DNA from: Spirochaetota bacterium
GTDB taxonomy: Bacteria; Spirochaetota; UBA4802; UB4802
Assembly: GCA_026414805.1 (NCBI GenBank)
Contig: JAOAIH010000004.1
Span: forward strand, 15,808-79,807
Direction: 5' to 3'
DNA length: 64,000 bases
In this document: positions 1-64,000 of the stretch, one piece after another
Layout: each line of letters opens with the position of its first letter
How positions within the stretch are numbered: the first letter of the stretch is position 1
Program-made: the position numbers and the translations under genes
The notes under the pieces: model-generated
Told to the model about the DNA's origin: nothing
Database searches by the model: none
What the model saw: the letters and a program-made list of their open reading frames with translations, nothing else

Positions 1-153
1 CTTGAAGCAAAAGATTTTACAAATTTAAGTACAAAAGACAGTAAACCAAAAAAAATGGGAAAGCACATTGTATTGGACGATAAGAAGATTCAGTATGAAC
101 CAAAAATAATGGCAGAAGCTATACGAACTATGCTCAAACGTGATAAGGATTAA
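1..153 (+). CDS. 3' end of an upstream CDS that starts outside the window. Its position just before fliA suggests an flhF/flhG-type gene, but that is unproven.
   Basis: Open frame from base 1 with no stop for 50 codons in AT-rich DNA (...LEAKDFTNLSTKDSKPKKMGKHIVLDDKKIQYEPKIMAEAIRTMLKRDKD*), ending with TAA at 151-153. Confidence 0.5.
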   Translation, partial: LEAKDFTNLSTKDSKPKKMGKHIVLDDKKIQYEPKIMAEAIRTMLKRDKD

Positions 154-171
154 TTTAAATAACGAGGTTGT

Positions 172-972
172 ATGGCAAATAAAAAATTTAAGGAATTTGA
201 TGCAATTGATGAAGATGAACTTTGGAAACGATATGCCAAGACTCAAGATCAGGCAATAAGAGACTATTTTGTGATTAAATATGCACCTTTGGTAAAGTAT
301 GTTGCTGGAAAAATTGCTATGGGGATGCCAAGTTCTATAGAGTTTGATGACCTTGTTTCGTATGGTGTATTTGGATTAATTGATGCAATAACAAAATTTG
401 ATCCTGAACGTGGTATTAAATTCAAAACATACGCAATGACACGAATACGCGGTGCAATTTTTGATGAATTGCGTTCAATAGACTGGATACCTCGTTCAAT
501 ACGGCAAAAGGCCAAGCAAATTGAGCAGGCTATTGCAGACCTTGAAAACAAATTGGGAAGAACTGTTGAAGACGAGGAGATTGCTAAAGAGTTGGGAATC
601 ACTGTTGAAGAATTTCAATCATTACTCAATAAGCTCAGCGGCACAGCGATGCTATCATTGAATGATATATGGTATGTGGGCGATGAAAATGATGAGCTAT
701 CGATACTGGAAACTCTGGAAGCACCCGATACGCTGAATCCAGATGTTATGATAGAAAAGGAAGAAATTCGTGATTATATTGTTGATGCAATAAAAAAATT
801 GCCTGATAAAGAAAAAAAGGTGATAGTTCTGTATTATTATGAAGATCTTACACTTAAGGAAATTGGAGAAGTTCTTGAGGTTACCGAAAGCCGGGTATCG
901 CAGTTGCATACTAAAGCTATTATGCGATTACGAGGAAGATTGGGGAGGATTAAATCAAATATTGTTGGATAA
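172..972 (+). CDS. fliA: Flagellar RNA polymerase sigma factor sigma-28 (FliA/WhiG family)
   Basis: 266 aa. Sigma-70 region 2 ([39 protein letters not shown]), region 3, and a region 4 HTH ([29 protein letters not shown]). GAGG ribosome-binding site upstream. Confidence 0.9.
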
Positions 973-1030
973 ATTGTAATTAAGGGCATATGCCAGATAA
1001 TTATAAAATGAATCTCTGGATATTAGTATC

Positions 1031-3007
1031 ATGAAGAAATTAAAAGATCTGATGAAAACAATACAGGATGATGAGTCATCCGAAAATGAAATAGAAGTGT
1101 TAGCTGATTCTGTGAAACAGGCACTGGAACTTGCTGCTACTGAACTTGGTGTTGATATTTCAGAGCTTGATTATCAGATTTTGGAAAAGGGTACATCAGG
1201 GTTCATGGGTATTGGAAGACAGCCGTATCGGGTTTTGGTACGCCCAATAATCTCTGAAAAAGAAGAGGAAGAAGATTTTAGAGCGATAGAACAAAAACTA
1301 CATACCATACCAGAAGCTGACCTTACAATTAAAGATGTACCAAAGAATGTTGATGGTTCTGCAAAAATACGAGTTACCAAAACAGGTATATGGTTGACAG
1401 TAACTCCACCAAAAGGAAGTGGCAGACGTGTAGACCTGTCAGATGTTACAAATAAAATATATGCATTGCGCATCCAAAATGCGGATATGTCAAAAATAGA
1501 AAAAGAAGTGCGCAATCCATCAGGCAAACCTATAAAAATAGGTGATTGGATTCCAAATCCAGAATATGATGGGACAATGACTGTTGAGATTACTGATGAT
1601 GAAATGAAAGCATTTGTTCATTTTGTTCCACCACGATTTTGCGGACGACATATGGATGTTGATGATGTTGTTGAAGCTTTGAAACGTGCAGGAGTAGTAA
1701 CAGGTATAAAAGAAGAAAGAATTGCCCAATATCTTGAAAAAATGGATTACAGCCAGCCTCTCCTTGCAGCGGAAGGAACTCCACCACGTCATGGACGTGA
1801 TGCATATATAGACTACAAAGTAAGAATTGATAAGAGTGGAATTCAGTTAGAGGAAGATGAAAAAGGAAGAGTTGATTTTAAGGATCTTGATTTACTTGAA
1901 AATGTTGTTGTTGGACAGGTGCTGGCAGTAAAGGTGCCTGCTGAGGAAGGGGTGCCGGGAAGAACGGTAACAAATAGAATCATTCCTGCCCGCTCTGGAA
2001 AGGATATTCAGATAAAATACGGGAAGGGAACAATATTGTCACAAGATGGCACAGAGCTAACTGCAGAAATTAATGGGCAGGTAGTGTACCAGAATGGTAA
2101 ACTCAGTGTTGAGCCTATATATGTTGTGAAAGGGGATGTTTCCACCGAGACAGGTAATATCGTATTTTTGGGTTCTGTTATTGTCAGTGGGAGTGTGCAG
2201 GATAATTTTACCGTAAAGGCTGCTGGCAATATTGAGATTAAAGGTACTGTACAAAAAGCAAATCTTGAAGCTGAAGGAGATATTATTATACGCCAGGGTA
2301 TAATGGGTAGGGAAGGAGCACGGATAGAATCAACTGGTGGTTCTATTATAGCTAAATTTATACAAACAGCAACGGTAGTAGCCGAAAAGGATGTGATAGT
2401 TGCTGAAGGTATTGTTCATTCCAATGTGGATGCAGGTAACAGAATTATTTGCAATGGAAGACGAGCCAGGATAGTTGGTGGATTAATTAGAGCTGGAGAG
2501 GAGGTCAATTCCAAGTATGTTGGGTCTGATTCATTTACTAAAACAGTTGTAAGAGTTGGAATGAATCCAAAAGTGCTCCAGCAACTTACAGAGTTGGAGG
2601 AAAACAAGCGAACTATTTCCGAGGAGTTTGATAAAGTAAGAAAGGATGTAACAACACTTACTGTACAAAAAAATAATGCTGGAGGTCATTTGCCAAAAGA
2701 TAAGGAAGAGCTTTTAGGCAAACTTGTTGCTCAAAAGCAAAAGTTGGAGCAGCGGCTCAATGAAATTAATCTGTCGCTGGAAGAATTGAAAGCGTATCTT
2801 AATATGCTAGAGCAGAAGGGCAAAGTATGTGTTGAAAAGACCATATTCCCAGGGGTAGAAATATATATTAAAGATAAACGTTTTAATGTTAAAGATCCTT
2901 ACAATTATGTGAAGTTTTCTCTTGAAGGAGCTGATATACGACTTTCTGAGTATGAACCTCCAGATTTGGGTGAAGCACAAAAATTAATGATAAGGAGGAG
3001 AAGGTAA
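1031..3007 (+). CDS. fapA: Flagellar assembly protein A-like (FapA/DUF342 family)
   Basis: 658 aa. The N-terminal domain, a long central beta-helix-like glycine- and valine-rich region (GNIVFLGSVIVSGSV..., GNIEIKGTV...) and a C-terminal coiled coil are typical of DUF342. Located directly after fliA. Confidence 0.7.
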   Translation: MKKLKDLMKTIQDDESSENEIEVLADSVKQALELAATELGVDISELDYQILEKGTSGFMGIGRQPYRVLVRPIISEKEEEEDFRAIEQKLHTIPEADLTIKDVPKNVDGSAKIRVTKTGIWLTVTPPKGSGRRVDLSDVTNKIYALRIQNADMSKIEKEVRNPSGKPIKIGDWIPNPEYDGTMTVEITDDEMKAFVHFVPPRFCGRHMDVDDVVEALKRAGVVTGIKEERIAQYLEKMDYSQPLLAAEGTPPRHGRDAYIDYKVRIDKSGIQLEEDEKGRVDFKDLDLLENVVVGQVLAVKVPAEEGVPGRTVTNRIIPARSGKDIQIKYGKGTILSQDGTELTAEINGQVVYQNGKLSVEPIYVVKGDVSTETGNIVFLGSVIVSGSVQDNFTVKAAGNIEIKGTVQKANLEAEGDIIIRQGIMGREGARIESTGGSIIAKFIQTATVVAEKDVIVAEGIVHSNVDAGNRIICNGRRARIVGGLIRAGEEVNSKYVGSDSFTKTVVRVGMNPKVLQQLTELEENKRTISEEFDKVRKDVTTLTVQKNNAGGHLPKDKEELLGKLVAQKQKLEQRLNEINLSLEELKAYLNMLEQKGKVCVEKTIFPGVEIYIKDKRFNVKDPYNYVKFSLEGADIRLSEYEPPDLGEAQKLMIRRRR

Positions 3008-3031
3008 GAAAGTTTTAACTGGGAGAAAGTT

Positions 3032-3343
3032 ATGGCAATCAAACCAATAGATTTGCAAACCAACATAGCCCAGATGATAGAAGTGGCTAGAGGAGAGCAT
3101 GCAAGAAATGCTGCTGCAGTTGAACAGCAACATATATTAAGTAAGGAATCTCAGGAAAAGGCTAATATTCAGAAGGAAAAGGTTGAAGAAAACAAAAAGG
3201 CAGAAAGAACAATAATTTTAAACGAAGAAAAACAGTTTAAGAAGGGGAAACAATTTCAAAAAGGAGAAAAGAAGGAAAAACAGGAGCAGCCTGAAATACC
3301 AGAAGATACAAAAATTGGAAGAATTATTGATGTAAAAAAATAA
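3032..3343 (+). CDS. Hypothetical lysine/glutamate-rich protein in the flagellar locus
   Basis: 103-aa ORF with a GGGAGA ribosome-binding site. Low-complexity, charged C-terminus. No recognisable domain. Confidence 0.5.
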   Translation: MAIKPIDLQTNIAQMIEVARGEHARNAAAVEQQHILSKESQEKANIQKEKVEENKKAERTIILNEEKQFKKGKQFQKGEKKEKQEQPEIPEDTKIGRIIDVKK

Positions 3344-3360
3344 AAAAGGAAGTATGCGCA

Positions 3361-4203
3361 ATGCAGCTTATTATTCTTATAATGGTGAATATTTTAATAG
3401 CATCTATATTTTATCTTATTATATCGCTTAAATTAGAGCGTTCAGCCACAGAATTCCGCTCAAAGAAGTTACGAAAAGAAATGGAAGAGCTTATCAATGA
3501 ATTTAATCATACGGCTGAACGTAATTTATCTTTGCTGGAATATAAAATTAATATCCTCCGTGAATTGCTAAAAAAAGCTGATGCATTACCAACACTTGAT
3601 ATAACCATTAATGATGATGAAAAAATAGCAGGTGCCAAAAAAACCAAAAAGAGATCAAGCCAAAAAATAGAAGATAACGATTCTGCATTGCACCCCAATA
3701 AAATGAGCATGCAATCAGTAAATTTTGAAACCCCTTATGATAGTAAAAAACAAACTGTTAGAGAATCAAATAATAATACATTATTATATCTTCAAAAAGA
3801 AGCTAACAGCTCTTTCCAGGAAAACAAATCACAACTTCCTACTGTTAAAGAACAATTAGCAGAAATAGGGAAAATTATTTTTTATAGATTGCGACAGTAT
3901 ATTGAAAATAAATCTGCTAAAAAAGCAAATAATTCTATTAATCAATATGTTGAAGATTTATCCAATACTGCTATTTTGGATTATGATGAACCTCAAGAAC
4001 AATTTCGTGGAAATTCAGATATGGCTATAAGCACTGCTTTTGATGAAAATGAATTGATGGCACTTTATCGGAATGCTGACGACAAATATTTGATGATTGC
4101 AAAATTGTATAGCCAGGGTTGTTCTCTACAGTTACTATCGAAAATTTCTGGAATTCCGGTTGGGGAGATATCGCTTATTTTGAATCTTTCAATGAAAAAA
4201 TAA
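3361..4203 (+). CDS. Hypothetical membrane-anchored protein with a C-terminal sigma-70 region-4-like helix-turn-helix
   Basis: 280 aa. N-terminal transmembrane helix (LIILIMVNILIASIFYLIISL). The C-terminus (ELMALYRNADDKYLMIAKLYSQGCSLQLLSKISGIPVGEISLILNL) resembles sigma region 4 or LuxR-type HTH. Sits between fapA and cheR. Confidence 0.55.
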   Translation: MQLIILIMVNILIASIFYLIISLKLERSATEFRSKKLRKEMEELINEFNHTAERNLSLLEYKINILRELLKKADALPTLDITINDDEKIAGAKKTKKRSSQKIEDNDSALHPNKMSMQSVNFETPYDSKKQTVRESNNNTLLYLQKEANSSFQENKSQLPTVKEQLAEIGKIIFYRLRQYIENKSAKKANNSINQYVEDLSNTAILDYDEPQEQFRGNSDMAISTAFDENELMALYRNADDKYLMIAKLYSQGCSLQLLSKISGIPVGEISLILNLSMKK

Positions 4204-4240
4204 TGGTTTATTCTATTGTTTGTTTGCAAATTGGTGAGGT

Positions 4241-5101
4241 ATGATTGATTTTTCAAATATCAAGAGATTAACAGAGGATGAGTTTAAAAAATTTGCTAAG
4301 TTAATATATGATGAAAGTGGGATTTTTTTAAAAGATTCCAAAATTACACTTTTATCAAACAGGTTACGAAAACGATTAAAGGCATTAAACCTTTCAGAAT
4401 TCTCAGAGTATTATAATTATATTACAAATCTTAAGGATAAAAGCAAGGAAATTGAAGAGTTACTGGATGTTGTATCTACCAATGAGACGTATTTTTTTAG
4501 AAATGAACGCCAGTTTGATGCTTTAAAAGATTTTTGCATACCAGAAATTATCAAAAAGAAAAAAGAAAAAATTTTGAAGATATGGAGTGCAGGATGTTCA
4601 ACAGGCGAAGAGCCTTATACAATAGCTATCTGTGTTATGGAATCACATGTCATTTCAAGTGGTTGGAATGTTTCAATTATTGCTACTGATATTGCCCCTT
4701 CAGTCCTTGAGTTTGCGCGTATAGGCAGATATACAGGAAGACGCATTGAAAAGGTGCCACCTGAAATTTTAAAAAAATACTTTACACAAATGCCAGATAA
4801 TCCTGAAGTGTATGAGGTAAAGGATGAGTTAAAAAAGTTGGTTTCGTTTTCATATCTCAATCTGTTTAAAAACCCTTATCCTCAAAATATTGATATAATA
4901 TTTTGCCGTAATGTGATGATATATTTTGACCGGGTACGTCAAAAAGAACTTATTGCAAATTTTTACAAGGTACTTAATCCATGGGGATACCTTTTTATTG
5001 GCCATTCGGAAACATTGCATGCATTGTCTGATGATTTCCAGTATGTCAAGATCATGGATTCGCCTGTATATGTTCCCAAGGAGAAAATAAATGGATTTTA
5101 A
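4241..5101 (+). CDS. cheR: Chemotaxis protein methyltransferase CheR
   Basis: 286 aa. CheR N-terminal helical domain plus SAM-methyltransferase motifs (ETYFFRNERQF, KIWSAGCSTGEEPYTIAI, IFCRNVMIYFD). Confidence 0.9.
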   Translation: MIDFSNIKRLTEDEFKKFAKLIYDESGIFLKDSKITLLSNRLRKRLKALNLSEFSEYYNYITNLKDKSKEIEELLDVVSTNETYFFRNERQFDALKDFCIPEIIKKKKEKILKIWSAGCSTGEEPYTIAICVMESHVISSGWNVSIIATDIAPSVLEFARIGRYTGRRIEKVPPEILKKYFTQMPDNPEVYEVKDELKKLVSFSYLNLFKNPYPQNIDIIFCRNVMIYFDRVRQKELIANFYKVLNPWGYLFIGHSETLHALSDDFQYVKIMDSPVYVPKEKINGF

Positions 5102-5570
5102 ACTTATTACTGTTCCAATAGCCGATTATAAAGTTTCAAAATCTCCAGATATATTGCGTACAATATTAGGTTCATGTGTGGGAATATGCCTGTATGATCC
5201 TGAAAACAAGATTGGTGGACTTGCCCATATTATGCTACCGGAAAATAATGATAAATCAACAAATCCAAAGAAATATGCTGATAGTGCGATAGCTCTTATG
5301 ATAGAGGAATTGTGCAAAAGTGGTGCAAATGCCGAGCATTTAGTAGCAAAAATTGCAGGTGGTGCATCAATGTTTAAAATGCCTGAAAATTCTTTTATTG
5401 GTTCAATAGGCATAAACAATGTACATAAAGTGCGGGATGTTTTGAATGAATACCATATAACGATTATTGGCGAAGATGTGTTTGGTGATTATGGTAGAAC
5501 GGTTGATTTTTTCCTGGAAACAGGGAAGCTAAAAATTAAGTCATTAGGCCGTGAGGATAAAGAAATATAG
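5091..5570 (+). CDS. cheD: Chemoreceptor glutamine deamidase CheD
   Basis: 159 aa. CheD signature LGSCVGICLYDP...GGLAHIMLP. Overlaps the cheR 3' end by 11 nt, implying translational coupling. Confidence 0.85.
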   Translation: MDFKLITVPIADYKVSKSPDILRTILGSCVGICLYDPENKIGGLAHIMLPENNDKSTNPKKYADSAIALMIEELCKSGANAEHLVAKIAGGASMFKMPENSFIGSIGINNVHKVRDVLNEYHITIIGEDVFGDYGRTVDFFLETGKLKIKSLGREDKEI

Positions 5571-5575
5571 AGTGA

Positions 5576-6451
5576 GTGTGGATTATGGAAAGTATGACAG
5601 GATATTCGTTTATTGAAAAAAGTACGGAACAGTTCACTTTTTCAATTGAAATTAAAACCTTAAATTCTAAGTACCTTGAAGTATATACAAATATCCCAAA
5701 AATACTGAAATCCGAAGATAATGCTATTACAAATTTACTTAAAAAAAGTTTTGAAAGAGGTAAGGTAGAATGTACTATTGATATTTATGATTGGGTTGAA
5801 TCTCGACCAGTTCATATTGACACTAATGTATTACTTAAATATTATAAAGAAATACATAGCTCTCTTGCAAAATTAAAAATACCAGCTAATTTTTCAATTG
5901 ATGCTTTATTACAACTTGATGGTGTAGTGCATAAAGAAAGGACAGTACTTTCAAAAAAATCAAAAGAGGATATTTATAATACTTTGGAAAAATCAATAGA
6001 ATTAGCAATTAAAATGCGACAGAAAGAAGGTAAGTCCATAAAAAAAGATCTAGAACTATCCCTCAAAGTGATTGAAAATGCATGCAATGATATTCAGAAG
6101 CTTGCAAATACAGTTGTAGAGTACCAGTTTAAGAGATTAAAAAAGGCATTGGAATCATTATTGCACAGCAAAGTTGATGATAACAGGATTTATACTGAGA
6201 TAGCAATATTAGCGGATAAGCAGGATATAAATGAAGAGCTGTCACGGCTAAAAGATCATATGCAAAAATTTAAAGATATACTGTTATCTGAGGGGCAAAA
6301 AGGTAGGCAACTAGATTTCCTTGCGCAGGAAATGTTTAGGGAAATAAATACAATTGGTTCAAAATCAAACAATGCTTATATAGCGCATAAAGTTGTTGAA
6401 GTTAAAAATCATATTGATAAGATTCGGGAACAATGCAGGAATATTGTGTAA
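5576..6451 (+). CDS. yicC: YicC-family protein (YicC_N + DUF1732)
   Basis: 291 aa. N-terminus MTGYSF...F.IEIKTLNSKYLEV and C-terminal DUF1732-like helices. Same synteny as Bacillus yloC-remA-gmk-rpoZ. Confidence 0.75.
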   Translation: MWIMESMTGYSFIEKSTEQFTFSIEIKTLNSKYLEVYTNIPKILKSEDNAITNLLKKSFERGKVECTIDIYDWVESRPVHIDTNVLLKYYKEIHSSLAKLKIPANFSIDALLQLDGVVHKERTVLSKKSKEDIYNTLEKSIELAIKMRQKEGKSIKKDLELSLKVIENACNDIQKLANTVVEYQFKRLKKALESLLHSKVDDNRIYTEIAILADKQDINEELSRLKDHMQKFKDILLSEGQKGRQLDFLAQEMFREINTIGSKSNNAYIAHKVVEVKNHIDKIREQCRNIV

Positions 6452-6472
6452 TCTGGGGAGAATTATAACACA

Positions 6473-6724
6473 ATGAAATCGACTACACTAATAAACATTG
6501 GCTTTGGCAATGCTGTTGTAGCTGAACGAGTAATAGCTGTCATTACCCCAATGTCTGCTTCAGGTAAGCGCTTACGTGAAGAAGCAAAAGAAAATAACAT
6601 GCTGATAGACGCAACTCATGGACGAAAAACGCGTGCTATAATTATAATGGATAGCAATCATGTAATATTATCGGCAATGCAACCGGAAACTATCGCAAAC
6701 AGATTAAATCAAAGTGAAGAATAG
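6473..6724 (+). CDS. remA: DUF370 / RemA-like regulatory protein
   Basis: 83 aa. [19 protein letters not shown]...[11 protein letters not shown]...[26 protein letters not shown] matches the RemA/DUF370 family. Confidence 0.75.
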
Positions 6725-6726
6725 GT

Positions 6727-7344
6727 ATGTTTTCAATAATTATTTCAGCGCCATCAGGTGCAGGGAAAACAACATTAATAGAAAGGCTTCTTATTCAAAA
6801 TCCTATTTTTGAATTTGCAATATCAACAACTACCAGAACAAAGAGGGCAAACGAAACTGAAGGTAAAAGTTATCATTATGTGAGTTATGAAGAGTTTATG
6901 CAAATGGTAGATAAGGGTGAATTCTTGGAATGGGCCAAGGTGCATGATAATTATTACGGTACAACAAAAAAAGAAGTTGACAGAATAAAAGCACTTTCAA
7001 AAATACCTATCTTTGATGTAGATGTACAGGGTGCACGCAGTTTGCGTAATAAATTACAAAATGTTATATCAATATTTATTATTCCACCATCCATTCAGGA
7101 ATTAGAAAAACGTTTGCGGCACCGTTCAACTGAAACGGAATATCAAATAGCTGTTAGATTGAACAATGCACTAGTTGAATTACGCGAATATGTAAATTAT
7201 GATTATATTGTAGTAAATGATGATTTGCAAAAAGCTCTTGATGAACTCAATGCAATTTTAAAGACTGTTATACTTAAACGTGAATATATGGAATCAGTAG
7301 TTAAAAGATTATTGGAGGGTGTACATGATTATACCATTAGATAA
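6727..7344 (+). CDS. gmk: Guanylate kinase
   Basis: 205 aa. P-loop ISAPSGAGKTTL, GMP-binding region (YHYVSYEEF...GEFLEWAKVHDNYYGT). Confidence 0.9.
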   Translation: MFSIIISAPSGAGKTTLIERLLIQNPIFEFAISTTTRTKRANETEGKSYHYVSYEEFMQMVDKGEFLEWAKVHDNYYGTTKKEVDRIKALSKIPIFDVDVQGARSLRNKLQNVISIFIIPPSIQELEKRLRHRSTETEYQIAVRLNNALVELREYVNYDYIVVNDDLQKALDELNAILKTVILKREYMESVVKRLLEGVHDYTIR

Positions 7345-7528
7345 ATTGATTGCATTGGAAGATAACAGATATGTCTTTTCCTGTGCTGCCATGAAAGTAG
7401 TTGATAAATTAGGTAACATTGAAGGGTATCCTGAAAGTGATAAAAACTGGAAGGTTGTCCCCAATATTTTAAATTTAATGCTTAATAATATAGTTAAATA
7501 TGAATTTAAAGAAGAAATAAAAGATTAA
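7319..7528 (+). CDS. rpoZ: DNA-directed RNA polymerase subunit omega
   Basis: 69 aa. Omega-like core LIALEDNRYVFSCAAMKVVDKL. Follows gmk as in many bacteria. The true start may be the internal Met (MIIPLDKL). Confidence 0.6.
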   Translation: MYMIIPLDKLIALEDNRYVFSCAAMKVVDKLGNIEGYPESDKNWKVVPNILNLMLNNIVKYEFKEEIKD

Positions 7529-7625
7529 AAGTTTGCAAAAACAGTATTTAATAATTCCAATAGTATAACACCTATGAGTATTTGATTATTGTATAAGTGG
7601 GTTATGATATTTTGGGATAAAGGAT

Positions 7626-8534
7626 TTGAATAATAAAGCTGTTGTTCTTGTAGGGCCAACGGCATCCGGAAAAACACGCATATCCCTTGAAATAGCACAT
7701 GATGTTTTTGAGATAATATCAGTAGATTCAGCGCAGGTTTATAAGTATATGGACATTGGTACAGGGAAGGTTGCCCCGTACTATCGTTCTTTGATAACAC
7801 ACTATTGTATAGATATTGTTAATCCGGATTATTGGTTCACTGCTGGGGATTTTTGTAGAGAAGCCGAAAATGCACTAGAAAAAGTGAGACAACACAATAA
7901 ATTGCCTCTTTTTGTTGGGGGTACAGGGCTATATTTTCAGGCTTTCTTATATGGACTGGCTCAACTTCCAAAAATAGATGCAACGATAAAAAAACAGTTA
8001 CACGAGGAATTACAACAAAAGGGGCTTGAGGCTTTGTATACTGAACTGTTGCAGCATGATCCACAGTGGGCACATCGTATTCATCCAAATGATACTCAAA
8101 GGATTTTGCGTGGTTTAGAAGTCTTCAGAGCAACCGGTATTCCTCTATCAAAGTTTCTACAGTCTGAGCACAAAAAAAGTAATCTAGAAATTCTTATGAT
8201 AGCGCTGGATGTTGAAAGAGATGAATTGTACTTGCGAATTGAACGCCGGGTTGATGAAATGATAAGTAATGGATTTGTGGAAGAAGTTAAAAATTTGAGG
8301 GCAATGGGCTATACGGAAAAGTTTAATTCACAAAAGGCTATTGGTTATTTGCAGTTACATAAGGTTTTGCAAAATGAGTTGGAGCTTGAGGAAGCAATTA
8401 AGTTAATAAAACAGGAAACAAAGCATTATGCAAAACGGCAAATTACATGGTTTAAGCGCTATAACCCTTTATGGGTATCACCGAATAATATTAAAAAAAT
8501 AAGGGAAATAATAACGCAATGGTTATTCAATTAG
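7626..8534 (+). CDS. miaA: tRNA dimethylallyltransferase MiaA
   Basis: 302 aa. P-loop VLVGPTASGKT, DSAQVYKYMDIGTGK, conserved HYAKRQITWFK C-terminal region. Confidence 0.9.
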   Translation: MNNKAVVLVGPTASGKTRISLEIAHDVFEIISVDSAQVYKYMDIGTGKVAPYYRSLITHYCIDIVNPDYWFTAGDFCREAENALEKVRQHNKLPLFVGGTGLYFQAFLYGLAQLPKIDATIKKQLHEELQQKGLEALYTELLQHDPQWAHRIHPNDTQRILRGLEVFRATGIPLSKFLQSEHKKSNLEILMIALDVERDELYLRIERRVDEMISNGFVEEVKNLRAMGYTEKFNSQKAIGYLQLHKVLQNELELEEAIKLIKQETKHYAKRQITWFKRYNPLWVSPNNIKKIREIITQWLFN

Positions 8535-8718
8535 TGTAGTACGATAGTTACTGAGTCATAAGCATTATAATAATAAATAATACTAATGATCAATTTTAAG
8601 ATATAATTTGTAAAAAAATATTGATATTATTTATGTTCAATGATATGTAAGTGTATTGTGGTGCAATATTGTTAAAATAAAATAATATATAAAATTAAAT
8701 AAATAAAGAGGGTACACA

Positions 8719-8949
8719 ATGGGCAAACAAACAAAAAATTTACAGGACACTTTTCTTAATGCTGCACGCAAAGATAAAGTGGAAATTACCATCTATCTTA
8801 TGAACGGCGTTCCGATCAAGGGGAAGGTTATCAGCTTTGATAGCTTTACAATTTTGGTTGAAGTTGACAAAAAGCAAAATCTTATCTATAAACATGCTAT
8901 ATCAACGATAATGCCGTCAAAGCCAGTTCAGTATAAAGATGAAGAATAA
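8719..8949 (+). CDS. hfq: RNA chaperone Hfq
   Basis: 76 aa. Sm1/Sm2 motifs ([42 protein letters not shown]...IYKHAISTI). Classic miaA-hfq order. Confidence 0.92.
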
Positions 8950-8952
8950 TAC

Positions 8953-9837
8953 ATGGGTAAAGTACAAAAAATTGTTGTTGCAGCGTTTATTATTGCTGCC
9001 CTTATTTATGTTTTTGTACGTGTAGTTGTGATTGTTGGAGATGGTGTAGTGGCAATTGTCACTGATAAAGAAGGTCAGGTATTAGGACAATTGCACAAAG
9101 GTGTTAATATAGTTCCTCAGGGGATAACTACTCACATTAAAGCACACTATATCCCACTGAATAATACATGTCATGTGGACATTACCATACCGGTTCCTCC
9201 ACTAGAAGTAATTAAAAGTGAACATTATTCTATTAAGATTCCTGTAGCTGTTACTTACAGGCTTAATCCGGGTCAATTATCACTTGATTTATACAAACTG
9301 TATTCAGATGCACAGTACCTGCCTCAACAAATTCAGCTACGATTACTTAGCAGTATTAAAGATAATATTGCCTTCCATCTTTATCCATACTACCAGTATA
9401 ATGTATTGCAAGCCAATATCAACAGGGAAATAGGGCAGGCGATAGCTCATGTTAAAGAATCTTTTATCAAAGAAGGCATACTGATACAAGATGCTACTGT
9501 GGGTGTCATCTATATGCCAGATTATGCTGTATATGCTGAGGGTAAAAAATTTTTACTTGAATTGCTGACACAGGAGAAATTGAATGCCATACAGCGTAAT
9601 GAATTGCAACATCAGCTCAAGCAAGAACAGATGCGAAATGAACAATATTTGGCCTATCTTGAAAAGATGTCACAAATTATTTCAAAAAACAAGGATATTT
9701 TGCAATATATTTATATTGACAAATTAGCGGATAATGTGAGGGTGATAGTTACTTCGGACAAAAATGTTCCATGGGATATAGCAAGTGAGAGTGGCTCAGA
9801 ATCTTTAAAGAAAGATTTTGATAATTTTAAAAAATAG
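8953..9837 (+). CDS. SPFH/band-7 (HflC/HflK-like) membrane protein, putative
   Basis: 294 aa. N-terminal transmembrane helix, then VVIVGDGVVAIVTDKEGQVLGQLHKGVNIVPQG..., which resembles the start of an SPFH domain. Position after hfq parallels hfq-hflXKC. The family assignment is only moderately supported. Confidence 0.45.
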   Translation: MGKVQKIVVAAFIIAALIYVFVRVVVIVGDGVVAIVTDKEGQVLGQLHKGVNIVPQGITTHIKAHYIPLNNTCHVDITIPVPPLEVIKSEHYSIKIPVAVTYRLNPGQLSLDLYKLYSDAQYLPQQIQLRLLSSIKDNIAFHLYPYYQYNVLQANINREIGQAIAHVKESFIKEGILIQDATVGVIYMPDYAVYAEGKKFLLELLTQEKLNAIQRNELQHQLKQEQMRNEQYLAYLEKMSQIISKNKDILQYIYIDKLADNVRVIVTSDKNVPWDIASESGSESLKKDFDNFKK

Positions 9838-9933
9838 TGGATTGGTGTATTAATTCCGTTGTATATTAATAATCAGATATAATAAATAAAGTATTTTTGT
9901 GACATATTTTTATAATAAGGAGAGTGAAACACT

Positions 9934-10029
9934 ATGCCCTGTGGTAGGAAGCGAAAACGCAGAAAGATTGCTAATCACAAACGGAAAAAACGAAGAAGAC
10001 TTAATCGTCACAAGAAGAAATTACGATAA
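9934..10029 (+). CDS. Tiny arginine/lysine-rich protein (31 aa), candidate ribosomal protein of the bS22 / mS38 (AURKAIP1-like) family
   Basis: ATG at 9934 preceded by AAGGAGAG (9918-9925) with ideal spacing. Translation is MPCGRKRKRRKIANHKRKKRRRLNRHKKKLR, stop TAA at 10027-10029, followed by a rho-independent terminator. The ORF track instead listed an alternative frame (9899..10084) that lacks these signals. Confidence 0.6.
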   Translation: MPCGRKRKRRKIANHKRKKRRRLNRHKKKLR

Positions 10030-10040
10030 TGTAAGTAGAG

Positions 10041-10081
10041 GAGAGATTGGCAGAAAAGGAAGTCAATCTCTTTTCTATTTT
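10041..10081 (+). terminator. Rho-independent terminator after the small basic ORF
   Basis: Stem GAGAGATTG (10041-10049) / CAATCTCTT (10064-10072) with a 14-nt loop, followed by TTTTCTATTTTT. Confidence 0.6.
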
Positions 10082-10102
10082 TAAATACAATAAGGTTGGA
10101 TA

Positions 10103-10831
10103 ATGCGCAGAAGAATTAAAACAAAATCAATTATAATCCCTGAGGCAAAGAAGACCTACTGGAAACGAAGGCCATCAGAAATTAGAGGCTATCAACGGGT
10201 TTTCTACTGCAATACTGAAAACGGTGATTACATCCGTGTGGATTATAATTTAAAAGATAAAAGGGTAAGGCTGTATCTGGAAGATAGCGAAGAAGGCGGA
10301 AATCCTTATTATGCGGTTATAGATAAAGGGCGCATTACTGCTGAACGCAACGCTACTTCAGGGCGACCAGTAAGTTTACGGGAAAAATTTGAAAAGCGTG
10401 CAGAACTCATATCAACCATTCCTAATAAAGATGTAATAAAACTTATCAATAAGCATTATGGAATAGGTGAAAGTGCTGAAGAGATTGCAGCTCGTCAGAA
10501 AAAAAGACAGGAAGAACTTGAAAGAACTCGTAAACGCTACTTCAAACCTGAAGAAGTTCCATCATTTGTTAAAAAAGAAACAATCACAGTATCAAAACGG
10601 AAGGTTAGAATACGTGATATGGTAGATATTGGCATAGGTGGTGTAAGTGTAGGTGGTATATATTTTTTAACTCTTGATTTTGTAAAGGCAGGCATTGCTT
10701 CAGCAGCATTTGGTATACTGCTTGCATTTGTTGATATCTTCATTAGAGAAAAAGAAACACTGTTACTTAAGACGTTGCTGTTTTTGGTTATTGGTATAGC
10801 ATTGTATATTTATGGTTATTTTATTTTATAA
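10103..10831 (+). CDS. Hypothetical membrane protein (basic cytoplasmic N-domain, two C-terminal transmembrane helices)
   Basis: 242-aa ORF with a ribosome-binding site. Hydrophobic C-terminus GIGGVSVGGIYFLTL...LLFLVIGIALYIYGYFIL. No known domain recognised. Confidence 0.5.
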   Translation: MRRRIKTKSIIIPEAKKTYWKRRPSEIRGYQRVFYCNTENGDYIRVDYNLKDKRVRLYLEDSEEGGNPYYAVIDKGRITAERNATSGRPVSLREKFEKRAELISTIPNKDVIKLINKHYGIGESAEEIAARQKKRQEELERTRKRYFKPEEVPSFVKKETITVSKRKVRIRDMVDIGIGGVSVGGIYFLTLDFVKAGIASAAFGILLAFVDIFIREKETLLLKTLLFLVIGIALYIYGYFIL

Positions 10832-10836
10832 TACTG

Positions 10837-11796
10837 TTATCGCCTTCTGATTTCGGAAAGCCAGTCCCACCAGTTGCGTATATAATCCAGTACGGGAGTT
10901 GAAATTTCTGCACTGCCAAAGATATACAACCGTGCCAAAACAGGACCATATCGGAATGTTGCCAGACCAACCAGAAAACCAGCAATAACATCAATGACAT
11001 AGTGATACCGTAAATATACAGTAGAAATTATAAGAAGTAGTGCCCACACTGATGCAATAATACTGAATTTTTTGTGGAATTTGATAGCCAGAAGGACTGT
11101 AAGTATTGAAACTAATGTGTGCCCACTCGGGAAACAATCACGTGTAACCCCTTCTAAGTATGCCAGACCATGGTGGATAAAATTGAATAACAGAAGCCCT
11201 TCAAGTGGTTGTGTCTGAAGATGAGTTAAAGTAAACCGTGGGCCAATGGCCGGGAATATATAATAGCCAATATATGACAAATAAAAACCAAGCATTATGG
11301 TGGATGCAACTATATGGAATTCAACTTTTCTTTCTTTCAGATACAATAGCAGGCAAAATGTAAAAGGCAAAAAATAGAAGCTAGCATATACTATCTGTAA
11401 TAATTCAGTGACAAATGGATGTAGTGCTTTTTCCAGTAATACAGTGGGATGATTTCCAAAAAATAGTGCATAATCAATTTTTATTAAGGTTGTATCAATA
11501 TCATGCGGATTGATAAGTGGTACAAGTTTATTGTGTTCCATAAATATTGCAACAAGCAGTGGCAATATGTACCAGTCTCGGTATATGGCAAATAATGGTG
11601 AAGCGGCATATCGCTGAGCAAATACAGTGGCAACGATAAGCAACATAATTGTAATATTGATGGTAAAAATTACAGGAGCAAATGTTATATGTGAGAAAAT
11701 GATAATTAATAGATTCAGGAATAACGCCATGCCAAACGTCAAAAGCTCTTCAAGGTGAATCCTTGAATCATACTCTGTTAATACCTTCTGCAGCAT
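10837..11796 (-). CDS. PAP2-superfamily integral membrane phosphatase
   Basis: 319 aa, multiple transmembrane helices. PAP2 motifs PSGH (FPSGHTLVSIL) and a SR...H...D-like motif (LRYHYVIDVIAG). Confidence 0.7.
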   Translation of the reverse strand: MLQKVLTEYDSRIHLEELLTFGMALFLNLLIIIFSHITFAPVIFTINITIMLLIVATVFAQRYAASPLFAIYRDWYILPLLVAIFMEHNKLVPLINPHDIDTTLIKIDYALFFGNHPTVLLEKALHPFVTELLQIVYASFYFLPFTFCLLLYLKERKVEFHIVASTIMLGFYLSYIGYYIFPAIGPRFTLTHLQTQPLEGLLLFNFIHHGLAYLEGVTRDCFPSGHTLVSILTVLLAIKFHKKFSIIASVWALLLIISTVYLRYHYVIDVIAGFLVGLATFRYGPVLARLYIFGSAEISTPVLDYIRNWWDWLSEIRRR

Positions 11797-11951
11797 ATCC
11801 GGCCTCTTATCCCAATATATATATGTATAATAGCGTATTCAATATTGTTATAAAATAATATATACAAAATATTTAAAAATGACAATATTTTGCGTTTGTT
11901 ACATGCGTAAAAACAATTATAGTGCTAATTTTAATCATTTGTCAAGAAATA

Positions 11952-12942
11952 TTATATGACAGCAAGAAAAGCTTTATATTCTTCCGCAATGATTTCGGGC
12001 ATTAGCAGAGTAAATGAATCATCATGTAACATTTGGAGATAGTTGATTTCGCTTGTTGCATTTGGTGGAAATGTTACTCGTGGACATATTCGTATGTGTG
12101 GATAAAAGATATTATTATTAGCAATAGAATAGAAGGCCATATTAAAATTATCAATTTTTTTACTGTGTAGATACTGAAGAGTTTTTATCAAATATTCTAT
12201 TACTGTGTAAAGTTTTCCTTTTAATGTGTGTAGTGGTGCAAAGTGGTGGAGTATTCCCAAAATATCAAACTGACCTCTTGGGGCAAAAGCCACTAACCAG
12301 GTACTATCGCCCAAACTTATAATAATCCGTTCATTGAGTTGTTTTTCAAGATTTATGTAATCCCAAAATAGGTTGTTGTTTTTTTCAAGGTTTGACAGTA
12401 TGTCAGTATAGTAATTGGATGGCGTTGATGACGCTATAACCTGAAGATGAGGATGTATTAAAGAGCTTCCTGCAACTGGCATATAATTCCAGTTTATGGA
12501 TTGATAGGGATACTGTGCTGGGTCAATGTCGGATAAAAATAATAATGCACATTCAAATGCATCCTGTAACATTTCAAAACTAAAATTGTTTATAGCTACA
12601 TAGTGCTGGCTTGTTATGGTGACAACGGCGTTATGTTCATCATAGGGAAATGCGTTGGGGAAGCAACGTGCATTGCCATAGGTATACCTGTTCCTTAAGG
12701 GGTGAGGTAAATTTTGGGGTCAGAGCATCAATGAGCCCGGGGCAAAAGGGGCATGTTTTGGCTGATTCTTCTATCATTGTGCTGCGATCTGTGGTTGCAA
12801 ATTCTTTCAATGACATTCCTAATACACGTGTGTTGCGTCCGGTTAAAGGGCAGTAGCGGATTTGGCAGGTACGTTGTGTTTCCTTAAATTGCTGGAACGG
12901 GTCTTTTATGGTTATTGTCTTGGTTTCTTTTTTTAATTGCAT
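11952..12942 (-). pseudogene. galT: Galactose-1-phosphate uridylyltransferase-like (GalT/HIT family) gene split by a frameshift
   Basis: N-terminal part 12640..12942 (RYCPLTG...CPFCPG zinc motif) and C-terminal part 11952..12572 (WNYMPVAGSSLIHPHLQV, the HPH active site) lie in different frames about 67 nt apart. Short C/G homopolymer runs lie at the junction. Either a true pseudogene or a sequencing indel. Confidence 0.6.
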
Positions 12943-13379
12943 CAGTTACCTCCGTAATGGTATTCATAAACCTAAAATTAAGGTGGAGTGTAGTATGTGA
13001 ATACATATAAATGCTATGGCAGCTTTTGCAATTAATTTTTTGAATAATGCTTTTTTATAATAGATGAAACAAAATAAAACGTTTAGCATTATATACAAAT
13101 TTAATATCAAATAGTATATAAAGTTAACTCTTATGGGCACATCAAAAACTGCTTTTGCCTTTAATAATTTAAAATAAAAAAAGCATTTTTTTACTTAATT
13201 TATGTGCCCACAAGCGAACATTCTCGATATTGGTTTTTAGAAGTTCTCTTATTTTGATTGACATGATCCTTCCACACGCTGCATGTTAATACGCAAAAAT
13301 ATTTATTTAAAATCTTAACGGTAAGTCAAGGAAAGTAAATGACCATATAGGTTTTAAAAGAATTAGGGGGACAGATAAC

Positions 13380-14831
13380 ATGAAAAGGTTTATATGTATT
13401 ATAATAGTCATGCTATGTGGTTCGTTAGGTTTTGCTCAAAAAGGAAAAAATCTTCAGTGGATAGTATTGCCACAATTTGAAAATGTAAGAAATTTTTCTG
13501 AAGGTATGGCTGCAGTACAGTTGAATGGCAAATGGGGTTTTATTGATAATGAAGGAAAGGTTATTGTTGAACCGCAATATGATGATGTGGGCGATTTTCA
13601 TGATGGTATGGCTTTTGTTAAGATTGATGATAAATATGGATTTATTGATAAAGAAGGTGTAGTGAAGATCCCACCGCAGTTTACGGGTGTGTTTGATTTT
13701 TCAGAAGGTTTAGCTGCTGTATCTAAGGATAGACGTTATTACGGGTATATCAATAAAGAAGGCAAAGTGATTGTTCCTTTTGAATATGATTTTCCAAATT
13801 ATTGCAGAGAAGGCATGATACCTGTTTGGAAAGGAGTAAAAGCTGGATATGTCAATTCCGAAGGTGTAATGGTTATACCTTTAATTTATACATCAACGTA
13901 TGAATTTTCTGAAGGATTAGCAGCTGTAGTGAAAGATAAAAAGATGGGATATATAAATAAACAAGGCGAATTTGTCATCCCACTCAGGTTTGATCAAGAT
14001 TTGTATTTTGTAGGGGACTTTAAAGAAGGTATGGCGTCAATTTTAAGCAAAAAAGATAAAGGAAACTATAAATATGGTTTTATTAACAAACAGGGCGATA
14101 TTATTGTAGATCCAATATATGAGCATACGTTAAGATTCTCTGAGGGAATGGCAAATGTAAAGAAAAATGACAAATGGGGTTATGTCAACAAACAGGGTAT
14201 TTTAGTTATTGAACCTAAGTTTAAATATTCATCTAATTTTAAAGAGGGATGTGCCCCTGTGACTGAGGATGGAAAAAAAGCAGGATATATTGACTATAAT
14301 GGAAACTGGATAATATCTCCACAATTTGATGAAGCCTATGAGTTTAATGAAGGAATAGCGCGTGTAATCGTAGATGGTAATGTTGGTTATATAGATAAAT
14401 CTGGAAGATATGTTATACAACCAACAATTTACCGTTATGGTGCAAGTGATTTTGTAGAAGGAGCAGCTGCAATTTTTTCTCAGGTTAAAATTGGGAAAGA
14501 ATATAAAAGCGGATGGGGATTTATTAAAAATCCACTCCCATTGGCAAAAAAAGTTAATTCATTAGAAAAAGCGGGGGCTTATGTTGGAAATGTAAAAGAA
14601 GTAAAAAGTGATGAAATCTTAATAGTTGGTAAAGATATTGCTGAAAGAGTGAGAATGTTTGAAAAATTATGTATTTTCAGTGGCGATAAATTAATACTTT
14701 TACGTGCACATTTTCCTATGATGACTACTGCAAAGTGTAAAGTTATATCAGGATCAATTAAGCAAATTACACCGGGGATGAAAGTATATAAGTATCGTGA
14801 AAAAGATAAAGATAATCAAAAAGCTATGTAA
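13380..14831 (+). CDS. Secreted WG-containing-repeat (KWG-type) protein
   Basis: 483 aa. Signal peptide (MKRFICIIIVMLCGSLGFA). About 10 tandem ~30-aa repeats of the form F.EG.A.V..(N/D)GKWG(F/Y)I(D/N)K.G..VI.P. Confidence 0.8.
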   Translation: MKRFICIIIVMLCGSLGFAQKGKNLQWIVLPQFENVRNFSEGMAAVQLNGKWGFIDNEGKVIVEPQYDDVGDFHDGMAFVKIDDKYGFIDKEGVVKIPPQFTGVFDFSEGLAAVSKDRRYYGYINKEGKVIVPFEYDFPNYCREGMIPVWKGVKAGYVNSEGVMVIPLIYTSTYEFSEGLAAVVKDKKMGYINKQGEFVIPLRFDQDLYFVGDFKEGMASILSKKDKGNYKYGFINKQGDIIVDPIYEHTLRFSEGMANVKKNDKWGYVNKQGILVIEPKFKYSSNFKEGCAPVTEDGKKAGYIDYNGNWIISPQFDEAYEFNEGIARVIVDGNVGYIDKSGRYVIQPTIYRYGASDFVEGAAAIFSQVKIGKEYKSGWGFIKNPLPLAKKVNSLEKAGAYVGNVKEVKSDEILIVGKDIAERVRMFEKLCIFSGDKLILLRAHFPMMTTAKCKVISGSIKQITPGMKVYKYREKDKDNQKAM

Positions 14832-14995
14832 TTAATAATTGAATTGGTGCGAGTCATTTTAATCGTAGATATGTTTTAATTATGAAAAAGCAGAAAGATA
14901 TATATAAAAGTGAAATTTAGCTTTTGTAGATGTTACTATTGTTTTTTCATTTTGTTGTTAATGTGGACTGGTAATCATTTACAAAATTATGATGA

Positions 14996-17043
<2,048 letters not shown>

Positions 17044-17044
<1 letters not shown>

Positions 17045-18639
17045 TGAAGATTAATCAACTTTTGGATACAATTTGGCGGCATTATTACTTACTTAGTGTA
17101 CTTCTGTTTTATTTTTCTTTTTTAACACATTTGAATCTATATCTGCCGTTGCTATCAGTGTGTGCGTGGGTTAGCCTAGTGCCGTTACTTACGTATGTGC
17201 GATCCAGACCATTAAAAGACGTATACATAACATCATTTATTACCGGCCTTTTTGGTTTTGGTGTTGTCTATTACTGGATGGGCGATTTTGGTCAGGCGCT
17301 GCCATACGGGAAGGTTGTGATTATTGCACTGATAGTTCCGTGTATTTCGGTTTTCTTTGCTACAAAGATATTTGTTGCTGAATATCTTTCACGTGTTTTT
17401 CCTCACCTTACTGTTATAATATATCCATCCGTGTGGATTGCATTTGATTGGGTACAGACTATTGGAACTATGGCATTCCCATGGAATTTTTGGGGTTACA
17501 CACAATATCCATTTATACATTTCATTCAGATAGCTTCGATTGTTGGTATTTTTGGCATAACATTTATTGTGATTTTTTCAAATATCAGTATTGCCCAGTA
17601 TATAATAGCAAAGATGAATAACAGTAACTATCGCCATGCACTTGTTGCCTGTACTCTTTGCTGCGTCATTGTGGCAGCTTCTACAGTGTATGGCTTTATA
17701 CGGCTTCATGGCCAAAAAGATGGACACAATACGCACCTGCGAGTAGCAATGGTGCAGTCATGCTTTTCGCCATGGGAAAACTGGATTAAAAACAGGTATG
17801 AGTATCTAAATATATTACGAGAGCTAACAAATAAAGCAATGCAACATGATCCTGATCTTGTAGTGTGGTCAGAATCTGCTACGCTTGAAAATATTTCGTA
17901 CAGCTACTTCAATGGCAATTTGAATGATTTTGAAGAAGCAGTGCTTGCTTTGGCAGCTAGTAACCGTGTACCGCTTTTGACTGGCGAGATTGGAGTAATT
18001 GAAGATACAGTGCATCACAGGTATTATCCGCAAAACAGCATGGTGCTTATTAATTCTACAGGGCAGGTTGTTGACACCTATGCCAAAATACATCTGGTGC
18101 CATTTGGCGAGTGGTTCCCGTATGGGGAATTGTTCCCGTTTGTGAATGATATAGTTGATGCGTTTGGTGGCTCAAACTTTGTGCCAGGTGATAGCCCGCG
18201 TATTTTTACCATAGGTTCGTTCAGATGTGCCCCCCTTATATGCTATGAAAATATTTTTCACAAATTATGCCGCAACTATGCAAAGACAGGTATTGACTTT
18301 TACGTAAATATCACAAACCTTTTGTGGACAGAAAACCCCATTGGCCCTATGCAACACTTTTATTTTTCGGTGTTCAGAGCCATTGAAAATGGAATATGGT
18401 TTGTGAGTGCAGGCAACTCTGGATTTACTGCACTGATTGACCCGTATGGCCGCGTGACTTCATGGGTACCTTTAATGAAAAAAACATATTGTGTAGGGGA
18501 CATAGATTTAAGTAAAAACACCAGTACATTATATCGACGTTGTGGTGACAGTATTTTATATATATCATTTGCATTTTTAATTGTGTTATGGGCGATAGTT
18601 ATCGGTAATACATTGATTGCCAAAAAAAGGAAACACTGA
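17044..18639 (+). CDS. lnt: Apolipoprotein N-acyltransferase Lnt
   Basis: 531 aa. N-terminal transmembrane helices plus a CN-hydrolase domain with the catalytic-cysteine context CAPLICYENIF. The ATG overlaps the ligA stop (TAATG), implying translational coupling. Confidence 0.85.
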
Positions 18640-20318
18640 TGCGAATAATCTACTGTACCGATATCCATGGCGCATTTGAACGTGTGCGCGAGCTACTATA
18701 TGAGACGATAGCCGATGTGTATATAATCTCCGGCGATTTGATTGATATACCTTTTTATAATATGGATAGTGCCATTCGCTATTATGAATTGCAGATGTAT
18801 TTTGATACTATGCGAAAGCAGATGGGCCGTGATGATGTTACTGTGGAAGACTTTGTTGATGAATTGCTGGAGATGCCGCATATAACCGAGGACGTTGCGG
18901 AGTTAGGTACTAAGTTTCAGCAATATACAATACGTGCACGCCGTGTAATGCAGCAAAAATATAAAGTGCTAGCTAACATTTTTAGCTTTAAACCTCAAAC
19001 GTATATATTTGCACTGCCTGGCAATTATGACATGGATTTGAAATACACATCGCTTCATGACCGAGACCTTCATATGCACTGGTATCTGGTGGAAGATCAG
19101 GTGATAGCAGGATATGGTGGTGCAGATGTGTTTACCGCGGGGATTCCGCAAAAGTATGTTGTACCTTACAGAGCCGGCATTGGAATTGATGACCGTAAAA
19201 ACGAAATGTATAATTTTTTTAAAGCAGTGCGCCCCACTATAATAGTAACGCATCAGCCTGCACATGGAGTGCTGGACTGGCTTGCCCCGGTTGGCCCAAC
19301 AGGTTCACCGGCATTGAGGACGTATTGTGACAACAACCCTGTTATCCTGTGCTTAACTGGCCATATCCATGGTTCATGGGGAATACAGGAGGTTGAGCAT
19401 ACACTGTATTTAAATCCTTCACCATTTGGTGATATCACCACTGTGCGCCATGATGTGCTAGAAGGGGGTTTCTTCTACCAGATAGAATTAGAGGAAGGTA
19501 AGGTAGTCCAAGTGCTGTACAGAAAAATGTATAATGAGCGTGTGTATGATCTGGCTGAATATGTAAAGAAAGATGGTATGTGGGCTGAAACTATCATTGA
19601 TGAAGGCCGATTCAATGCAAAAAAGAAATTACATAATATTGATATGAATATTCAGCAGTACTCGCACATACCTGAAATTGAACTGTTCAAGGAAATCAAA
19701 AATTTTTTCAGAATGTTCCAGACCGAAGAATCAGAATTACGCGTTGAAAAGCTTGAGGAGATAGTTAAGCGGATTGAGCCAATGATAGAAGATATAGCAA
19801 TGGATGTTGTGGGCTCGGTCAATGTGGGACTGTCGCAGCCAAGTTCGGATATTGATATAGTACTGTATTTGCGATGTGGATTGCAATGTACCGATAATCC
19901 TTTATCATGCAATTGTTGCAAGGATGCAGCAGAAATGATACGAAATGCATTGCAGGATGAATATAAATTTGAAGTACTTGATTGTATTGATTTAAACGAG
20001 GTTGAAAGAAGTATAAAAGAAAAAAATTATGAATCTGAAACATTACAGCGGTTTGTGGCATATCGTTCTATCTGCCGACCAATTAACTACCGCGTCATAG
20101 CACCTTTGGAAGATATGCTTAATCAGGATATTGAGTTCAGAAAAGAGGTGGAGGGGAGCATCAGATCATATTTTAAAATATTTGTCACAACATCACAACA
20201 CATACGTTCGTTTAAAAAATATGAAAACCGGTTGAAAACAATTGGGATACGCCTGCCTGATTCAATCCGCCGAAAAATATTACAGTATCTGCAAAGTGAA
20301 GAAGACAAAGAATTTTAG
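18639..20318 (+). CDS. Fusion protein: N-terminal calcineurin-like metallophosphoesterase plus C-terminal minimal (Pol-beta-type) nucleotidyltransferase domain
   Basis: 559 aa. Phosphoesterase motifs DIHG, GDLID, GNYD, THQ and GHIHG in residues 1-290. Nucleotidyltransferase motif VGSVNVGLSQPSSDIDIVLYL (hG[GS]x9-13Dh[DE]h) near residue 390, plus a cysteine cluster CGLQCTDNPLSCNCC. The ATG overlaps the lnt stop (TGATG). Confidence 0.75.
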   Translation: MRIIYCTDIHGAFERVRELLYETIADVYIISGDLIDIPFYNMDSAIRYYELQMYFDTMRKQMGRDDVTVEDFVDELLEMPHITEDVAELGTKFQQYTIRARRVMQQKYKVLANIFSFKPQTYIFALPGNYDMDLKYTSLHDRDLHMHWYLVEDQVIAGYGGADVFTAGIPQKYVVPYRAGIGIDDRKNEMYNFFKAVRPTIIVTHQPAHGVLDWLAPVGPTGSPALRTYCDNNPVILCLTGHIHGSWGIQEVEHTLYLNPSPFGDITTVRHDVLEGGFFYQIELEEGKVVQVLYRKMYNERVYDLAEYVKKDGMWAETIIDEGRFNAKKKLHNIDMNIQQYSHIPEIELFKEIKNFFRMFQTEESELRVEKLEEIVKRIEPMIEDIAMDVVGSVNVGLSQPSSDIDIVLYLRCGLQCTDNPLSCNCCKDAAEMIRNALQDEYKFEVLDCIDLNEVERSIKEKNYESETLQRFVAYRSICRPINYRVIAPLEDMLNQDIEFRKEVEGSIRSYFKIFVTTSQHIRSFKKYENRLKTIGIRLPDSIRRKILQYLQSEEDKEF

Positions 20319-20326
20319 TTTTTTAG

Positions 20327-23300
20327 TTGTATTTTCCAACCAAAACGATTATAGTAATTTTAGGTTATACTGCTTTTCTTATAATGAAGGTTGTATTCAT
20401 GGATAATCGTAAAAAAACACGTAAGCCGTCTAAAAGTGCAAGAAATCTAAAACAAAAGAAGACATTACCACCTACAAAAAAAATTTCACAAAAAGTGGAT
20501 CGTTTTGACCTTGTGGCAAATGAAGAGCTTACCATATTCAAAGAACTGGTAGAAAACTCATCATACGCTATCGGCATGTCCACGCCTCAGGGGAAGCATT
20601 ATTATCAGAATAAAGCATTTAGTGAGCTTTTTGGAGATATTGGGGATGATCCGCCTTCTACGTTGTATGTTGATAAAAAAATTGGAAGAGAAGTATTCAC
20701 AACAATTATGTCCGGAGGCTCATGGACCGGACAGGTAAAAATGTATGATAGAAATAAAAATATAATAGATGTGTACTTACGTGCTAATGCTATTAAAGAT
20801 GCTGCAGGGAAGGTTATAGGTTTAGTAGGCATCCACGAGGATATAACGACTATTAAATTAATGGAGAAAATTTTAAAAGAAAATGAGGAAAAATTTAGAG
20901 CCATCTTTGAATCAACAACTGATGCTGTGTTTATTATGAAAGATGATGTGTGCATTGATTGTAATCCCGCTACTCTGAAGATGTTCAAATGCTCACGCAA
21001 TGATATTATTGGTGCTTCAGCTCACCAGTTTCACCCGCAATTCCAGCCCAATGGGAAAAAATCAAAAGAATTGGCACTACGCTATATTCAAAAAGCAAAA
21101 AAAGGCATTCCCCAACATTTTGAATGGCAACATTTGAAATTGGATGGCACCCCATTCTATACAGAGGTAAGTCTAAATAGACTGGTCTTTGGCAAAGAAG
21201 TATTCTTGCTGGCAATAGTACGCGATATTACTCATCGTAAGGAAATAGAAACCCGATTGAAGAAGAGTGAACAGTGGTACAAGGCGTTATTTGATACTTC
21301 GCCAGACGTAATTATCATTTACGATTTTAAAGGCAATATTTTTGCTGCAAATCATAGAGCACGTGAATTATACGGTGTTGGGACTATCGGTGAATTGTTA
21401 ACTGAAGTCACAAATATACTGGATTTGCTGGATGAAAACGATAAAAAGAAAGCCATAGCCACTATGGAAAATACTCTTAAAACAGGATATGCAGCAGGGA
21501 ATGTTTATACAATTAAAAATAAAAAAGGCCAAAAGATTCAGGTTGAAGTTCATTCTTCAGTTTTGCCAGATAATGAAGGTAATCCTCAGGCGTTTATAAG
21601 TATTATCAGAGATATTTCTGAGCGTATCAAATCAGAAAAAGAGTTAAAGGATAGGGAATCAAAATACAGAGCATTATTTGAAAATGCTACTGAAACCATC
21701 ATGGTGATACAGGATGGCATGATTAAATTGTTCAATAACCGTGCTTCAGAGCTAAGTGGTTATTCACCAGAAGAATTAGCGTCACGCTCATTTATAGATT
21801 TTATACATCCCGAAGACCGTGAGATGGTATTAAATACGTACCTACAGAGAATACAGGGTAAACAGGCTCCAACACAGTATAATTTTAAGATAATTACAAA
21901 AAATCAGGAAATACGGTGGGTTGAAACACATGTTGTTTTGATTGAATGGGAAGGCAAGCCCGCAACATTAAATTTTCTTACTGATATAACAGAACGTAAA
22001 ATTATTGAAGACCAGATAAAAGAAAATGAAGCAAAATACCGTACACTCTTTAATTGTGCAAATGATGCAATCTTTATAATGGATAAAGAAATATTTATTG
22101 ATTGCAATTATAAAACGCTGGAAATGTTTGGATGCACCAGGGAACAGATTATAGGTACGCCTCCATATCAATTTTCCCCAGAATATCAGCCTGATGGAAG
22201 AAAATCAAAAGAAAAAGCACTGGAGAAGATTCATAAAGCTCTTGAAGGGTATCCTCAGTTTTTTGAATGGCAGCATTGCAGATATGACAAAACCCCTTTT
22301 GAAGCTGAAGTAAGCCTTAACGCCTTTGAGCTTGGTGGCAAACAGTATATTCAGGCGATAGTTCGTGATATAACCGAACGTAAAAAAGCAGAAAATATGC
22401 TCCGAAGAAGTGAAGAACAGTACCGAATGCTGGTGGAAACTGCAAAGGAGGGTATTTGGAAAATTGAAAATGATGTTACTACCTATGTAAATAAAGCAAT
22501 GGCTGATATGATGGGGTATACACAAGAAGAGATGATGGGAAAATCTATTTATGATTTTATGTTTGATGAAGATATCCCAGAATTAAAAGAAAGGTTAAAA
22601 AAACGAGCAAAAGGGATTGATGAGGTATACGAAGGCAGACGGAAAAAGAAAGATGGCAGCCCATTGTGGGCGATAGTTTCAGCAAAAGCAATCATAGATG
22701 AAAAAGGTAATTATGTTGGTTCTTTTGCTCTTTATACTGATATAACTGAAAGAAAAAAAGCCGAAGCTGAAATAGTAAACAAACAGAAGCTACTTGAAGA
22801 TATCATTGCATATACTCCTGATCCCACTCTGGTGATTGATAAAAATGGTATCGTTATAGCTTGCAATAAAGCTATGGAAGAGTTGTTGGGGGTAAATGCC
22901 AGTGAATTGATTGGTAAGGGAAATTATGAATATGCATTACCATTGTATGGGGTGCGCAGGCCAATTTTAATAGATTTAGCTTTGCATTATGATGGTGAAA
23001 TAGCAAAAAAATATACATATGTCAAAAAAGAAAAGGATGTACTGATTGCAGAAACTACCATAGATAACTTCAGAGGCAAAAAAGTATATTTATGGGGCAA
23101 GGCTGCACCACTGTATAATAAAGATGGAAATATAATAGGAGCTATCGAAACTATCCGTGACATAACCGAGCAAAAACAAAATGAACTGGCACTCAAGGAG
23201 AGTGAGCAAAAATTTAGAGAAATATTTGACTCAACTACTGATTCAATTATGATTGATGAAATTACTGAAACAGGTGCCAGAATCATTGATTGTAACCAGC

Positions 23301-26300
23301 AAACTTTGGAAATGTATGGATATTCCTCAAAAGAAGAAATGCTTTCGGGCAATATTGGTGATTTAAGTGCAAATATTTATCCATATACAGAAGAGGAAGC
23401 ACAGGAAAAAGTTGCTCTTGCATTAAAAGGCGAAGTTCCTACCTTCGAGTGGTTGGCAAAAAAGAAAAATGGTGAAGTATTCTGGGTAGAAGTAACACTT
23501 AAAAAAGTAACACTTGCAGGCAAGGAAAGAGTATTGGCAATAGTACGTGATATAAATGAAAGAAAAAAAACAGAAGAAAAGCTGACTCTTTATAGTAAAA
23601 GATTAAATACTATTATTGAAGCTGTAAATATTGGTACGTGGGAATGGAATGTGCAGACGGGTGAGCTTGTTTTAAATGAGGTCTGGGCAAATATGGTTGG
23701 GTATACATTACAGGAGCTATCGCCCATATCATTACAAACATGGGAATCATTAACCCACCCTGAGGATTTAAAAAAAGCTTATGATACGCTGGAAAAACAC
23801 TTCAATGGCCAATTGCCGTATTACGAATGCGAAATAAGAATGAAACACAAAAATGGTAATTGGATATGGATTCTTGATAAAGGCAGAGTGGTGATGTGGA
23901 CTAACGATGGCAAACCGCTCATGATGTATGGTACCCATACCGATATTACAAAATTAAAAGAAACTGAACAGGCCTTACGCCAATCAAAAGAGTTTATTAA
24001 TAATGTCCTTGATACTATACCTGTAAGAGTATTCTGGAAAGATAGGCAATTGAGATATTTAGGGTGCAACAGGGCATTTGCTGTTGATGCTGGGTATGAT
24101 GACCCTGCTCAAATTGTTGGAAAGACAGATTTTGATATGGCCTGGAAACAGCAAGCAGAGCTCTACAGGAAAGATGATAAAGATGTAATAGAAACTGGGA
24201 TTGCGAAATTGGGTTATGAGGAACCTCAAAATACGCCTGATGGTAACATATTATGGCTGCGTACCAGCAAAGTACCATTGCGCAATGAAAGTGGTGAAAT
24301 TATAGGCGTGCTTGGAACGTATGAGGATATTACAGAAGCAAAAAAAGCTGAAAAAGATCTTAAAGACAGCGAAGAACGGTACCGTAATTTAGCTGAATCA
24401 ACACAGGATTGTATAGCTTTGCATGATATGAATGGTGTTATTCAATACGTAAATCAGGCTGCAGTAAATATTACTGGATATTCACGTGAAGAGATAATTG
24501 GTAAAAATATAATCATGTTCATTCCACGTAAGTACCGGCGTTCAATTTATGAACGGCACACAAAGCGGCTTAAAGGATTTATGGGTATAGATCAGTTTGA
24601 AGCAGAAATGATTAATAAATATGGAGTTTTAATACCTGTACAGGTGACTTCAACACCTATTGTTAAGGATAATAAGATTGTATCAATAATGATTGTTGTT
24701 CATGACCTTACTCAGCGCAAAATAGCTGAGGAGTTATTGATAAAGAATAAAGAGCGTCTGGAAGCTGCAATATCTATACTGCAATATGATGCACATGATA
24801 CTCGTGAATTAATTGATTATGTGTTGAATCAGGCTTTGCTGTTAACAGGGAGCAAAATTGGTTTTATCATGAGTTATGATAACAAAGAAAAGAAATTCTC
24901 TGTTGAAGCATGGTCAAAAGAAGTCATGTATGAATGTACTATAATAGAGAAGCCAGAAGTGTATTATCTGCATAATGCCGGTATATGGGCTGAAGCGGTC
25001 CGTCAGGCACGGCCAGTTATTATTAATAATTATAAAGAGCCACATACAGCAAAGAAAGGCTATCCAGAAGGCCATGTGGATATTATCCGGTATTTGGGTA
25101 TACCAGTATTTAAAAATAAAGAGATAGTTGCCACTGTTGGTGTTGCCAATAAAGAAACTGATTATACTGAAATAGATGTTTTGCAATTAACATTGCTTAT
25201 GGATGCAGCATGGAAATCAATTGAGCGTTTGGAGATAAAACTGGCTCTTTCTGAAAGTGAAGCAAAATTCAGAACGTTAGCTGATTTAAGCCCAACGGCT
25301 ATTATGATGTATCAGGATGATAAATTTGTATACGTTAATAAGGCTGCTGAGCGCATTTCAGGTTACAGTTTTGAAGAAGCAGTTACTATGGATTTTTGGT
25401 CTATTGTACATCCTGATGATTTGCAGATGATTATTGAAAAAGGAAAGAAACGACAAGCGGGTCAACATGGATTAGATAGTTATGAGTTCAGGATTATTAC
25501 AAGGGGTGGGGAAATTAAATGGGTCTATATCACCAGTGCAACTGTGCAATATAGAGGTAGACCTGCTGGTCTTGTTTCAGTGTTGGATATAACCGACCGT
25601 AAAAAAGCAGAGGACGCCCTGTATGAAGAAAAGGAAAAACTACAGATAACTCTACAAAGTATTGGTGACGGAGTAATAGCAACAGATACTCAAGGTAAAG
25701 TGGTGATTATAAATGCAGCTGCACAGCGGCTTACAGGGTATTCCCAGATAGAAGCGGAAGGGAAACCTCTTACAGAGATCTTTACAATTATTCATGAGCT
25801 ATCGGGCAAACCTTTAGAAAACCCGGTTGAAAAAGTATTAGCAACAGGAAAAGTATATGAGCTTTCTAATCATACAGTCCTGGTGGCAAAAGACGGTACA
25901 CGACGTATTATTGCTGATAGTGCTGCACCTATTAAAGATGCTTCTGGAAATATTCTGGGAGTTGTACTTGTATTTAGAGATATGACCGAAAAACTACAGC
26001 TAATTGAGCAATCGCAACGTGCACAGCGGTTAGAATCATTAGGGATTCTGGCTGCAGGTATTGCCCATGATTTCAACAATATTCTGGAGGGTGTGTTTGG
26101 GTATATTGGACTTGCTAATGCATATGTAAAAGATGCCAATATATCTGATTTGCTATCACAGGCACTTAAGTCAATCCAGCGTGCAAAAGGTTTGACCGGG
26201 CAACTTTTGACATTTTCAAAAGGTGGACAACCGGTTAAAAAAGTGCAGTCAATTATACCTTTATTGGAAGATACAGTACAGTTTGCAATTAGTGGTTCAA

Positions 26301-27121
26301 ATATTAAAGCGCAATTCTATTTTGATGAAAATCTTAATAATGCTAATTTTGACTATAACCAGATTGCACAGGTAATTGAAAATGTAGTTATCAATGCTGT
26401 TCAAGCAATGCCAATGGGAGGTACTATAACTGTAAGTGCAAACAATGTATCATTTAGTGGCAATGAACATCCATTGCTTGAGGGTGATTACATTAGAATA
26501 ACTATTGCTGACGAGGGTGTAGGCATTCCTAAAGACCTACTGCCTAAAATATTTGATCCTTTCTTTACTACAAAAAGTTTGGGACAAGGCTTGGGGCTTG
26601 CAACAAGCTATTCAATTATTACACGGCATAATGGAACAATAGAAGTTGAATCAGAACCAGGAAAAGGAACAACGGTGTATATTTATCTGCCAGCCTCAAA
26701 AAGTAGAGTACAAGATGTACAAAAGAAAGAAGAAAAGAAGATACTGAAAGGAGGAAAAATACTTATTCTTGATGATGAACCTACAATGCGACAGATTATG
26801 CTACAATTTTTAGAACATCTGGGTTTTGAAGGAGTAGCTGTTGACAATGGAAACGATGCAATTGAAATATTTTTAAGGGAAAAAGAAAAAGGAAGGCCAT
26901 TTGATGCATTAATCTTTGATATGACAATAAAGGGAGGTATGGGTGGCAAAGAAGCAATTGCCGAAATACGAAAATATGATTCCAAAGTGCCTGCATTTGT
27001 CATGAGCGGGTATAGTGAAGACTATGTAATGGTACACCCCCAGGAACATGGATTTAACGCTGGTATTAGCAAACCGTTCACACTTGAAGAATTGGAAGCA
27101 TTGCTGGCAAAGTATTTTTAA
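20327..27121 (+). CDS. Giant multi-PAS/GAF hybrid sensor histidine kinase (HisKA + HATPase_c + receiver)
   Basis: 2264 aa. N-terminal hydrophobic segment, more than 12 PAS/PAC repeats separated by recurring ITERKKAE-type linkers, a GAF-like segment, an H-box ([16 protein letters not shown]), N/G1/G2 ATPase boxes, and a C-terminal receiver domain (ILILDDEP...[12 protein letters not shown]). The exact start (20327 or an in-frame Met nearby) is uncertain. Confidence 0.9.
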
Positions 27122-27334
27122 GTATTTTATAAAAAATGTTTATTAAACCTTCAACAATAGCAATTTTTAAAAAGCATGGTATACGTATTGACAGTGATTT
27201 GCAACTGTCATCCTAAATCATGTGTTAGCTTAAAGGCAACACAATTTGCCAAAAGGTTCGATAGCTCATTGTCGATGAATGCACTGGCGGTAATTGATAA
27301 AACAAAGCCATGGCCACTTGATATTGAAAAGTTA

Positions 27335-27814
27335 TTATAAAGTGGCAAAACTCTGAAAAACTCTATTAAAAAAAGATTCAAAGCTGTAAAAGGTATTTTC
27401 AGGTGCGCTGCATTCAATGATAAAGATAGTAGCACCTGTGTTGATAATACGTATCCGGTGAATAGAACTAACTTTATTTCTATATGTTGCAACTAGAATA
27501 CCACCGTTATCGTTTCGTGATTGTAGTACAAAGTGAGCATTTGGGTCAATATCCCATATCTTCCATGTCAATTCAGCAAGAATATCAGATTGTATTGATT
27601 TCAATTTGAAAACTTTAATGTAGATGTCTTTTGAGTAAGCACAGATAAATTCATGAATATCACTTTGCATCATTTCAGATATATCCCATGCGGGCACTTC
27701 AACCTGAAACCCCAAAGCGCTTTTGTACATAGTAAAACAATTTGGCGATGAGTTGGATATATTTGGCATGACTACTGTTAACAGTGTAACAATGACAATT
27801 AAAAAATTTTTCAT
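27335..27814 (-). CDS. Hypothetical secreted protein
   Basis: 159 aa. Signal peptide MKNFLIVIVTLLTVVMPNISNS. No recognisable domain. Confidence 0.5.
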   Translation of the reverse strand: MKNFLIVIVTLLTVVMPNISNSSPNCFTMYKSALGFQVEVPAWDISEMMQSDIHEFICAYSKDIYIKVFKLKSIQSDILAELTWKIWDIDPNAHFVLQSRNDNGGILVATYRNKVSSIHRIRIINTGATIFIIECSAPENTFYSFESFFNRVFQSFATL

Positions 27815-28204
27815 TATTTACACCTCCTTGCGGGATATAATTTAACCTTCATCATTTGAGGCAAACCCTTGAATATTTTCTTTCGTTTGCTATCCGTAAA
27901 TATAGTCTTAAAACATTTTACAATTAGCAATTTCACCTCTTTAAGGTAGCTACAAAACTAATTGGTAAGAGATTCCTCCGAACGTATCTACTTTAAAATA
28001 ATAATAAGAAATTGCAAATGTTATTTATATGCTTGAATAGTATTTGTTGTATACTCTGATTTCTATCGTATAGAAAAGCTTTCAAAAAGAAAATAAAAAA
28101 ATATTCATAATAATTTTATATATACTTTACTGTTGATTGGCATCTTACAAACAAAGAAAATTTTGTTATAGCTTTTTTATTTTATAAACAGCTGGAGACT
28201 TTTT

Positions 28205-29389
28205 ATGCCAGTTTCGACAGTTGAAAGTATAATATATCGATTACATGAGCCTTTACCAATGCGCTTTACAGCAGGAATGCTTGTCAGTTCAATGTATTAT
28301 GTTTTTTCTGATACTAAAATTGATGCACTGTCGGAAGCGCTTGCAAAAAATGAAGACATCTTTGCATGCGCGGTTGTAGACAGGTCTATGAAAGTACATG
28401 GCGTAATTGTTAGGAAGGATCTTTTTGATATTCTGGGAAGGCGTTTTGGCAGAGAATTGTACTATAACAAAACAGCGCTTGATATGATACAGAGGGTGCA
28501 GAGTTTTCCTTATAACATACATGTGTTTGAATGTGCAAAGATTATTGAAAGAGATCTACTCACAGGTGTGCAGGATTATTATGTTCTGTTAGATGATAAC
28601 GGCTGTTACAGTGGCATTTTTTCAACAAAAGATATGTTGATATTCCTGTCTCGATTAACACGTATTGATATTGATCAGGCAAAACGAATAATAAGTAGAA
28701 TCATAAAAAAAGAATATATTATAAAAACCAAGCGTTTGCATATTGCAGTACGTACTGAAATGGTGCAGGATATTGGCGGAGATTCATATTATGTTCTATC
28801 GTCAAAAAGCAAAAATCAGCATGTTATTGCGGTGTGTGATGTTTCAGGAAAAGGAATAGCAGCATCAATGATAACTACACTTATAAGTGGCATGATATCA
28901 TCGTATGACTTTGAAAAAAATTCTATAGAATATTTTCTTATACAGTTAAATAATTTTATTTATACTACTTTTGAAGGTGAACGTTTTGTTACTGCATGTT
29001 TTATGTTGATTGATGAAGATAGCGGGATGTTAAATATGTATGATTTTGGCCATTCAATGACATATTTATTACGGAATAATAATATGTTTAAATTGTCTTT
29101 GAAGGAAATAAATATACCATTGGGAATTCAAAAAATGCATTCTGTTAATGGTGGTAGAGCAAAAATAGAGCCAGGTGACACTATCATAGCATTTACCGAT
29201 GGTATTATTGAGCAGCGAAATATTGAAGGCAAAGAATATGGAGTGCAGAGATTAAATAAATTAATTATTGATAATAATACATTTGATCCTATGAACACAA
29301 TTAATGCAGCATTTGATACTATAAAAAATTATAAAGGAAGGTATCCACAACAGGATGATATGACCCTGTTGTGTATTCGATATGAATAG
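28205..29389 (+). CDS. CBS-domain-containing PP2C-type (SpoIIE/RsbU family) serine phosphatase
   Basis: 394 aa. N-terminal CBS-like pair (ACAVVDRSMKVHGVIVRKDLFDILG). C-terminal PPM motifs (GGDSYYV..., VCDVSGKGIAASM, DGIIEQRN). Confidence 0.75.
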   Translation: MPVSTVESIIYRLHEPLPMRFTAGMLVSSMYYVFSDTKIDALSEALAKNEDIFACAVVDRSMKVHGVIVRKDLFDILGRRFGRELYYNKTALDMIQRVQSFPYNIHVFECAKIIERDLLTGVQDYYVLLDDNGCYSGIFSTKDMLIFLSRLTRIDIDQAKRIISRIIKKEYIIKTKRLHIAVRTEMVQDIGGDSYYVLSSKSKNQHVIAVCDVSGKGIAASMITTLISGMISSYDFEKNSIEYFLIQLNNFIYTTFEGERFVTACFMLIDEDSGMLNMYDFGHSMTYLLRNNNMFKLSLKEINIPLGIQKMHSVNGGRAKIEPGDTIIAFTDGIIEQRNIEGKEYGVQRLNKLIIDNNTFDPMNTINAAFDTIKNYKGRYPQQDDMTLLCIRYE

Positions 29390-29393
29390 AGTA

Positions 29394-30779
29394 TTATTTA
29401 TACTGTATAGTATATACCTCAACTGGTTGTTCAATTCCACGGATCGTTACTAATTCCATACGTGTTGTTTGAATAGAGGGGGCTAGCTTTTTTACATCTG
29501 AACTAATTAATATACTATCTTCACTGCACAACTGTTCCAATCGTGAGGCAATATTTACTACTTTTCCTATAGCAGTAAATGTTAACCTGTCCGATGGTCC
29601 AAAACTTCCAACTGTAGCATATCCACAGTGTATGCCTATTCGTAGGTGAAGTGAATGATCTTTTAATTGGTTTTTCCAGCTAATTTGTAATTTTTGAAAT
29701 ACCTTTTGCATTTCAATAGCCATATTAAGAGCATTATCTACCTGCATTGAAGGTATCATGGAATAGGGAGCACCAAATATAATCATGATACCATCTCCCA
29801 GAAACTTATCAACAGTACCATTAAATTTATGTGCAATGGTTGTCATCTGGGTTAAATATTGGTTGAGTATATCAGCAGCTATCTCCGCTTCACTTACATC
29901 AGTAAGCTTTGTAAATCCCTGTATATCAGTAAAGCAAACGGTAATAAATCGTTTTTGAAGTGGAATAATTTCCTGCTTTTGCCGTCGCAATATCATCTGT
30001 ACCAATTGAGATGGCAAATAAGAAGATAGTTGACTGCCAATAGATAAAAGAAATTGTTTTTCTGCTTTCACGATATATAATATGACTAGCACCAGAATTA
30101 AAGAAACAACACTGATGCCACTTACTGCAATAACAGAAAATGTAAAATACCTGTTTTTAGTTTTGATAATTTTATCATAGCTCACTTCATTAATATCATT
30201 GCATACCTTTGATAATAAGTCTGTTGCTAATTGATCTTTGCCTTTGATGATAGAATACACATCATGTGCTGATATTCTATTCTCTTTATATTGTGTTATT
30301 TCATCAATGAGTAATTCGGAAAATTGTTTATGATAATGAACTATATGTTCCATATTTTGTTTTATTGCAGGATATTCATTGAGCATTATTTTAAGATTAA
30401 AAAGTTGATTTTGTACAATAGTATATTGGTAGGAAAATTTGTGAAAGTATTTACGATATTCTTCGTTATCATTTTCAAGTAACATTGCATGTAGTAATGC
30501 CAATTGATTGCCAAAGTCTATTTGTATTGTTTGTGTTAACGTTATTATTTCGTTAATTTTTTCAATTTCTTTATGTGATTTATTAAGGTAATATAAATTC
30601 AGAAACCCACTTAACGATATCATAACCACCAGCAGTAAACCAACAACAATAACCCAGTAAGGTATTTTGGTAATAGAAAATTGTTCAATATCACTGGACA
30701 AAATAGATGGAAGCAGTTTTTTAAATAATAAGTTTAGCCTTTGAATCATGGGAAGCTTCTCCTTGAGAAGATACATCAT
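29394..30779 (-). CDS. Membrane-bound class III adenylate/guanylate cyclase with an N-terminal sensor region
   Basis: 461 aa. Two transmembrane segments flank a periplasmic region. The catalytic domain has FTDIQGFTKLT...GDGIMIIFGAP... in the CYCc pattern. Confidence 0.8.
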   Translation of the reverse strand: MMYLLKEKLPMIQRLNLLFKKLLPSILSSDIEQFSITKIPYWVIVVGLLLVVMISLSGFLNLYYLNKSHKEIEKINEIITLTQTIQIDFGNQLALLHAMLLENDNEEYRKYFHKFSYQYTIVQNQLFNLKIMLNEYPAIKQNMEHIVHYHKQFSELLIDEITQYKENRISAHDVYSIIKGKDQLATDLLSKVCNDINEVSYDKIIKTKNRYFTFSVIAVSGISVVSLILVLVILYIVKAEKQFLLSIGSQLSSYLPSQLVQMILRRQKQEIIPLQKRFITVCFTDIQGFTKLTDVSEAEIAADILNQYLTQMTTIAHKFNGTVDKFLGDGIMIIFGAPYSMIPSMQVDNALNMAIEMQKVFQKLQISWKNQLKDHSLHLRIGIHCGYATVGSFGPSDRLTFTAIGKVVNIASRLEQLCSEDSILISSDVKKLAPSIQTTRMELVTIRGIEQPVEVYTIQYK

Positions 30780-30971
30780 TTACTTATAGCAATGATGTAA
30801 TCATAAGTAATAATTGCAAACCTATTAAAAATGATATAAAGATATAATGAAGATGATGTCAAAATTATTGATGGATAGCGGAGTAATAATGAAATGAAGC
30901 ATTAATTTACTTGACCATAAAGGAATAATTGTTATGAAATAAATAAAGGTATATGCTATCAGGGGAATAGT

Positions 30972-31742
30972 ATGGATATACAGTGGTTAGGAACAGCTTC
31001 AATTAAAATATCCTTGGGCAACACTTCGTTGTACTTTGACCCTTTTATATCAATGAATCCAATGCTACAGTATACTTCTATAGACGATTATGCCGATGCA
31101 ACGGATATATTTGTTACACATGGGCATTTTGACCACATTTATACTATCCCTCAAATATGGAAAATGACCAAGTGCGTTATTTACTGTGGAATACAGGTAG
31201 CTAATGTTTTGCTTAGACAGGGCATTTTGCCTGACTATATACGAATTATTGACCATGGCCAGGTGATATCAATACCACCATTTATTATTAAAATATACCG
31301 AAGTGAGCATATCCGTTTTGACTTTCCTCTTATAGTCAAAACTTTATTTCATAAAAGGGTGTTGCACTATTTCGATAATTTTAAAAATATTGCTTCTATG
31401 ATTAAAAAAATGCCTGCGGGTATTGTATTTGCCTATGAGATAGTGTATAGGGAAAAATCCATACTTCATTTTGGCAGTTTAAACTATTCATCTGCTATTG
31501 CGTATCCTTATAATCCATCGGTGCTCACGATACCATTACAAGGGCGATCGGATATACATGATTATGCAATTGAGTTTATAAAGAAATTCATGCCGCAAAA
31601 AATATTTTTACATCACTTTGATGACACATTCCCACCACTATCATCGAATGTGGATACAACTGGATTTGTTGAAAACGTTATAAAAATTTTCCCGGAAATG
31701 ACAGTTATCATTCCTGAGTATGGAATATCCTATAAAGTATAA
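30972..31742 (+). CDS. MBL-fold metallo-hydrolase
   Basis: 256 aa with a HxHxDH motif (VTHGHFDH). Divergently arranged with the cyclase. Function (possibly a phosphodiesterase) not determined. Confidence 0.7.
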   Translation: MDIQWLGTASIKISLGNTSLYFDPFISMNPMLQYTSIDDYADATDIFVTHGHFDHIYTIPQIWKMTKCVIYCGIQVANVLLRQGILPDYIRIIDHGQVISIPPFIIKIYRSEHIRFDFPLIVKTLFHKRVLHYFDNFKNIASMIKKMPAGIVFAYEIVYREKSILHFGSLNYSSAIAYPYNPSVLTIPLQGRSDIHDYAIEFIKKFMPQKIFLHHFDDTFPPLSSNVDTTGFVENVIKIFPEMTVIIPEYGISYKV

Positions 31743-31743
31743 A

Positions 31744-33372
31744 TTATTCTAGATCTCCTATCTTTTTCAAAATGGTTGCTTCATAAGGGTAGCATTGCAT
31801 TCGTAAATCAGCAAAGTGTTCAAATTTGCTTCGATGAGTTGAATACAGTACTTTCCACTGTGCTTCGTGGTGGTGGTGTAAAAAGGTGTTGGTGTCATTA
31901 AAATTTAATATGATGCATAAAGTTTCATTGTCAAATTTACGGATATATGCTAAAATGCCATTCTTACCCTTAACGATAGGTTCCCAGGTTCCATGAGTAA
32001 GTGCTGGATGTTTTTTTCGCAGTTGTATTATATCCTTAAAGAATGAGAGCAGTGAATAGCGGTCTTTAATTTGATTTTTGACATTAATTGTGCGATAGTT
32101 ACTGTCAATTGGCAACCAGCTGCAACCGTTGCTGAAACCAGCATTTGCCTCATCGGACCATTGCATTGGAGTACGGGCACAGTCCCTACCTTTATACAGC
32201 GGCCAAAAGCGTTTGCCTGCAGGATCAACAATGTTGCGCAGGGGAATGGCACAATTTTTCATTCCTATCTCTTCGCCGTAATATATGAATGGTGTTCCCC
32301 ATAATGTTAAAAGCAAGAGTGCCAAAAGACGTTTAATTGCATCATTACTGTCATTGCTGTATTTGTCGGCATATCGTGGTTGGTCATGATTTGATAAAAC
32401 GTTACATGGCCAACAGTTTTCAGGAATAGCGTTGTACCAATGTTTAATGCATGTATATATTTTTCGTGCATCAAATGGCTGATACAAAAGTGAAAAGTCA
32501 AATGCAAGATTCAATCCTTTACCATTAAAGAGATAACTGGCAGAAAGTTCAGGATTACCGGGAGGATAACAAAATACTTCACCAACAACCATACGGTCAT
32601 CATAGGAATCAATCAGTTCGCGAATTTCCTGAACAAGTATATAGTTTTCCGGCCTGTTGCGATTATATTTTTCTATTTGCTCATTGAATGGATTAAATGA
32701 AAATGGATTGTTACGGAAACGTTTGTCTTTATAGCAATAGTTAATCACATCAAGCCTGAATCCATCTACTCCCATATCAAGCCAGTACCTCATCACATCA
32801 AACATTGCCTGTTTCACTTGTGGGTTTCGCCAGTTTAGATCGGGTTGCTCTTTGAGAAATGAATGAAGATAGTACTGCCCGGTAGGTTGGTGCCATTCCC
32901 AGGCTGATGTTAAATACGCTGATTTCCAGTTGTTGGGCGGTTTTCCTTTTTTGCCATCATGCCATATATACCAGTCGCGCTTTGGATTGTCTTTTGATGA
33001 AGATGATTCTATAAACCACGGATGCAGGTGAGACGTGTGGTTTAACACCATGTCCATTATGATCTTGATGTTGCTACTATGAGCTATCGCCAGTAAATTT
33101 TTGAAATCATCCATTGTGCCAAATGAAGGATCAATGGCATAGTAATCGCTGATATCATATCCACAATCATACATTGGAGAAGTGTATATAGGCGACAGCC
33201 ATATAGCATCAATTCCCAGACTAGTAAGGTAATCAAATTTTTCGATAATGCCCTGGATATCGCCTATGCCATCGCCATTTGAATCATAGAAGCTGCGGGG
33301 ATAGATCTGGTATATTATCCCATGCTTCCACCATACATGTTGTTTTACATTATGCCGCTGTGTTGAGATCAT
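31744..33372 (-). CDS. GH13 alpha-amylase-family enzyme (oligo-1,6-glucosidase / alpha-glucosidase / trehalose-synthase-like)
   Basis: N-terminus WWKHGIIYQIYPRSF, GIDAIWLSPIY, QPDLNWRNPQV, catalytic GVDGFRLDVINY, VGEVF, SNHDQPR. Start placed at the internal Met (MISTQRH, 33372). The track ORF extends to 33417 and would overlap the upstream gene. Confidence 0.85.
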   Translation of the reverse strand: MISTQRHNVKQHVWWKHGIIYQIYPRSFYDSNGDGIGDIQGIIEKFDYLTSLGIDAIWLSPIYTSPMYDCGYDISDYYAIDPSFGTMDDFKNLLAIAHSSNIKIIMDMVLNHTSHLHPWFIESSSSKDNPKRDWYIWHDGKKGKPPNNWKSAYLTSAWEWHQPTGQYYLHSFLKEQPDLNWRNPQVKQAMFDVMRYWLDMGVDGFRLDVINYCYKDKRFRNNPFSFNPFNEQIEKYNRNRPENYILVQEIRELIDSYDDRMVVGEVFCYPPGNPELSASYLFNGKGLNLAFDFSLLYQPFDARKIYTCIKHWYNAIPENCWPCNVLSNHDQPRYADKYSNDSNDAIKRLLALLLLTLWGTPFIYYGEEIGMKNCAIPLRNIVDPAGKRFWPLYKGRDCARTPMQWSDEANAGFSNGCSWLPIDSNYRTINVKNQIKDRYSLLSFFKDIIQLRKKHPALTHGTWEPIVKGKNGILAYIRKFDNETLCIILNFNDTNTFLHHHHEAQWKVLYSTHRSKFEHFADLRMQCYPYEATILKKIGDLE

Positions 33373-36004
33373 TGATGAACTGCTTGATGATTGCATCAGG
33401 GCTGTATTCATGAGCACGCAATAATGACTGGTTTTTGAATAGATTGAGCAGAAGAGGGTTATCCAGAAGCTCTATTATTTTTTGACCCATTTCGGTTTCA
33501 TTTTTTACTAGATAACCATTTAAGCCATTGTTTATAATGTCTTTTGGTCCCTTTGTGTTATATGCAAGTACGGGCAACCCGCATGATAGCGCTTCTAGTA
33601 CAACACATCCAAACGTATCAAATCGTGAAGGTAATACCAGCATGTCAGCAGCCGAGTATATCTTTGGCAATTTTTCATGGTCAACCCAACCTAAAAAGAT
33701 TGCATCTGGCATAAGTTTTTTGAGTTCCTGTTCTTTTGGCCCAATACCTGCAAATGCAACCTTTGCATGAGGATGTTTTTGCTTAACAATCTCCATTACT
33801 TTTGGTATATCCATAACGCCTTTTTCTTCAGAAAGCCTACCAGCAAAAAGTATTACAGGTGTTGTGGCACTCACACCAAATATTTCTTCTTTACTTGTTT
33901 TGTAAGGTTTAAAAATTTCTTCAACCCAGTGTGCAGTCAAAAATACCTGTGAGGGATTAAATCCCATATCTTTTCCGGTTAGCCATTTGCGGTGATCATT
34001 GTTAAGGACAAATAATCCATCAAAACCTTTGTAAAAAGTACGAAGTAATCTTCGGAAATTATTGAGATTTTCGCCTGTTAATTTTAGTGTTTGTTCTGCA
34101 AACATCATCCAGTCTGTGTGTACATAAAAATACGCAGGCACTGAATATGCATATTTTAACCAAACTGCAGCCAACCCCATTGGCCCTTCAGTTGAGGCAA
34201 TAATCTTGCTGTATTCACCTTCTTTAAATATTTTGTGAATTTCCAAAATATCAGGAATTCGTAATGGTTGCTGTTCATAAAATGGAAGCGTAAATTCCTT
34301 CAAAGGCTGTATAACGATTAAGTGATCCTGTGGTTGAAGTGTGTTGCTGATAGTTAATATATCTATAGGTAGATCCCGTTTTTGGATTTCTTTGAGCATT
34401 GATTGTAGTACCATTGCCACACCGTTTGAGTCGGTAAATGTATCGGTGAGCCACAACGTACGTTCAGGGTGTTTGAGAGTGTTATGAACTTTTGCAAATT
34501 CGTACAGCAATGGACGAGCTTTATACATTACACGTGCGCTAGTAAAAAAGGCTGCTGCAATCACTGCTGATCCTAAAAATGGGAATGATAATTCATCAAA
34601 TAATTTTGGCAGATTGACTTTTGATAAACCATTGCCATTAGATTTTTCGTTGGGTTCAATGTATTTTCTAAAATGTGTAGGGATTTCTATGTCTTCAAAG
34701 AATGATTCAAATTCTTTTGATTTAAACCGTTCATCTTTAATAAAATCATTGATATGCTTATCAGCACGTTTCATGAGTAGTTGTAGTAATTCTTTATATA
34801 TTCCGTATATAGATTCTGTAAAGAATTCTATATCTTCTTTTTTTCTTGTTTTTGTGTAACGGGATAATTTATATGCTATATCAAAGACCTTTTTATAATC
34901 TCTGCTTACATAAAACCGTTTTGTTTTAGAAAATGTTTTTCCAATCAAGGACTGATGGAAGAGTTCAAGGAAGTTAAGTGTAGTTTTATGCCGTCGTAAT
35001 TCAAGAAAAGCGTTAGTTATGGCTAAAGCAGCTAATTTATCTTGCATATCTCCTTTATGCAGTAATATATGAGGAAGGCCAGGATCTTCCATGTTCATAG
35101 CTATCTGACAGAAGTAATCAATAAATGATATTGCCATCTTTTCGCTATCATTATGAGAACCAAAAGGTGCCATCGCACCTTGCTTAATTGCTTCAAGTGC
35201 CAGCATTGAACGGCTAACAGTTTTTAATCGTTCATTAAGATTTGGAATGTGCAAATAGACACCTGTGAGGCCTGTAAATATTCCCATGTGACTATCGGAC
35301 CCTCCAGACATAAACTTGTCATAAGGTCTTTTACAAAACCTATCAGGTTTTATTTTAAATTTTTGCGAAAGCTCATCTAATTTATCTTTGGTTAATGACT
35401 CGATCCATTGTTTCACCAGCATATTTTGCCAGCTATCGCGTTGACCATTGATGACTTCAAATCGTTCAAACAGAAGAGCCATTTTATCGAAGAATTCCAT
35501 AGGTGGAATTCCTTTTGATTTGTAGTGATAGAGTGGATGAGCCCATATTGTGGGGAGGTCCTGCTCTAGTGTGTAATCTAAAAATTTATATATATCATTG
35601 CGGTATTTATTAAGCTTGATTTCCTGTTGGGGCGTAAACCCATACGTAAGAACATGGATACCAACTTTGTAATCGGGAACGGTACAACTAAACTCAGCAC
35701 CAACGAGCACGTCTACTCCTTTTTCTAAAAGCTGGTAGCATGAGCGTGCATTGTTGTGATTTGTTATAGTAAATGTGTCACAACCGTGAATTTTTAATGT
35801 GGAAATGAGTTCCTGTGTTGGCAACCATGTTTCGGGTATTCCTAATATTCTACCTAATTGCTCATCGGGTACATTGCTGTTGTAGTCATGGCAATGCAGG
35901 TCTATGGTTAATATTTCATTGGCAGGGTAGCGATTTTTTTGTTCATTGACAAAAGAATTAAGCAGTGAAGTAATCTGTTGGCTAAATGTTGCTTTTGACG
36001 TCAT
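33350..36004 (-). CDS. Fusion protein: N-terminal PHP-domain phosphoesterase plus C-terminal GT4 (GT-B) glycosyltransferase
   Basis: 884 aa. PHP motifs IDLHCHDYNSN...HNNARSC...GAEFS in residues 1-250. Central region (~250-500) of unknown function. C-terminal GT4 signature GRLSEEKGV...VLPSRFDTFGCVVLEALSCGLPVLAYNTKGPKDII. Lies immediately upstream of the GH13 gene on the same strand. Confidence 0.75.
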   Translation of the reverse strand: MTSKATFSQQITSLLNSFVNEQKNRYPANEILTIDLHCHDYNSNVPDEQLGRILGIPETWLPTQELISTLKIHGCDTFTITNHNNARSCYQLLEKGVDVLVGAEFSCTVPDYKVGIHVLTYGFTPQQEIKLNKYRNDIYKFLDYTLEQDLPTIWAHPLYHYKSKGIPPMEFFDKMALLFERFEVINGQRDSWQNMLVKQWIESLTKDKLDELSQKFKIKPDRFCKRPYDKFMSGGSDSHMGIFTGLTGVYLHIPNLNERLKTVSRSMLALEAIKQGAMAPFGSHNDSEKMAISFIDYFCQIAMNMEDPGLPHILLHKGDMQDKLAALAITNAFLELRRHKTTLNFLELFHQSLIGKTFSKTKRFYVSRDYKKVFDIAYKLSRYTKTRKKEDIEFFTESIYGIYKELLQLLMKRADKHINDFIKDERFKSKEFESFFEDIEIPTHFRKYIEPNEKSNGNGLSKVNLPKLFDELSFPFLGSAVIAAAFFTSARVMYKARPLLYEFAKVHNTLKHPERTLWLTDTFTDSNGVAMVLQSMLKEIQKRDLPIDILTISNTLQPQDHLIVIQPLKEFTLPFYEQQPLRIPDILEIHKIFKEGEYSKIIASTEGPMGLAAVWLKYAYSVPAYFYVHTDWMMFAEQTLKLTGENLNNFRRLLRTFYKGFDGLFVLNNDHRKWLTGKDMGFNPSQVFLTAHWVEEIFKPYKTSKEEIFGVSATTPVILFAGRLSEEKGVMDIPKVMEIVKQKHPHAKVAFAGIGPKEQELKKLMPDAIFLGWVDHEKLPKIYSAADMLVLPSRFDTFGCVVLEALSCGLPVLAYNTKGPKDIINNGLNGYLVKNETEMGQKIIELLDNPLLLNLFKNQSLLRAHEYSPDAIIKQFINDLNTAA

Positions 36005-36157
36005 ATTTCCTCTTTTAATGTAAAAATACTATAAAGTTATCAATAACAAGATGTCTTTAAGGTATAAAGATTTTATAAAGTTTGTATATAATTGTAATAA
36101 ATAAGGCTTGATTAAAAGTATATATGTGTTCTATATTTTACTATATTATAAAAAATA

Positions 36158-36649
36158 ATGGCGGGGTACATAATGAATGCTGAAACCACAACGTGTATTT
36201 CAATTCAAAATTATGGAATACTTAAGGAGCTTTGCAGAAAATATAAAATATCTTATTCAAGAGCAGTAGTGTTGATGGTTAAATATGCTACCGAAAATAA
36301 AAAATTATCAATAATAAGTAACAGAAACGTTAAATATAGAGATAAGAATGTTGCAGTATGGAGAAGGATTCATATACAGCTAACTCCTAATGAATATGAA
36401 TTTTTGATGGATGTTAAGAAGATCTGGAAGATGTCTGTGGCGAAGATGATTGAGTTTTGTCTTGAAACTATTCTTCTTGAATTAGTGGAAAATGTTCTAG
36501 AAAAAAATAGAACCGATAACTATCTATATAATAACTATCATTTTGAAATTGGTGAGGTAGAAGGTATTACATATTACCAGATCTACTGGGGGTTACCCAC
36601 AAAAATCCTCACACAAATACTAAAAAAACCATCATATACCCTCACATAA
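36158..36649 (+). CDS. Hypothetical protein with two tandem ribbon-helix-helix-like units
   Basis: 163 aa. Two similar segments (ISIQNYGILKELCRKYKISYSRAVVLMVKYA and IHIQLTPNEYEFLMDVKKIWKMSVAKMIEFCLE) each show the strand-helix-helix pattern of RHH/CopG-like proteins. Confidence 0.45.
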   Translation: MAGYIMNAETTTCISIQNYGILKELCRKYKISYSRAVVLMVKYATENKKLSIISNRNVKYRDKNVAVWRRIHIQLTPNEYEFLMDVKKIWKMSVAKMIEFCLETILLELVENVLEKNRTDNYLYNNYHFEIGEVEGITYYQIYWGLPTKILTQILKKPSYTLT

Positions 36650-36741
36650 ACTTAAAAAGTAGTAATTATTGTTGCTTGACGTGTGATACATGTATACAGT
36701 ATAGTTGTACCATTGAAAATACTATCCTGGATGTGAATAAT

Positions 36742-36954
36742 ATGAAAGTTAGACAAATATTAACTTTATTTATATTGTTGCTTTTTCTTATAATTATTTT
36801 GCAAAACACCCAGCCAGTATCGTTTACAGTATTTGTATGGGATATAACGCTGCCACTGATCGTAATGTTGTTAACTGTATTTATAGCGGGCTTAATTATT
36901 GGCACCCTGTTTGGCACATCTGGTAAAAGAAGAAAAAATATAACAAAACTGTAA
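36742..36954 (+). CDS. Small membrane protein, LapA-like (DUF1049)
   Basis: 71 aa, MKVRQILTLFILLLFLIIILQNTQP...IAGLIIGTLFG. Start chosen at the internal Met of track ORF 36676..36954. Confidence 0.5.
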   Translation: MKVRQILTLFILLLFLIIILQNTQPVSFTVFVWDITLPLIVMLLTVFIAGLIIGTLFGTSGKRRKNITKL

Positions 36955-36965
36955 AAAGGGACATT

Positions 36966-37202
36966 ATGAATACTGGTGTATTACTCACAATTATTGCAAT
37001 TATAAGTTTTATCATTCTCATATACATGTTTATTAAACAGCTTTTGAAGCTTATCACCATACTTGTTGCCATGTTTATTATTTTTGCGGGGTATATATAT
37101 ATAAAAAATGGTTCGCTTCCCAAAAACCTCAATGGATATATTGATGAAGGTAAAATTGCCGTTGACCAGCTGCATCAGTCATATGAAAAGTTGATTAAAT
37201 AA
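36966..37202 (+). CDS. Hypothetical small protein with two transmembrane helices
   Basis: 78 aa, with two hydrophobic helices. Confidence 0.4.
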   Translation: MNTGVLLTIIAIISFIILIYMFIKQLLKLITILVAMFIIFAGYIYIKNGSLPKNLNGYIDEGKIAVDQLHQSYEKLIK

Positions 37203-37341
37203 CAAAAATAAATGTTTATTTTGAAATCAGTTGTATTCCATGAGCTATCGTACAAAAAATAAAAAAATTTTCACTTGAAAATTTGCATTGCTATTCATAG
37301 TATTGAGAAAATAGGCTAAAATTGTAATTAAGGATGCCAAA

Positions 37342-37806
37342 ATGAAAACGCAAACAAAAGATACCGCATTAAATAGCATGCAGATCGTATGCTTTAATAT
37401 AGGCAAGGAAGAATATGGAATAGAAATATTGAAGGTGCAGGAAATACTAAAGCTTCCCGCAGTAACACCCTTGCCAAAATCTGCTGATTATATTATGGGA
37501 GTCATTGATTTGCGCGGCAAGGTTATCCCCATTGTTGATTTAGGGGTGCGCTTTGGAATTTCTGAAAAAAGCACAAAAAACAAACGTGCAATCGTTGTTG
37601 ATATTAAAGGCAAGCGTATAGGGCTTGCAATAGATCAAGTAAGTCATGTCATTAAACTGGAGCAAAAAGACATTGAACCACCGCCACCAATTGTAAAAGG
37701 CATATCAGGCAGGTTTATCATTGGAATAGGGAAAGTTGAAAATAAATTTGTGATTATTCTTGATATAGACCAAATATTTTCTTCAGAAGAATTAAAGCAG
37801 CTATAA
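37342..37806 (+). CDS. cheW: Chemotaxis coupling protein CheW
   Basis: 154 aa. CheW domain (IVCFNIGKEEYGIEILKVQEIL...VIDLRGKVIPIVDL). Confidence 0.9.
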   Translation: MKTQTKDTALNSMQIVCFNIGKEEYGIEILKVQEILKLPAVTPLPKSADYIMGVIDLRGKVIPIVDLGVRFGISEKSTKNKRAIVVDIKGKRIGLAIDQVSHVIKLEQKDIEPPPPIVKGISGRFIIGIGKVENKFVIILDIDQIFSSEELKQL

Positions 37807-38964
37807 TTTTTTCTGTTTATAGTATTCCTTTAGCGCTTCTTCCATTATAAGGTATAAAGGTTTTTTGATTTTTGCTGCCACCTTTTTACAATCCTCATAT
37901 TCAGGTTTAGGCGATAGCTCATTATAACGATAACTTTGCTTAATACGGATTTGTTCACCGTAAAGGGTAATCGTTGCAATATCCCGTGGTAAAAAGTGGC
38001 GACTAACAGTATATTCCCTGACTCCCAATGTTGTCGTTTGAGAAAAAATAATCTGTGTGCACTGTTTTACAGCTGAAAAAGGGCAAAGTACTGAAAGTAC
38101 CACACCAGGTCGCCCTTTTTTCATGATAACCTGTTGCATATATACATCTAACGCTCCCTCGCTAAAAAGCAGATCATATACATACGGATAAATTTCAGGA
38201 TTCATATCATCAATGGTGCATTCCAGCACGCACAAAAGTTGGTGTTGACTATCTGTATCATCTAGAAGCATAACCCGCGTATAACTTGGGAAACCATAAT
38301 CGCGTGTACCAAACCCTATGCCAGTTGCAGAAATCATACCTCCAAACTGTAGTTGCTGTTTACCTAAGGTTGTAAGTATAGCAGCAGCAGTTGGTGTTGT
38401 CAGTTCACCTACTTTTCCGGTGAATATAACCTGTTTCCCTTCTGTCAGCTTGACAGTTGCAGGGGCAGGTAATGGGATTGTTCCGTGTTGTGTGGATATA
38501 GTACCGGTGCCACATGCAAATGCGCTGTAGTACAATACATCGATTTGTAGGTATTCAATGCCAATACAAAAAGAAAGTATATCTACAATACTATCAATGG
38601 CACCCACCTCATGAAAATGTACTTTCTCCTTTGGTATGCCATGCACTGCAGCCTCAGCTGTGGCTAATGCATCAAATATTTTAATTGCATTGTTTTTAAC
38701 AAAGTCAGAACATGTTGTTGATGAAATAATTGCATCAATTGCTTCAAGGTTTCTATGTGTTGTATCAACTTTAGCTTTAATTCCAGCTTGAATGCCGCTA
38801 ATTCCATGCCGCACAATTTTTTCAGGAGCTATCTCAAAACCTTTAATGGGTAATGATTGTAATTGTGTAGTAATAACTTCAACCGGTAGCCCAACATCAA
38901 TGAGTGCGCCCACAAGCATATCACCGGATGCTCCCAGTTGAATATCGCAATAAAGTATTTTCAT
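37801..38964 (-). CDS. larC: LarC-family protein (DUF111; nickel insertase of the nickel-pincer nucleotide cofactor pathway)
   Basis: 387 aa. N-terminus MKILYCDIQLGASGDMLVGALIDVG matches the LarC/UPF0272 family. Confidence 0.75.
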   Translation of the reverse strand: MKILYCDIQLGASGDMLVGALIDVGLPVEVITTQLQSLPIKGFEIAPEKIVRHGISGIQAGIKAKVDTTHRNLEAIDAIISSTTCSDFVKNNAIKIFDALATAEAAVHGIPKEKVHFHEVGAIDSIVDILSFCIGIEYLQIDVLYYSAFACGTGTISTQHGTIPLPAPATVKLTEGKQVIFTGKVGELTTPTAAAILTTLGKQQLQFGGMISATGIGFGTRDYGFPSYTRVMLLDDTDSQHQLLCVLECTIDDMNPEIYPYVYDLLFSEGALDVYMQQVIMKKGRPGVVLSVLCPFSAVKQCTQIIFSQTTTLGVREYTVSRHFLPRDIATITLYGEQIRIKQSYRYNELSPKPEYEDCKKVAAKIKKPLYLIMEEALKEYYKQKKL

Positions 38965-38973
38965 GATACTATC

Positions 38974-39723
38974 CTACAAATTCCGTATAATACGGTATGC
39001 ACAGTACACAGCACCAAATCCATTATCTATATTGACCACACTTACCCCTGGTGCACAGGAGTTGAGCATACCTAAAAGTGCTGCAATACCACCAAATGAT
39101 GCACCATACCCAACTGAAGTGGGCACAGCAATGACGGGGCAGGGCACCAGCCCGCCAATAACGCTAGGCAGTGCGCCTTCCATTCCGGCAATAACAATTA
39201 TAACAGTTGCATCATGAATATGTTCCCAGTTATGGAAAACTCTATGAATACCTGCAACCCCAATATCATAAATAGTTTCAACATTAAGCCCCATTATACG
39301 TGCGGTTTCTTTTGCTTCTTCAGCTACGGGAATATCTGATGTTCCTGCTGTGATGATTAAAAGCTTGTGAGGTTTATGGTGGGGTTTTTGTATGCAGTAT
39401 GAAATGACTCTACCTGCTTCATTGTAGTGTGCTTTTTTAATATATCGTTTTACAGCAGTAAAATGTTCTTTTGTTGCCCGTGTACCCAGAAAATTTGTCT
39501 TACGTTTAACCATAGACTGTGCAATATCGGCTACCTGTTTTGGAGTTTTATTCTGGCAAAAAATAACTTCAGGGAAGCCAAGCCTGGTTTGCCGGTGATG
39601 GTCAAGTGTGGTGTGGCCTAATTGTTCAATTGTAAGGTGCGATAGCTCCTGTAGAAAATCTTCTTCAGAAATGAGCCCATTTTTAAAGCGATGCAGTAAA
39701 TCTTTAATTGCAGAGTGGCTCAT
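38974..39723 (-). CDS. larB: LarB-like PurE-fold carboxylase/hydrolase (nickel-pincer cofactor biosynthesis)
   Basis: 249 aa. PurE-like core IITAGTSDIPVAEEAKETARIMGLNVETIYDIGVAGIHR and a C-terminal NCAPGVSVVNIDNGFGA. Confidence 0.75.
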   Translation of the reverse strand: MSHSAIKDLLHRFKNGLISEEDFLQELSHLTIEQLGHTTLDHHRQTRLGFPEVIFCQNKTPKQVADIAQSMVKRKTNFLGTRATKEHFTAVKRYIKKAHYNEAGRVISYCIQKPHHKPHKLLIITAGTSDIPVAEEAKETARIMGLNVETIYDIGVAGIHRVFHNWEHIHDATVIIVIAGMEGALPSVIGGLVPCPVIAVPTSVGYGASFGGIAALLGMLNSCAPGVSVVNIDNGFGAVYCAYRIIRNL

Positions 39724-39726
39724 AGG

Positions 39727-40953
39727 TTAATATGCAGCAATAAGGATAGTTTCAACTTCATCACGGTTAAGCACCCGCGGTGCATTTTGAATAAATGGGT
39801 AGGAAAGTGTAATTTCAGCTACCTTAGAGAAAATAGCCTTATTTATATCAAATTGCGACAGTCGCTGTGGGATGTCAACATCAAGAGCCAGTTTTCTTAC
39901 ACCTTCCACAGCTTTAATTGCAGCTTCAATGACAGTAATATCCCGTACATCTTCGTCCATGACTTTTGACATCTGAACATATTTAGCAGGTGTTGATGTT
40001 AAATTGTATTCCATGATATGCGGTAACATAACAGCCATATAAGAAGCTATATCAATATGTGTCAACGAAGAAAGTGCCAGTGACAATGCAAGGGATACAG
40101 AAAGTTGAGCACTACTGAATGCAATTCCGGCCATTAGTGAAGCCATCATCATATTGAGGCGGGCGGTTTCATTATCACTTTCGCGAAGTGCTGCGGGTAA
40201 ATTTTTGAAAATCAAGTCTATGGTTCTCAATGAAAGGGTGTTCGTGATATTATTAATGTTTTTGGAAATAACAGATTCTATTGCTATGGCCAGCGTTGCT
40301 ATGCTATACCTTGCTATTGTTTCTTCATCAATACCAAAGGACATCCCCGGGTCAAGGATGACTGCTTTTGGAAAAATATAATTGTGAAAAAATGTTTTAT
40401 GTATGCCGTCATGGATATCGGTTAGTATTGTACAGGGAGTTATGTCAAATCCAAAGAGAGGGTGGACAGGGATACTTATAAATGGGACAGATTCATGAAG
40501 ATACGGGTAAGTGAAAAGTTCATGTGCAAAAAAATAATTGGATGTCAAAAGGGCAACTGCTTTTGCTGCATTAATTGAATGGATACCACCAAAACCTATA
40601 ACAAGATCACAATGGGTTTTTCGGGCAAAATAGACCGCAGTATCAATATAATCAGTGTTGTTTTCAGGAATTTCATCATAAATTATAAAAGGAATATTGT
40701 TGTTTTGCAGGTTTCTGGCAATGGGCATAAAAAGATGGTTGTACTGGTTAAAATCTATGGAACTGGTAATAAAAAGTACCCGTGAGCCAAAAAGCTTTAT
40801 AATTGAGGGAAGCAGCGTCACACTGTCAGGCTGTGCATATACAGCTGTTGGAATATAGAGGTCAGGCCATATACCTTCAATGGTTTGCCCATACGTTTTA
40901 GACATAAAAAAGCGGAATCCTGATTCCGCCTTTCTGTCAATTATGCCGGCCAT
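39727..40953 (-). CDS. Iron-containing alcohol dehydrogenase (Fe-ADH / DHQS-like superfamily) family protein
   Basis: 408 aa. N-terminal RVLFITS...IIYDEIPENNTDYIDTAVYFARKTHCDLVIGFGGIHSINAAKAVA (GGGS-like loop), AVILDPGM, and the histidine pair ...LTHID...LPHI. Its stop lies 4 nt before the larB start. Confidence 0.65.
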   Translation of the reverse strand: MAGIIDRKAESGFRFFMSKTYGQTIEGIWPDLYIPTAVYAQPDSVTLLPSIIKLFGSRVLFITSSIDFNQYNHLFMPIARNLQNNNIPFIIYDEIPENNTDYIDTAVYFARKTHCDLVIGFGGIHSINAAKAVALLTSNYFFAHELFTYPYLHESVPFISIPVHPLFGFDITPCTILTDIHDGIHKTFFHNYIFPKAVILDPGMSFGIDEETIARYSIATLAIAIESVISKNINNITNTLSLRTIDLIFKNLPAALRESDNETARLNMMMASLMAGIAFSSAQLSVSLALSLALSSLTHIDIASYMAVMLPHIMEYNLTSTPAKYVQMSKVMDEDVRDITVIEAAIKAVEGVRKLALDVDIPQRLSQFDINKAIFSKVAEITLSYPFIQNAPRVLNRDEVETILIAAY

Positions 40954-40977
40954 TAATATAACCTTTAATGGATGTTT

Positions 40978-41280
40978 CTATTTTCGTAAAAGCTGCATTG
41001 CAATTTTTTCGGCAACTTTATCTATAATGCGGTCATCATTGAAATCATAAGTACCATTGGCAATCTGTTCTTTAAGTTCTCGTACTCGTTCAGCTCTAAT
41101 ATCGGGTGTTTGTTTGACAACCTGGGCAATTTTTGACTGTTCGGCAGCTTTCTTTGCTTCGCTGGAAATTTCAACCGAGTCAGATTTACCAGTAGATTTT
41201 GCTTTCCCTACTGATTTAGTATTTTTAGGTTCAACAATATTTTTAATATTACCTATTTTATCTATAACCATTGCAATCAC
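40978..41280 (-). CDS. flgM: Anti-sigma-28 factor FlgM
   Basis: 100 aa. C-terminal FlgM signature IRAERVRELKEQIANGTYDFNDDRIIDKVAEKI. Confidence 0.8.
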   Translation of the reverse strand: MIAMVIDKIGNIKNIVEPKNTKSVGKAKSTGKSDSVEISSEAKKAAEQSKIAQVVKQTPDIRAERVRELKEQIANGTYDFNDDRIIDKVAEKIAMQLLRK

Positions 41281-41534
41281 CCTCTTTTAATCTATAGTAA
41301 CTATCGGCACCTATTTGTCAAATCTTAATTTATTATTTAGTAATTGTTGTAAATATAATCAATAATTAAATCTAATTAATAGTATAGTGTAATGTAGGTA
41401 AATTGCAATACAATTTTAAAAAAATCTATGAAAATTTGATTGCTTGAATTACCACTAACTATCGCCATTTATAATTACTCCACTTTTTTTATATTGAAAG
41501 ATTTAAGATTTTTTTACTTTGCTCAGAATGACAT

Positions 41535-42743
41535 TTAAAGGCTTTTATTGTCACTACATAAATTTTCAAATTCCTTTAAAAAGTTTATATAATGTGTGAA
41601 TCGAACGTTGTGGATTGTAATATCCTCTTTCCCCTGGTATAGTACAGTACCTTGTATGTGAGTGTGAGGGTTATAGTTTTTGAATTGTTGTATTAGTTTT
41701 GCAATCTTTTCTGCAAAAAGCGGTTTAGGTGTGGAAGTTAATTTTATTTCCAGTAAATATATGGTTTTATTACGTAGATCTTCAATTATACAATCAATTT
41801 CGTTTCCAGTATTGTCTCTAAGGTAAAATATTTTAATATGCGCATTATGGTGTAATATTATTTTATTCAATTCAGCTATGATGTAATTTTCAAAAATTGT
41901 ACCTGCTAATGGTCCTTTTTGCAATAGTTCAAGTGTATATATACCAGTTAAATAGCACACAACACCAGTGTCATAAAAATATACTTTTGGCCGTTTTACA
42001 ATTCGTTTGCCTATGTTGTTATAATATGGCAAGACAGTAAATAGTACATAACTTGCTTCAAGTACTGATATCCAGGATTTAATGGTTTTCACTGTAACAC
42101 CAATGTCATTGGCTAAACGGTTCATATTCAGTTCCTGCGCAGTTTGGGAAGCAAGAAGTGATAGAAGTCGTTGAAAATCTTTTAGATTGCCAATATTAAA
42201 AAGTGACCTTACATCACGTTCTAAATAATTAGTAATATATGCAGCGTACCATTCATGTACACCGTGATATTTTCGCACTACATTTTCAGGGTAGCTTCCA
42301 TATATAATCTGATGTTTTTGTAATAGATGAGGTATTTCAGAATATTGAAAAGGCAGCAAAGTCAAAAGTCCTATTCTTCCAGCTAATGATTCTGTTATAT
42401 TTTTCAGCATGGTAAACTGACTTGATCCAGTCAGTATAAAATTGCCATATTCAAAACGATTATCATCTATGCACAATTTAATATAATTAAAAATATCAGG
42501 TACTTTTTGCACCTCGTCAAAAATTATGTGATTGTTAAATTCCTTAAAAAAACCTTTAGGATCAACCAAGAAGCGTTCACGAATAATTGGATCGTCAAAT
42601 GTAACATAACGATAAGTATGTGAATATTGTTGTTTCAACATAGTAGATTTTCCAGACTGCCGTGGTCCACATACAGCAACTGCAGGGAAAATTGATAAAT
42701 ACTGGGATAATGTTTTTTCTAATGTTCTGTGGTAATATTTCAT
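41535..42743 (-). CDS. AAA-family ATPase with a DUF4143 C-terminal domain
   Basis: 402 aa. Walker A GPRQSGKST. The architecture is typical of the widespread AAA_14/DUF4143 family. Confidence 0.7.
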   Translation of the reverse strand: MKYYHRTLEKTLSQYLSIFPAVAVCGPRQSGKSTMLKQQYSHTYRYVTFDDPIIRERFLVDPKGFFKEFNNHIIFDEVQKVPDIFNYIKLCIDDNRFEYGNFILTGSSQFTMLKNITESLAGRIGLLTLLPFQYSEIPHLLQKHQIIYGSYPENVVRKYHGVHEWYAAYITNYLERDVRSLFNIGNLKDFQRLLSLLASQTAQELNMNRLANDIGVTVKTIKSWISVLEASYVLFTVLPYYNNIGKRIVKRPKVYFYDTGVVCYLTGIYTLELLQKGPLAGTIFENYIIAELNKIILHHNAHIKIFYLRDNTGNEIDCIIEDLRNKTIYLLEIKLTSTPKPLFAEKIAKLIQQFKNYNPHTHIQGTVLYQGKEDITIHNVRFTHYINFLKEFENLCSDNKSL

Positions 42744-42802
42744 AGATAAAATATAATTTTACAAATTTATACTGTCAAGATAAATTTGTAAAAAATAATT
42801 GT

Positions 42803-43483
42803 CTATTTCTCTGAGTTATAAAAAGCTACAACAAATTCTCCCTTTTGGGTAAGTTGTGTTGCTACCGCATCGACATCACCTGCTTCACAGTAAATAAATT
42901 GTTCAAAATGTTTTGTCATTTCTCTTCCAATGAAAATTTTAGATTTTGGCATTACTTCAGCAATTGCGTGCAACAATTTAACAATTCTATACGGGGATTC
43001 ATATACTACAATTATTGCATTCATGTGCGATAGCTCCTGCAACTGTTTTTTGCGCTTGCCTTCTTTCTTGCTTAAAAATCCAGCAAAATAAAATTCGGTT
43101 GATGGAAATCCACACACTGAAAGAATACAAGTTACTGCTGAGGGACCCGGTATAGGAATGACAGGAATATCGTTTTCTCTTGCCAGTGCTGCCAATTTGC
43201 CACCTGGATCTGATATGCCAGGGGTGCCTGAGTCAGTACAATATGCAACTGTTTTGCCAGATTGTATTTCCTGAATGATGCTGTGCAGTTTTGTATTGCT
43301 TGAATGGGTATGGAGTGAACGCAGTGGTACATTTATCCCATAATGGGTAAGAAGCTTTGCTGTCTGACGTGTGTCTTCACAATACACAATATCAGTTTCT
43401 TTCTTGAGAATACGCAGTGCACGCAATGTAATATCTTCAAGATTGCCAATAGGAGTTGCAATAATATATAGTTTTCCAGGCAT
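42803..43483 (-). CDS. rsmI: 16S rRNA (cytidine1402-2'-O)-methyltransferase RsmI
   Basis: 226 aa. N-terminus [34 protein letters not shown] is diagnostic of RsmI. Confidence 0.85.
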   Translation of the reverse strand: [226 protein letters not shown]

Positions 43484-43588
43484 ACATAGACCTTTTTGAT
43501 TTATTTGCTTGATTTTTTATCACAGTACCATAGTAATAGTTTTTCTTTCAAGTATAAACTTAAACAATGATTCAGGAGAAAAAGATAC

Positions 43589-44674
43589 ATGGCACGAATA
43601 TATAATTTTTCATCCGGGCCTTCAATTTTACCGTTGAGTGCGCTGGAAGAAGCAAGCAGGGAGCTTGTGGACTATAAACATACTGGAATGTCGCTTATTG
43701 AAATGAGCCATAGAGGAAAAATTTATGATCAGGTTCATAATGAGGCGATAGCTCTTGTAAAAGAGCTCCTTGCTGTGCCCGATGATTACACTGTTCTATT
43801 TATCCAGGGTGGGGCAACGCTGCAGTTTGGAATGATACCAATGGCATTTCTACAACCAGGTAGAATAGCAGATTTTGTTGTTACAGGAACGTGGGTAAAA
43901 AAGGCGTTTGAAGATGCAAAATGTATAGGTGAAGCAAGAATTATATGGGATGGTGCTGTAGAAAGATATCGCCGCATACCTACCCAGAAAGAGTTGAATT
44001 TTACTACTGGTGCTGAATATGTATATATATGTTCAAACGAGACAATTGATGGCATTCAGTGGCCTACAATGCCTGATACAGGAGGAATTCCATTAATTGT
44101 TGACATGTCGTCGGATATACTGTCACGGCCAGTTGAGTGGGATAAGGTAACTATGCTATTTGCGGGTACACAGAAAAATTTAGCTCCAGCTGGAATGGCA
44201 GTAGTCATAATGAAAAATGAACTGTTAGCTAAAGCACGAAAAGACCTTCCTGCATATTTGCGCTATGACTTGCATGCAAAAGAAAACTCTTTGTATAACA
44301 CTCCTCCCACTTTTACAGTGTGGATGACAACGCTTACATTAAAGTGGGTTAAATCAATTGGTGGAATGCCACAAATAGAAAAATTACGTGACCAGAAGGC
44401 AAAACTCATATATGATGCAATAGATGCAAGTGGCGGGTATTACATGTGCCCCGTGGATAAAAGCAGTCGTTCCAAAATGAATATAGTGTGGCGTTTACAC
44501 AACGAACAGCTGGAAGAACAATTTGTAAAAGAAGCTGAAAAAGAAGGCTTGAGTGGATTGAAAGGGCATCGCTCTGTGGGTGGACTCAGGGCATCAATCT
44601 ACAATGCTATGCCAGTGGAGGGCGTTGTAGCTCTTGTTGAATTTATGAATCATTTTATGCAGAAAAACGGGTAA
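43589..44674 (+). CDS. serC: Phosphoserine aminotransferase SerC
   Basis: 361 aa. N-terminus IYNFSSGPSILP is the SerC start motif. Aminotransferase class V fold. Confidence 0.85.
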   Translation: MARIYNFSSGPSILPLSALEEASRELVDYKHTGMSLIEMSHRGKIYDQVHNEAIALVKELLAVPDDYTVLFIQGGATLQFGMIPMAFLQPGRIADFVVTGTWVKKAFEDAKCIGEARIIWDGAVERYRRIPTQKELNFTTGAEYVYICSNETIDGIQWPTMPDTGGIPLIVDMSSDILSRPVEWDKVTMLFAGTQKNLAPAGMAVVIMKNELLAKARKDLPAYLRYDLHAKENSLYNTPPTFTVWMTTLTLKWVKSIGGMPQIEKLRDQKAKLIYDAIDASGGYYMCPVDKSSRSKMNIVWRLHNEQLEEQFVKEAEKEGLSGLKGHRSVGGLRASIYNAMPVEGVVALVEFMNHFMQKNG

Positions 44675-44679
44675 CAGCT

Positions 44680-45042
44680 ATGGATGATAGGGCAATTTAT
44701 TCAGAACACAGACCATGGGGTTTTTATGAAGTGCTATCGGACACAGAAACCCACAAGGTAAAACGTATAACAGTATATCCAAAGAAACGCTTAAGCTTGC
44801 AGCGGCATAAAAAGCGCAAAGAGCATTGGTTTTTTGTGTCGGGTCAGGGCATAGTGACTCTTGATATGAATGAAGTGAAGGTACAACAGGGAGTAAGCGT
44901 TGATATAGATTTTAACGTATTGCACAGAGTCGAAAATACCGGTGATGAAAATCTTGTATATATTGAAGTTCAGCTTGGAGAATACTTTGGTGAGGATGAT
45001 ATAGAACGAATTGAAGATGACTTTGGCAGAGCTAAAAAATAA
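44680..45042 (+). CDS. Cupin-domain protein (mannose-6-phosphate isomerase type II C-terminal-like)
   Basis: 120 aa. Cupin motifs (RPWGFYEVL..., HWFFVSGQGIV, VLHRVENTGDENLVYIEVQ). Confidence 0.65.
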   Translation: MDDRAIYSEHRPWGFYEVLSDTETHKVKRITVYPKKRLSLQRHKKRKEHWFFVSGQGIVTLDMNEVKVQQGVSVDIDFNVLHRVENTGDENLVYIEVQLGEYFGEDDIERIEDDFGRAKK

Positions 45043-45190
45043 CGTGTAACATTTTTGTTATTTGTTTTTCAAATAATTTTTAAAAGACTGGCGGAATGAT
45101 TGCAACAGATCGTGATAATTATATAATCGTTCATGCTGTCATAGTGCAAATTGTGTGTAAAAAATCTTTTCTTTAAAGTACCATGTTAAG

Positions 45191-45205
45191 TGGCACAGCT
45201 ATTGA
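45191..45205 (+). promoter_or_regulatory. Possible sigma-54-type promoter (TGGCACagctaTTGA) about 140 bp upstream of the GldA-like ABC operon
   Basis: Matches the -24 TGGCAC element and the -12 TTG of TTGCW with correct spacing. The C of the -12 GC dinucleotide is an A here. Confidence 0.25.
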
Positions 45206-45337
45206 GTTACAGAATCTCATATTAAAATGTCAGGATTCTTGATTATTTTGCTATCTTTTAAAGGTTTAAGATAATTTGCAATTGAATGTTTATCGTACCG
45301 TGTGCAATGACAATCACCATATAATTTTAACAGGAGG

Positions 45338-46273
45338 ATGCTATACATGATTAATGTTTTGAATCTGGTAAAGCATTACGGTGAAGTAAAAGCTGTTGAT
45401 GGCATTTCTTTTACAATCAGGAAGGGTGAAATAACTGGGTTGCTTGGCCCAAATGGAGCAGGCAAGACCACAACCTTGCGAATATTGACAGGATACTTGC
45501 AGCCAACCAGTGGAGTAGTAAGTGTCGATGAGTTTCTTGTTAACGAAAACCCAATAGAAGTCAAAAAGCGAATAGGGTACCTACCTGAATCAGCTCCCCT
45601 GTATCCTGATATGATTGTATATGATTTTTTGCAGTTTATGGCTGATATACGGGATGTGTATGATAAGGAAAGGATTAAAGATGTTGCAATACAGTGTGGC
45701 ATTACTGAAGTGATGCATAAAAATATAAGTGAGCTGTCAAAGGGATATAAACAGCGTGTTGGACTGGCACAGGCTATTTTACATGATCCTGAGATACTTA
45801 TTCTTGATGAGCCAACCAACGGGCTTGATCCAAATCAGATTATTGAGATACGTGACCTAATAAAAGAATTAGGGAAAGAAAAGACAGTAATACTGTCAAC
45901 TCATATATTGCAGGAAGTTGAAGCTACATGTAACAGGGTAATAATAATTGATAAGGGTGCGATAGTAGCTGACGATTCTACCAGTGAACTTAAAAGTGCA
46001 AAGGGAAAAGATATTCGTATCAATTGCATTGTTGGTGGTACCACATTTGATGCTATCCATAATGTGTTAAAGAACATTCCAGGTATTAAAGACGTAAAAC
46101 ATGTGCGCGATGAGGGGCAATTGTGCCATATTCAAGTATTGACTGGAGCAGATGTAGATATGCGCCCGGCTGTATTTAATTGTGCCAAAGACAATGGCTG
46201 GACACTGTATGAGATGAACAGGGAATACCGAAGCTTGGAGCATGTATTCCGCGAACTTACTGTAGGAGTATAA
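45338..46273 (+). CDS. ABC transporter ATP-binding protein (GldA-like)
   Basis: 311 aa. Walker A GPNGAGKTTT, ABC signature LSKGYKQRV, Walker B ILILDEPTNGLD. The start may be the Met at 45347. Confidence 0.85.
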   Translation: MLYMINVLNLVKHYGEVKAVDGISFTIRKGEITGLLGPNGAGKTTTLRILTGYLQPTSGVVSVDEFLVNENPIEVKKRIGYLPESAPLYPDMIVYDFLQFMADIRDVYDKERIKDVAIQCGITEVMHKNISELSKGYKQRVGLAQAILHDPEILILDEPTNGLDPNQIIEIRDLIKELGKEKTVILSTHILQEVEATCNRVIIIDKGAIVADDSTSELKSAKGKDIRINCIVGGTTFDAIHNVLKNIPGIKDVKHVRDEGQLCHIQVLTGADVDMRPAVFNCAKDNGWTLYEMNREYRSLEHVFRELTVGV

Positions 46274-46293
46274 TGAGTATAAGGAGGATGAGG

Positions 46294-47019
46294 ATGGAAC
46301 AATTTAAGGAAATCATGAAAGGTGCAAAGCTTATTGCTAAAAAGGAACTTTCAGGATATTTTTCAACACCAATAGGATATATTGTTATTTCAGTATTTTT
46401 GGTTATTGCAGGATTTTTATTCTTCTCAACATTCTTTTTGTATGGGCAAGCTGAGCTGAGAGCATATTTTGAACTGCTTCCTCTATTGTTTGCCTTTGTA
46501 ATACCAGCTGTCACCATGCGGCTTTTTGCTGAGGAACGCAACACTGGTTCATTTGAAATGCTTATGACATTGCCTCTGTCAACTGTGCAGGTAGTTATAG
46601 GTAAAATTATGGCAGCCACTTTGTTTGCCGCTGTAATGATATCGCCCACTCTGGTATATGCTATATCGGTAGCCTTTGTGGGATCTCTTGATATTGGTCC
46701 GGTTATTGGAGGGTATGTAGGTGCAGTGTTACTGGCAGCTGCGTATGCTTCAATTGGTGTGTTTGCATCTTCCATGACAAAAAATCAGATTGTTGCATTC
46801 ATCATAGGCTTTGCTATTTGCATTGTGCTATCGCTCATTACTAAATTTTTATACTTTATTTCCCCTAAACTGGTTTCACTATTTGAATACATCAGTGCCG
46901 ACTACCATTTTCAGAATATAGCTCGTGGTGTTGTTGATTCTCGCAATATTATATATTTTGCTTCAGTAATTGTATTAAGCTCAATGGCAAGCATCTATCA
47001 GCTGGAGGTGAAAAGATAA
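46294..47019 (+). CDS. ABC-2-type permease (GldF-like)
   Basis: About 241 aa with six hydrophobic helices. Start placed at the Met preceded by AGGAGG (track ORF starts at 46273). Confidence 0.7.
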   Translation: MEQFKEIMKGAKLIAKKELSGYFSTPIGYIVISVFLVIAGFLFFSTFFLYGQAELRAYFELLPLLFAFVIPAVTMRLFAEERNTGSFEMLMTLPLSTVQVVIGKIMAATLFAAVMISPTLVYAISVAFVGSLDIGPVIGGYVGAVLLAAAYASIGVFASSMTKNQIVAFIIGFAICIVLSLITKFLYFISPKLVSLFEYISADYHFQNIARGVVDSRNIIYFASVIVLSSMASIYQLEVKR

Positions 47020-47021
47020 TT

Positions 47022-49169
47022 ATGGACAAAAGAAAAATTAATGATGTAATTGCTAAGCTTAAAGCTAACATTTCAACCATCTATATACAGGCAGTACAAA
47101 AGCTAAAGGCGCAAACCCAGGCTCACGATAGCCACATGCATAAAAGCTATTCACATTTTTTTCTGTATGGTGTGATTGTTGTGTTAATTAATTTAGTTGG
47201 TCTTACATTGTATTTCAGGGTGGATCTGACAAAAAATAGCGTATATTCGCTATCGCCTATAAGCAAAGAGGTAGTGTCATCACTTGAGGAGCCGCTGACT
47301 ATTAAAATATTTTTTAATAAGGACCTTCCTGCTCCATATAATGCAGTGTATCGGTATCTTCAGGATTTGATGGTGGAGTACGATAACGCTGGCAACAGGT
47401 ATTTCAGCTATGAGTTTATAGATGTTGAAAAACAAAAGGATGCTGCTTCGGACTTTGGGATTTATCCAGTACAGATACGTGAGATACGAAACGATCAGGT
47501 TAAATTCAGAAATGCATATATGGGGCTTGCAATTATCCATGGCGATTTGATAGAAAAAATTGATTCAATCACTGAACCAGAGGGACTGGAGTATCGTATC
47601 ACAACATTAATAAAAAAGATGAATGGCAAGATTGATTCATTGCTTAAATTGAAAGAACCTATCACCGTTACATTGTATGCCAGCAGTAACCTCCCCATTC
47701 CTGGCATGCAGAATTTAAATGAGCGTGTATATGCTGAGGTACAAAAATGCAATATACGAAACTACAATAAAATTCAATACCGCTATATAGATCCACTTCA
47801 AAATCCTCAAGGGAATACTCTTGCGCAGATGTATGGATTGCCCATGCTTATATGGCCACGCTTTACTACTATGGAAGGTAAGGTTGTTGATCCCGGTGAA
47901 GGCATGGTTGGCATCGTAGTGGAATATAATAATAAATTTGAAACGGTACAGATTCTTACACGCTCAATTTTTGGACAATATGCAGTTGGCGATCTGACTC
48001 GCCTTGAAGATATGCTCAATGCTGCTATAGATAATTTGATTAGCATTAATCCAAAAGTTGGGTATATAGTGGGGCATGGCGAACGTGATATTAATGATGA
48101 ACAGAATGGTGCAGCGCAGTTTAAGAAGATGATTGCTGATATGTATGACCTTGTCACAATTGATATTACAAAAGATGATATACCAAATGACATCCAAACC
48201 ATTATAATCAATGGCCCACGATCTATGTACAGCGAATATGATTTGTATAAAATTGATCAGTTTTTAATGCACGGCGGAAGTGCTGTTATATTGCTGGACT
48301 CATATGTGGAACAGCAGACGCAAGGTATGCAAATGTTCCAACGCCCCCCACAAGCCTTGCCGGTATTTACCGGTCTTGAAGGAATGCTTGCACATTATGG
48401 CATTACAGTAGGCAGGGATATTGTGATGGATAAGCAGTGCTTCATTGCCCAACAACGAGGGTTGGGCGAGCTGACGATATATTTTGCTCCAATGATTTCG
48501 GAAGATGGTCTGGCAAAGGATAGCGAGATAACTAAATATTTAAAGAAGATAGTATTTTTAAAAGCTTCGTCCATTACGGTTGATGAACAGTTGTTAAAAG
48601 AAAATAAAGCTTCTGCCAAATATATTGTAAAATCATCACCCTATAGTTGGCTTCAACAGGGCAATATTAGCTTTATGCCATGGGGTGCCAATCCTCCACA
48701 GGATTCAGCACTCAAACAATATAATTTAGCTGTTTTGGTGCAGGGAAATATTAAAAGCTACTTTGCTGACAGACAACCCAAAATAGATGTTAAAGAAAAA
48801 GCAAAAACAAAAGATTATATTGAACAGGCAGCTTTGAAGCAGAGTGTAAAACCGGTTAAGCTATTTGTAGCAGGTACATCAGAAATTACAGGCCGTAATA
48901 TTATCGATGAAGAGGGAAAATCACCCAATGCAGTGTTTATGCATAATGTGATAGATTACATGCAGGGTAACTATGCCATTCCGCAGATGCGCAGCAAGGG
49001 CCTATCGTTTAATCCACTCAAAGAAACGTCTGATACGGCAAAAAGTATTATCAAGGGCATAAATATTGCTGGACTGCCTCTTTTAGTTATTCTGGCCGGT
49101 GTTCTGTATATGTGGCGCAAAAAAATTCGCCGCAGGCGCATTGAAGAACAATTTTCCAGTAAGGTATAA
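47022..49169 (+). CDS. GldG-like ABC-transporter auxiliary protein
   Basis: 715 aa. N-terminal and C-terminal transmembrane helices flank a large extracytoplasmic domain. The ATPase-permease-GldG order is typical. Confidence 0.65.
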   Translation: MDKRKINDVIAKLKANISTIYIQAVQKLKAQTQAHDSHMHKSYSHFFLYGVIVVLINLVGLTLYFRVDLTKNSVYSLSPISKEVVSSLEEPLTIKIFFNKDLPAPYNAVYRYLQDLMVEYDNAGNRYFSYEFIDVEKQKDAASDFGIYPVQIREIRNDQVKFRNAYMGLAIIHGDLIEKIDSITEPEGLEYRITTLIKKMNGKIDSLLKLKEPITVTLYASSNLPIPGMQNLNERVYAEVQKCNIRNYNKIQYRYIDPLQNPQGNTLAQMYGLPMLIWPRFTTMEGKVVDPGEGMVGIVVEYNNKFETVQILTRSIFGQYAVGDLTRLEDMLNAAIDNLISINPKVGYIVGHGERDINDEQNGAAQFKKMIADMYDLVTIDITKDDIPNDIQTIIINGPRSMYSEYDLYKIDQFLMHGGSAVILLDSYVEQQTQGMQMFQRPPQALPVFTGLEGMLAHYGITVGRDIVMDKQCFIAQQRGLGELTIYFAPMISEDGLAKDSEITKYLKKIVFLKASSITVDEQLLKENKASAKYIVKSSPYSWLQQGNISFMPWGANPPQDSALKQYNLAVLVQGNIKSYFADRQPKIDVKEKAKTKDYIEQAALKQSVKPVKLFVAGTSEITGRNIIDEEGKSPNAVFMHNVIDYMQGNYAIPQMRSKGLSFNPLKETSDTAKSIIKGINIAGLPLLVILAGVLYMWRKKIRRRRIEEQFSSKV

Positions 49170-49190
49170 TAACACAAAAGAGGTGTTGCA

Positions 49191-50153
49191 ATGCAAATGA
49201 AGAAAAACATTATTATCAGTATTGTGGTGATAGTTTTATTGGCAGGATATTTGGTTTTCAATACTTTGACTACTAAAACTATAAAGAAACTTCCTGCTAT
49301 TAAGGATCCAATAACAGAGCTAGTGCTTAAAAAAGGGGAAAGCATAATCATTATCAAAAAAGATGGTGATAGTTGGAAAGTAAATGAATTTGAAGGTGAT
49401 AAGAATGTTATTGCTAATATGGAAAACAAGATAAAAGATCTAAAGGTAACTGATCTGGTAAGCGATAAACCGCATTATGAGCGCTTTGAACTTGATAGTG
49501 CACATGCAATACATGTGCAGGCAAAAAGCAATGGTCAGACTGTACGTGATTTCTATATCGGCAAAAAAGGGAGTACCTATCGCCATACTTATGTTCGTTT
49601 TGAGGGCGACCCTAAAGTATATTTAGCAGAAGATACATTGGATTCATACTTCAACAAAACCGTAGACGATTTGCGCAACAAGGATATAGTGCAGATTGAT
49701 ATTGCAAAAATTGAATTGGTAAAGCTATGGTACAAAAATGCAACGCTAACATTGCAAAAGACTATAGTGGAAAAGAAAAAAGAATCATCTGGTCAGGATA
49801 AAGACAAGCAAGGCCAGATTGAAAAGGAAGAGCAATGGACATGTAAAGAATATCCAAATGTAAAATTAGATAATGACAAGGTAAAGGAAATTCTTTATAC
49901 GTTTGACCCTCTGAAAGCGTATTCATTTCCTGAAATTGATGCAAAAAGTTTAACCGGCAAGATTGCTTCAGTTAGCGTTACAGTAAAACAAGATGATAAC
50001 ACAAAAAAATCTGAAGAAATCACTCTTGTTATTCACAAAGAATTTGAAAACAATAGATATCTTTGTACCAGCTCAAAAACAAAATATGTTTTTACTTTGG
50101 ATGAGTGGAGAGCTAAGAGAGTATTTAAGACTCTTCAGGATTTAAAGAAATAA
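49191..50153 (+). CDS. DUF4340-like protein, often found with gldG homologues
   Basis: 320 aa. N-terminal transmembrane or signal segment. Immediately follows the GldG-like gene. Confidence 0.45.
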   Translation: MQMKKNIIISIVVIVLLAGYLVFNTLTTKTIKKLPAIKDPITELVLKKGESIIIIKKDGDSWKVNEFEGDKNVIANMENKIKDLKVTDLVSDKPHYERFELDSAHAIHVQAKSNGQTVRDFYIGKKGSTYRHTYVRFEGDPKVYLAEDTLDSYFNKTVDDLRNKDIVQIDIAKIELVKLWYKNATLTLQKTIVEKKKESSGQDKDKQGQIEKEEQWTCKEYPNVKLDNDKVKEILYTFDPLKAYSFPEIDAKSLTGKIASVSVTVKQDDNTKKSEEITLVIHKEFENNRYLCTSSKTKYVFTLDEWRAKRVFKTLQDLKK

Positions 50154-50500
50154 TCTGTAGCATAGAGTATTTTTAAAAGAAAAACGGAAATAAGGTTATA
50201 TCATCAATACCAGTTGAGCTACCATGTACGGTGGCTCTACTGGTATTATAAACCTGCCAGATGGTATACCACAATTAGTATGCCAACAATATTTATAAAG
50301 ATTAATATAAAAATTAGAAATAAAAATTTGTATATGCTATATTCAATACAAATTATGTATGTTGTATTTACATTATCAATAGAATATAAGATTTGTTGAT
50401 GTAATAATGACATTTTATTTTATCAAAAAAATTTGTGCAGTGAATTAAGTAACTACAAAGTATAAGTTTGTATACTCATGCTAAGATAAGGAGAAAAGCA

Positions 50501-51847
50501 ATGGGTGATATTGAAAAATGGGAATACCAGAAAAAGAAAATAACTGCAGAACAAGCTGCAGCAATGGTAAAATCGGGTGATAGGATATTTTATGGTGAAT
50601 TTGTTTTGTTCCCAGAGGCTATTGATGAAGCACTATCTAAACGCGTGAATGAATTGCGTAACGTAGATGTTCGCAGTGTATGCTATATGCGCGTTCCAAA
50701 AATAGTTGAAGTTGATCCTGAAAGAAAGCATTTCATTCTCAATGACTTTCATTTTGGAACAATCTCTAGAAGATTATATGATCAGCATCTTTGTAATTAT
50801 ATTCCAATAACCTATCATCAGGGGCCAAGAGTTATAAGGAAATATCTTGATTTTGATGTAGCATTTTTAACAGTTGGGCCCATGGATCCCAGAGGGTATT
50901 TTAATTATGGGCTGGCTAATTCTGTTACATCAGCAGTGGTAACAAAGGCTAAAAAGATAATAGTGGAAGTAAATGAAAATGTACCGTATTGTTTGGGTGG
51001 CAATCAGGAGTCCATTCATATATCGCGCGTTGATTACATTGTAGAAGGCAAAAACTTGCCGTTGCCGCAGATACCAGCTCTTGAACCAACTGATATCGAT
51101 AAGCGTATAGCAAAACATTTACTTGAGCAAATTGAAGACGGATCATGCCTGCAGTTAGGAATTGGTGGCCTACCAAACGTTGTTGGTAAGATGATAGCCG
51201 AAAGTGATCTTAAGGATTTGGGTGTGCATACTGAAATGCTTGTGGATTCTTATGTTGATTTGTATCATGCAGGGAGGGTAACAGGAGCAAGGAAAAATAT
51301 TGATAAATACAAAATGAGCTATACATTTGCCATGGGTACCAATAAGCTATATGACTTTCTCCATCATAATCCAACCTGTGCATCGTATCCCGTGAACTAT
51401 ATTAATGATCCAAGGATTATAGCTCTTAATGACAAAGTTGTTGCTGTGAATAATGCCATTGCTGTTGATTTATTCAGTCAGGTGTGCTCAGAATCTGCAG
51501 GAATTGCTCATAAATCGGGAACGGGTGGCCAATTGGATTTTATATTTGGTGCTTTTGGTTCACATGGTGGTAAAGGATTCATCTGTTTATCTTCTACTTA
51601 TACCGATAAAAATGGTAATCTTGTTTCTCGGATTGTTCCAACATTGCCCCCAGGATCGATTGTAACGGTTCCTCGTTCTATTGTACAATATGTTGTTACA
51701 GAATATGGTGCGGTACAGCTTAAAGGGAAATCCACCTGGGAGCGAGCAGAAGCCCTGATTAGTATAGCCCATCCAGATTTCAGAGATGAATTGATAAAAA
51801 AAGCTGATGAAATGAATATATGGACTAAGACAAATAAGATTGAATAA
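50501..51847 (+). CDS. Acetyl-CoA hydrolase/transferase-family CoA-transferase (4-hydroxybutyrate or succinyl-CoA:acetate type)
   Basis: About 448 aa from [10 protein letters not shown], preceded by AAGGAG. Conserved GIGG(L)PN and GTGGQLDF regions of the family. Confidence 0.75.
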
Positions 51848-51850
51848 AAT

Positions 51851-51890
51851 AAAAACGCCGGGATCAAACCGGCGTTTTTATTTTCTATTT
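51851..51890. terminator. Bidirectional rho-independent terminator between the CoA-transferase (+) and acs (-) genes
   Basis: AAAACGCCGG-GATCAAA-CCGGCGTTTTTATTTTCTATTTT: a GC-rich 8-bp stem flanked by an A-run and a T-run. Confidence 0.8.
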
Positions 51891-51901
51891 TCTATTGTCG
51901 T

Positions 51902-53794
51902 CTATCCACTCACAGTTATTTTTGACAACGCATCTTTTATTTCATCCAGTATAGCCGGATCATCAATAGTAGATGGTACAGAATATGGCTTTTTATCTGC
52001 TATTTTGCGCATTGTGCCACGTAAAATTTTTCCCGATCGAGTTTTTGGCAATCTATTAACAATAAGAGTAGTTTTATAGCATGCAACTGCACCAATCTGA
52101 TCACGAACCATCTGCGCTAGTTCACTTTGGATCTGTTCATGGCTCTTTGAACTGCCTTCTTTTAAGACTACAAATCCTACAGGTAACTGCCCCTTAAAAC
52201 TATCTTCAACACCAATAACTGCGCATTCTGCAACATCGGGGTGTTTTGCAATTACTTCTTCCATGGCGCCAGTTGAAAGTCTGTGGCCTGCTACATTAAT
52301 GACATCGTCAATTCTGCCCATTATGTACAGGTAGCCATCCTCATCATAATAACCACCATCTCCGGTAAAGTAATACCCTTCATATATATCCAGGTACGAT
52401 TCCCTGAACTTTTCATCATTTTGCCACAGTGTTGGGAGTGTTCCGGGTGGGAGGGGTAGTTTAATGACCACAATACCTTCGGTTCCATTTGGAACCTGTT
52501 TGCCTTCATCATTGATAATATGTACCTGATAGCCAGGAACAGGTTTTGTTGGGGAACCAGCTTTAATAGGCAACAGTTCAATGCCCACACAGTTTGCTGC
52601 TACAGGCCATCCAGTTTCAGTTTGCCACCAGTGGTCAATGACAGGTTTTTGCAATAGATTTGAAGCCCAGTAATAAGTATCGGGATCCAGTCGTTCACCA
52701 GCAAGGAACAAATATTTAAATTGTGAAAGATCGTATTTTTTAAAGAACTCACCACCAGAATCTTCTTTTTTTATTGCCCTAAAAGCTGTAGGTGCAGTGA
52801 ATAATGCTTTAGCCTTGTGCTGAGAAATAACACGCCAGAAAGCGCCAGCATCCGGTGTGCCAACTGGTTTGCCCTCATACAGGATTGTTGTGGCACCGTA
52901 AATAAGTGGACCGTACACTATATATGAGTGTCCAACTACCCAGCCAACATCCGAAGCAGCCCACCACACATCACCTGGTTCAATACCATAAATATTTTTC
53001 ATGCTCCAGTGCAACGCTACTGCGTGGCCTCCATTGTCACGTACAACTCCTTTAGGAATGCCAGTAGTACCAGATGTATAAAGAATATATAATGGATCAG
53101 TTGCTTCAACTGGTACACATTCAGCAGGTTTTACACCACGTATTGCTTCATTCCAATCTATGTCTCGTCCTGGTATAAGTGAAGCCTTTACCTGGGGCCT
53201 TTGGTAAATAATGCAATGCTGGGGTTTATGATTTGCTATTTCTATAGCTTTGTCAAGCAGTGGCTTGTAGTCTATAACTTTTTTTCCTTCAATACCACAA
53301 GAAGCCGACACAATTAGTTTTGGTTTGGCATCATCAATACGTATTGCAAGCTCATTGGGTGCAAATCCACCAAACACAACGGAATGAATTGCTCCAATGC
53401 GTGCACATGCCAGCATCGCAACTGGCGCTTCGGGAATCATAGGCATATAAATAATAACTCTATCGCCTTTTTGTATGCCATACTTTTGCAATGCACCTGC
53501 AAAAGTTGAAACCATATCGAGCATTTCCTTATACGTAAATTGTGCGATAGTACCTGTAACAGGGCTATCATAGATTAAAGCAACCTGATTGCCTCTGCCA
53601 CTTTCTACATGACGGTCAATAGCGTTATAGCAGGTATTAAGCTGTCCACCTACAAACCATCGATAAAATGGTTTTCTGGAATCATCCAGCACTTTGGTAT
53701 ATGGTTTATACCAGTTGATTGCTTTTGCCGCTTCACTCCAAAATTTTTCAGGATTATTAATAGACTCATCATAAATTTTTTGATACAAGCTCAT
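51902..53794 (-). CDS. acs: Acetyl-coenzyme A synthetase (acetate-CoA ligase)
   Basis: 630 aa. AMP-binding motifs YTSGTTGIPKG, and the family's conserved N-terminal and C-terminal regions. Confidence 0.9.
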   Translation of the reverse strand: MSLYQKIYDESINNPEKFWSEAAKAINWYKPYTKVLDDSRKPFYRWFVGGQLNTCYNAIDRHVESGRGNQVALIYDSPVTGTIAQFTYKEMLDMVSTFAGALQKYGIQKGDRVIIYMPMIPEAPVAMLACARIGAIHSVVFGGFAPNELAIRIDDAKPKLIVSASCGIEGKKVIDYKPLLDKAIEIANHKPQHCIIYQRPQVKASLIPGRDIDWNEAIRGVKPAECVPVEATDPLYILYTSGTTGIPKGVVRDNGGHAVALHWSMKNIYGIEPGDVWWAASDVGWVVGHSYIVYGPLIYGATTILYEGKPVGTPDAGAFWRVISQHKAKALFTAPTAFRAIKKEDSGGEFFKKYDLSQFKYLFLAGERLDPDTYYWASNLLQKPVIDHWWQTETGWPVAANCVGIELLPIKAGSPTKPVPGYQVHIINDEGKQVPNGTEGIVVIKLPLPPGTLPTLWQNDEKFRESYLDIYEGYYFTGDGGYYDEDGYLYIMGRIDDVINVAGHRLSTGAMEEVIAKHPDVAECAVIGVEDSFKGQLPVGFVVLKEGSSKSHEQIQSELAQMVRDQIGAVACYKTTLIVNRLPKTRSGKILRGTMRKIADKKPYSVPSTIDDPAILDEIKDALSKITVSG

Positions 53795-54177
53795 AGACTT
53801 CCAATCCCCCTTTCTATGGATTTAAAATTTTATATATAATTTTGTTACAATGTATGTACAATAGCTCATTGCATATTGATATTGATATTGTGAAGAATCA
53901 AAAGTTTTTAGAATTTATTATAACAGTATAAAAAAATTGCTTACTTGATATGTTGGTCCTTGACCAAAATATTCGGGGGAATATATTTGTCAATGATAAA
54001 TATATGTAGTATTACAAAAATTGTAATACTATAAGGCATTTAAAGTGTGCTGAAAAATGAAATGCTGGTATGACACTGACTAATAGCAGCATGTACCGTT
54101 GTACCGAGTTTAAAATAATGGACATTAAATAATAAACCTTGTCCAGATTAAAAAAGGATATTTTTTTAAATCAATAT

Positions 54178-54651
54178 TTACAAGCTCAGTTTCTCTTTCA
54201 AATCCAGCAATGTTAGTACGTGCTTACGTTCTTCATTGATTAGCCGCTCAAGAATGTCTTTTGACTTAGCATCATTGTGGTATATTTCCTTCAATTCCGA
54301 ATACCACACAATTGAATCCCGTTCGGCATCCATTGCTATCTTGATTATATCAAGTGGTTGCTGGAGTGTGGGTGCGATTTTGTCAATATCATCTTTGTTT
54401 GAAAATACTCTAGTTGTTCCAATAGCTTTAAGATATGAATAGTACTCTTCAGTAAACAAGCCCTGAGTATCTTTTAATTCCTTAAGCATCCCAGAAAACG
54501 CATCTTTATGTCGCAACTCTTCATCTGCAAGAAATTGAAAAATCTGTTTAAACGACTCATCTTTAAATTTATTTTTAAAAGTAGAATAAAAATAAAACCC
54601 TGTTTCTTCAATGCCAATTGCTATATCAATTAATTCTTTTGTTGAATACAT
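54178..54651 (-). CDS. Ferritin-like / rubrerythrin-family diiron-type domain protein
   Basis: 157 aa. Two E...EE..H-type helices (FLADEELRHKDAF and LINEERKHVLTL). Confidence 0.5.
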   Translation of the reverse strand: MYSTKELIDIAIGIEETGFYFYSTFKNKFKDESFKQIFQFLADEELRHKDAFSGMLKELKDTQGLFTEEYYSYLKAIGTTRVFSNKDDIDKIAPTLQQPLDIIKIAMDAERDSIVWYSELKEIYHNDAKSKDILERLINEERKHVLTLLDLKEKLSL

Positions 54652-54669
54652 GGATAGTCTCCTTTCTTT

Positions 54670-56133
54670 TTATGAAGAATAGTTTTTTACAAATTCATAT
54701 AATAATCTTACCCCAAATCCTGTGGCATTTTTTGGATTATAGCCACGCTTTTTTGAATACCACGCTGTGCCAGCTATATCAATATGAGCCCAAGGTGTAT
54801 TTTCAACAAAATTTTTTAGGAATATCGCTCCAATAATTGTGCCTGCGTTTCTAACAGGTGGGACATTAATGATATCAGCAATGTCGGATTTGATTTCTTC
54901 ATTGTATTCGGGATATAATGGCATGCGCCATATTTTTTCACCTGTAATGTCTGACGCTTTGGTGAGTACTTGAGATAAATTTTCATCATTTGTCAGATAC
55001 GCAGCTACTATCTCCCCAAAACTAACAATACAAGCTCCCGTGAGCGTTGCAATATCAACAATAGCTTTAGGTTTTAATTTTCTTTCAATAAAGGATAATG
55101 CATCAGCCAGTATAAGGCGCCCTTCAGCGTCCGTGTTGCCAATCTCAACGGTTTTGCCGTTGTACGCGGTAAACACATCACCTGGTTTATATGCAGTATG
55201 CGAAATCATATTTTCAGCAAGTGGTATTACTGCATACACATTCACTGGTAGCTTCATCTGGGCAATTGCATTAATTGCATAAATGCACGAAGCTGCGCCA
55301 GCCATATCGGTGCGCATTGTCTCAATATGTCCTGAAGGCTTTAAGTTAATACCGCCTGTATCAAAGGTTATACCTTTACCTGCAATAGCTATCGCATCTT
55401 TTTTTGGTGCTCCCCTATAGTGCATAACTATTAAATATGGTGGGTATTTGCTGCCCTGGCTGACAGCTAACAGCAGTCCCATTTTCATTTTTTCTATATC
55501 TTTTTTATTGAACACTGTACATTTTATCTTTGATTGTGTGGCAATTGTTTTTGCAATTTTGGCGATAGTTACTGGATTAGCATTTTCAGTGGTTTCGTTA
55601 ACTAAATCACGGCACAGTAAAGTGTTGTGGCATACAATCTCTACTTCTTTAAGAATTGGCAACAGCTGTGCGGGATTATCACACAGTAATATAGCCTTTT
55701 CTAATAATGGGTTTATTTCATCTTTTTTAGTTTTATAGCGATTAAATGCATAGTTTGAAAGATATAATCCTTCGGCAATGCATCGGCCACTATCTTTTAT
55801 ATTTATATTATCAGGAACAACAACATGAACTTCCAAAACTGATTTGTCCTGGCATGCACCAACTATAACACTTGCTGCGTTGCGCAAAGTTTCTTGTGTC
55901 ACATCTTTATGGCTACCCAGCCCAACAAGAAGAATTGAAGGCTTATCTTTCAACGCTGCAAAAAAATAGGTGCCCTGTTTTGCTTTAAAGTTTTTTGTGT
56001 TGATGAATGAAAAAACATCAGACAGCTGTTGAGGAATAAACGTATTGTTGGCAATCTGTTCTTGGGTACAAAGTAATGCAACAGTTGCAGATGGTAGTAC
56101 AACATCAAACTTTTTTGCCTGTAAAGTGAACAT
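54670..56133 (-). CDS. pepA: Leucyl aminopeptidase (M17 family)
   Basis: 487 aa. M17 signature NTDAEGRLILADAL and the conserved metal-binding region. Confidence 0.85.
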   Translation of the reverse strand: MFTLQAKKFDVVLPSATVALLCTQEQIANNTFIPQQLSDVFSFINTKNFKAKQGTYFFAALKDKPSILLVGLGSHKDVTQETLRNAASVIVGACQDKSVLEVHVVVPDNINIKDSGRCIAEGLYLSNYAFNRYKTKKDEINPLLEKAILLCDNPAQLLPILKEVEIVCHNTLLCRDLVNETTENANPVTIAKIAKTIATQSKIKCTVFNKKDIEKMKMGLLLAVSQGSKYPPYLIVMHYRGAPKKDAIAIAGKGITFDTGGINLKPSGHIETMRTDMAGAASCIYAINAIAQMKLPVNVYAVIPLAENMISHTAYKPGDVFTAYNGKTVEIGNTDAEGRLILADALSFIERKLKPKAIVDIATLTGACIVSFGEIVAAYLTNDENLSQVLTKASDITGEKIWRMPLYPEYNEEIKSDIADIINVPPVRNAGTIIGAIFLKNFVENTPWAHIDIAGTAWYSKKRGYNPKNATGFGVRLLYEFVKNYSS

Positions 56134-56145
56134 AGCTACACCTGT

Positions 56146-58233
56146 TTATACTACATCAAAATCTATGCGCATAAGGTCAGTGTCAACACTTTTTAACCTG
56201 ACTTTAATAATGTCACCAAGCCTGAAACGGCGTCCCAGACGTTTGCCTATTACCGTGTATTCATCTTCATTGACAAGGTAATAATCATCGGTAAGGAATT
56301 TCAACGGAACCATACCTTCTATTGGTTTGTCAAGCAAACTTACATAAAATCCAAATCGTGTTACTCCGCTTATAATGCCTTCAAATTCCTGGCCAACCTT
56401 ATCCTCAAGCAGTCTGCACCCTTTGAGTTTCAAGAGGTCACGTTCAGCTGATTGAGCCACACGTTCAAGTTTTGATGATTGCTCGCCTATTGCGGCCAAT
56501 TCCTCAGGCAAGTAGGGTGGCGGAGTGTTGTCAATTAATGATTTTATACAGCGGTGTACTATAAGATCAGGATAACGACGTATGGGCGAGGTAAAGTGCG
56601 TGTAATCTTTAAATCCCAGTCCAAAATGCCCAAGCGGAGTGGGGCCATAGTATGCCTGCATCAATGATTTTAACACTATGAAATTTACAACCTGCTGATA
56701 TTCTTTTTGTGCCACTGAATCAATTACCCTTTGCAGAGCAAGTCCAAGATTTTCTTCTTCTTTTAGAGTAATGCCTAATGTTTTAAGGAAGTTTTGCAAT
56801 GCTATAAATTTTTCTTCGGCAATTGGCTCGTGAACGCGATGCAGTGCTGGTATATCATGTTGGCGCAAGACACGAGATACAATTTCGTTGGCACTGAGCA
56901 TGAATTCTTCAATTATCATGTGACTTTCAAGGCGAGTAGCAAAGGCAATATCAGCAATTGAAGCGTTGTTGTCAAATATCATCTCTGCATCTGCAAGGTT
57001 TAAATCAACCCTGCCATTGGATAAGCGTTTAGCTTTAAGCTTAAATGCCAGATCCCTGGCATGAGAAAGCATTGTTTTGATTTTGCCTCGTTTTTTTGAA
57101 TTCAATATTTCTTGGGCCTGGGTGTAGGTTAACCGCTCATTAACGTTTATTATAGCACGGTGTATTGAATGTGTGCGATAGTTACCATGCACATCAAACT
57201 GCATCATAACCGAAAGTGTTAACCTATCAACACCTGCTTTCAGTGAGCACAGGTCATTAGATAACTTTTCAGGGAGCATTGGTATAACAGCATTGCCAAG
57301 ATAATAGCTGGTACCGCGGTTGTAAGCTTCCTTATCAATGGCATCATCTTTGTACACATATGCAGATACATCAGCGATATGGACATAAAGTGTATAAATG
57401 CCATTTTTATACTCAAGCGAAATAGCATCGTCAAAATCTTTAGCTGTTTCACCATCTATGGTTACTGTTACAAGCTTTCGGTAATCCTTACGGTTTTTAT
57501 GTTCATGTGGCTTAACATATTCTTCAATCTTTTCAAGATGTTTATATTCAGGGTGTACACCAGGCAGCGAGTGCTTGCTTACAATGCGCTGAATATCGTA
57601 TTGTTCCTCGTGGTGGATGATTGTATTAATGCTGCATTCTTGATAATTCTGTATAAAAGAATTTTTAACAGTAACTATCGCCAAACTTTTTGGTTTTATA
57701 TTTTCTTTTGTGATGACCTGGATATTGCCAGGAACATCAAGAAGCTGCAAAATGCTGAATTTCCCATTAGGTTTAATGCAGCGTGCAAAAAACATCTGTT
57801 TATTTGGAGATACAATTTCGGTAACCCTGCCAAACAATGTGCCATGCCGTATATCAGTTAGCTGTACTTTCACTTGGTCCTTATTGCGTGCATGGTTTAC
57901 ATCTTCACGGAAAATGTGCACTTCAATATCGTCATTTATATATACCACACCGTGGCCTTTTTTATTATGAATAAAAGTGCCAGTAAAAGTAAAAGGCTGA
58001 GCAATTTTAAATTTACCCTTTTGCTTTGTCAGAAAACCATAGTGGAAAAGAGTGGCAATAGTGTTTTGTACACGGTTGGCAGTTTTCTGAGTTTCTCGTT
58101 GTGTGGTTTTGCTTTTTTTTGGTTTTTTACTTTTTGTCTTTGTGAGCAATACTGTGGCTACAATATCCTGAGGTGTAAAATAACCTTTTTGTTTTTCAAT
58201 TGTTTGTAAAATACGCGATGATGTTTTAGACAT
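56146..58233 (-). CDS. rnr: Ribonuclease R (RNB family, with a C-terminal S1 domain)
   Basis: 695 aa. Cold-shock/OB domains and an RNB catalytic domain (DFDDAISLE...). Confidence 0.85.
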   Translation of the reverse strand: MSKTSSRILQTIEKQKGYFTPQDIVATVLLTKTKSKKPKKSKTTQRETQKTANRVQNTIATLFHYGFLTKQKGKFKIAQPFTFTGTFIHNKKGHGVVYINDDIEVHIFREDVNHARNKDQVKVQLTDIRHGTLFGRVTEIVSPNKQMFFARCIKPNGKFSILQLLDVPGNIQVITKENIKPKSLAIVTVKNSFIQNYQECSINTIIHHEEQYDIQRIVSKHSLPGVHPEYKHLEKIEEYVKPHEHKNRKDYRKLVTVTIDGETAKDFDDAISLEYKNGIYTLYVHIADVSAYVYKDDAIDKEAYNRGTSYYLGNAVIPMLPEKLSNDLCSLKAGVDRLTLSVMMQFDVHGNYRTHSIHRAIINVNERLTYTQAQEILNSKKRGKIKTMLSHARDLAFKLKAKRLSNGRVDLNLADAEMIFDNNASIADIAFATRLESHMIIEEFMLSANEIVSRVLRQHDIPALHRVHEPIAEEKFIALQNFLKTLGITLKEEENLGLALQRVIDSVAQKEYQQVVNFIVLKSLMQAYYGPTPLGHFGLGFKDYTHFTSPIRRYPDLIVHRCIKSLIDNTPPPYLPEELAAIGEQSSKLERVAQSAERDLLKLKGCRLLEDKVGQEFEGIISGVTRFGFYVSLLDKPIEGMVPLKFLTDDYYLVNEDEYTVIGKRLGRRFRLGDIIKVRLKSVDTDLMRIDFDVV

Positions 58234-58246
58234 GGTATGTTAAGCT

Positions 58247-58564
58247 TTAATATCGATTATGTTTGGATTCATAAAGTTCTTTAATTTTTTTAATTTCGTT
58301 TTGTTTTTCCTGTATTTTTGCTTTATAATCATTAATGGTGGCGACAGCTCCGGAAATAAACTCATCTGTGTTAGATAAAAGTTTGCCACTTGACACTGAG
58401 TCATACACATACTTGCCTGTATTTAAATATATCTCTTTAATGGAATGTTCCAACTTTTTTATCTCCATTGTAATTCGTGCTATTTGAGCCAGTTCTTCGG
58501 TTTTATCTAAAAATCGTTCGCTGAAATTGAGCAATGATTCGCCAGCATCTTTAAGAAATCCCAT
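58247..58564 (-). CDS. Hypothetical coiled-coil protein
   Basis: 105-aa ORF directly downstream of rnr on the same strand. Confidence 0.4.
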   Translation of the reverse strand: MGFLKDAGESLLNFSERFLDKTEELAQIARITMEIKKLEHSIKEIYLNTGKYVYDSVSSGKLLSNTDEFISGAVATINDYKAKIQEKQNEIKKIKELYESKHNRY

Positions 58565-58633
58565 GTTTACCCTCGGATATTAAAGATAATAAAGTTTAAA
58601 TATAAATAAATATTAAAATAAAGTCAATATCTT

Positions 58634-59959
58634 TTAAAATGCAATTGATTCTCCAATGTAAATGCTTATACGGTGTGTATAGTGGTGTACTATGGGGTCA
58701 GAGCCAGAAGAAACCGTATAGAATCTAAAACCACGAATATCGCCTATCCCCAACTGATACGATACTCCAATGGTTGTCCACATGCTTTTTGCTTTTATTG
58801 TATCGTTTTGTAAGGGATTTAAATCATTGCCAAACGAAAAGCTTAATGTTGCTCCATAGTAGTCATTTTTTTCATCATTTTCGGAAGTCTGTGTTACTGT
58901 ATTTTTTTGGCTGAAGTCAGTAAAAAAGCCGGTTCTTACTATTACATCATCATGTATATATATTTCCAAACCAACTTTGCCATTTAAGACTTTTTTTGGA
59001 TAATCTGGATTTGTATAGTGCATGATCCCTTCACATGTAAATGACCATTTACCTTCACGTGTGTATCCATAACCCAGTGAGATATATGCAGGAACTATCT
59101 TAAAGCGAAAATTATCTTCTACTGTTGTACTTTCAGAACTGTTGGAAGGAAAGATGGGGCCAACCTGTTGAGTTGTCATCTTTTCTTTTCTTGATGCGTA
59201 TACTCTGTATACAGGCGAACGGTAGTATGCACCAAGATGATGATGGGGAGTCAACAAATATTGCATACCAACACCACCAAATGAAGTCATTGCAGTTAGC
59301 TCATTATCAATAATCATTGCAATTTCACTTTGATTAGTTCCACCGGGGTCAAGATATGCAGAAATATTTGCCCCACCTTTGCCTTGAAAATACCCTAATG
59401 CTGCTGTTAATCCTGCATTGAGATTATTGCTGATTTTTAAACCATATCCTGCTATGCCATAGTATGCTTTCGTGTTGATTCTATACGTAGCATTAAGATC
59501 AACATTCATGACACTACCAGTTGCTCTCCCTGCTATAGTAGCCTGAATTGCATCCTGCATTGGAACAAACAATCCGTATGCAATAACATCATTGCCTATC
59601 CAATTAACTCTGCGTGCATATGCAACGCTTGTAGGAATAACTGAAATATCAGTTTCTTTCAAGTCTAGGCTTTGATATTTGCCTGCTTGCTCTTCAATTT
59701 GCCAGTATTGTGGTGAGTTGCGTGTTAAGTAGCTATACGTATTAACCGAAAGATTTAATTTACTATCAATAATGTTGGCTAAACCTGCAGGGTTATACCA
59801 TAACGCAGCTCCGTCATTAGCTAATGCACAATATGCACCACCAAGCCCGGCTGCTCTTTCGCCAATTAAATGCTGGTAATTGTTGTAGTTTTCAAGAAAA
59901 CAGAAGCCATTGGAATATATAAAAATCACTACCAATGTAGCAGTAATTTTTTGTAACAT
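58634..59959 (-). CDS. Outer-membrane beta-barrel protein, FadL/TodX-like
   Basis: 441 aa. Signal peptide. N-terminal hatch motif AAGLGGAYCALANDGAALWYNPAGLA. C-terminal ...IGESIAF ending in Phe. Confidence 0.7.
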   Translation of the reverse strand: MLQKITATLVVIFIYSNGFCFLENYNNYQHLIGERAAGLGGAYCALANDGAALWYNPAGLANIIDSKLNLSVNTYSYLTRNSPQYWQIEEQAGKYQSLDLKETDISVIPTSVAYARRVNWIGNDVIAYGLFVPMQDAIQATIAGRATGSVMNVDLNATYRINTKAYYGIAGYGLKISNNLNAGLTAALGYFQGKGGANISAYLDPGGTNQSEIAMIIDNELTAMTSFGGVGMQYLLTPHHHLGAYYRSPVYRVYASRKEKMTTQQVGPIFPSNSSESTTVEDNFRFKIVPAYISLGYGYTREGKWSFTCEGIMHYTNPDYPKKVLNGKVGLEIYIHDDVIVRTGFFTDFSQKNTVTQTSENDEKNDYYGATLSFSFGNDLNPLQNDTIKAKSMWTTIGVSYQLGIGDIRGFRFYTVSSGSDPIVHHYTHRISIYIGESIAF

Positions 59960-60081
59960 TGCAAACCTCCAGAATATTTGGATGTATTTATTTTTTTACA
60001 ATATAATCCCAAACGGGGTATATAAAAAGAGAAAAAGTATAAAATATAAAAATATCTTGACAAAATAAGTATGAAAAAATT

Positions 60082-60095
60082 ATTATCAGAATAAT
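60082..60095. promoter_or_regulatory. Palindromic operator-like site ATTATCAGAATAAT upstream of the AbrB-like gene
   Basis: Inverted repeat with 5-bp arms. It closely resembles the 15-bp palindrome downstream at 60527-60541. Confidence 0.35.
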
Positions 60096-60101
60096 CAGTA
60101 A

Positions 60102-60386
60102 ATGCAGAAATATCAGAAAAACAAGAGTAATCATATGAATACATCAGAATGTTGCACTTCATCCACATGTTCAATTGAGGCGATAGTGACTGTTGATGAA
60201 CGTGGACAGGTAGTATTGCCGAAAGAATTGCGAGATAAATTTGGGGTCAAAGCAGGAGATAAATTTATTGTGGCATCGTTGATGAACGATGCTTCGTTGT
60301 GTTGCATCGCCTTAATTAAAGCCGATTCTTTAAATTCAGTTATAGTTGAGCAGATAGCTCCTGTAGTAAGTGGAGTGCGAAAATAA
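60102..60386 (+). CDS. AbrB/MazE-like (SpoVT_AbrB swapped-hairpin) protein with vicinal-cysteine clusters
   Basis: 94 aa (or 83 aa from the internal Met). AbrB-like core AIVTVDERGQVVLPKELRDKFGVKAGDKFIV. Cysteine clusters CCTSSTC and LCC. Confidence 0.6.
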   Translation: MQKYQKNKSNHMNTSECCTSSTCSIEAIVTVDERGQVVLPKELRDKFGVKAGDKFIVASLMNDASLCCIALIKADSLNSVIVEQIAPVVSGVRK

Positions 60387-60526
60387 TATGTGTCAAACTG
60401 TTTGGTTACCGCTCTAATACGTAAATGCGAAGAAAATAGTCTTGGATGAGATGATAAAGCATACGGTGATGAAGAATCTATTTTTAGGTTTGAGATTCTT
60501 CGCTTTGCTCAGAATGACATATGCTT

Positions 60527-60541
60527 ATTATTCAGAATAAT
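60527..60541. promoter_or_regulatory. Perfect 15-bp palindrome ATTATTCAGAATAAT, followed by a direct-repeat half-site, upstream of arsM
   Basis: Read directly from the sequence. The next 20 bp contain ATTATTATTCACAAT, a direct repeat of the half-site. Confidence 0.4.
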
Positions 60542-60664
60542 ACATGATTATTATTCACAATGGCATTGATAGCTGATTTAGTATGATATTTGCAATACAT
60601 TTGAAATGGCAAACTAAGTTTATATTTTCAAAATGTGTTATCATCATTTTTTAGGAAAAATACT

Positions 60665-61456
60665 ATGGAATCAAATGAAAAAATTAAAAAGATAGTAAAA
60701 CAAAATTATGGCAGTATAGCATTACTAAAAACTTCCTGTTGTTCAGGGAGTAGTTGCTGTACCCCAGCTGACGTAGCAACAAAAATTGGCTATAGTGAAA
60801 ATGAATTAGCTGAACTTGATTCAGCTAATTTGGGGTTGGGATGCGGCAATCCAAATGCAATAGCTACTCTTAAAGAAGGTGAGGTGGTGCTTGATCTTGG
60901 CAGTGGTGCGGGTATTGATTGTTTTCTAGCATCACGAAAAGTTGGTTCAACAGGGAAAGTTATTGGAATTGATATGACACCGGAAATGATTGCACTTGCT
61001 AAAGAGAATGCACAAAAATTAAATATTACCAATGTTGAATTTATTTTAGGTGATATAGAAGACCTGCCAGTTGAAAATGATTCGATTGATGTAATACTAT
61101 CCAATTGTGTTATAAATTTGGCTCCGGACAAAGAAAAAGTATTTAATGAAGCATACAGAGTATTAAAGAATCATGGAAGGCTTGTAGTATCAGATATAGT
61201 GCTGGAAGGTACGCTTCCTAATCAAATAAAAAATTCAATTGATGCGTATGTAAGCTGCATTGCAGGTGCAATCCAAAAAGAGGAGTATATTTCATTACTG
61301 TATAAAGCTGGATTTACTCATGTTGAAATTGTAAAAGAATATAGTTATAGCACTATATTTGAAAATGAAGAATTGTGTAGTCATAACGTATCTAATACAG
61401 ATTATGCAAAGTATAAAGATGTTGTGAAAAGTATAAGTATAATTGCATGGAAATAG
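60665..61456 (+). CDS. arsM: Arsenite S-adenosylmethionine methyltransferase ArsM
   Basis: N-terminal cysteine pairs (CCSGSSCC), SAM-methyltransferase motif VLDLGSGAGID and the conserved NCVINL cysteine. Start placed at MESNEKIKK (the track ORF begins at 60635). Confidence 0.85.
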   Translation: MESNEKIKKIVKQNYGSIALLKTSCCSGSSCCTPADVATKIGYSENELAELDSANLGLGCGNPNAIATLKEGEVVLDLGSGAGIDCFLASRKVGSTGKVIGIDMTPEMIALAKENAQKLNITNVEFILGDIEDLPVENDSIDVILSNCVINLAPDKEKVFNEAYRVLKNHGRLVVSDIVLEGTLPNQIKNSIDAYVSCIAGAIQKEEYISLLYKAGFTHVEIVKEYSYSTIFENEELCSHNVSNTDYAKYKDVVKSISIIAWK

Positions 61457-61545
61457 AAAAATAATAAATTTCCTTGATTTTTAACTATAAGCTTAATTAA
61501 ATACCAATTTATTGACTAAATATATACATATAAGGTGGCACGCCA

Positions 61546-62913
61546 ATGAAAGAAGGATATGTAGTCCCTACTATTGAAAAAATAGCATATGGCCTTGGGG
61601 ATCTAGCAATTAATATTGCCTATACTACTATCGGCTTTTATTTTTTGTTCTTTTTGGTTAATGTTGCAGGATTACCTCCACAGTGGGCTGGAATTATTTT
61701 CTTTTTAGCCCGTGCATGGGATGCAATAACCGACCCGCTTATGGGAATGATATCTGACCGTACTGTATCCAAATATGGAAGGCGAAGGGTCTATTTTTTG
61801 TTTGGCTGCATTCCGTTTGGAATAATGTTTATGCTAATCTGGCTGGTACCTTCATTTAACCATCTTATGATGTTTGGATATTATACTGCAATAGCAATCC
61901 TGTTTAATACTGCGTTCACAGTGGTGGCTGTTCCCTATAATGCCCTGATGCCGGAGCTATCGCAAAACTATGACGAACGTACAAGTATATCCGGGTATCG
62001 TATGTCACTTTCATTTGTTGGCAATCTTGTTGCTGCTGTTGGAGTATCTGTAATTGTTGATGTTGTCTTCAAAGGCAAAGAACAGTATACTACAAGCTAT
62101 CCTGTTATGGGTGTTGTTTTTGGTATCATTATCATTATTTTAATTTTCATCACCTTTGTGGGAACAAAGGAACGTGTCAAGTCACAAGCGTTACTCCATG
62201 AAGGGCTTTTCAAGACATTTAAAGCTGTATTGAGTTTACGGGAATTCAGGATACTGCTGGGAATGTTTTTATTCAATATGATTGGGTTTGACCTTATACA
62301 AGCATTATTTATATTCTTTTTAAAAGATGTCATTTTAATTTCTGAAGATATGACATTCGTTGTAATGGGCATTCCGCTTATTATTGCGGTGATGTCAGCT
62401 CCACTGTGGATTTATGTTTCAGATAAATTAGATAAACGCAGGGCATATATAGTTGCTGCAGTGTATTTTACGCTATCGCTATTGTTATGCCTGATAGCTC
62501 CGGTAGGGAGTCTTTGGTTTGTAATAGCAATTGGTGTGCTGGCAGGAGTAGGCATTTCAGCATCACAGATTATTCCATTTTCCATGATTCCTGATGTCAT
62601 TGAATATGATGAATACAAAAACGGCGTACGTCGGGAAGGAGCTTTTTATGGCATTACTACTTTTTTGTATAAAGTGGCATCAGCGTCAGCAATTGCGGTT
62701 GCATCAGCAATACTGGGTTATTTTGGCTACATTGAAAACAGTATAGCAGCGCAGCCACAATCTGCAATTCACGCTATTCGCTATATGATGGCGTTTGCAC
62801 CGGGTATATGTTTTTTGGTTTCAGTGTATTTTGTTTCAATTCTTCCTATTACTAGGGAGGGGTTTGATGAAATAAAAAGAGCACTGGAGCAACGAAAAAC
62901 AGGTTCCATATAA
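61546..62913 (+). CDS. MFS transporter, glycoside-pentoside-hexuronide (GPH) cation-symporter family
   Basis: 455 aa, about 12 transmembrane helices. MelB/GPH-type N-terminal pattern (GLGDLAINIAYTTIGFYFLFF...). Confidence 0.75.
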   Translation: MKEGYVVPTIEKIAYGLGDLAINIAYTTIGFYFLFFLVNVAGLPPQWAGIIFFLARAWDAITDPLMGMISDRTVSKYGRRRVYFLFGCIPFGIMFMLIWLVPSFNHLMMFGYYTAIAILFNTAFTVVAVPYNALMPELSQNYDERTSISGYRMSLSFVGNLVAAVGVSVIVDVVFKGKEQYTTSYPVMGVVFGIIIIILIFITFVGTKERVKSQALLHEGLFKTFKAVLSLREFRILLGMFLFNMIGFDLIQALFIFFLKDVILISEDMTFVVMGIPLIIAVMSAPLWIYVSDKLDKRRAYIVAAVYFTLSLLLCLIAPVGSLWFVIAIGVLAGVGISASQIIPFSMIPDVIEYDEYKNGVRREGAFYGITTFLYKVASASAIAVASAILGYFGYIENSIAAQPQSAIHAIRYMMAFAPGICFLVSVYFVSILPITREGFDEIKRALEQRKTGSI

Positions 62914-63000
62914 ATTAATTAAGGCCAGAATGGCCAAAAGCATATTGCCGGTCAAAATCAAAGTGACAGTGGTGAAATTCAATAAATGAGAGGAAATTGT

Positions 63001-63531
63001 ATGAGATATTCAGCAATATTGATATCAGTAATTGTATTAAATATAGTACTGTTATCGGGTTGTGCCCGTAAAGAAAAGGGAAGGTATTATAATGATGAAT
63101 ATGGTTTTTCGATCGTTTTTCCAAAATATTGGGAAATCCAGCAAAAGGAAATGGGTGCAGTGGTGATTGCGTTAAGCCCTGAAGAAGGGAGCAAGGATGA
63201 TTTCAGGGAAAATGTTGCCATAACTGTAGAAAATATGACAGACAATGTAACACTGGAACAATATTTTGAGCTATCGCAAAAAAATCTTAAAAATTATTCA
63301 AAAGATTACAAGCTATTGTATAAAAATACTACCTGGCTTGCTAAAAAACCTGCCATGATTTTAGGTTTTACATACTCAATGAGTGGTCTCAAATTGAAGG
63401 TGTTACAGTATTATTGCCTCAATAACAGTAAAGCATATGTAATAACCTGTACAGCACTGCCGCATTCATTTGGCCGTTATGAAGAATCATTTTTAAAGAT
63501 AGTGAGGTCTTTTCGTTTTGAAAAGAAATAA
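63001..63531 (+). CDS. Hypothetical lipoprotein
   Basis: Signal peptide with lipobox MRYSAILISVIVLNIVLLSGC. About 176 aa. Confidence 0.6.
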   Translation: MRYSAILISVIVLNIVLLSGCARKEKGRYYNDEYGFSIVFPKYWEIQQKEMGAVVIALSPEEGSKDDFRENVAITVENMTDNVTLEQYFELSQKNLKNYSKDYKLLYKNTTWLAKKPAMILGFTYSMSGLKLKVLQYYCLNNSKAYVITCTALPHSFGRYEESFLKIVRSFRFEKK

Positions 63532-63544
63532 TGTAAACATCACA

Positions 63545-64000
63545 TTATTTTGAATGTATTGTGCATAAATTATTTATTGAAGAAACAGGAATAATAATAT
63601 CTCCAAGATCTAAAAAAGCATTTATCAAGCTTATATGTGTAAATGCAGATATATCATTGACTGTGATGTATGCTTCTTTGATTTTTCCTTCATCAATGAG
63701 TTTGGCGCGTTTTGTGCCTGCAAGAAGCGGCGTTTTTGGGGTAAACCACATGCTGCCATCATACAGGGCTACATTTGCTGAAGAGCTATCGGTAACTAAC
63801 CCCCTTTTTATAATTAAAATATCGTCGGCATTTCCACGTTGTTCAAATAGCTGCGTTATCCGTGATCTATCTGCATATTTATAGGGGTAATCTATAGTAT
63901 CGTCTACTATAATTGTTACTGTGGATATAGATTTTCTTTTATACAATTCATATTCAATTTTTTTTACTGTTGCATTGTAATACACCCGTATTTTCCAGAT
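63545..64000 (-). CDS. Class IV aminotransferase-fold protein (branched-chain aminotransferase / aminodeoxychorismate lyase-like), C-terminal part; the N-terminus lies outside the window
   Basis: Conserved region ILIIKRGLVTDSSSANVALYDGSMWFTP...LLAGTKR. The ORF stays open to the window edge. Confidence 0.6.
   Translation of the reverse strand: MWKIRVYYNATVKKIEYELYKRKSISTVTIIVDDTIDYPYKYADRSRITQLFEQRGNADDILIIKRGLVTDSSSANVALYDGSMWFTPKTPLLAGTKRAKLIDEGKIKEAYITVNDISAFTHISLINAFLDLGDIIIPVSSINNLCTIHSK

Follow-up and report, generated by a model that had tools for sequence, protein, structure and literature searches.

What controls arsM at this locus, and through which DNA site, is the question raised by a small cysteine-rich gene that precedes it in a Spirochaetota genome. 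A preliminary description of the same DNA had taken the small gene to encode an AbrB-fold, possibly arsenic-responsive regulator bracketed by palindromic operators. The stretch of DNA analysed here (64 kb, the window from here on, to which all positions refer) contains both as real genes on the forward strand: the small gene at 60135-60386, encoding an 83-aa protein, and arsM, the predicted target and operon partner, at 60665-61456, encoding an As(III) S-adenosylmethionine methyltransferase. The identification of the downstream gene as arsM was borne out by a match to model NF008823 (348.7 vs 263 bits). The GCGNP, SNCVINL and C-AGA cysteines of the product align to the solved ArsM structure 5evj with the catalytic cysteines in place, its N-terminus carries a CC..CC arrangement, and an AGGA lies 5' of its ATG (60665) in a stretch before the start codon that is conserved in relatives. 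For the small gene, the ATG at 60135 is the preferred start by sequence comparison; a longer 94-aa reading frame from 60102 was rejected because homologues begin at the equivalent MxxSxCC and because 60102 falls inside the operator predicted below.

Profile searches assigned the 83-aa protein to NF040962, "HgcAB-associated protein HgcC" (95.1 bits against a cut-off of 70, E 1.6e-27, profile positions 1-69 of 70), and 26 diverse relatives encoded next to arsM all match this model at E <= 5e-20. The identical protein is entered at NCBI as 'HgcAB-associated protein [Spirochaetes bacterium]'. Membership in the NCBIfam HgcC family is absent from the preliminary description; we refer to the gene as hgcC. 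The AbrB/MazE-type fold that had been proposed for the protein is upheld by Pfam PF04014 (MazE_antitoxin/AbrB; 36.4 bits against a cut-off of 24.7) and by TIGR01439 (44.2 vs 28.3 bits), and both fold and family membership can be regarded as established by these profile matches. An AF2 monomer model of moderate confidence (mean pLDDT 71.5) contains the helix and the second hairpin, with the C-terminal part predicted as a conserved helix. The best Foldseek matches are AbrB, SpoVT and Sso7c4-like structures, at a probability of ~1 but with TM-scores of only 0.4-0.5 and E >= 0.016. No Pfam or NCBIfam match to an HTH_5 or HTH_20 winged helix-turn-helix was obtained for the 83-aa protein, and the MraZ model NF001476 scores 20.1 bits against a cut-off of 162, the protein having a single domain.

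Both cysteine clusters singled out beforehand, CCTSSTC and LCC, are present in the 83-aa reading frame. The five cysteines per monomer comprise C6, C7 and C12 at the N-terminus and C56 and C57 at the opening of the last strand, of which C12, C56 and C57 are invariant in two alignments of relatives. The number of N-terminal cysteines tracks the partner gene, with three to four in proteins encoded with arsM and two in those encoded with hgcA. Also invariant in the HgcC alignments are R23, G24, Q25, P29 and R33, while K30 has no exception in the arsM-linked set and is conserved at >= 90% in the other; in the alignment these six residues fall on the loop and helix with which AbrB contacts DNA, and R15 and R23 of AbrB have aligned counterparts in HgcC by alignment offset, at positions occupied by conserved basic or polar residues.

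To place this gene pair among its relatives, we compared a locus sample consisting of the best 80 of 388 relatives from species-representative genomes. The neighbourhood comparison that the preliminary description had suggested turned out in favour of a functional pairing, as in 77 of these 80 loci the next same-strand gene is arsM or hgcA, making the partnership of hgcC with arsM or hgcAB in putative operons well established by gene order. The partner is arsM-like in 45 loci and hgcA, often followed by hgcB, in 32, a ratio biased by the fact that the 80 loci are those nearest to an arsM-linked query. Of the other three loci, two run into a contig end and the third matches the motif only incompletely. 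The gap between hgcC and its partner is usually < 80 nt, and the two genes sometimes overlap. The association with hgcA and hgcB from which HgcC takes its name was not found within the 64-kb window, where the downstream gene is arsM; hidden hgcAB genes were also discarded, since a six-frame translation of the window contains neither the HgcA cap-helix motif N[VI]WC[AS][AGS]GK nor the ferredoxin motif CxxCxxCxxxCP. Some modules adjoin arsR and arsD (locus L049). An ArsR-like reading frame within 5 kb was detected in only 3 of the 80 best-ranking loci (phmmer with two queries, of limited sensitivity), which suggests that HgcC holds the position usual for ArsR and makes an ArsR acting alongside it a rare arrangement that we set aside.

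The two palindromes of the preliminary description, ATTATCAGAATAAT at 60082-60095 and ATTATTCAGAATAAT at 60527-60541, are located as claimed, each occurring once in the window, and the half-site repeat reported after the second (ATTATTCA) does recur at 60550. Their palindromic character, in contrast, does not rise above chance. Counts of perfect inverted repeats (spacers of 3-5 nt) in the window are 328 for 5-nt arms, where shuffled sequence gives 274, and 99 for 6-nt arms, where it gives 72, and the 14-mer at 60082-60095 is an imperfect palindrome with AT-only arms. Because such repeats are common and the symmetry is not kept in relatives, we abandoned the palindrome model in favour of a lattice of TCWGA pentamers spaced 9 nt apart. 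On the basis of array score and conservation, the predicted operator (60084-60119, no strand assigned) consists of four such units, TATCAGAAT, AATCAGTAA, ATGCAGAAA and TATCAGAAA, centred at 60088, 60097, 60106 and 60115; it takes in the imperfect palindrome at 60082-60095, which amounts to one unit of the array. A consensus scan places the hgcC-arsM promoter over the same DNA, with a forward-strand -35 hexamer TTGACA at 60057-60062 and a -10 hexamer TATTAT at 60081-60086, the final base of which opens operator unit 1. This TTGACA-18-TATTAT arrangement, with 11 of 12 consensus matches, is the best of the region.

Scored with a matrix built from genomes other than that of the window, the TCWGA array reaches 36.6 bits and occurs once in the 64 kb, the runner-up site scoring 18.2 bits and the maximum over 20 shuffles being 21.2 bits. 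The array is present in all Spirochaetota relatives and is kept from Spirochaetota to methanogens, with a unit consensus, AATCAGA, common to arsM-linked and hgcA-linked loci. At a threshold of >= 24 bits, a promoter-overlapping array lies 5' of hgcC in 77 of the 80 loci (again the best 80 of 388), spanning at least seven phyla, and in just four places elsewhere, three of which are 5' of a separated arsM or of a second hgcC-arsM copy. Over two domains and at least seven phyla, hgcC is the one gene that goes with the array in every case. The co-conservation of array and gene is firmly established by comparison of these loci. Between -110 and -5 of hgcC, the hexamer ATCAGA/TCTGAT shows a 25.5-fold enrichment over the remaining ~600 kb of the same loci, with a peak at -60 to -20. 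CTTGACA precedes hgcC in 57 of 73 non-spirochaete bacterial loci and is absent from two archaeal loci, which still carry array units. Across loci the centre of the first unit lies 19-20, 29-32 or 38-40 nt past the start of TTGACA, and 31 nt past it in the window.

Cores in the same orientation are spaced by 9 nt, those reading ATCAG then CTGAT by 11 nt, and those reading CTGAT then ATCAG by 7 nt, spacings that are together equivalent to a 9-nt lattice of the symmetric pentamer TCWGA; the dominant lattice phase holds 149 of 158 exact cores. The occurrence of units in both orientations on one lattice fits a two-fold symmetric dimer on double-stranded DNA rather than an RNA signal. An RNA element in the leader or spacer was also rejected on the basis of an Rfam scan of both, which yielded nothing above chance, the sole match, to a lysine riboswitch, scoring 14.7 bits where the threshold is 30. 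The 9-bp period of the array differs from the helical repeat.

The second palindrome fared differently from the first, and with it the notion that operators bracket the small gene: the conserved array lies only 5' of hgcC, and the downstream site is neither conserved nor significant. At 16.4 bits it scores as background, with a single strong unit at 60534, and it lies inside a lineage-specific insertion common to the window and one other locus (L085), which at the matching core reads TAAGA or TTAGA and not TCAGA. No second array was found in the spacers between hgcC and its target in 21 other loci. For these reasons we rejected the second site as an arsM operator, and by sequence comparison it is probably not an operator of HgcC at all. 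The insertion contains three tandem repeats of ~23 nt (60509-60577) and contributes to an unusually long hgcC-arsM spacer (60387-60664, no strand assigned) of 278 nt, whereas the spacer measures 0-135 nt in most relatives, with 38 nt in L001 and an overlap of the two genes in L009. A consensus scan returned promoter-like sites within the spacer at 60514-60541, 60560-60587 and 60601-60628. The spacer could therefore house an independent promoter, in which case arsM of the window may lie partly outside HgcC control.

The reading that we favour, with moderate confidence, is that the 83-aa HgcC protein is an autoregulated DNA-binding repressor whose gene opens a two-gene operon with arsM, and that the protein is probably released by As(III) or another soft metal(loid). 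On this account, HgcC dimers would sit side by side on the four pseudo-palindromic (A)TCWGA(T) units, 9 bp apart, and since these span the -10 hexamer to about +25, bound HgcC would block RNA polymerase. A thiophilic metal(loid), here most likely As(III), would then bind the cysteine thiolates of HgcC, the N-terminal CCxxxxC lying just ahead of the first strand that binds DNA and the invariant CC opening the last strand; metal(loid) binding would distort or dissociate HgcC and derepress arsM. In ArsD, the ArsRs of A. ferrooxidans and C. glutamicum, MerT, MerA and HgcB, sites for As(III) or Hg(II) are made up of vicinal cysteine pairs. That HgcC, rather than another protein, binds the array is what we infer from the sequence comparisons; HgcC presumably acts there as a repressor, and its cysteines presumably bind the effector. 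Naming As(III) as that effector is a guess, prompted by the cysteines and by the partner genes, and Hg(II), methylated species, an Fe-S cluster or redox state could take its place. The identity of the effector does not follow from a single family serving both arsM and hgcAB. A precedent exists in P. mercurii ND132, where hgcAB is co-transcribed with the gene of an ArsR-like, arsenic-responsive regulator (10.1101/2022.10.17.512643).

The same repressor and operator might instead serve a cysteine-based redox or oxygen sensor, through a thiol-disulfide switch or an Fe-S cluster, that confines the expression of oxygen-sensitive methylation systems to anoxic conditions. Five cysteines per monomer, three of them invariant, would suit such a role, as would the hosts, which all look anaerobic (Nitrospirota, Syntrophales, Dehalococcoidia, methanogens and Spirochaetota), and HgcAB is a corrinoid/Fe-S system. 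We nevertheless regard this as unlikely, given that nothing links the ArsM and HgcAB enzymes except their soft metal(loid) substrates, that arsR and arsD adjoin some modules (as in L049), and that CC pairs are typical for As/Hg sites and unusual for Fe-S ligation; the tracking of the partner gene by the N-terminal cysteine number (3-4 with arsM, 2 with hgcA) fits ligand tuning. Less likely still is that HgcC acts mainly as a metallochaperone, taking up As(III) or Hg(II) on its cysteines and handing it to ArsM or HgcAB, much as ArsD hands As(III) to ArsA, while another factor binds the array. The tight, often translational, coupling of hgcC to the enzyme gene, the vicinal cysteine pairs that ArsD shares with HgcC, and the N-terminal CC pairs of ArsM, which accept As(III), all speak for such a role. 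Against it stand the constancy of hgcC as the array's one companion in no fewer than seven phyla of two domains, the AbrB-type DNA-contact positions among the invariant residues, and two loci (L031 and L034) in which the array precedes arsM and hgcC lies elsewhere in the locus, an arrangement that fits a trans-acting regulator. Chaperone and regulator roles are not mutually exclusive.

A sensor of SAM or SAH, methyl-cycle metabolites that the two SAM-dependent methylation systems share, would find a parallel in the ND132 ArsR-like regulator of hgcAB, for which responses to both arsenic and SAH are described (10.1101/2022.10.17.512643), and in a report that gives SAM as the HgcAB methyl donor (PMC11588087); we hold it to be improbable, as an AbrB barrel of ~80 aa with one helix offers no recognisable nucleotide-binding pocket and the invariant cysteines would be left unexplained. 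The preliminary description had also allowed for an antitoxin paired with a toxin gene, and Pfam, KEGG and JGI label many members of the family 'antitoxin MazE/PrlF'. An orphan type II antitoxin of this kind, with its toxin encoded elsewhere, is very improbable: no toxin-like same-strand downstream neighbour was found in any of the 80 loci (best 80 of 388), firm enough by gene order for us to reject the antitoxin identity, the MazE equivalog NF050106 scores 19 bits against a cut-off of 65, and conserved cysteines and a cross-phyla operator are not antitoxin features. HgcC does resemble MazE/PrlF antitoxins in its N-terminal DNA-binding fold and in the autoregulation expected of it, but in place of their toxin-wrapping C-terminal tail it has the predicted conserved helix, and it has no toxin partner.

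Returning to the repressor reading, the closest functional analogues of HgcC appear to be the ArsR/SmtB regulators, including that of ND132, which would share with it a small cysteine-bearing repressor encoded by the first gene of the operon, a promoter-overlapping operator and the same two kinds of target, arsM or other ars genes and hgcAB. The likeness is functional only, since ArsR/SmtB proteins are winged-helix proteins and HgcC is predicted to be a swapped-hairpin beta-barrel of unrelated fold. Their operators differ in form, that of ArsR being an inverted repeat of the 12-2-12 type and that predicted for HgcC a multi-unit 9-bp array. AbrB, SpoVT and Sso7c4 have the fold of HgcC and are its best structural matches, but they have neither its cysteine clusters nor a known metal(loid) ligand. 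That an AbrB fold can recognise copies of a short motif placed roughly one helical turn apart has a precedent in MraZ, which has tandem AbrB-like domains and binds direct repeats 5' of the dcw cluster; HgcC differs from it in its single domain, its 9-nt rather than 10-nt period, its motif and its cysteines. The sharply defined core at HgcC loci also contrasts with the sites of AbrB, which are described as loosely defined (PMC4022651).

Within its own family, the window protein agrees in size, invariant cysteines and the DNA-contact motif VDERGQxVLPKELR with the NF040962 HgcC proteins, to which the gene described by Zhang et al. 2023 (PMC10349881) corresponds; the family is named for hgcAB, while the partner is arsM in the window and in 45 of the 80 loci (best 80 of 388). 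A literature search for hgcC or HgcAB-associated proteins, and for arsM or hgcA with AbrB, MazE or PrlF, returned only that study, which puts forward an HgcC-type gene (prlF/mazE/abrB) 5' of hgcA as a putative regulator of hgcAB and lists such a gene for 8 of 31 methylators, mostly Methanomicrobia (Zhang et al., 2023; PMC10349881). The arsM pairing of HgcC, its cysteines as a sensor and the TCWGA array appear in no paper of the literature searched, which also yielded no experimental characterisation of any HgcC member. More tentatively than the repressor role itself, HgcC may represent a new structural class of AbrB-fold, thiolate-sensing metal(loid) repressors that use a single conserved TCWGA 9-bp code to control either arsM or hgcAB in bacteria and archaea, a proposal to which we give somewhat less than even weight.

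The regulation of hgcAB and the purpose of HgcAB matter to mercury biogeochemistry, and the sole hgcAB regulator tested so far is the ArsR-like protein of one strain (10.1101/2022.10.17.512643). HgcC is a candidate for a second, unrelated regulator family, named for hgcAB yet tied to arsM at least as frequently in the 80 loci sampled, and the database name "HgcAB-associated protein HgcC" is misleading for genomes that have arsM only. HgcC is also open to testing as a possible metal(loid) sensor of a new type. If the proposed mechanism is true and As(III) is the effector for both kinds of target, the mercury methylation genes of many lineages would belong to an arsenic-responsive regulon, a result of direct relevance to what HgcAB natively does.

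The window contains an 83 aa open reading frame starting at ATG 60135 and beginning MNTSECCTSSTCSIEAIVTVDERGQVVLPKELRDKFGVKAGDKFIVASLMNDASLCCIALIK (hereafter referred to as hgcC), located between two strings that a preliminary description of this DNA had proposed as palindromic operators bracketing the gene. Both strings are present as single copies in the window (ATTATCAGAATAAT, 60082-60095; ATTATTCAGAATAAT, 60527-60541), and the half-site repeat is found as another ATTATTCA at 60550. The start was placed at ATG 60135 because homologues start at the corresponding residue and another candidate start, ATG 60102, falls within an array of repeats upstream of the gene. The protein matches the MazE/AbrB model PF04014 (Pfam; 36.4 bits vs. 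a cut-off of 24.7), and the downstream arsM gene (60665-61456) is bona fide (NF008823, 348.7 bits vs. 263), its product carrying N-terminal CC..CC pairs and GCGNP, SNCVINL and C-AGA cysteines that line up with solved ArsM. Neither an HgcA cap-helix motif nor a dicluster-ferredoxin motif was found in any frame of the window. The small gene, its cysteines, arsM and the first of the two sites are real features, and the preliminary interpretation as a whole was partly supported.

A FadL/PorV-like outer-membrane protein gene lies upstream of hgcC on the opposite strand (58634-59959, minus strand); it sits between a 105 aa gene and hgcC in the window and in the related loci L009 and L085, and is not there in L001 and L003. 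Downstream of arsM, a GPH/MFS_2 transporter gene (61546-62913) also follows arsM in the syntenic loci L003 and L009, though not in L001; it may belong to the operon, for instance as an exporter of methylated arsenicals.

The window protein matches the NCBIfam equivalog model NF040962, "HgcAB-associated protein HgcC" (95.1 bits vs. a cut-off of 70), and an NCBI deposit with identical sequence is annotated "HgcAB-associated protein [Spirochaetes bacterium]". It is therefore not categorically new, since its family, encompassing 119 clusters at 50% clustering (E ≤ 1e-10), already has a name. That name is too narrow: the model also matches 26 of 26 diverse arsM-linked members tested (E ≤ 5e-20), and automated annotation therefore labels proteins as HgcAB-associated where loci or genomes carry arsM instead.

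Relatives were scanned in one genome per GTDB species, yielding 388, of which the best 80 were fetched as loci. Of these 80 loci, 45 have an arsM-like gene (44 identified by motif and L070 via BLAST) as the next same-strand gene downstream and 32 have hgcA, often followed by hgcB with a C-terminal CC; two loci are cut by contig ends; the 45:32 ratio is not a census, the sample being biased toward relatives of an arsM-linked query. The alternative that hgcC encodes an antitoxin finds no support here, as a toxin-like partner is present in none of the 80 loci. The gap to the target gene is mostly below 80 nt, and L009 has an overlap between the hgcC stop codon and the start of arsM. Hosts comprise Spirochaetota, Nitrospirota, Chloroflexota/Dehalococcoidia, Desulfobacterota/Syntrophia, Actinomycetota, Vulcanimicrobiota, Methanocellaceae and Methanotrichaceae. 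The arsM-linked and hgcA-linked hgcC sequences are interleaved in a rough neighbour-joining tree, with hgcA-linked L034, L049 and L041 falling within an arsM-linked Syntrophia group and L013 (hgcA) pairing with L074 (arsM), and the partner gene has therefore been exchanged several times. An ArsR/SmtB-like open reading frame occurs within the fetched ±5 kb in only 3 of the 80 loci.

Several loci depart from the simple arrangement. The deltaproteobacterial MAG locus L049 encodes two hgcC paralogues (3763-4041 and about 8539-9026) separated by 4.7 kb, in which an arsR gene (CVC motif) and an arsD-like gene are found; one paralogue precedes hgcA, and the other precedes arsM and has a TTGACA and an array of its own. 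In L034 (8426-9123), a second promoter and array 3' of hgcC-hgcA-hgcB are followed by a 10-codon hgcC remnant (MVKEDQKKEE*) and arsM, an arrangement in which a single regulator would serve both mercury and arsenic methylation genes. In L031 (5249-5884 and 6639-6721), an ECF-sigma-like gene separates hgcC from arsM, which has its own TTGACA and three-unit array.

Close relatives of the window (L001, L003, L004, L006-L010 and L084-L086) present, upstream of hgcC, a TTGACA followed by two to six copies of ATCAGAA with a 9-nt period, and do not keep the AT-rich arms responsible for the palindromic look of the first site. Of 73 non-spirochaete loci, 67 have ATCAGA or its complement in the 160 nt upstream, and 35 have at least two copies; occurrences peak at -60 to -20, and between -110 and -5 the hexamer shows a 25.5-fold enrichment over the ~600 kb that make up the rest of these loci. 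Successive cores lie at quantised distances (9 nt in the same orientation, 11 nt from ATCAG to CTGAT, 7 nt from CTGAT to ATCAG, and sums of these), as expected when the symmetric pentamer TCWGA occupies a strict 9-nt lattice, and 149 of 158 exact pentamers share the dominant phase of the locus in which they occur. A locus typically carries 3-4 units, and the consensus from 264 units, A-A-T-C-A-G-A-w-w, does not differ between the arsM-linked and the hgcA-linked group. Counted from the start of TTGACA, the first unit comes after 19-20, 29-32 or 38-40 nt, so that the array spans the start site as well as the promoter spacer and -10 hexamer; two archaeal loci do without TTGACA and keep the units downstream of an AT-rich, TATA-like sequence. 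In 77 of 80 loci an array scoring at least 24 bits precedes the small gene; such arrays are found in only four places elsewhere: directly upstream of the separated arsM in L031, before the hgcC remnant and arsM downstream of hgcAB in L034, before the second hgcC-arsM copy beside arsR and arsD in L049, and in L077.

In the window, the best promoter-like site of the region (11/12 matches) comprises a -35 TTGACA (60057-60062) and, after an 18-nt spacer, a -10 TATTAT (60081-60086), followed by four units centred at 60088 (TCAGA), 60097 (TCAGT), 60106 (GCAGA) and 60115 (TCAGA). A matrix built from other genomes scores this array at 36.6 bits vs. 18.2 for the runner-up in the 64 kb and a maximum of 21.2 over 20 shuffled windows. 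The first palindrome is thus unit 1 plus its flanks: the site is genuine, though not for its palindromy, inverted repeats with 5- or 6-nt arms and 3-5-nt spacers occurring 328 and 99 times, respectively, in this AT-rich window.

The second palindrome did not hold up as an operator. Its array score (16.4 bits) equals background, and it contains one strong unit (60534), of a strength reached by 57 units in the window; a separation of 23 nt puts the TCAGA cores at 60509 and 60532 off the 9-nt lattice; and no array lies between hgcC and its target in any of 21 other loci with long spacers. The 278-nt hgcC-arsM spacer (60387-60664) is itself atypical, most relatives having 0-135 nt, and its extra DNA is an insertion common only to the window and L085 (2442-2742), made up largely of ~23-nt tandem repeats that follow a conserved left part, with three copies in the window (60509-60577) and at least five in L085 (T[AT]AGAATGACATAATGAAATGTT), where TAAGAAT or TTAGAAT replaces TCAGAAT. 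The 10-mer TCAGAATAAT shared by the two palindromes is therefore most simply a coincidence within a repeat element. The second palindrome may still be a candidate weak single-dimer site, and the insertion could represent sites of a second regulator, a minisatellite or a mobile-element remnant; an Rfam search of the region found nothing. A 26-mer at 60494-60519 (GATTCTTCGCTTTGCTCAGAATGACA), unique in the window, has near-identical counterparts in two loci from Chloroflexi (L022, 151-171, and L062), where they precede the hgcC promoter; it resembles a piece of a widespread small repeat.

Residues C12, D21, R23, G24, Q25, V27, P29, R33, C56, C57 and P76 are invariant in both alignments of the protein family, and K30 is invariant in the arsM-linked set and at least 90% conserved in the other. 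AbrB residues R15 and R23 are essential for DNA binding; in the PDB alignment, which pairs query residues 17-44 with AbrB residues 7-34, R33 corresponds to AbrB R23, and R23 and Q25 flank the AbrB R15 position. An AF2 monomer model (mean pLDDT 71.5) predicts two helices (30-36 and, C-terminally, 63-79) with a hairpin between them (44-62), its best Foldseek matches being AbrB, SpoVT and Sso7c4-like DNA-binding proteins. C12 lies two residues ahead of strand 1 and C56/C57 open the last strand. At the N-terminus (window residues 1-13), the window clade has CCxSSxC, most other arsM-linked members CC-x(4-9)-CC and most hgcA-linked members a single CC; the number of N-terminal cysteines thus mostly tracks the partner (3-4 with arsM vs. 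2 with hgcA), which may reflect tuning to a ligand.

The best-supported reading of these sequence comparisons is that hgcC encodes a sequence-specific, autoregulated repressor, given the co-conservation of an invariant DNA-contact motif with an invariant operator core, the exclusive association of the array with hgcC across two domains of life, the symmetry of units used in both orientations, and the overlap of array and promoter. That the protein binds DNA and represses is probable. The repressor would bind the array over its own promoter, with a metal(loid) inducer acting via the cysteines. We infer such an effector because arsM and hgcAB both methylate soft, thiophilic metal(loid)s, because vicinal cysteines are classical ligands for As(III) and Hg(II), and because hgcC occupies the regulator position held by ArsR in other ars and hgcAB operons. 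Redox or Fe-S sensing, SAH sensing and a chaperone role are possible alternative functions of the product. Under a metal(loid)-responsive repressor, the inducer in the window would most likely be As(III) or MAs(III), arsM being the partner.

Zhang et al. 2023 (PMC10349881) reported that a gene annotated prlF/mazE/abrB immediately precedes hgcA in 14 of their hgcAB-bearing contigs (about 39%) and, among 31 cultured methylators, in 8 (mostly Methanomicrobia), and proposed this gene, without experiments, as a putative hgcAB regulator; the cysteines, the operator and the arsM pairing are not mentioned. Searchable literature yielded no other paper discussing the gene, no use of "hgcC" in the present sense or of "HgcAB-associated", and no link between arsM and an AbrB, MazE or PrlF gene. 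The family is already named but uncharacterised. Absent from that literature are arsM as one of its main partners, a precisely defined operator code shared across phyla and the argument for a metal(loid) sensor built on the AbrB fold.
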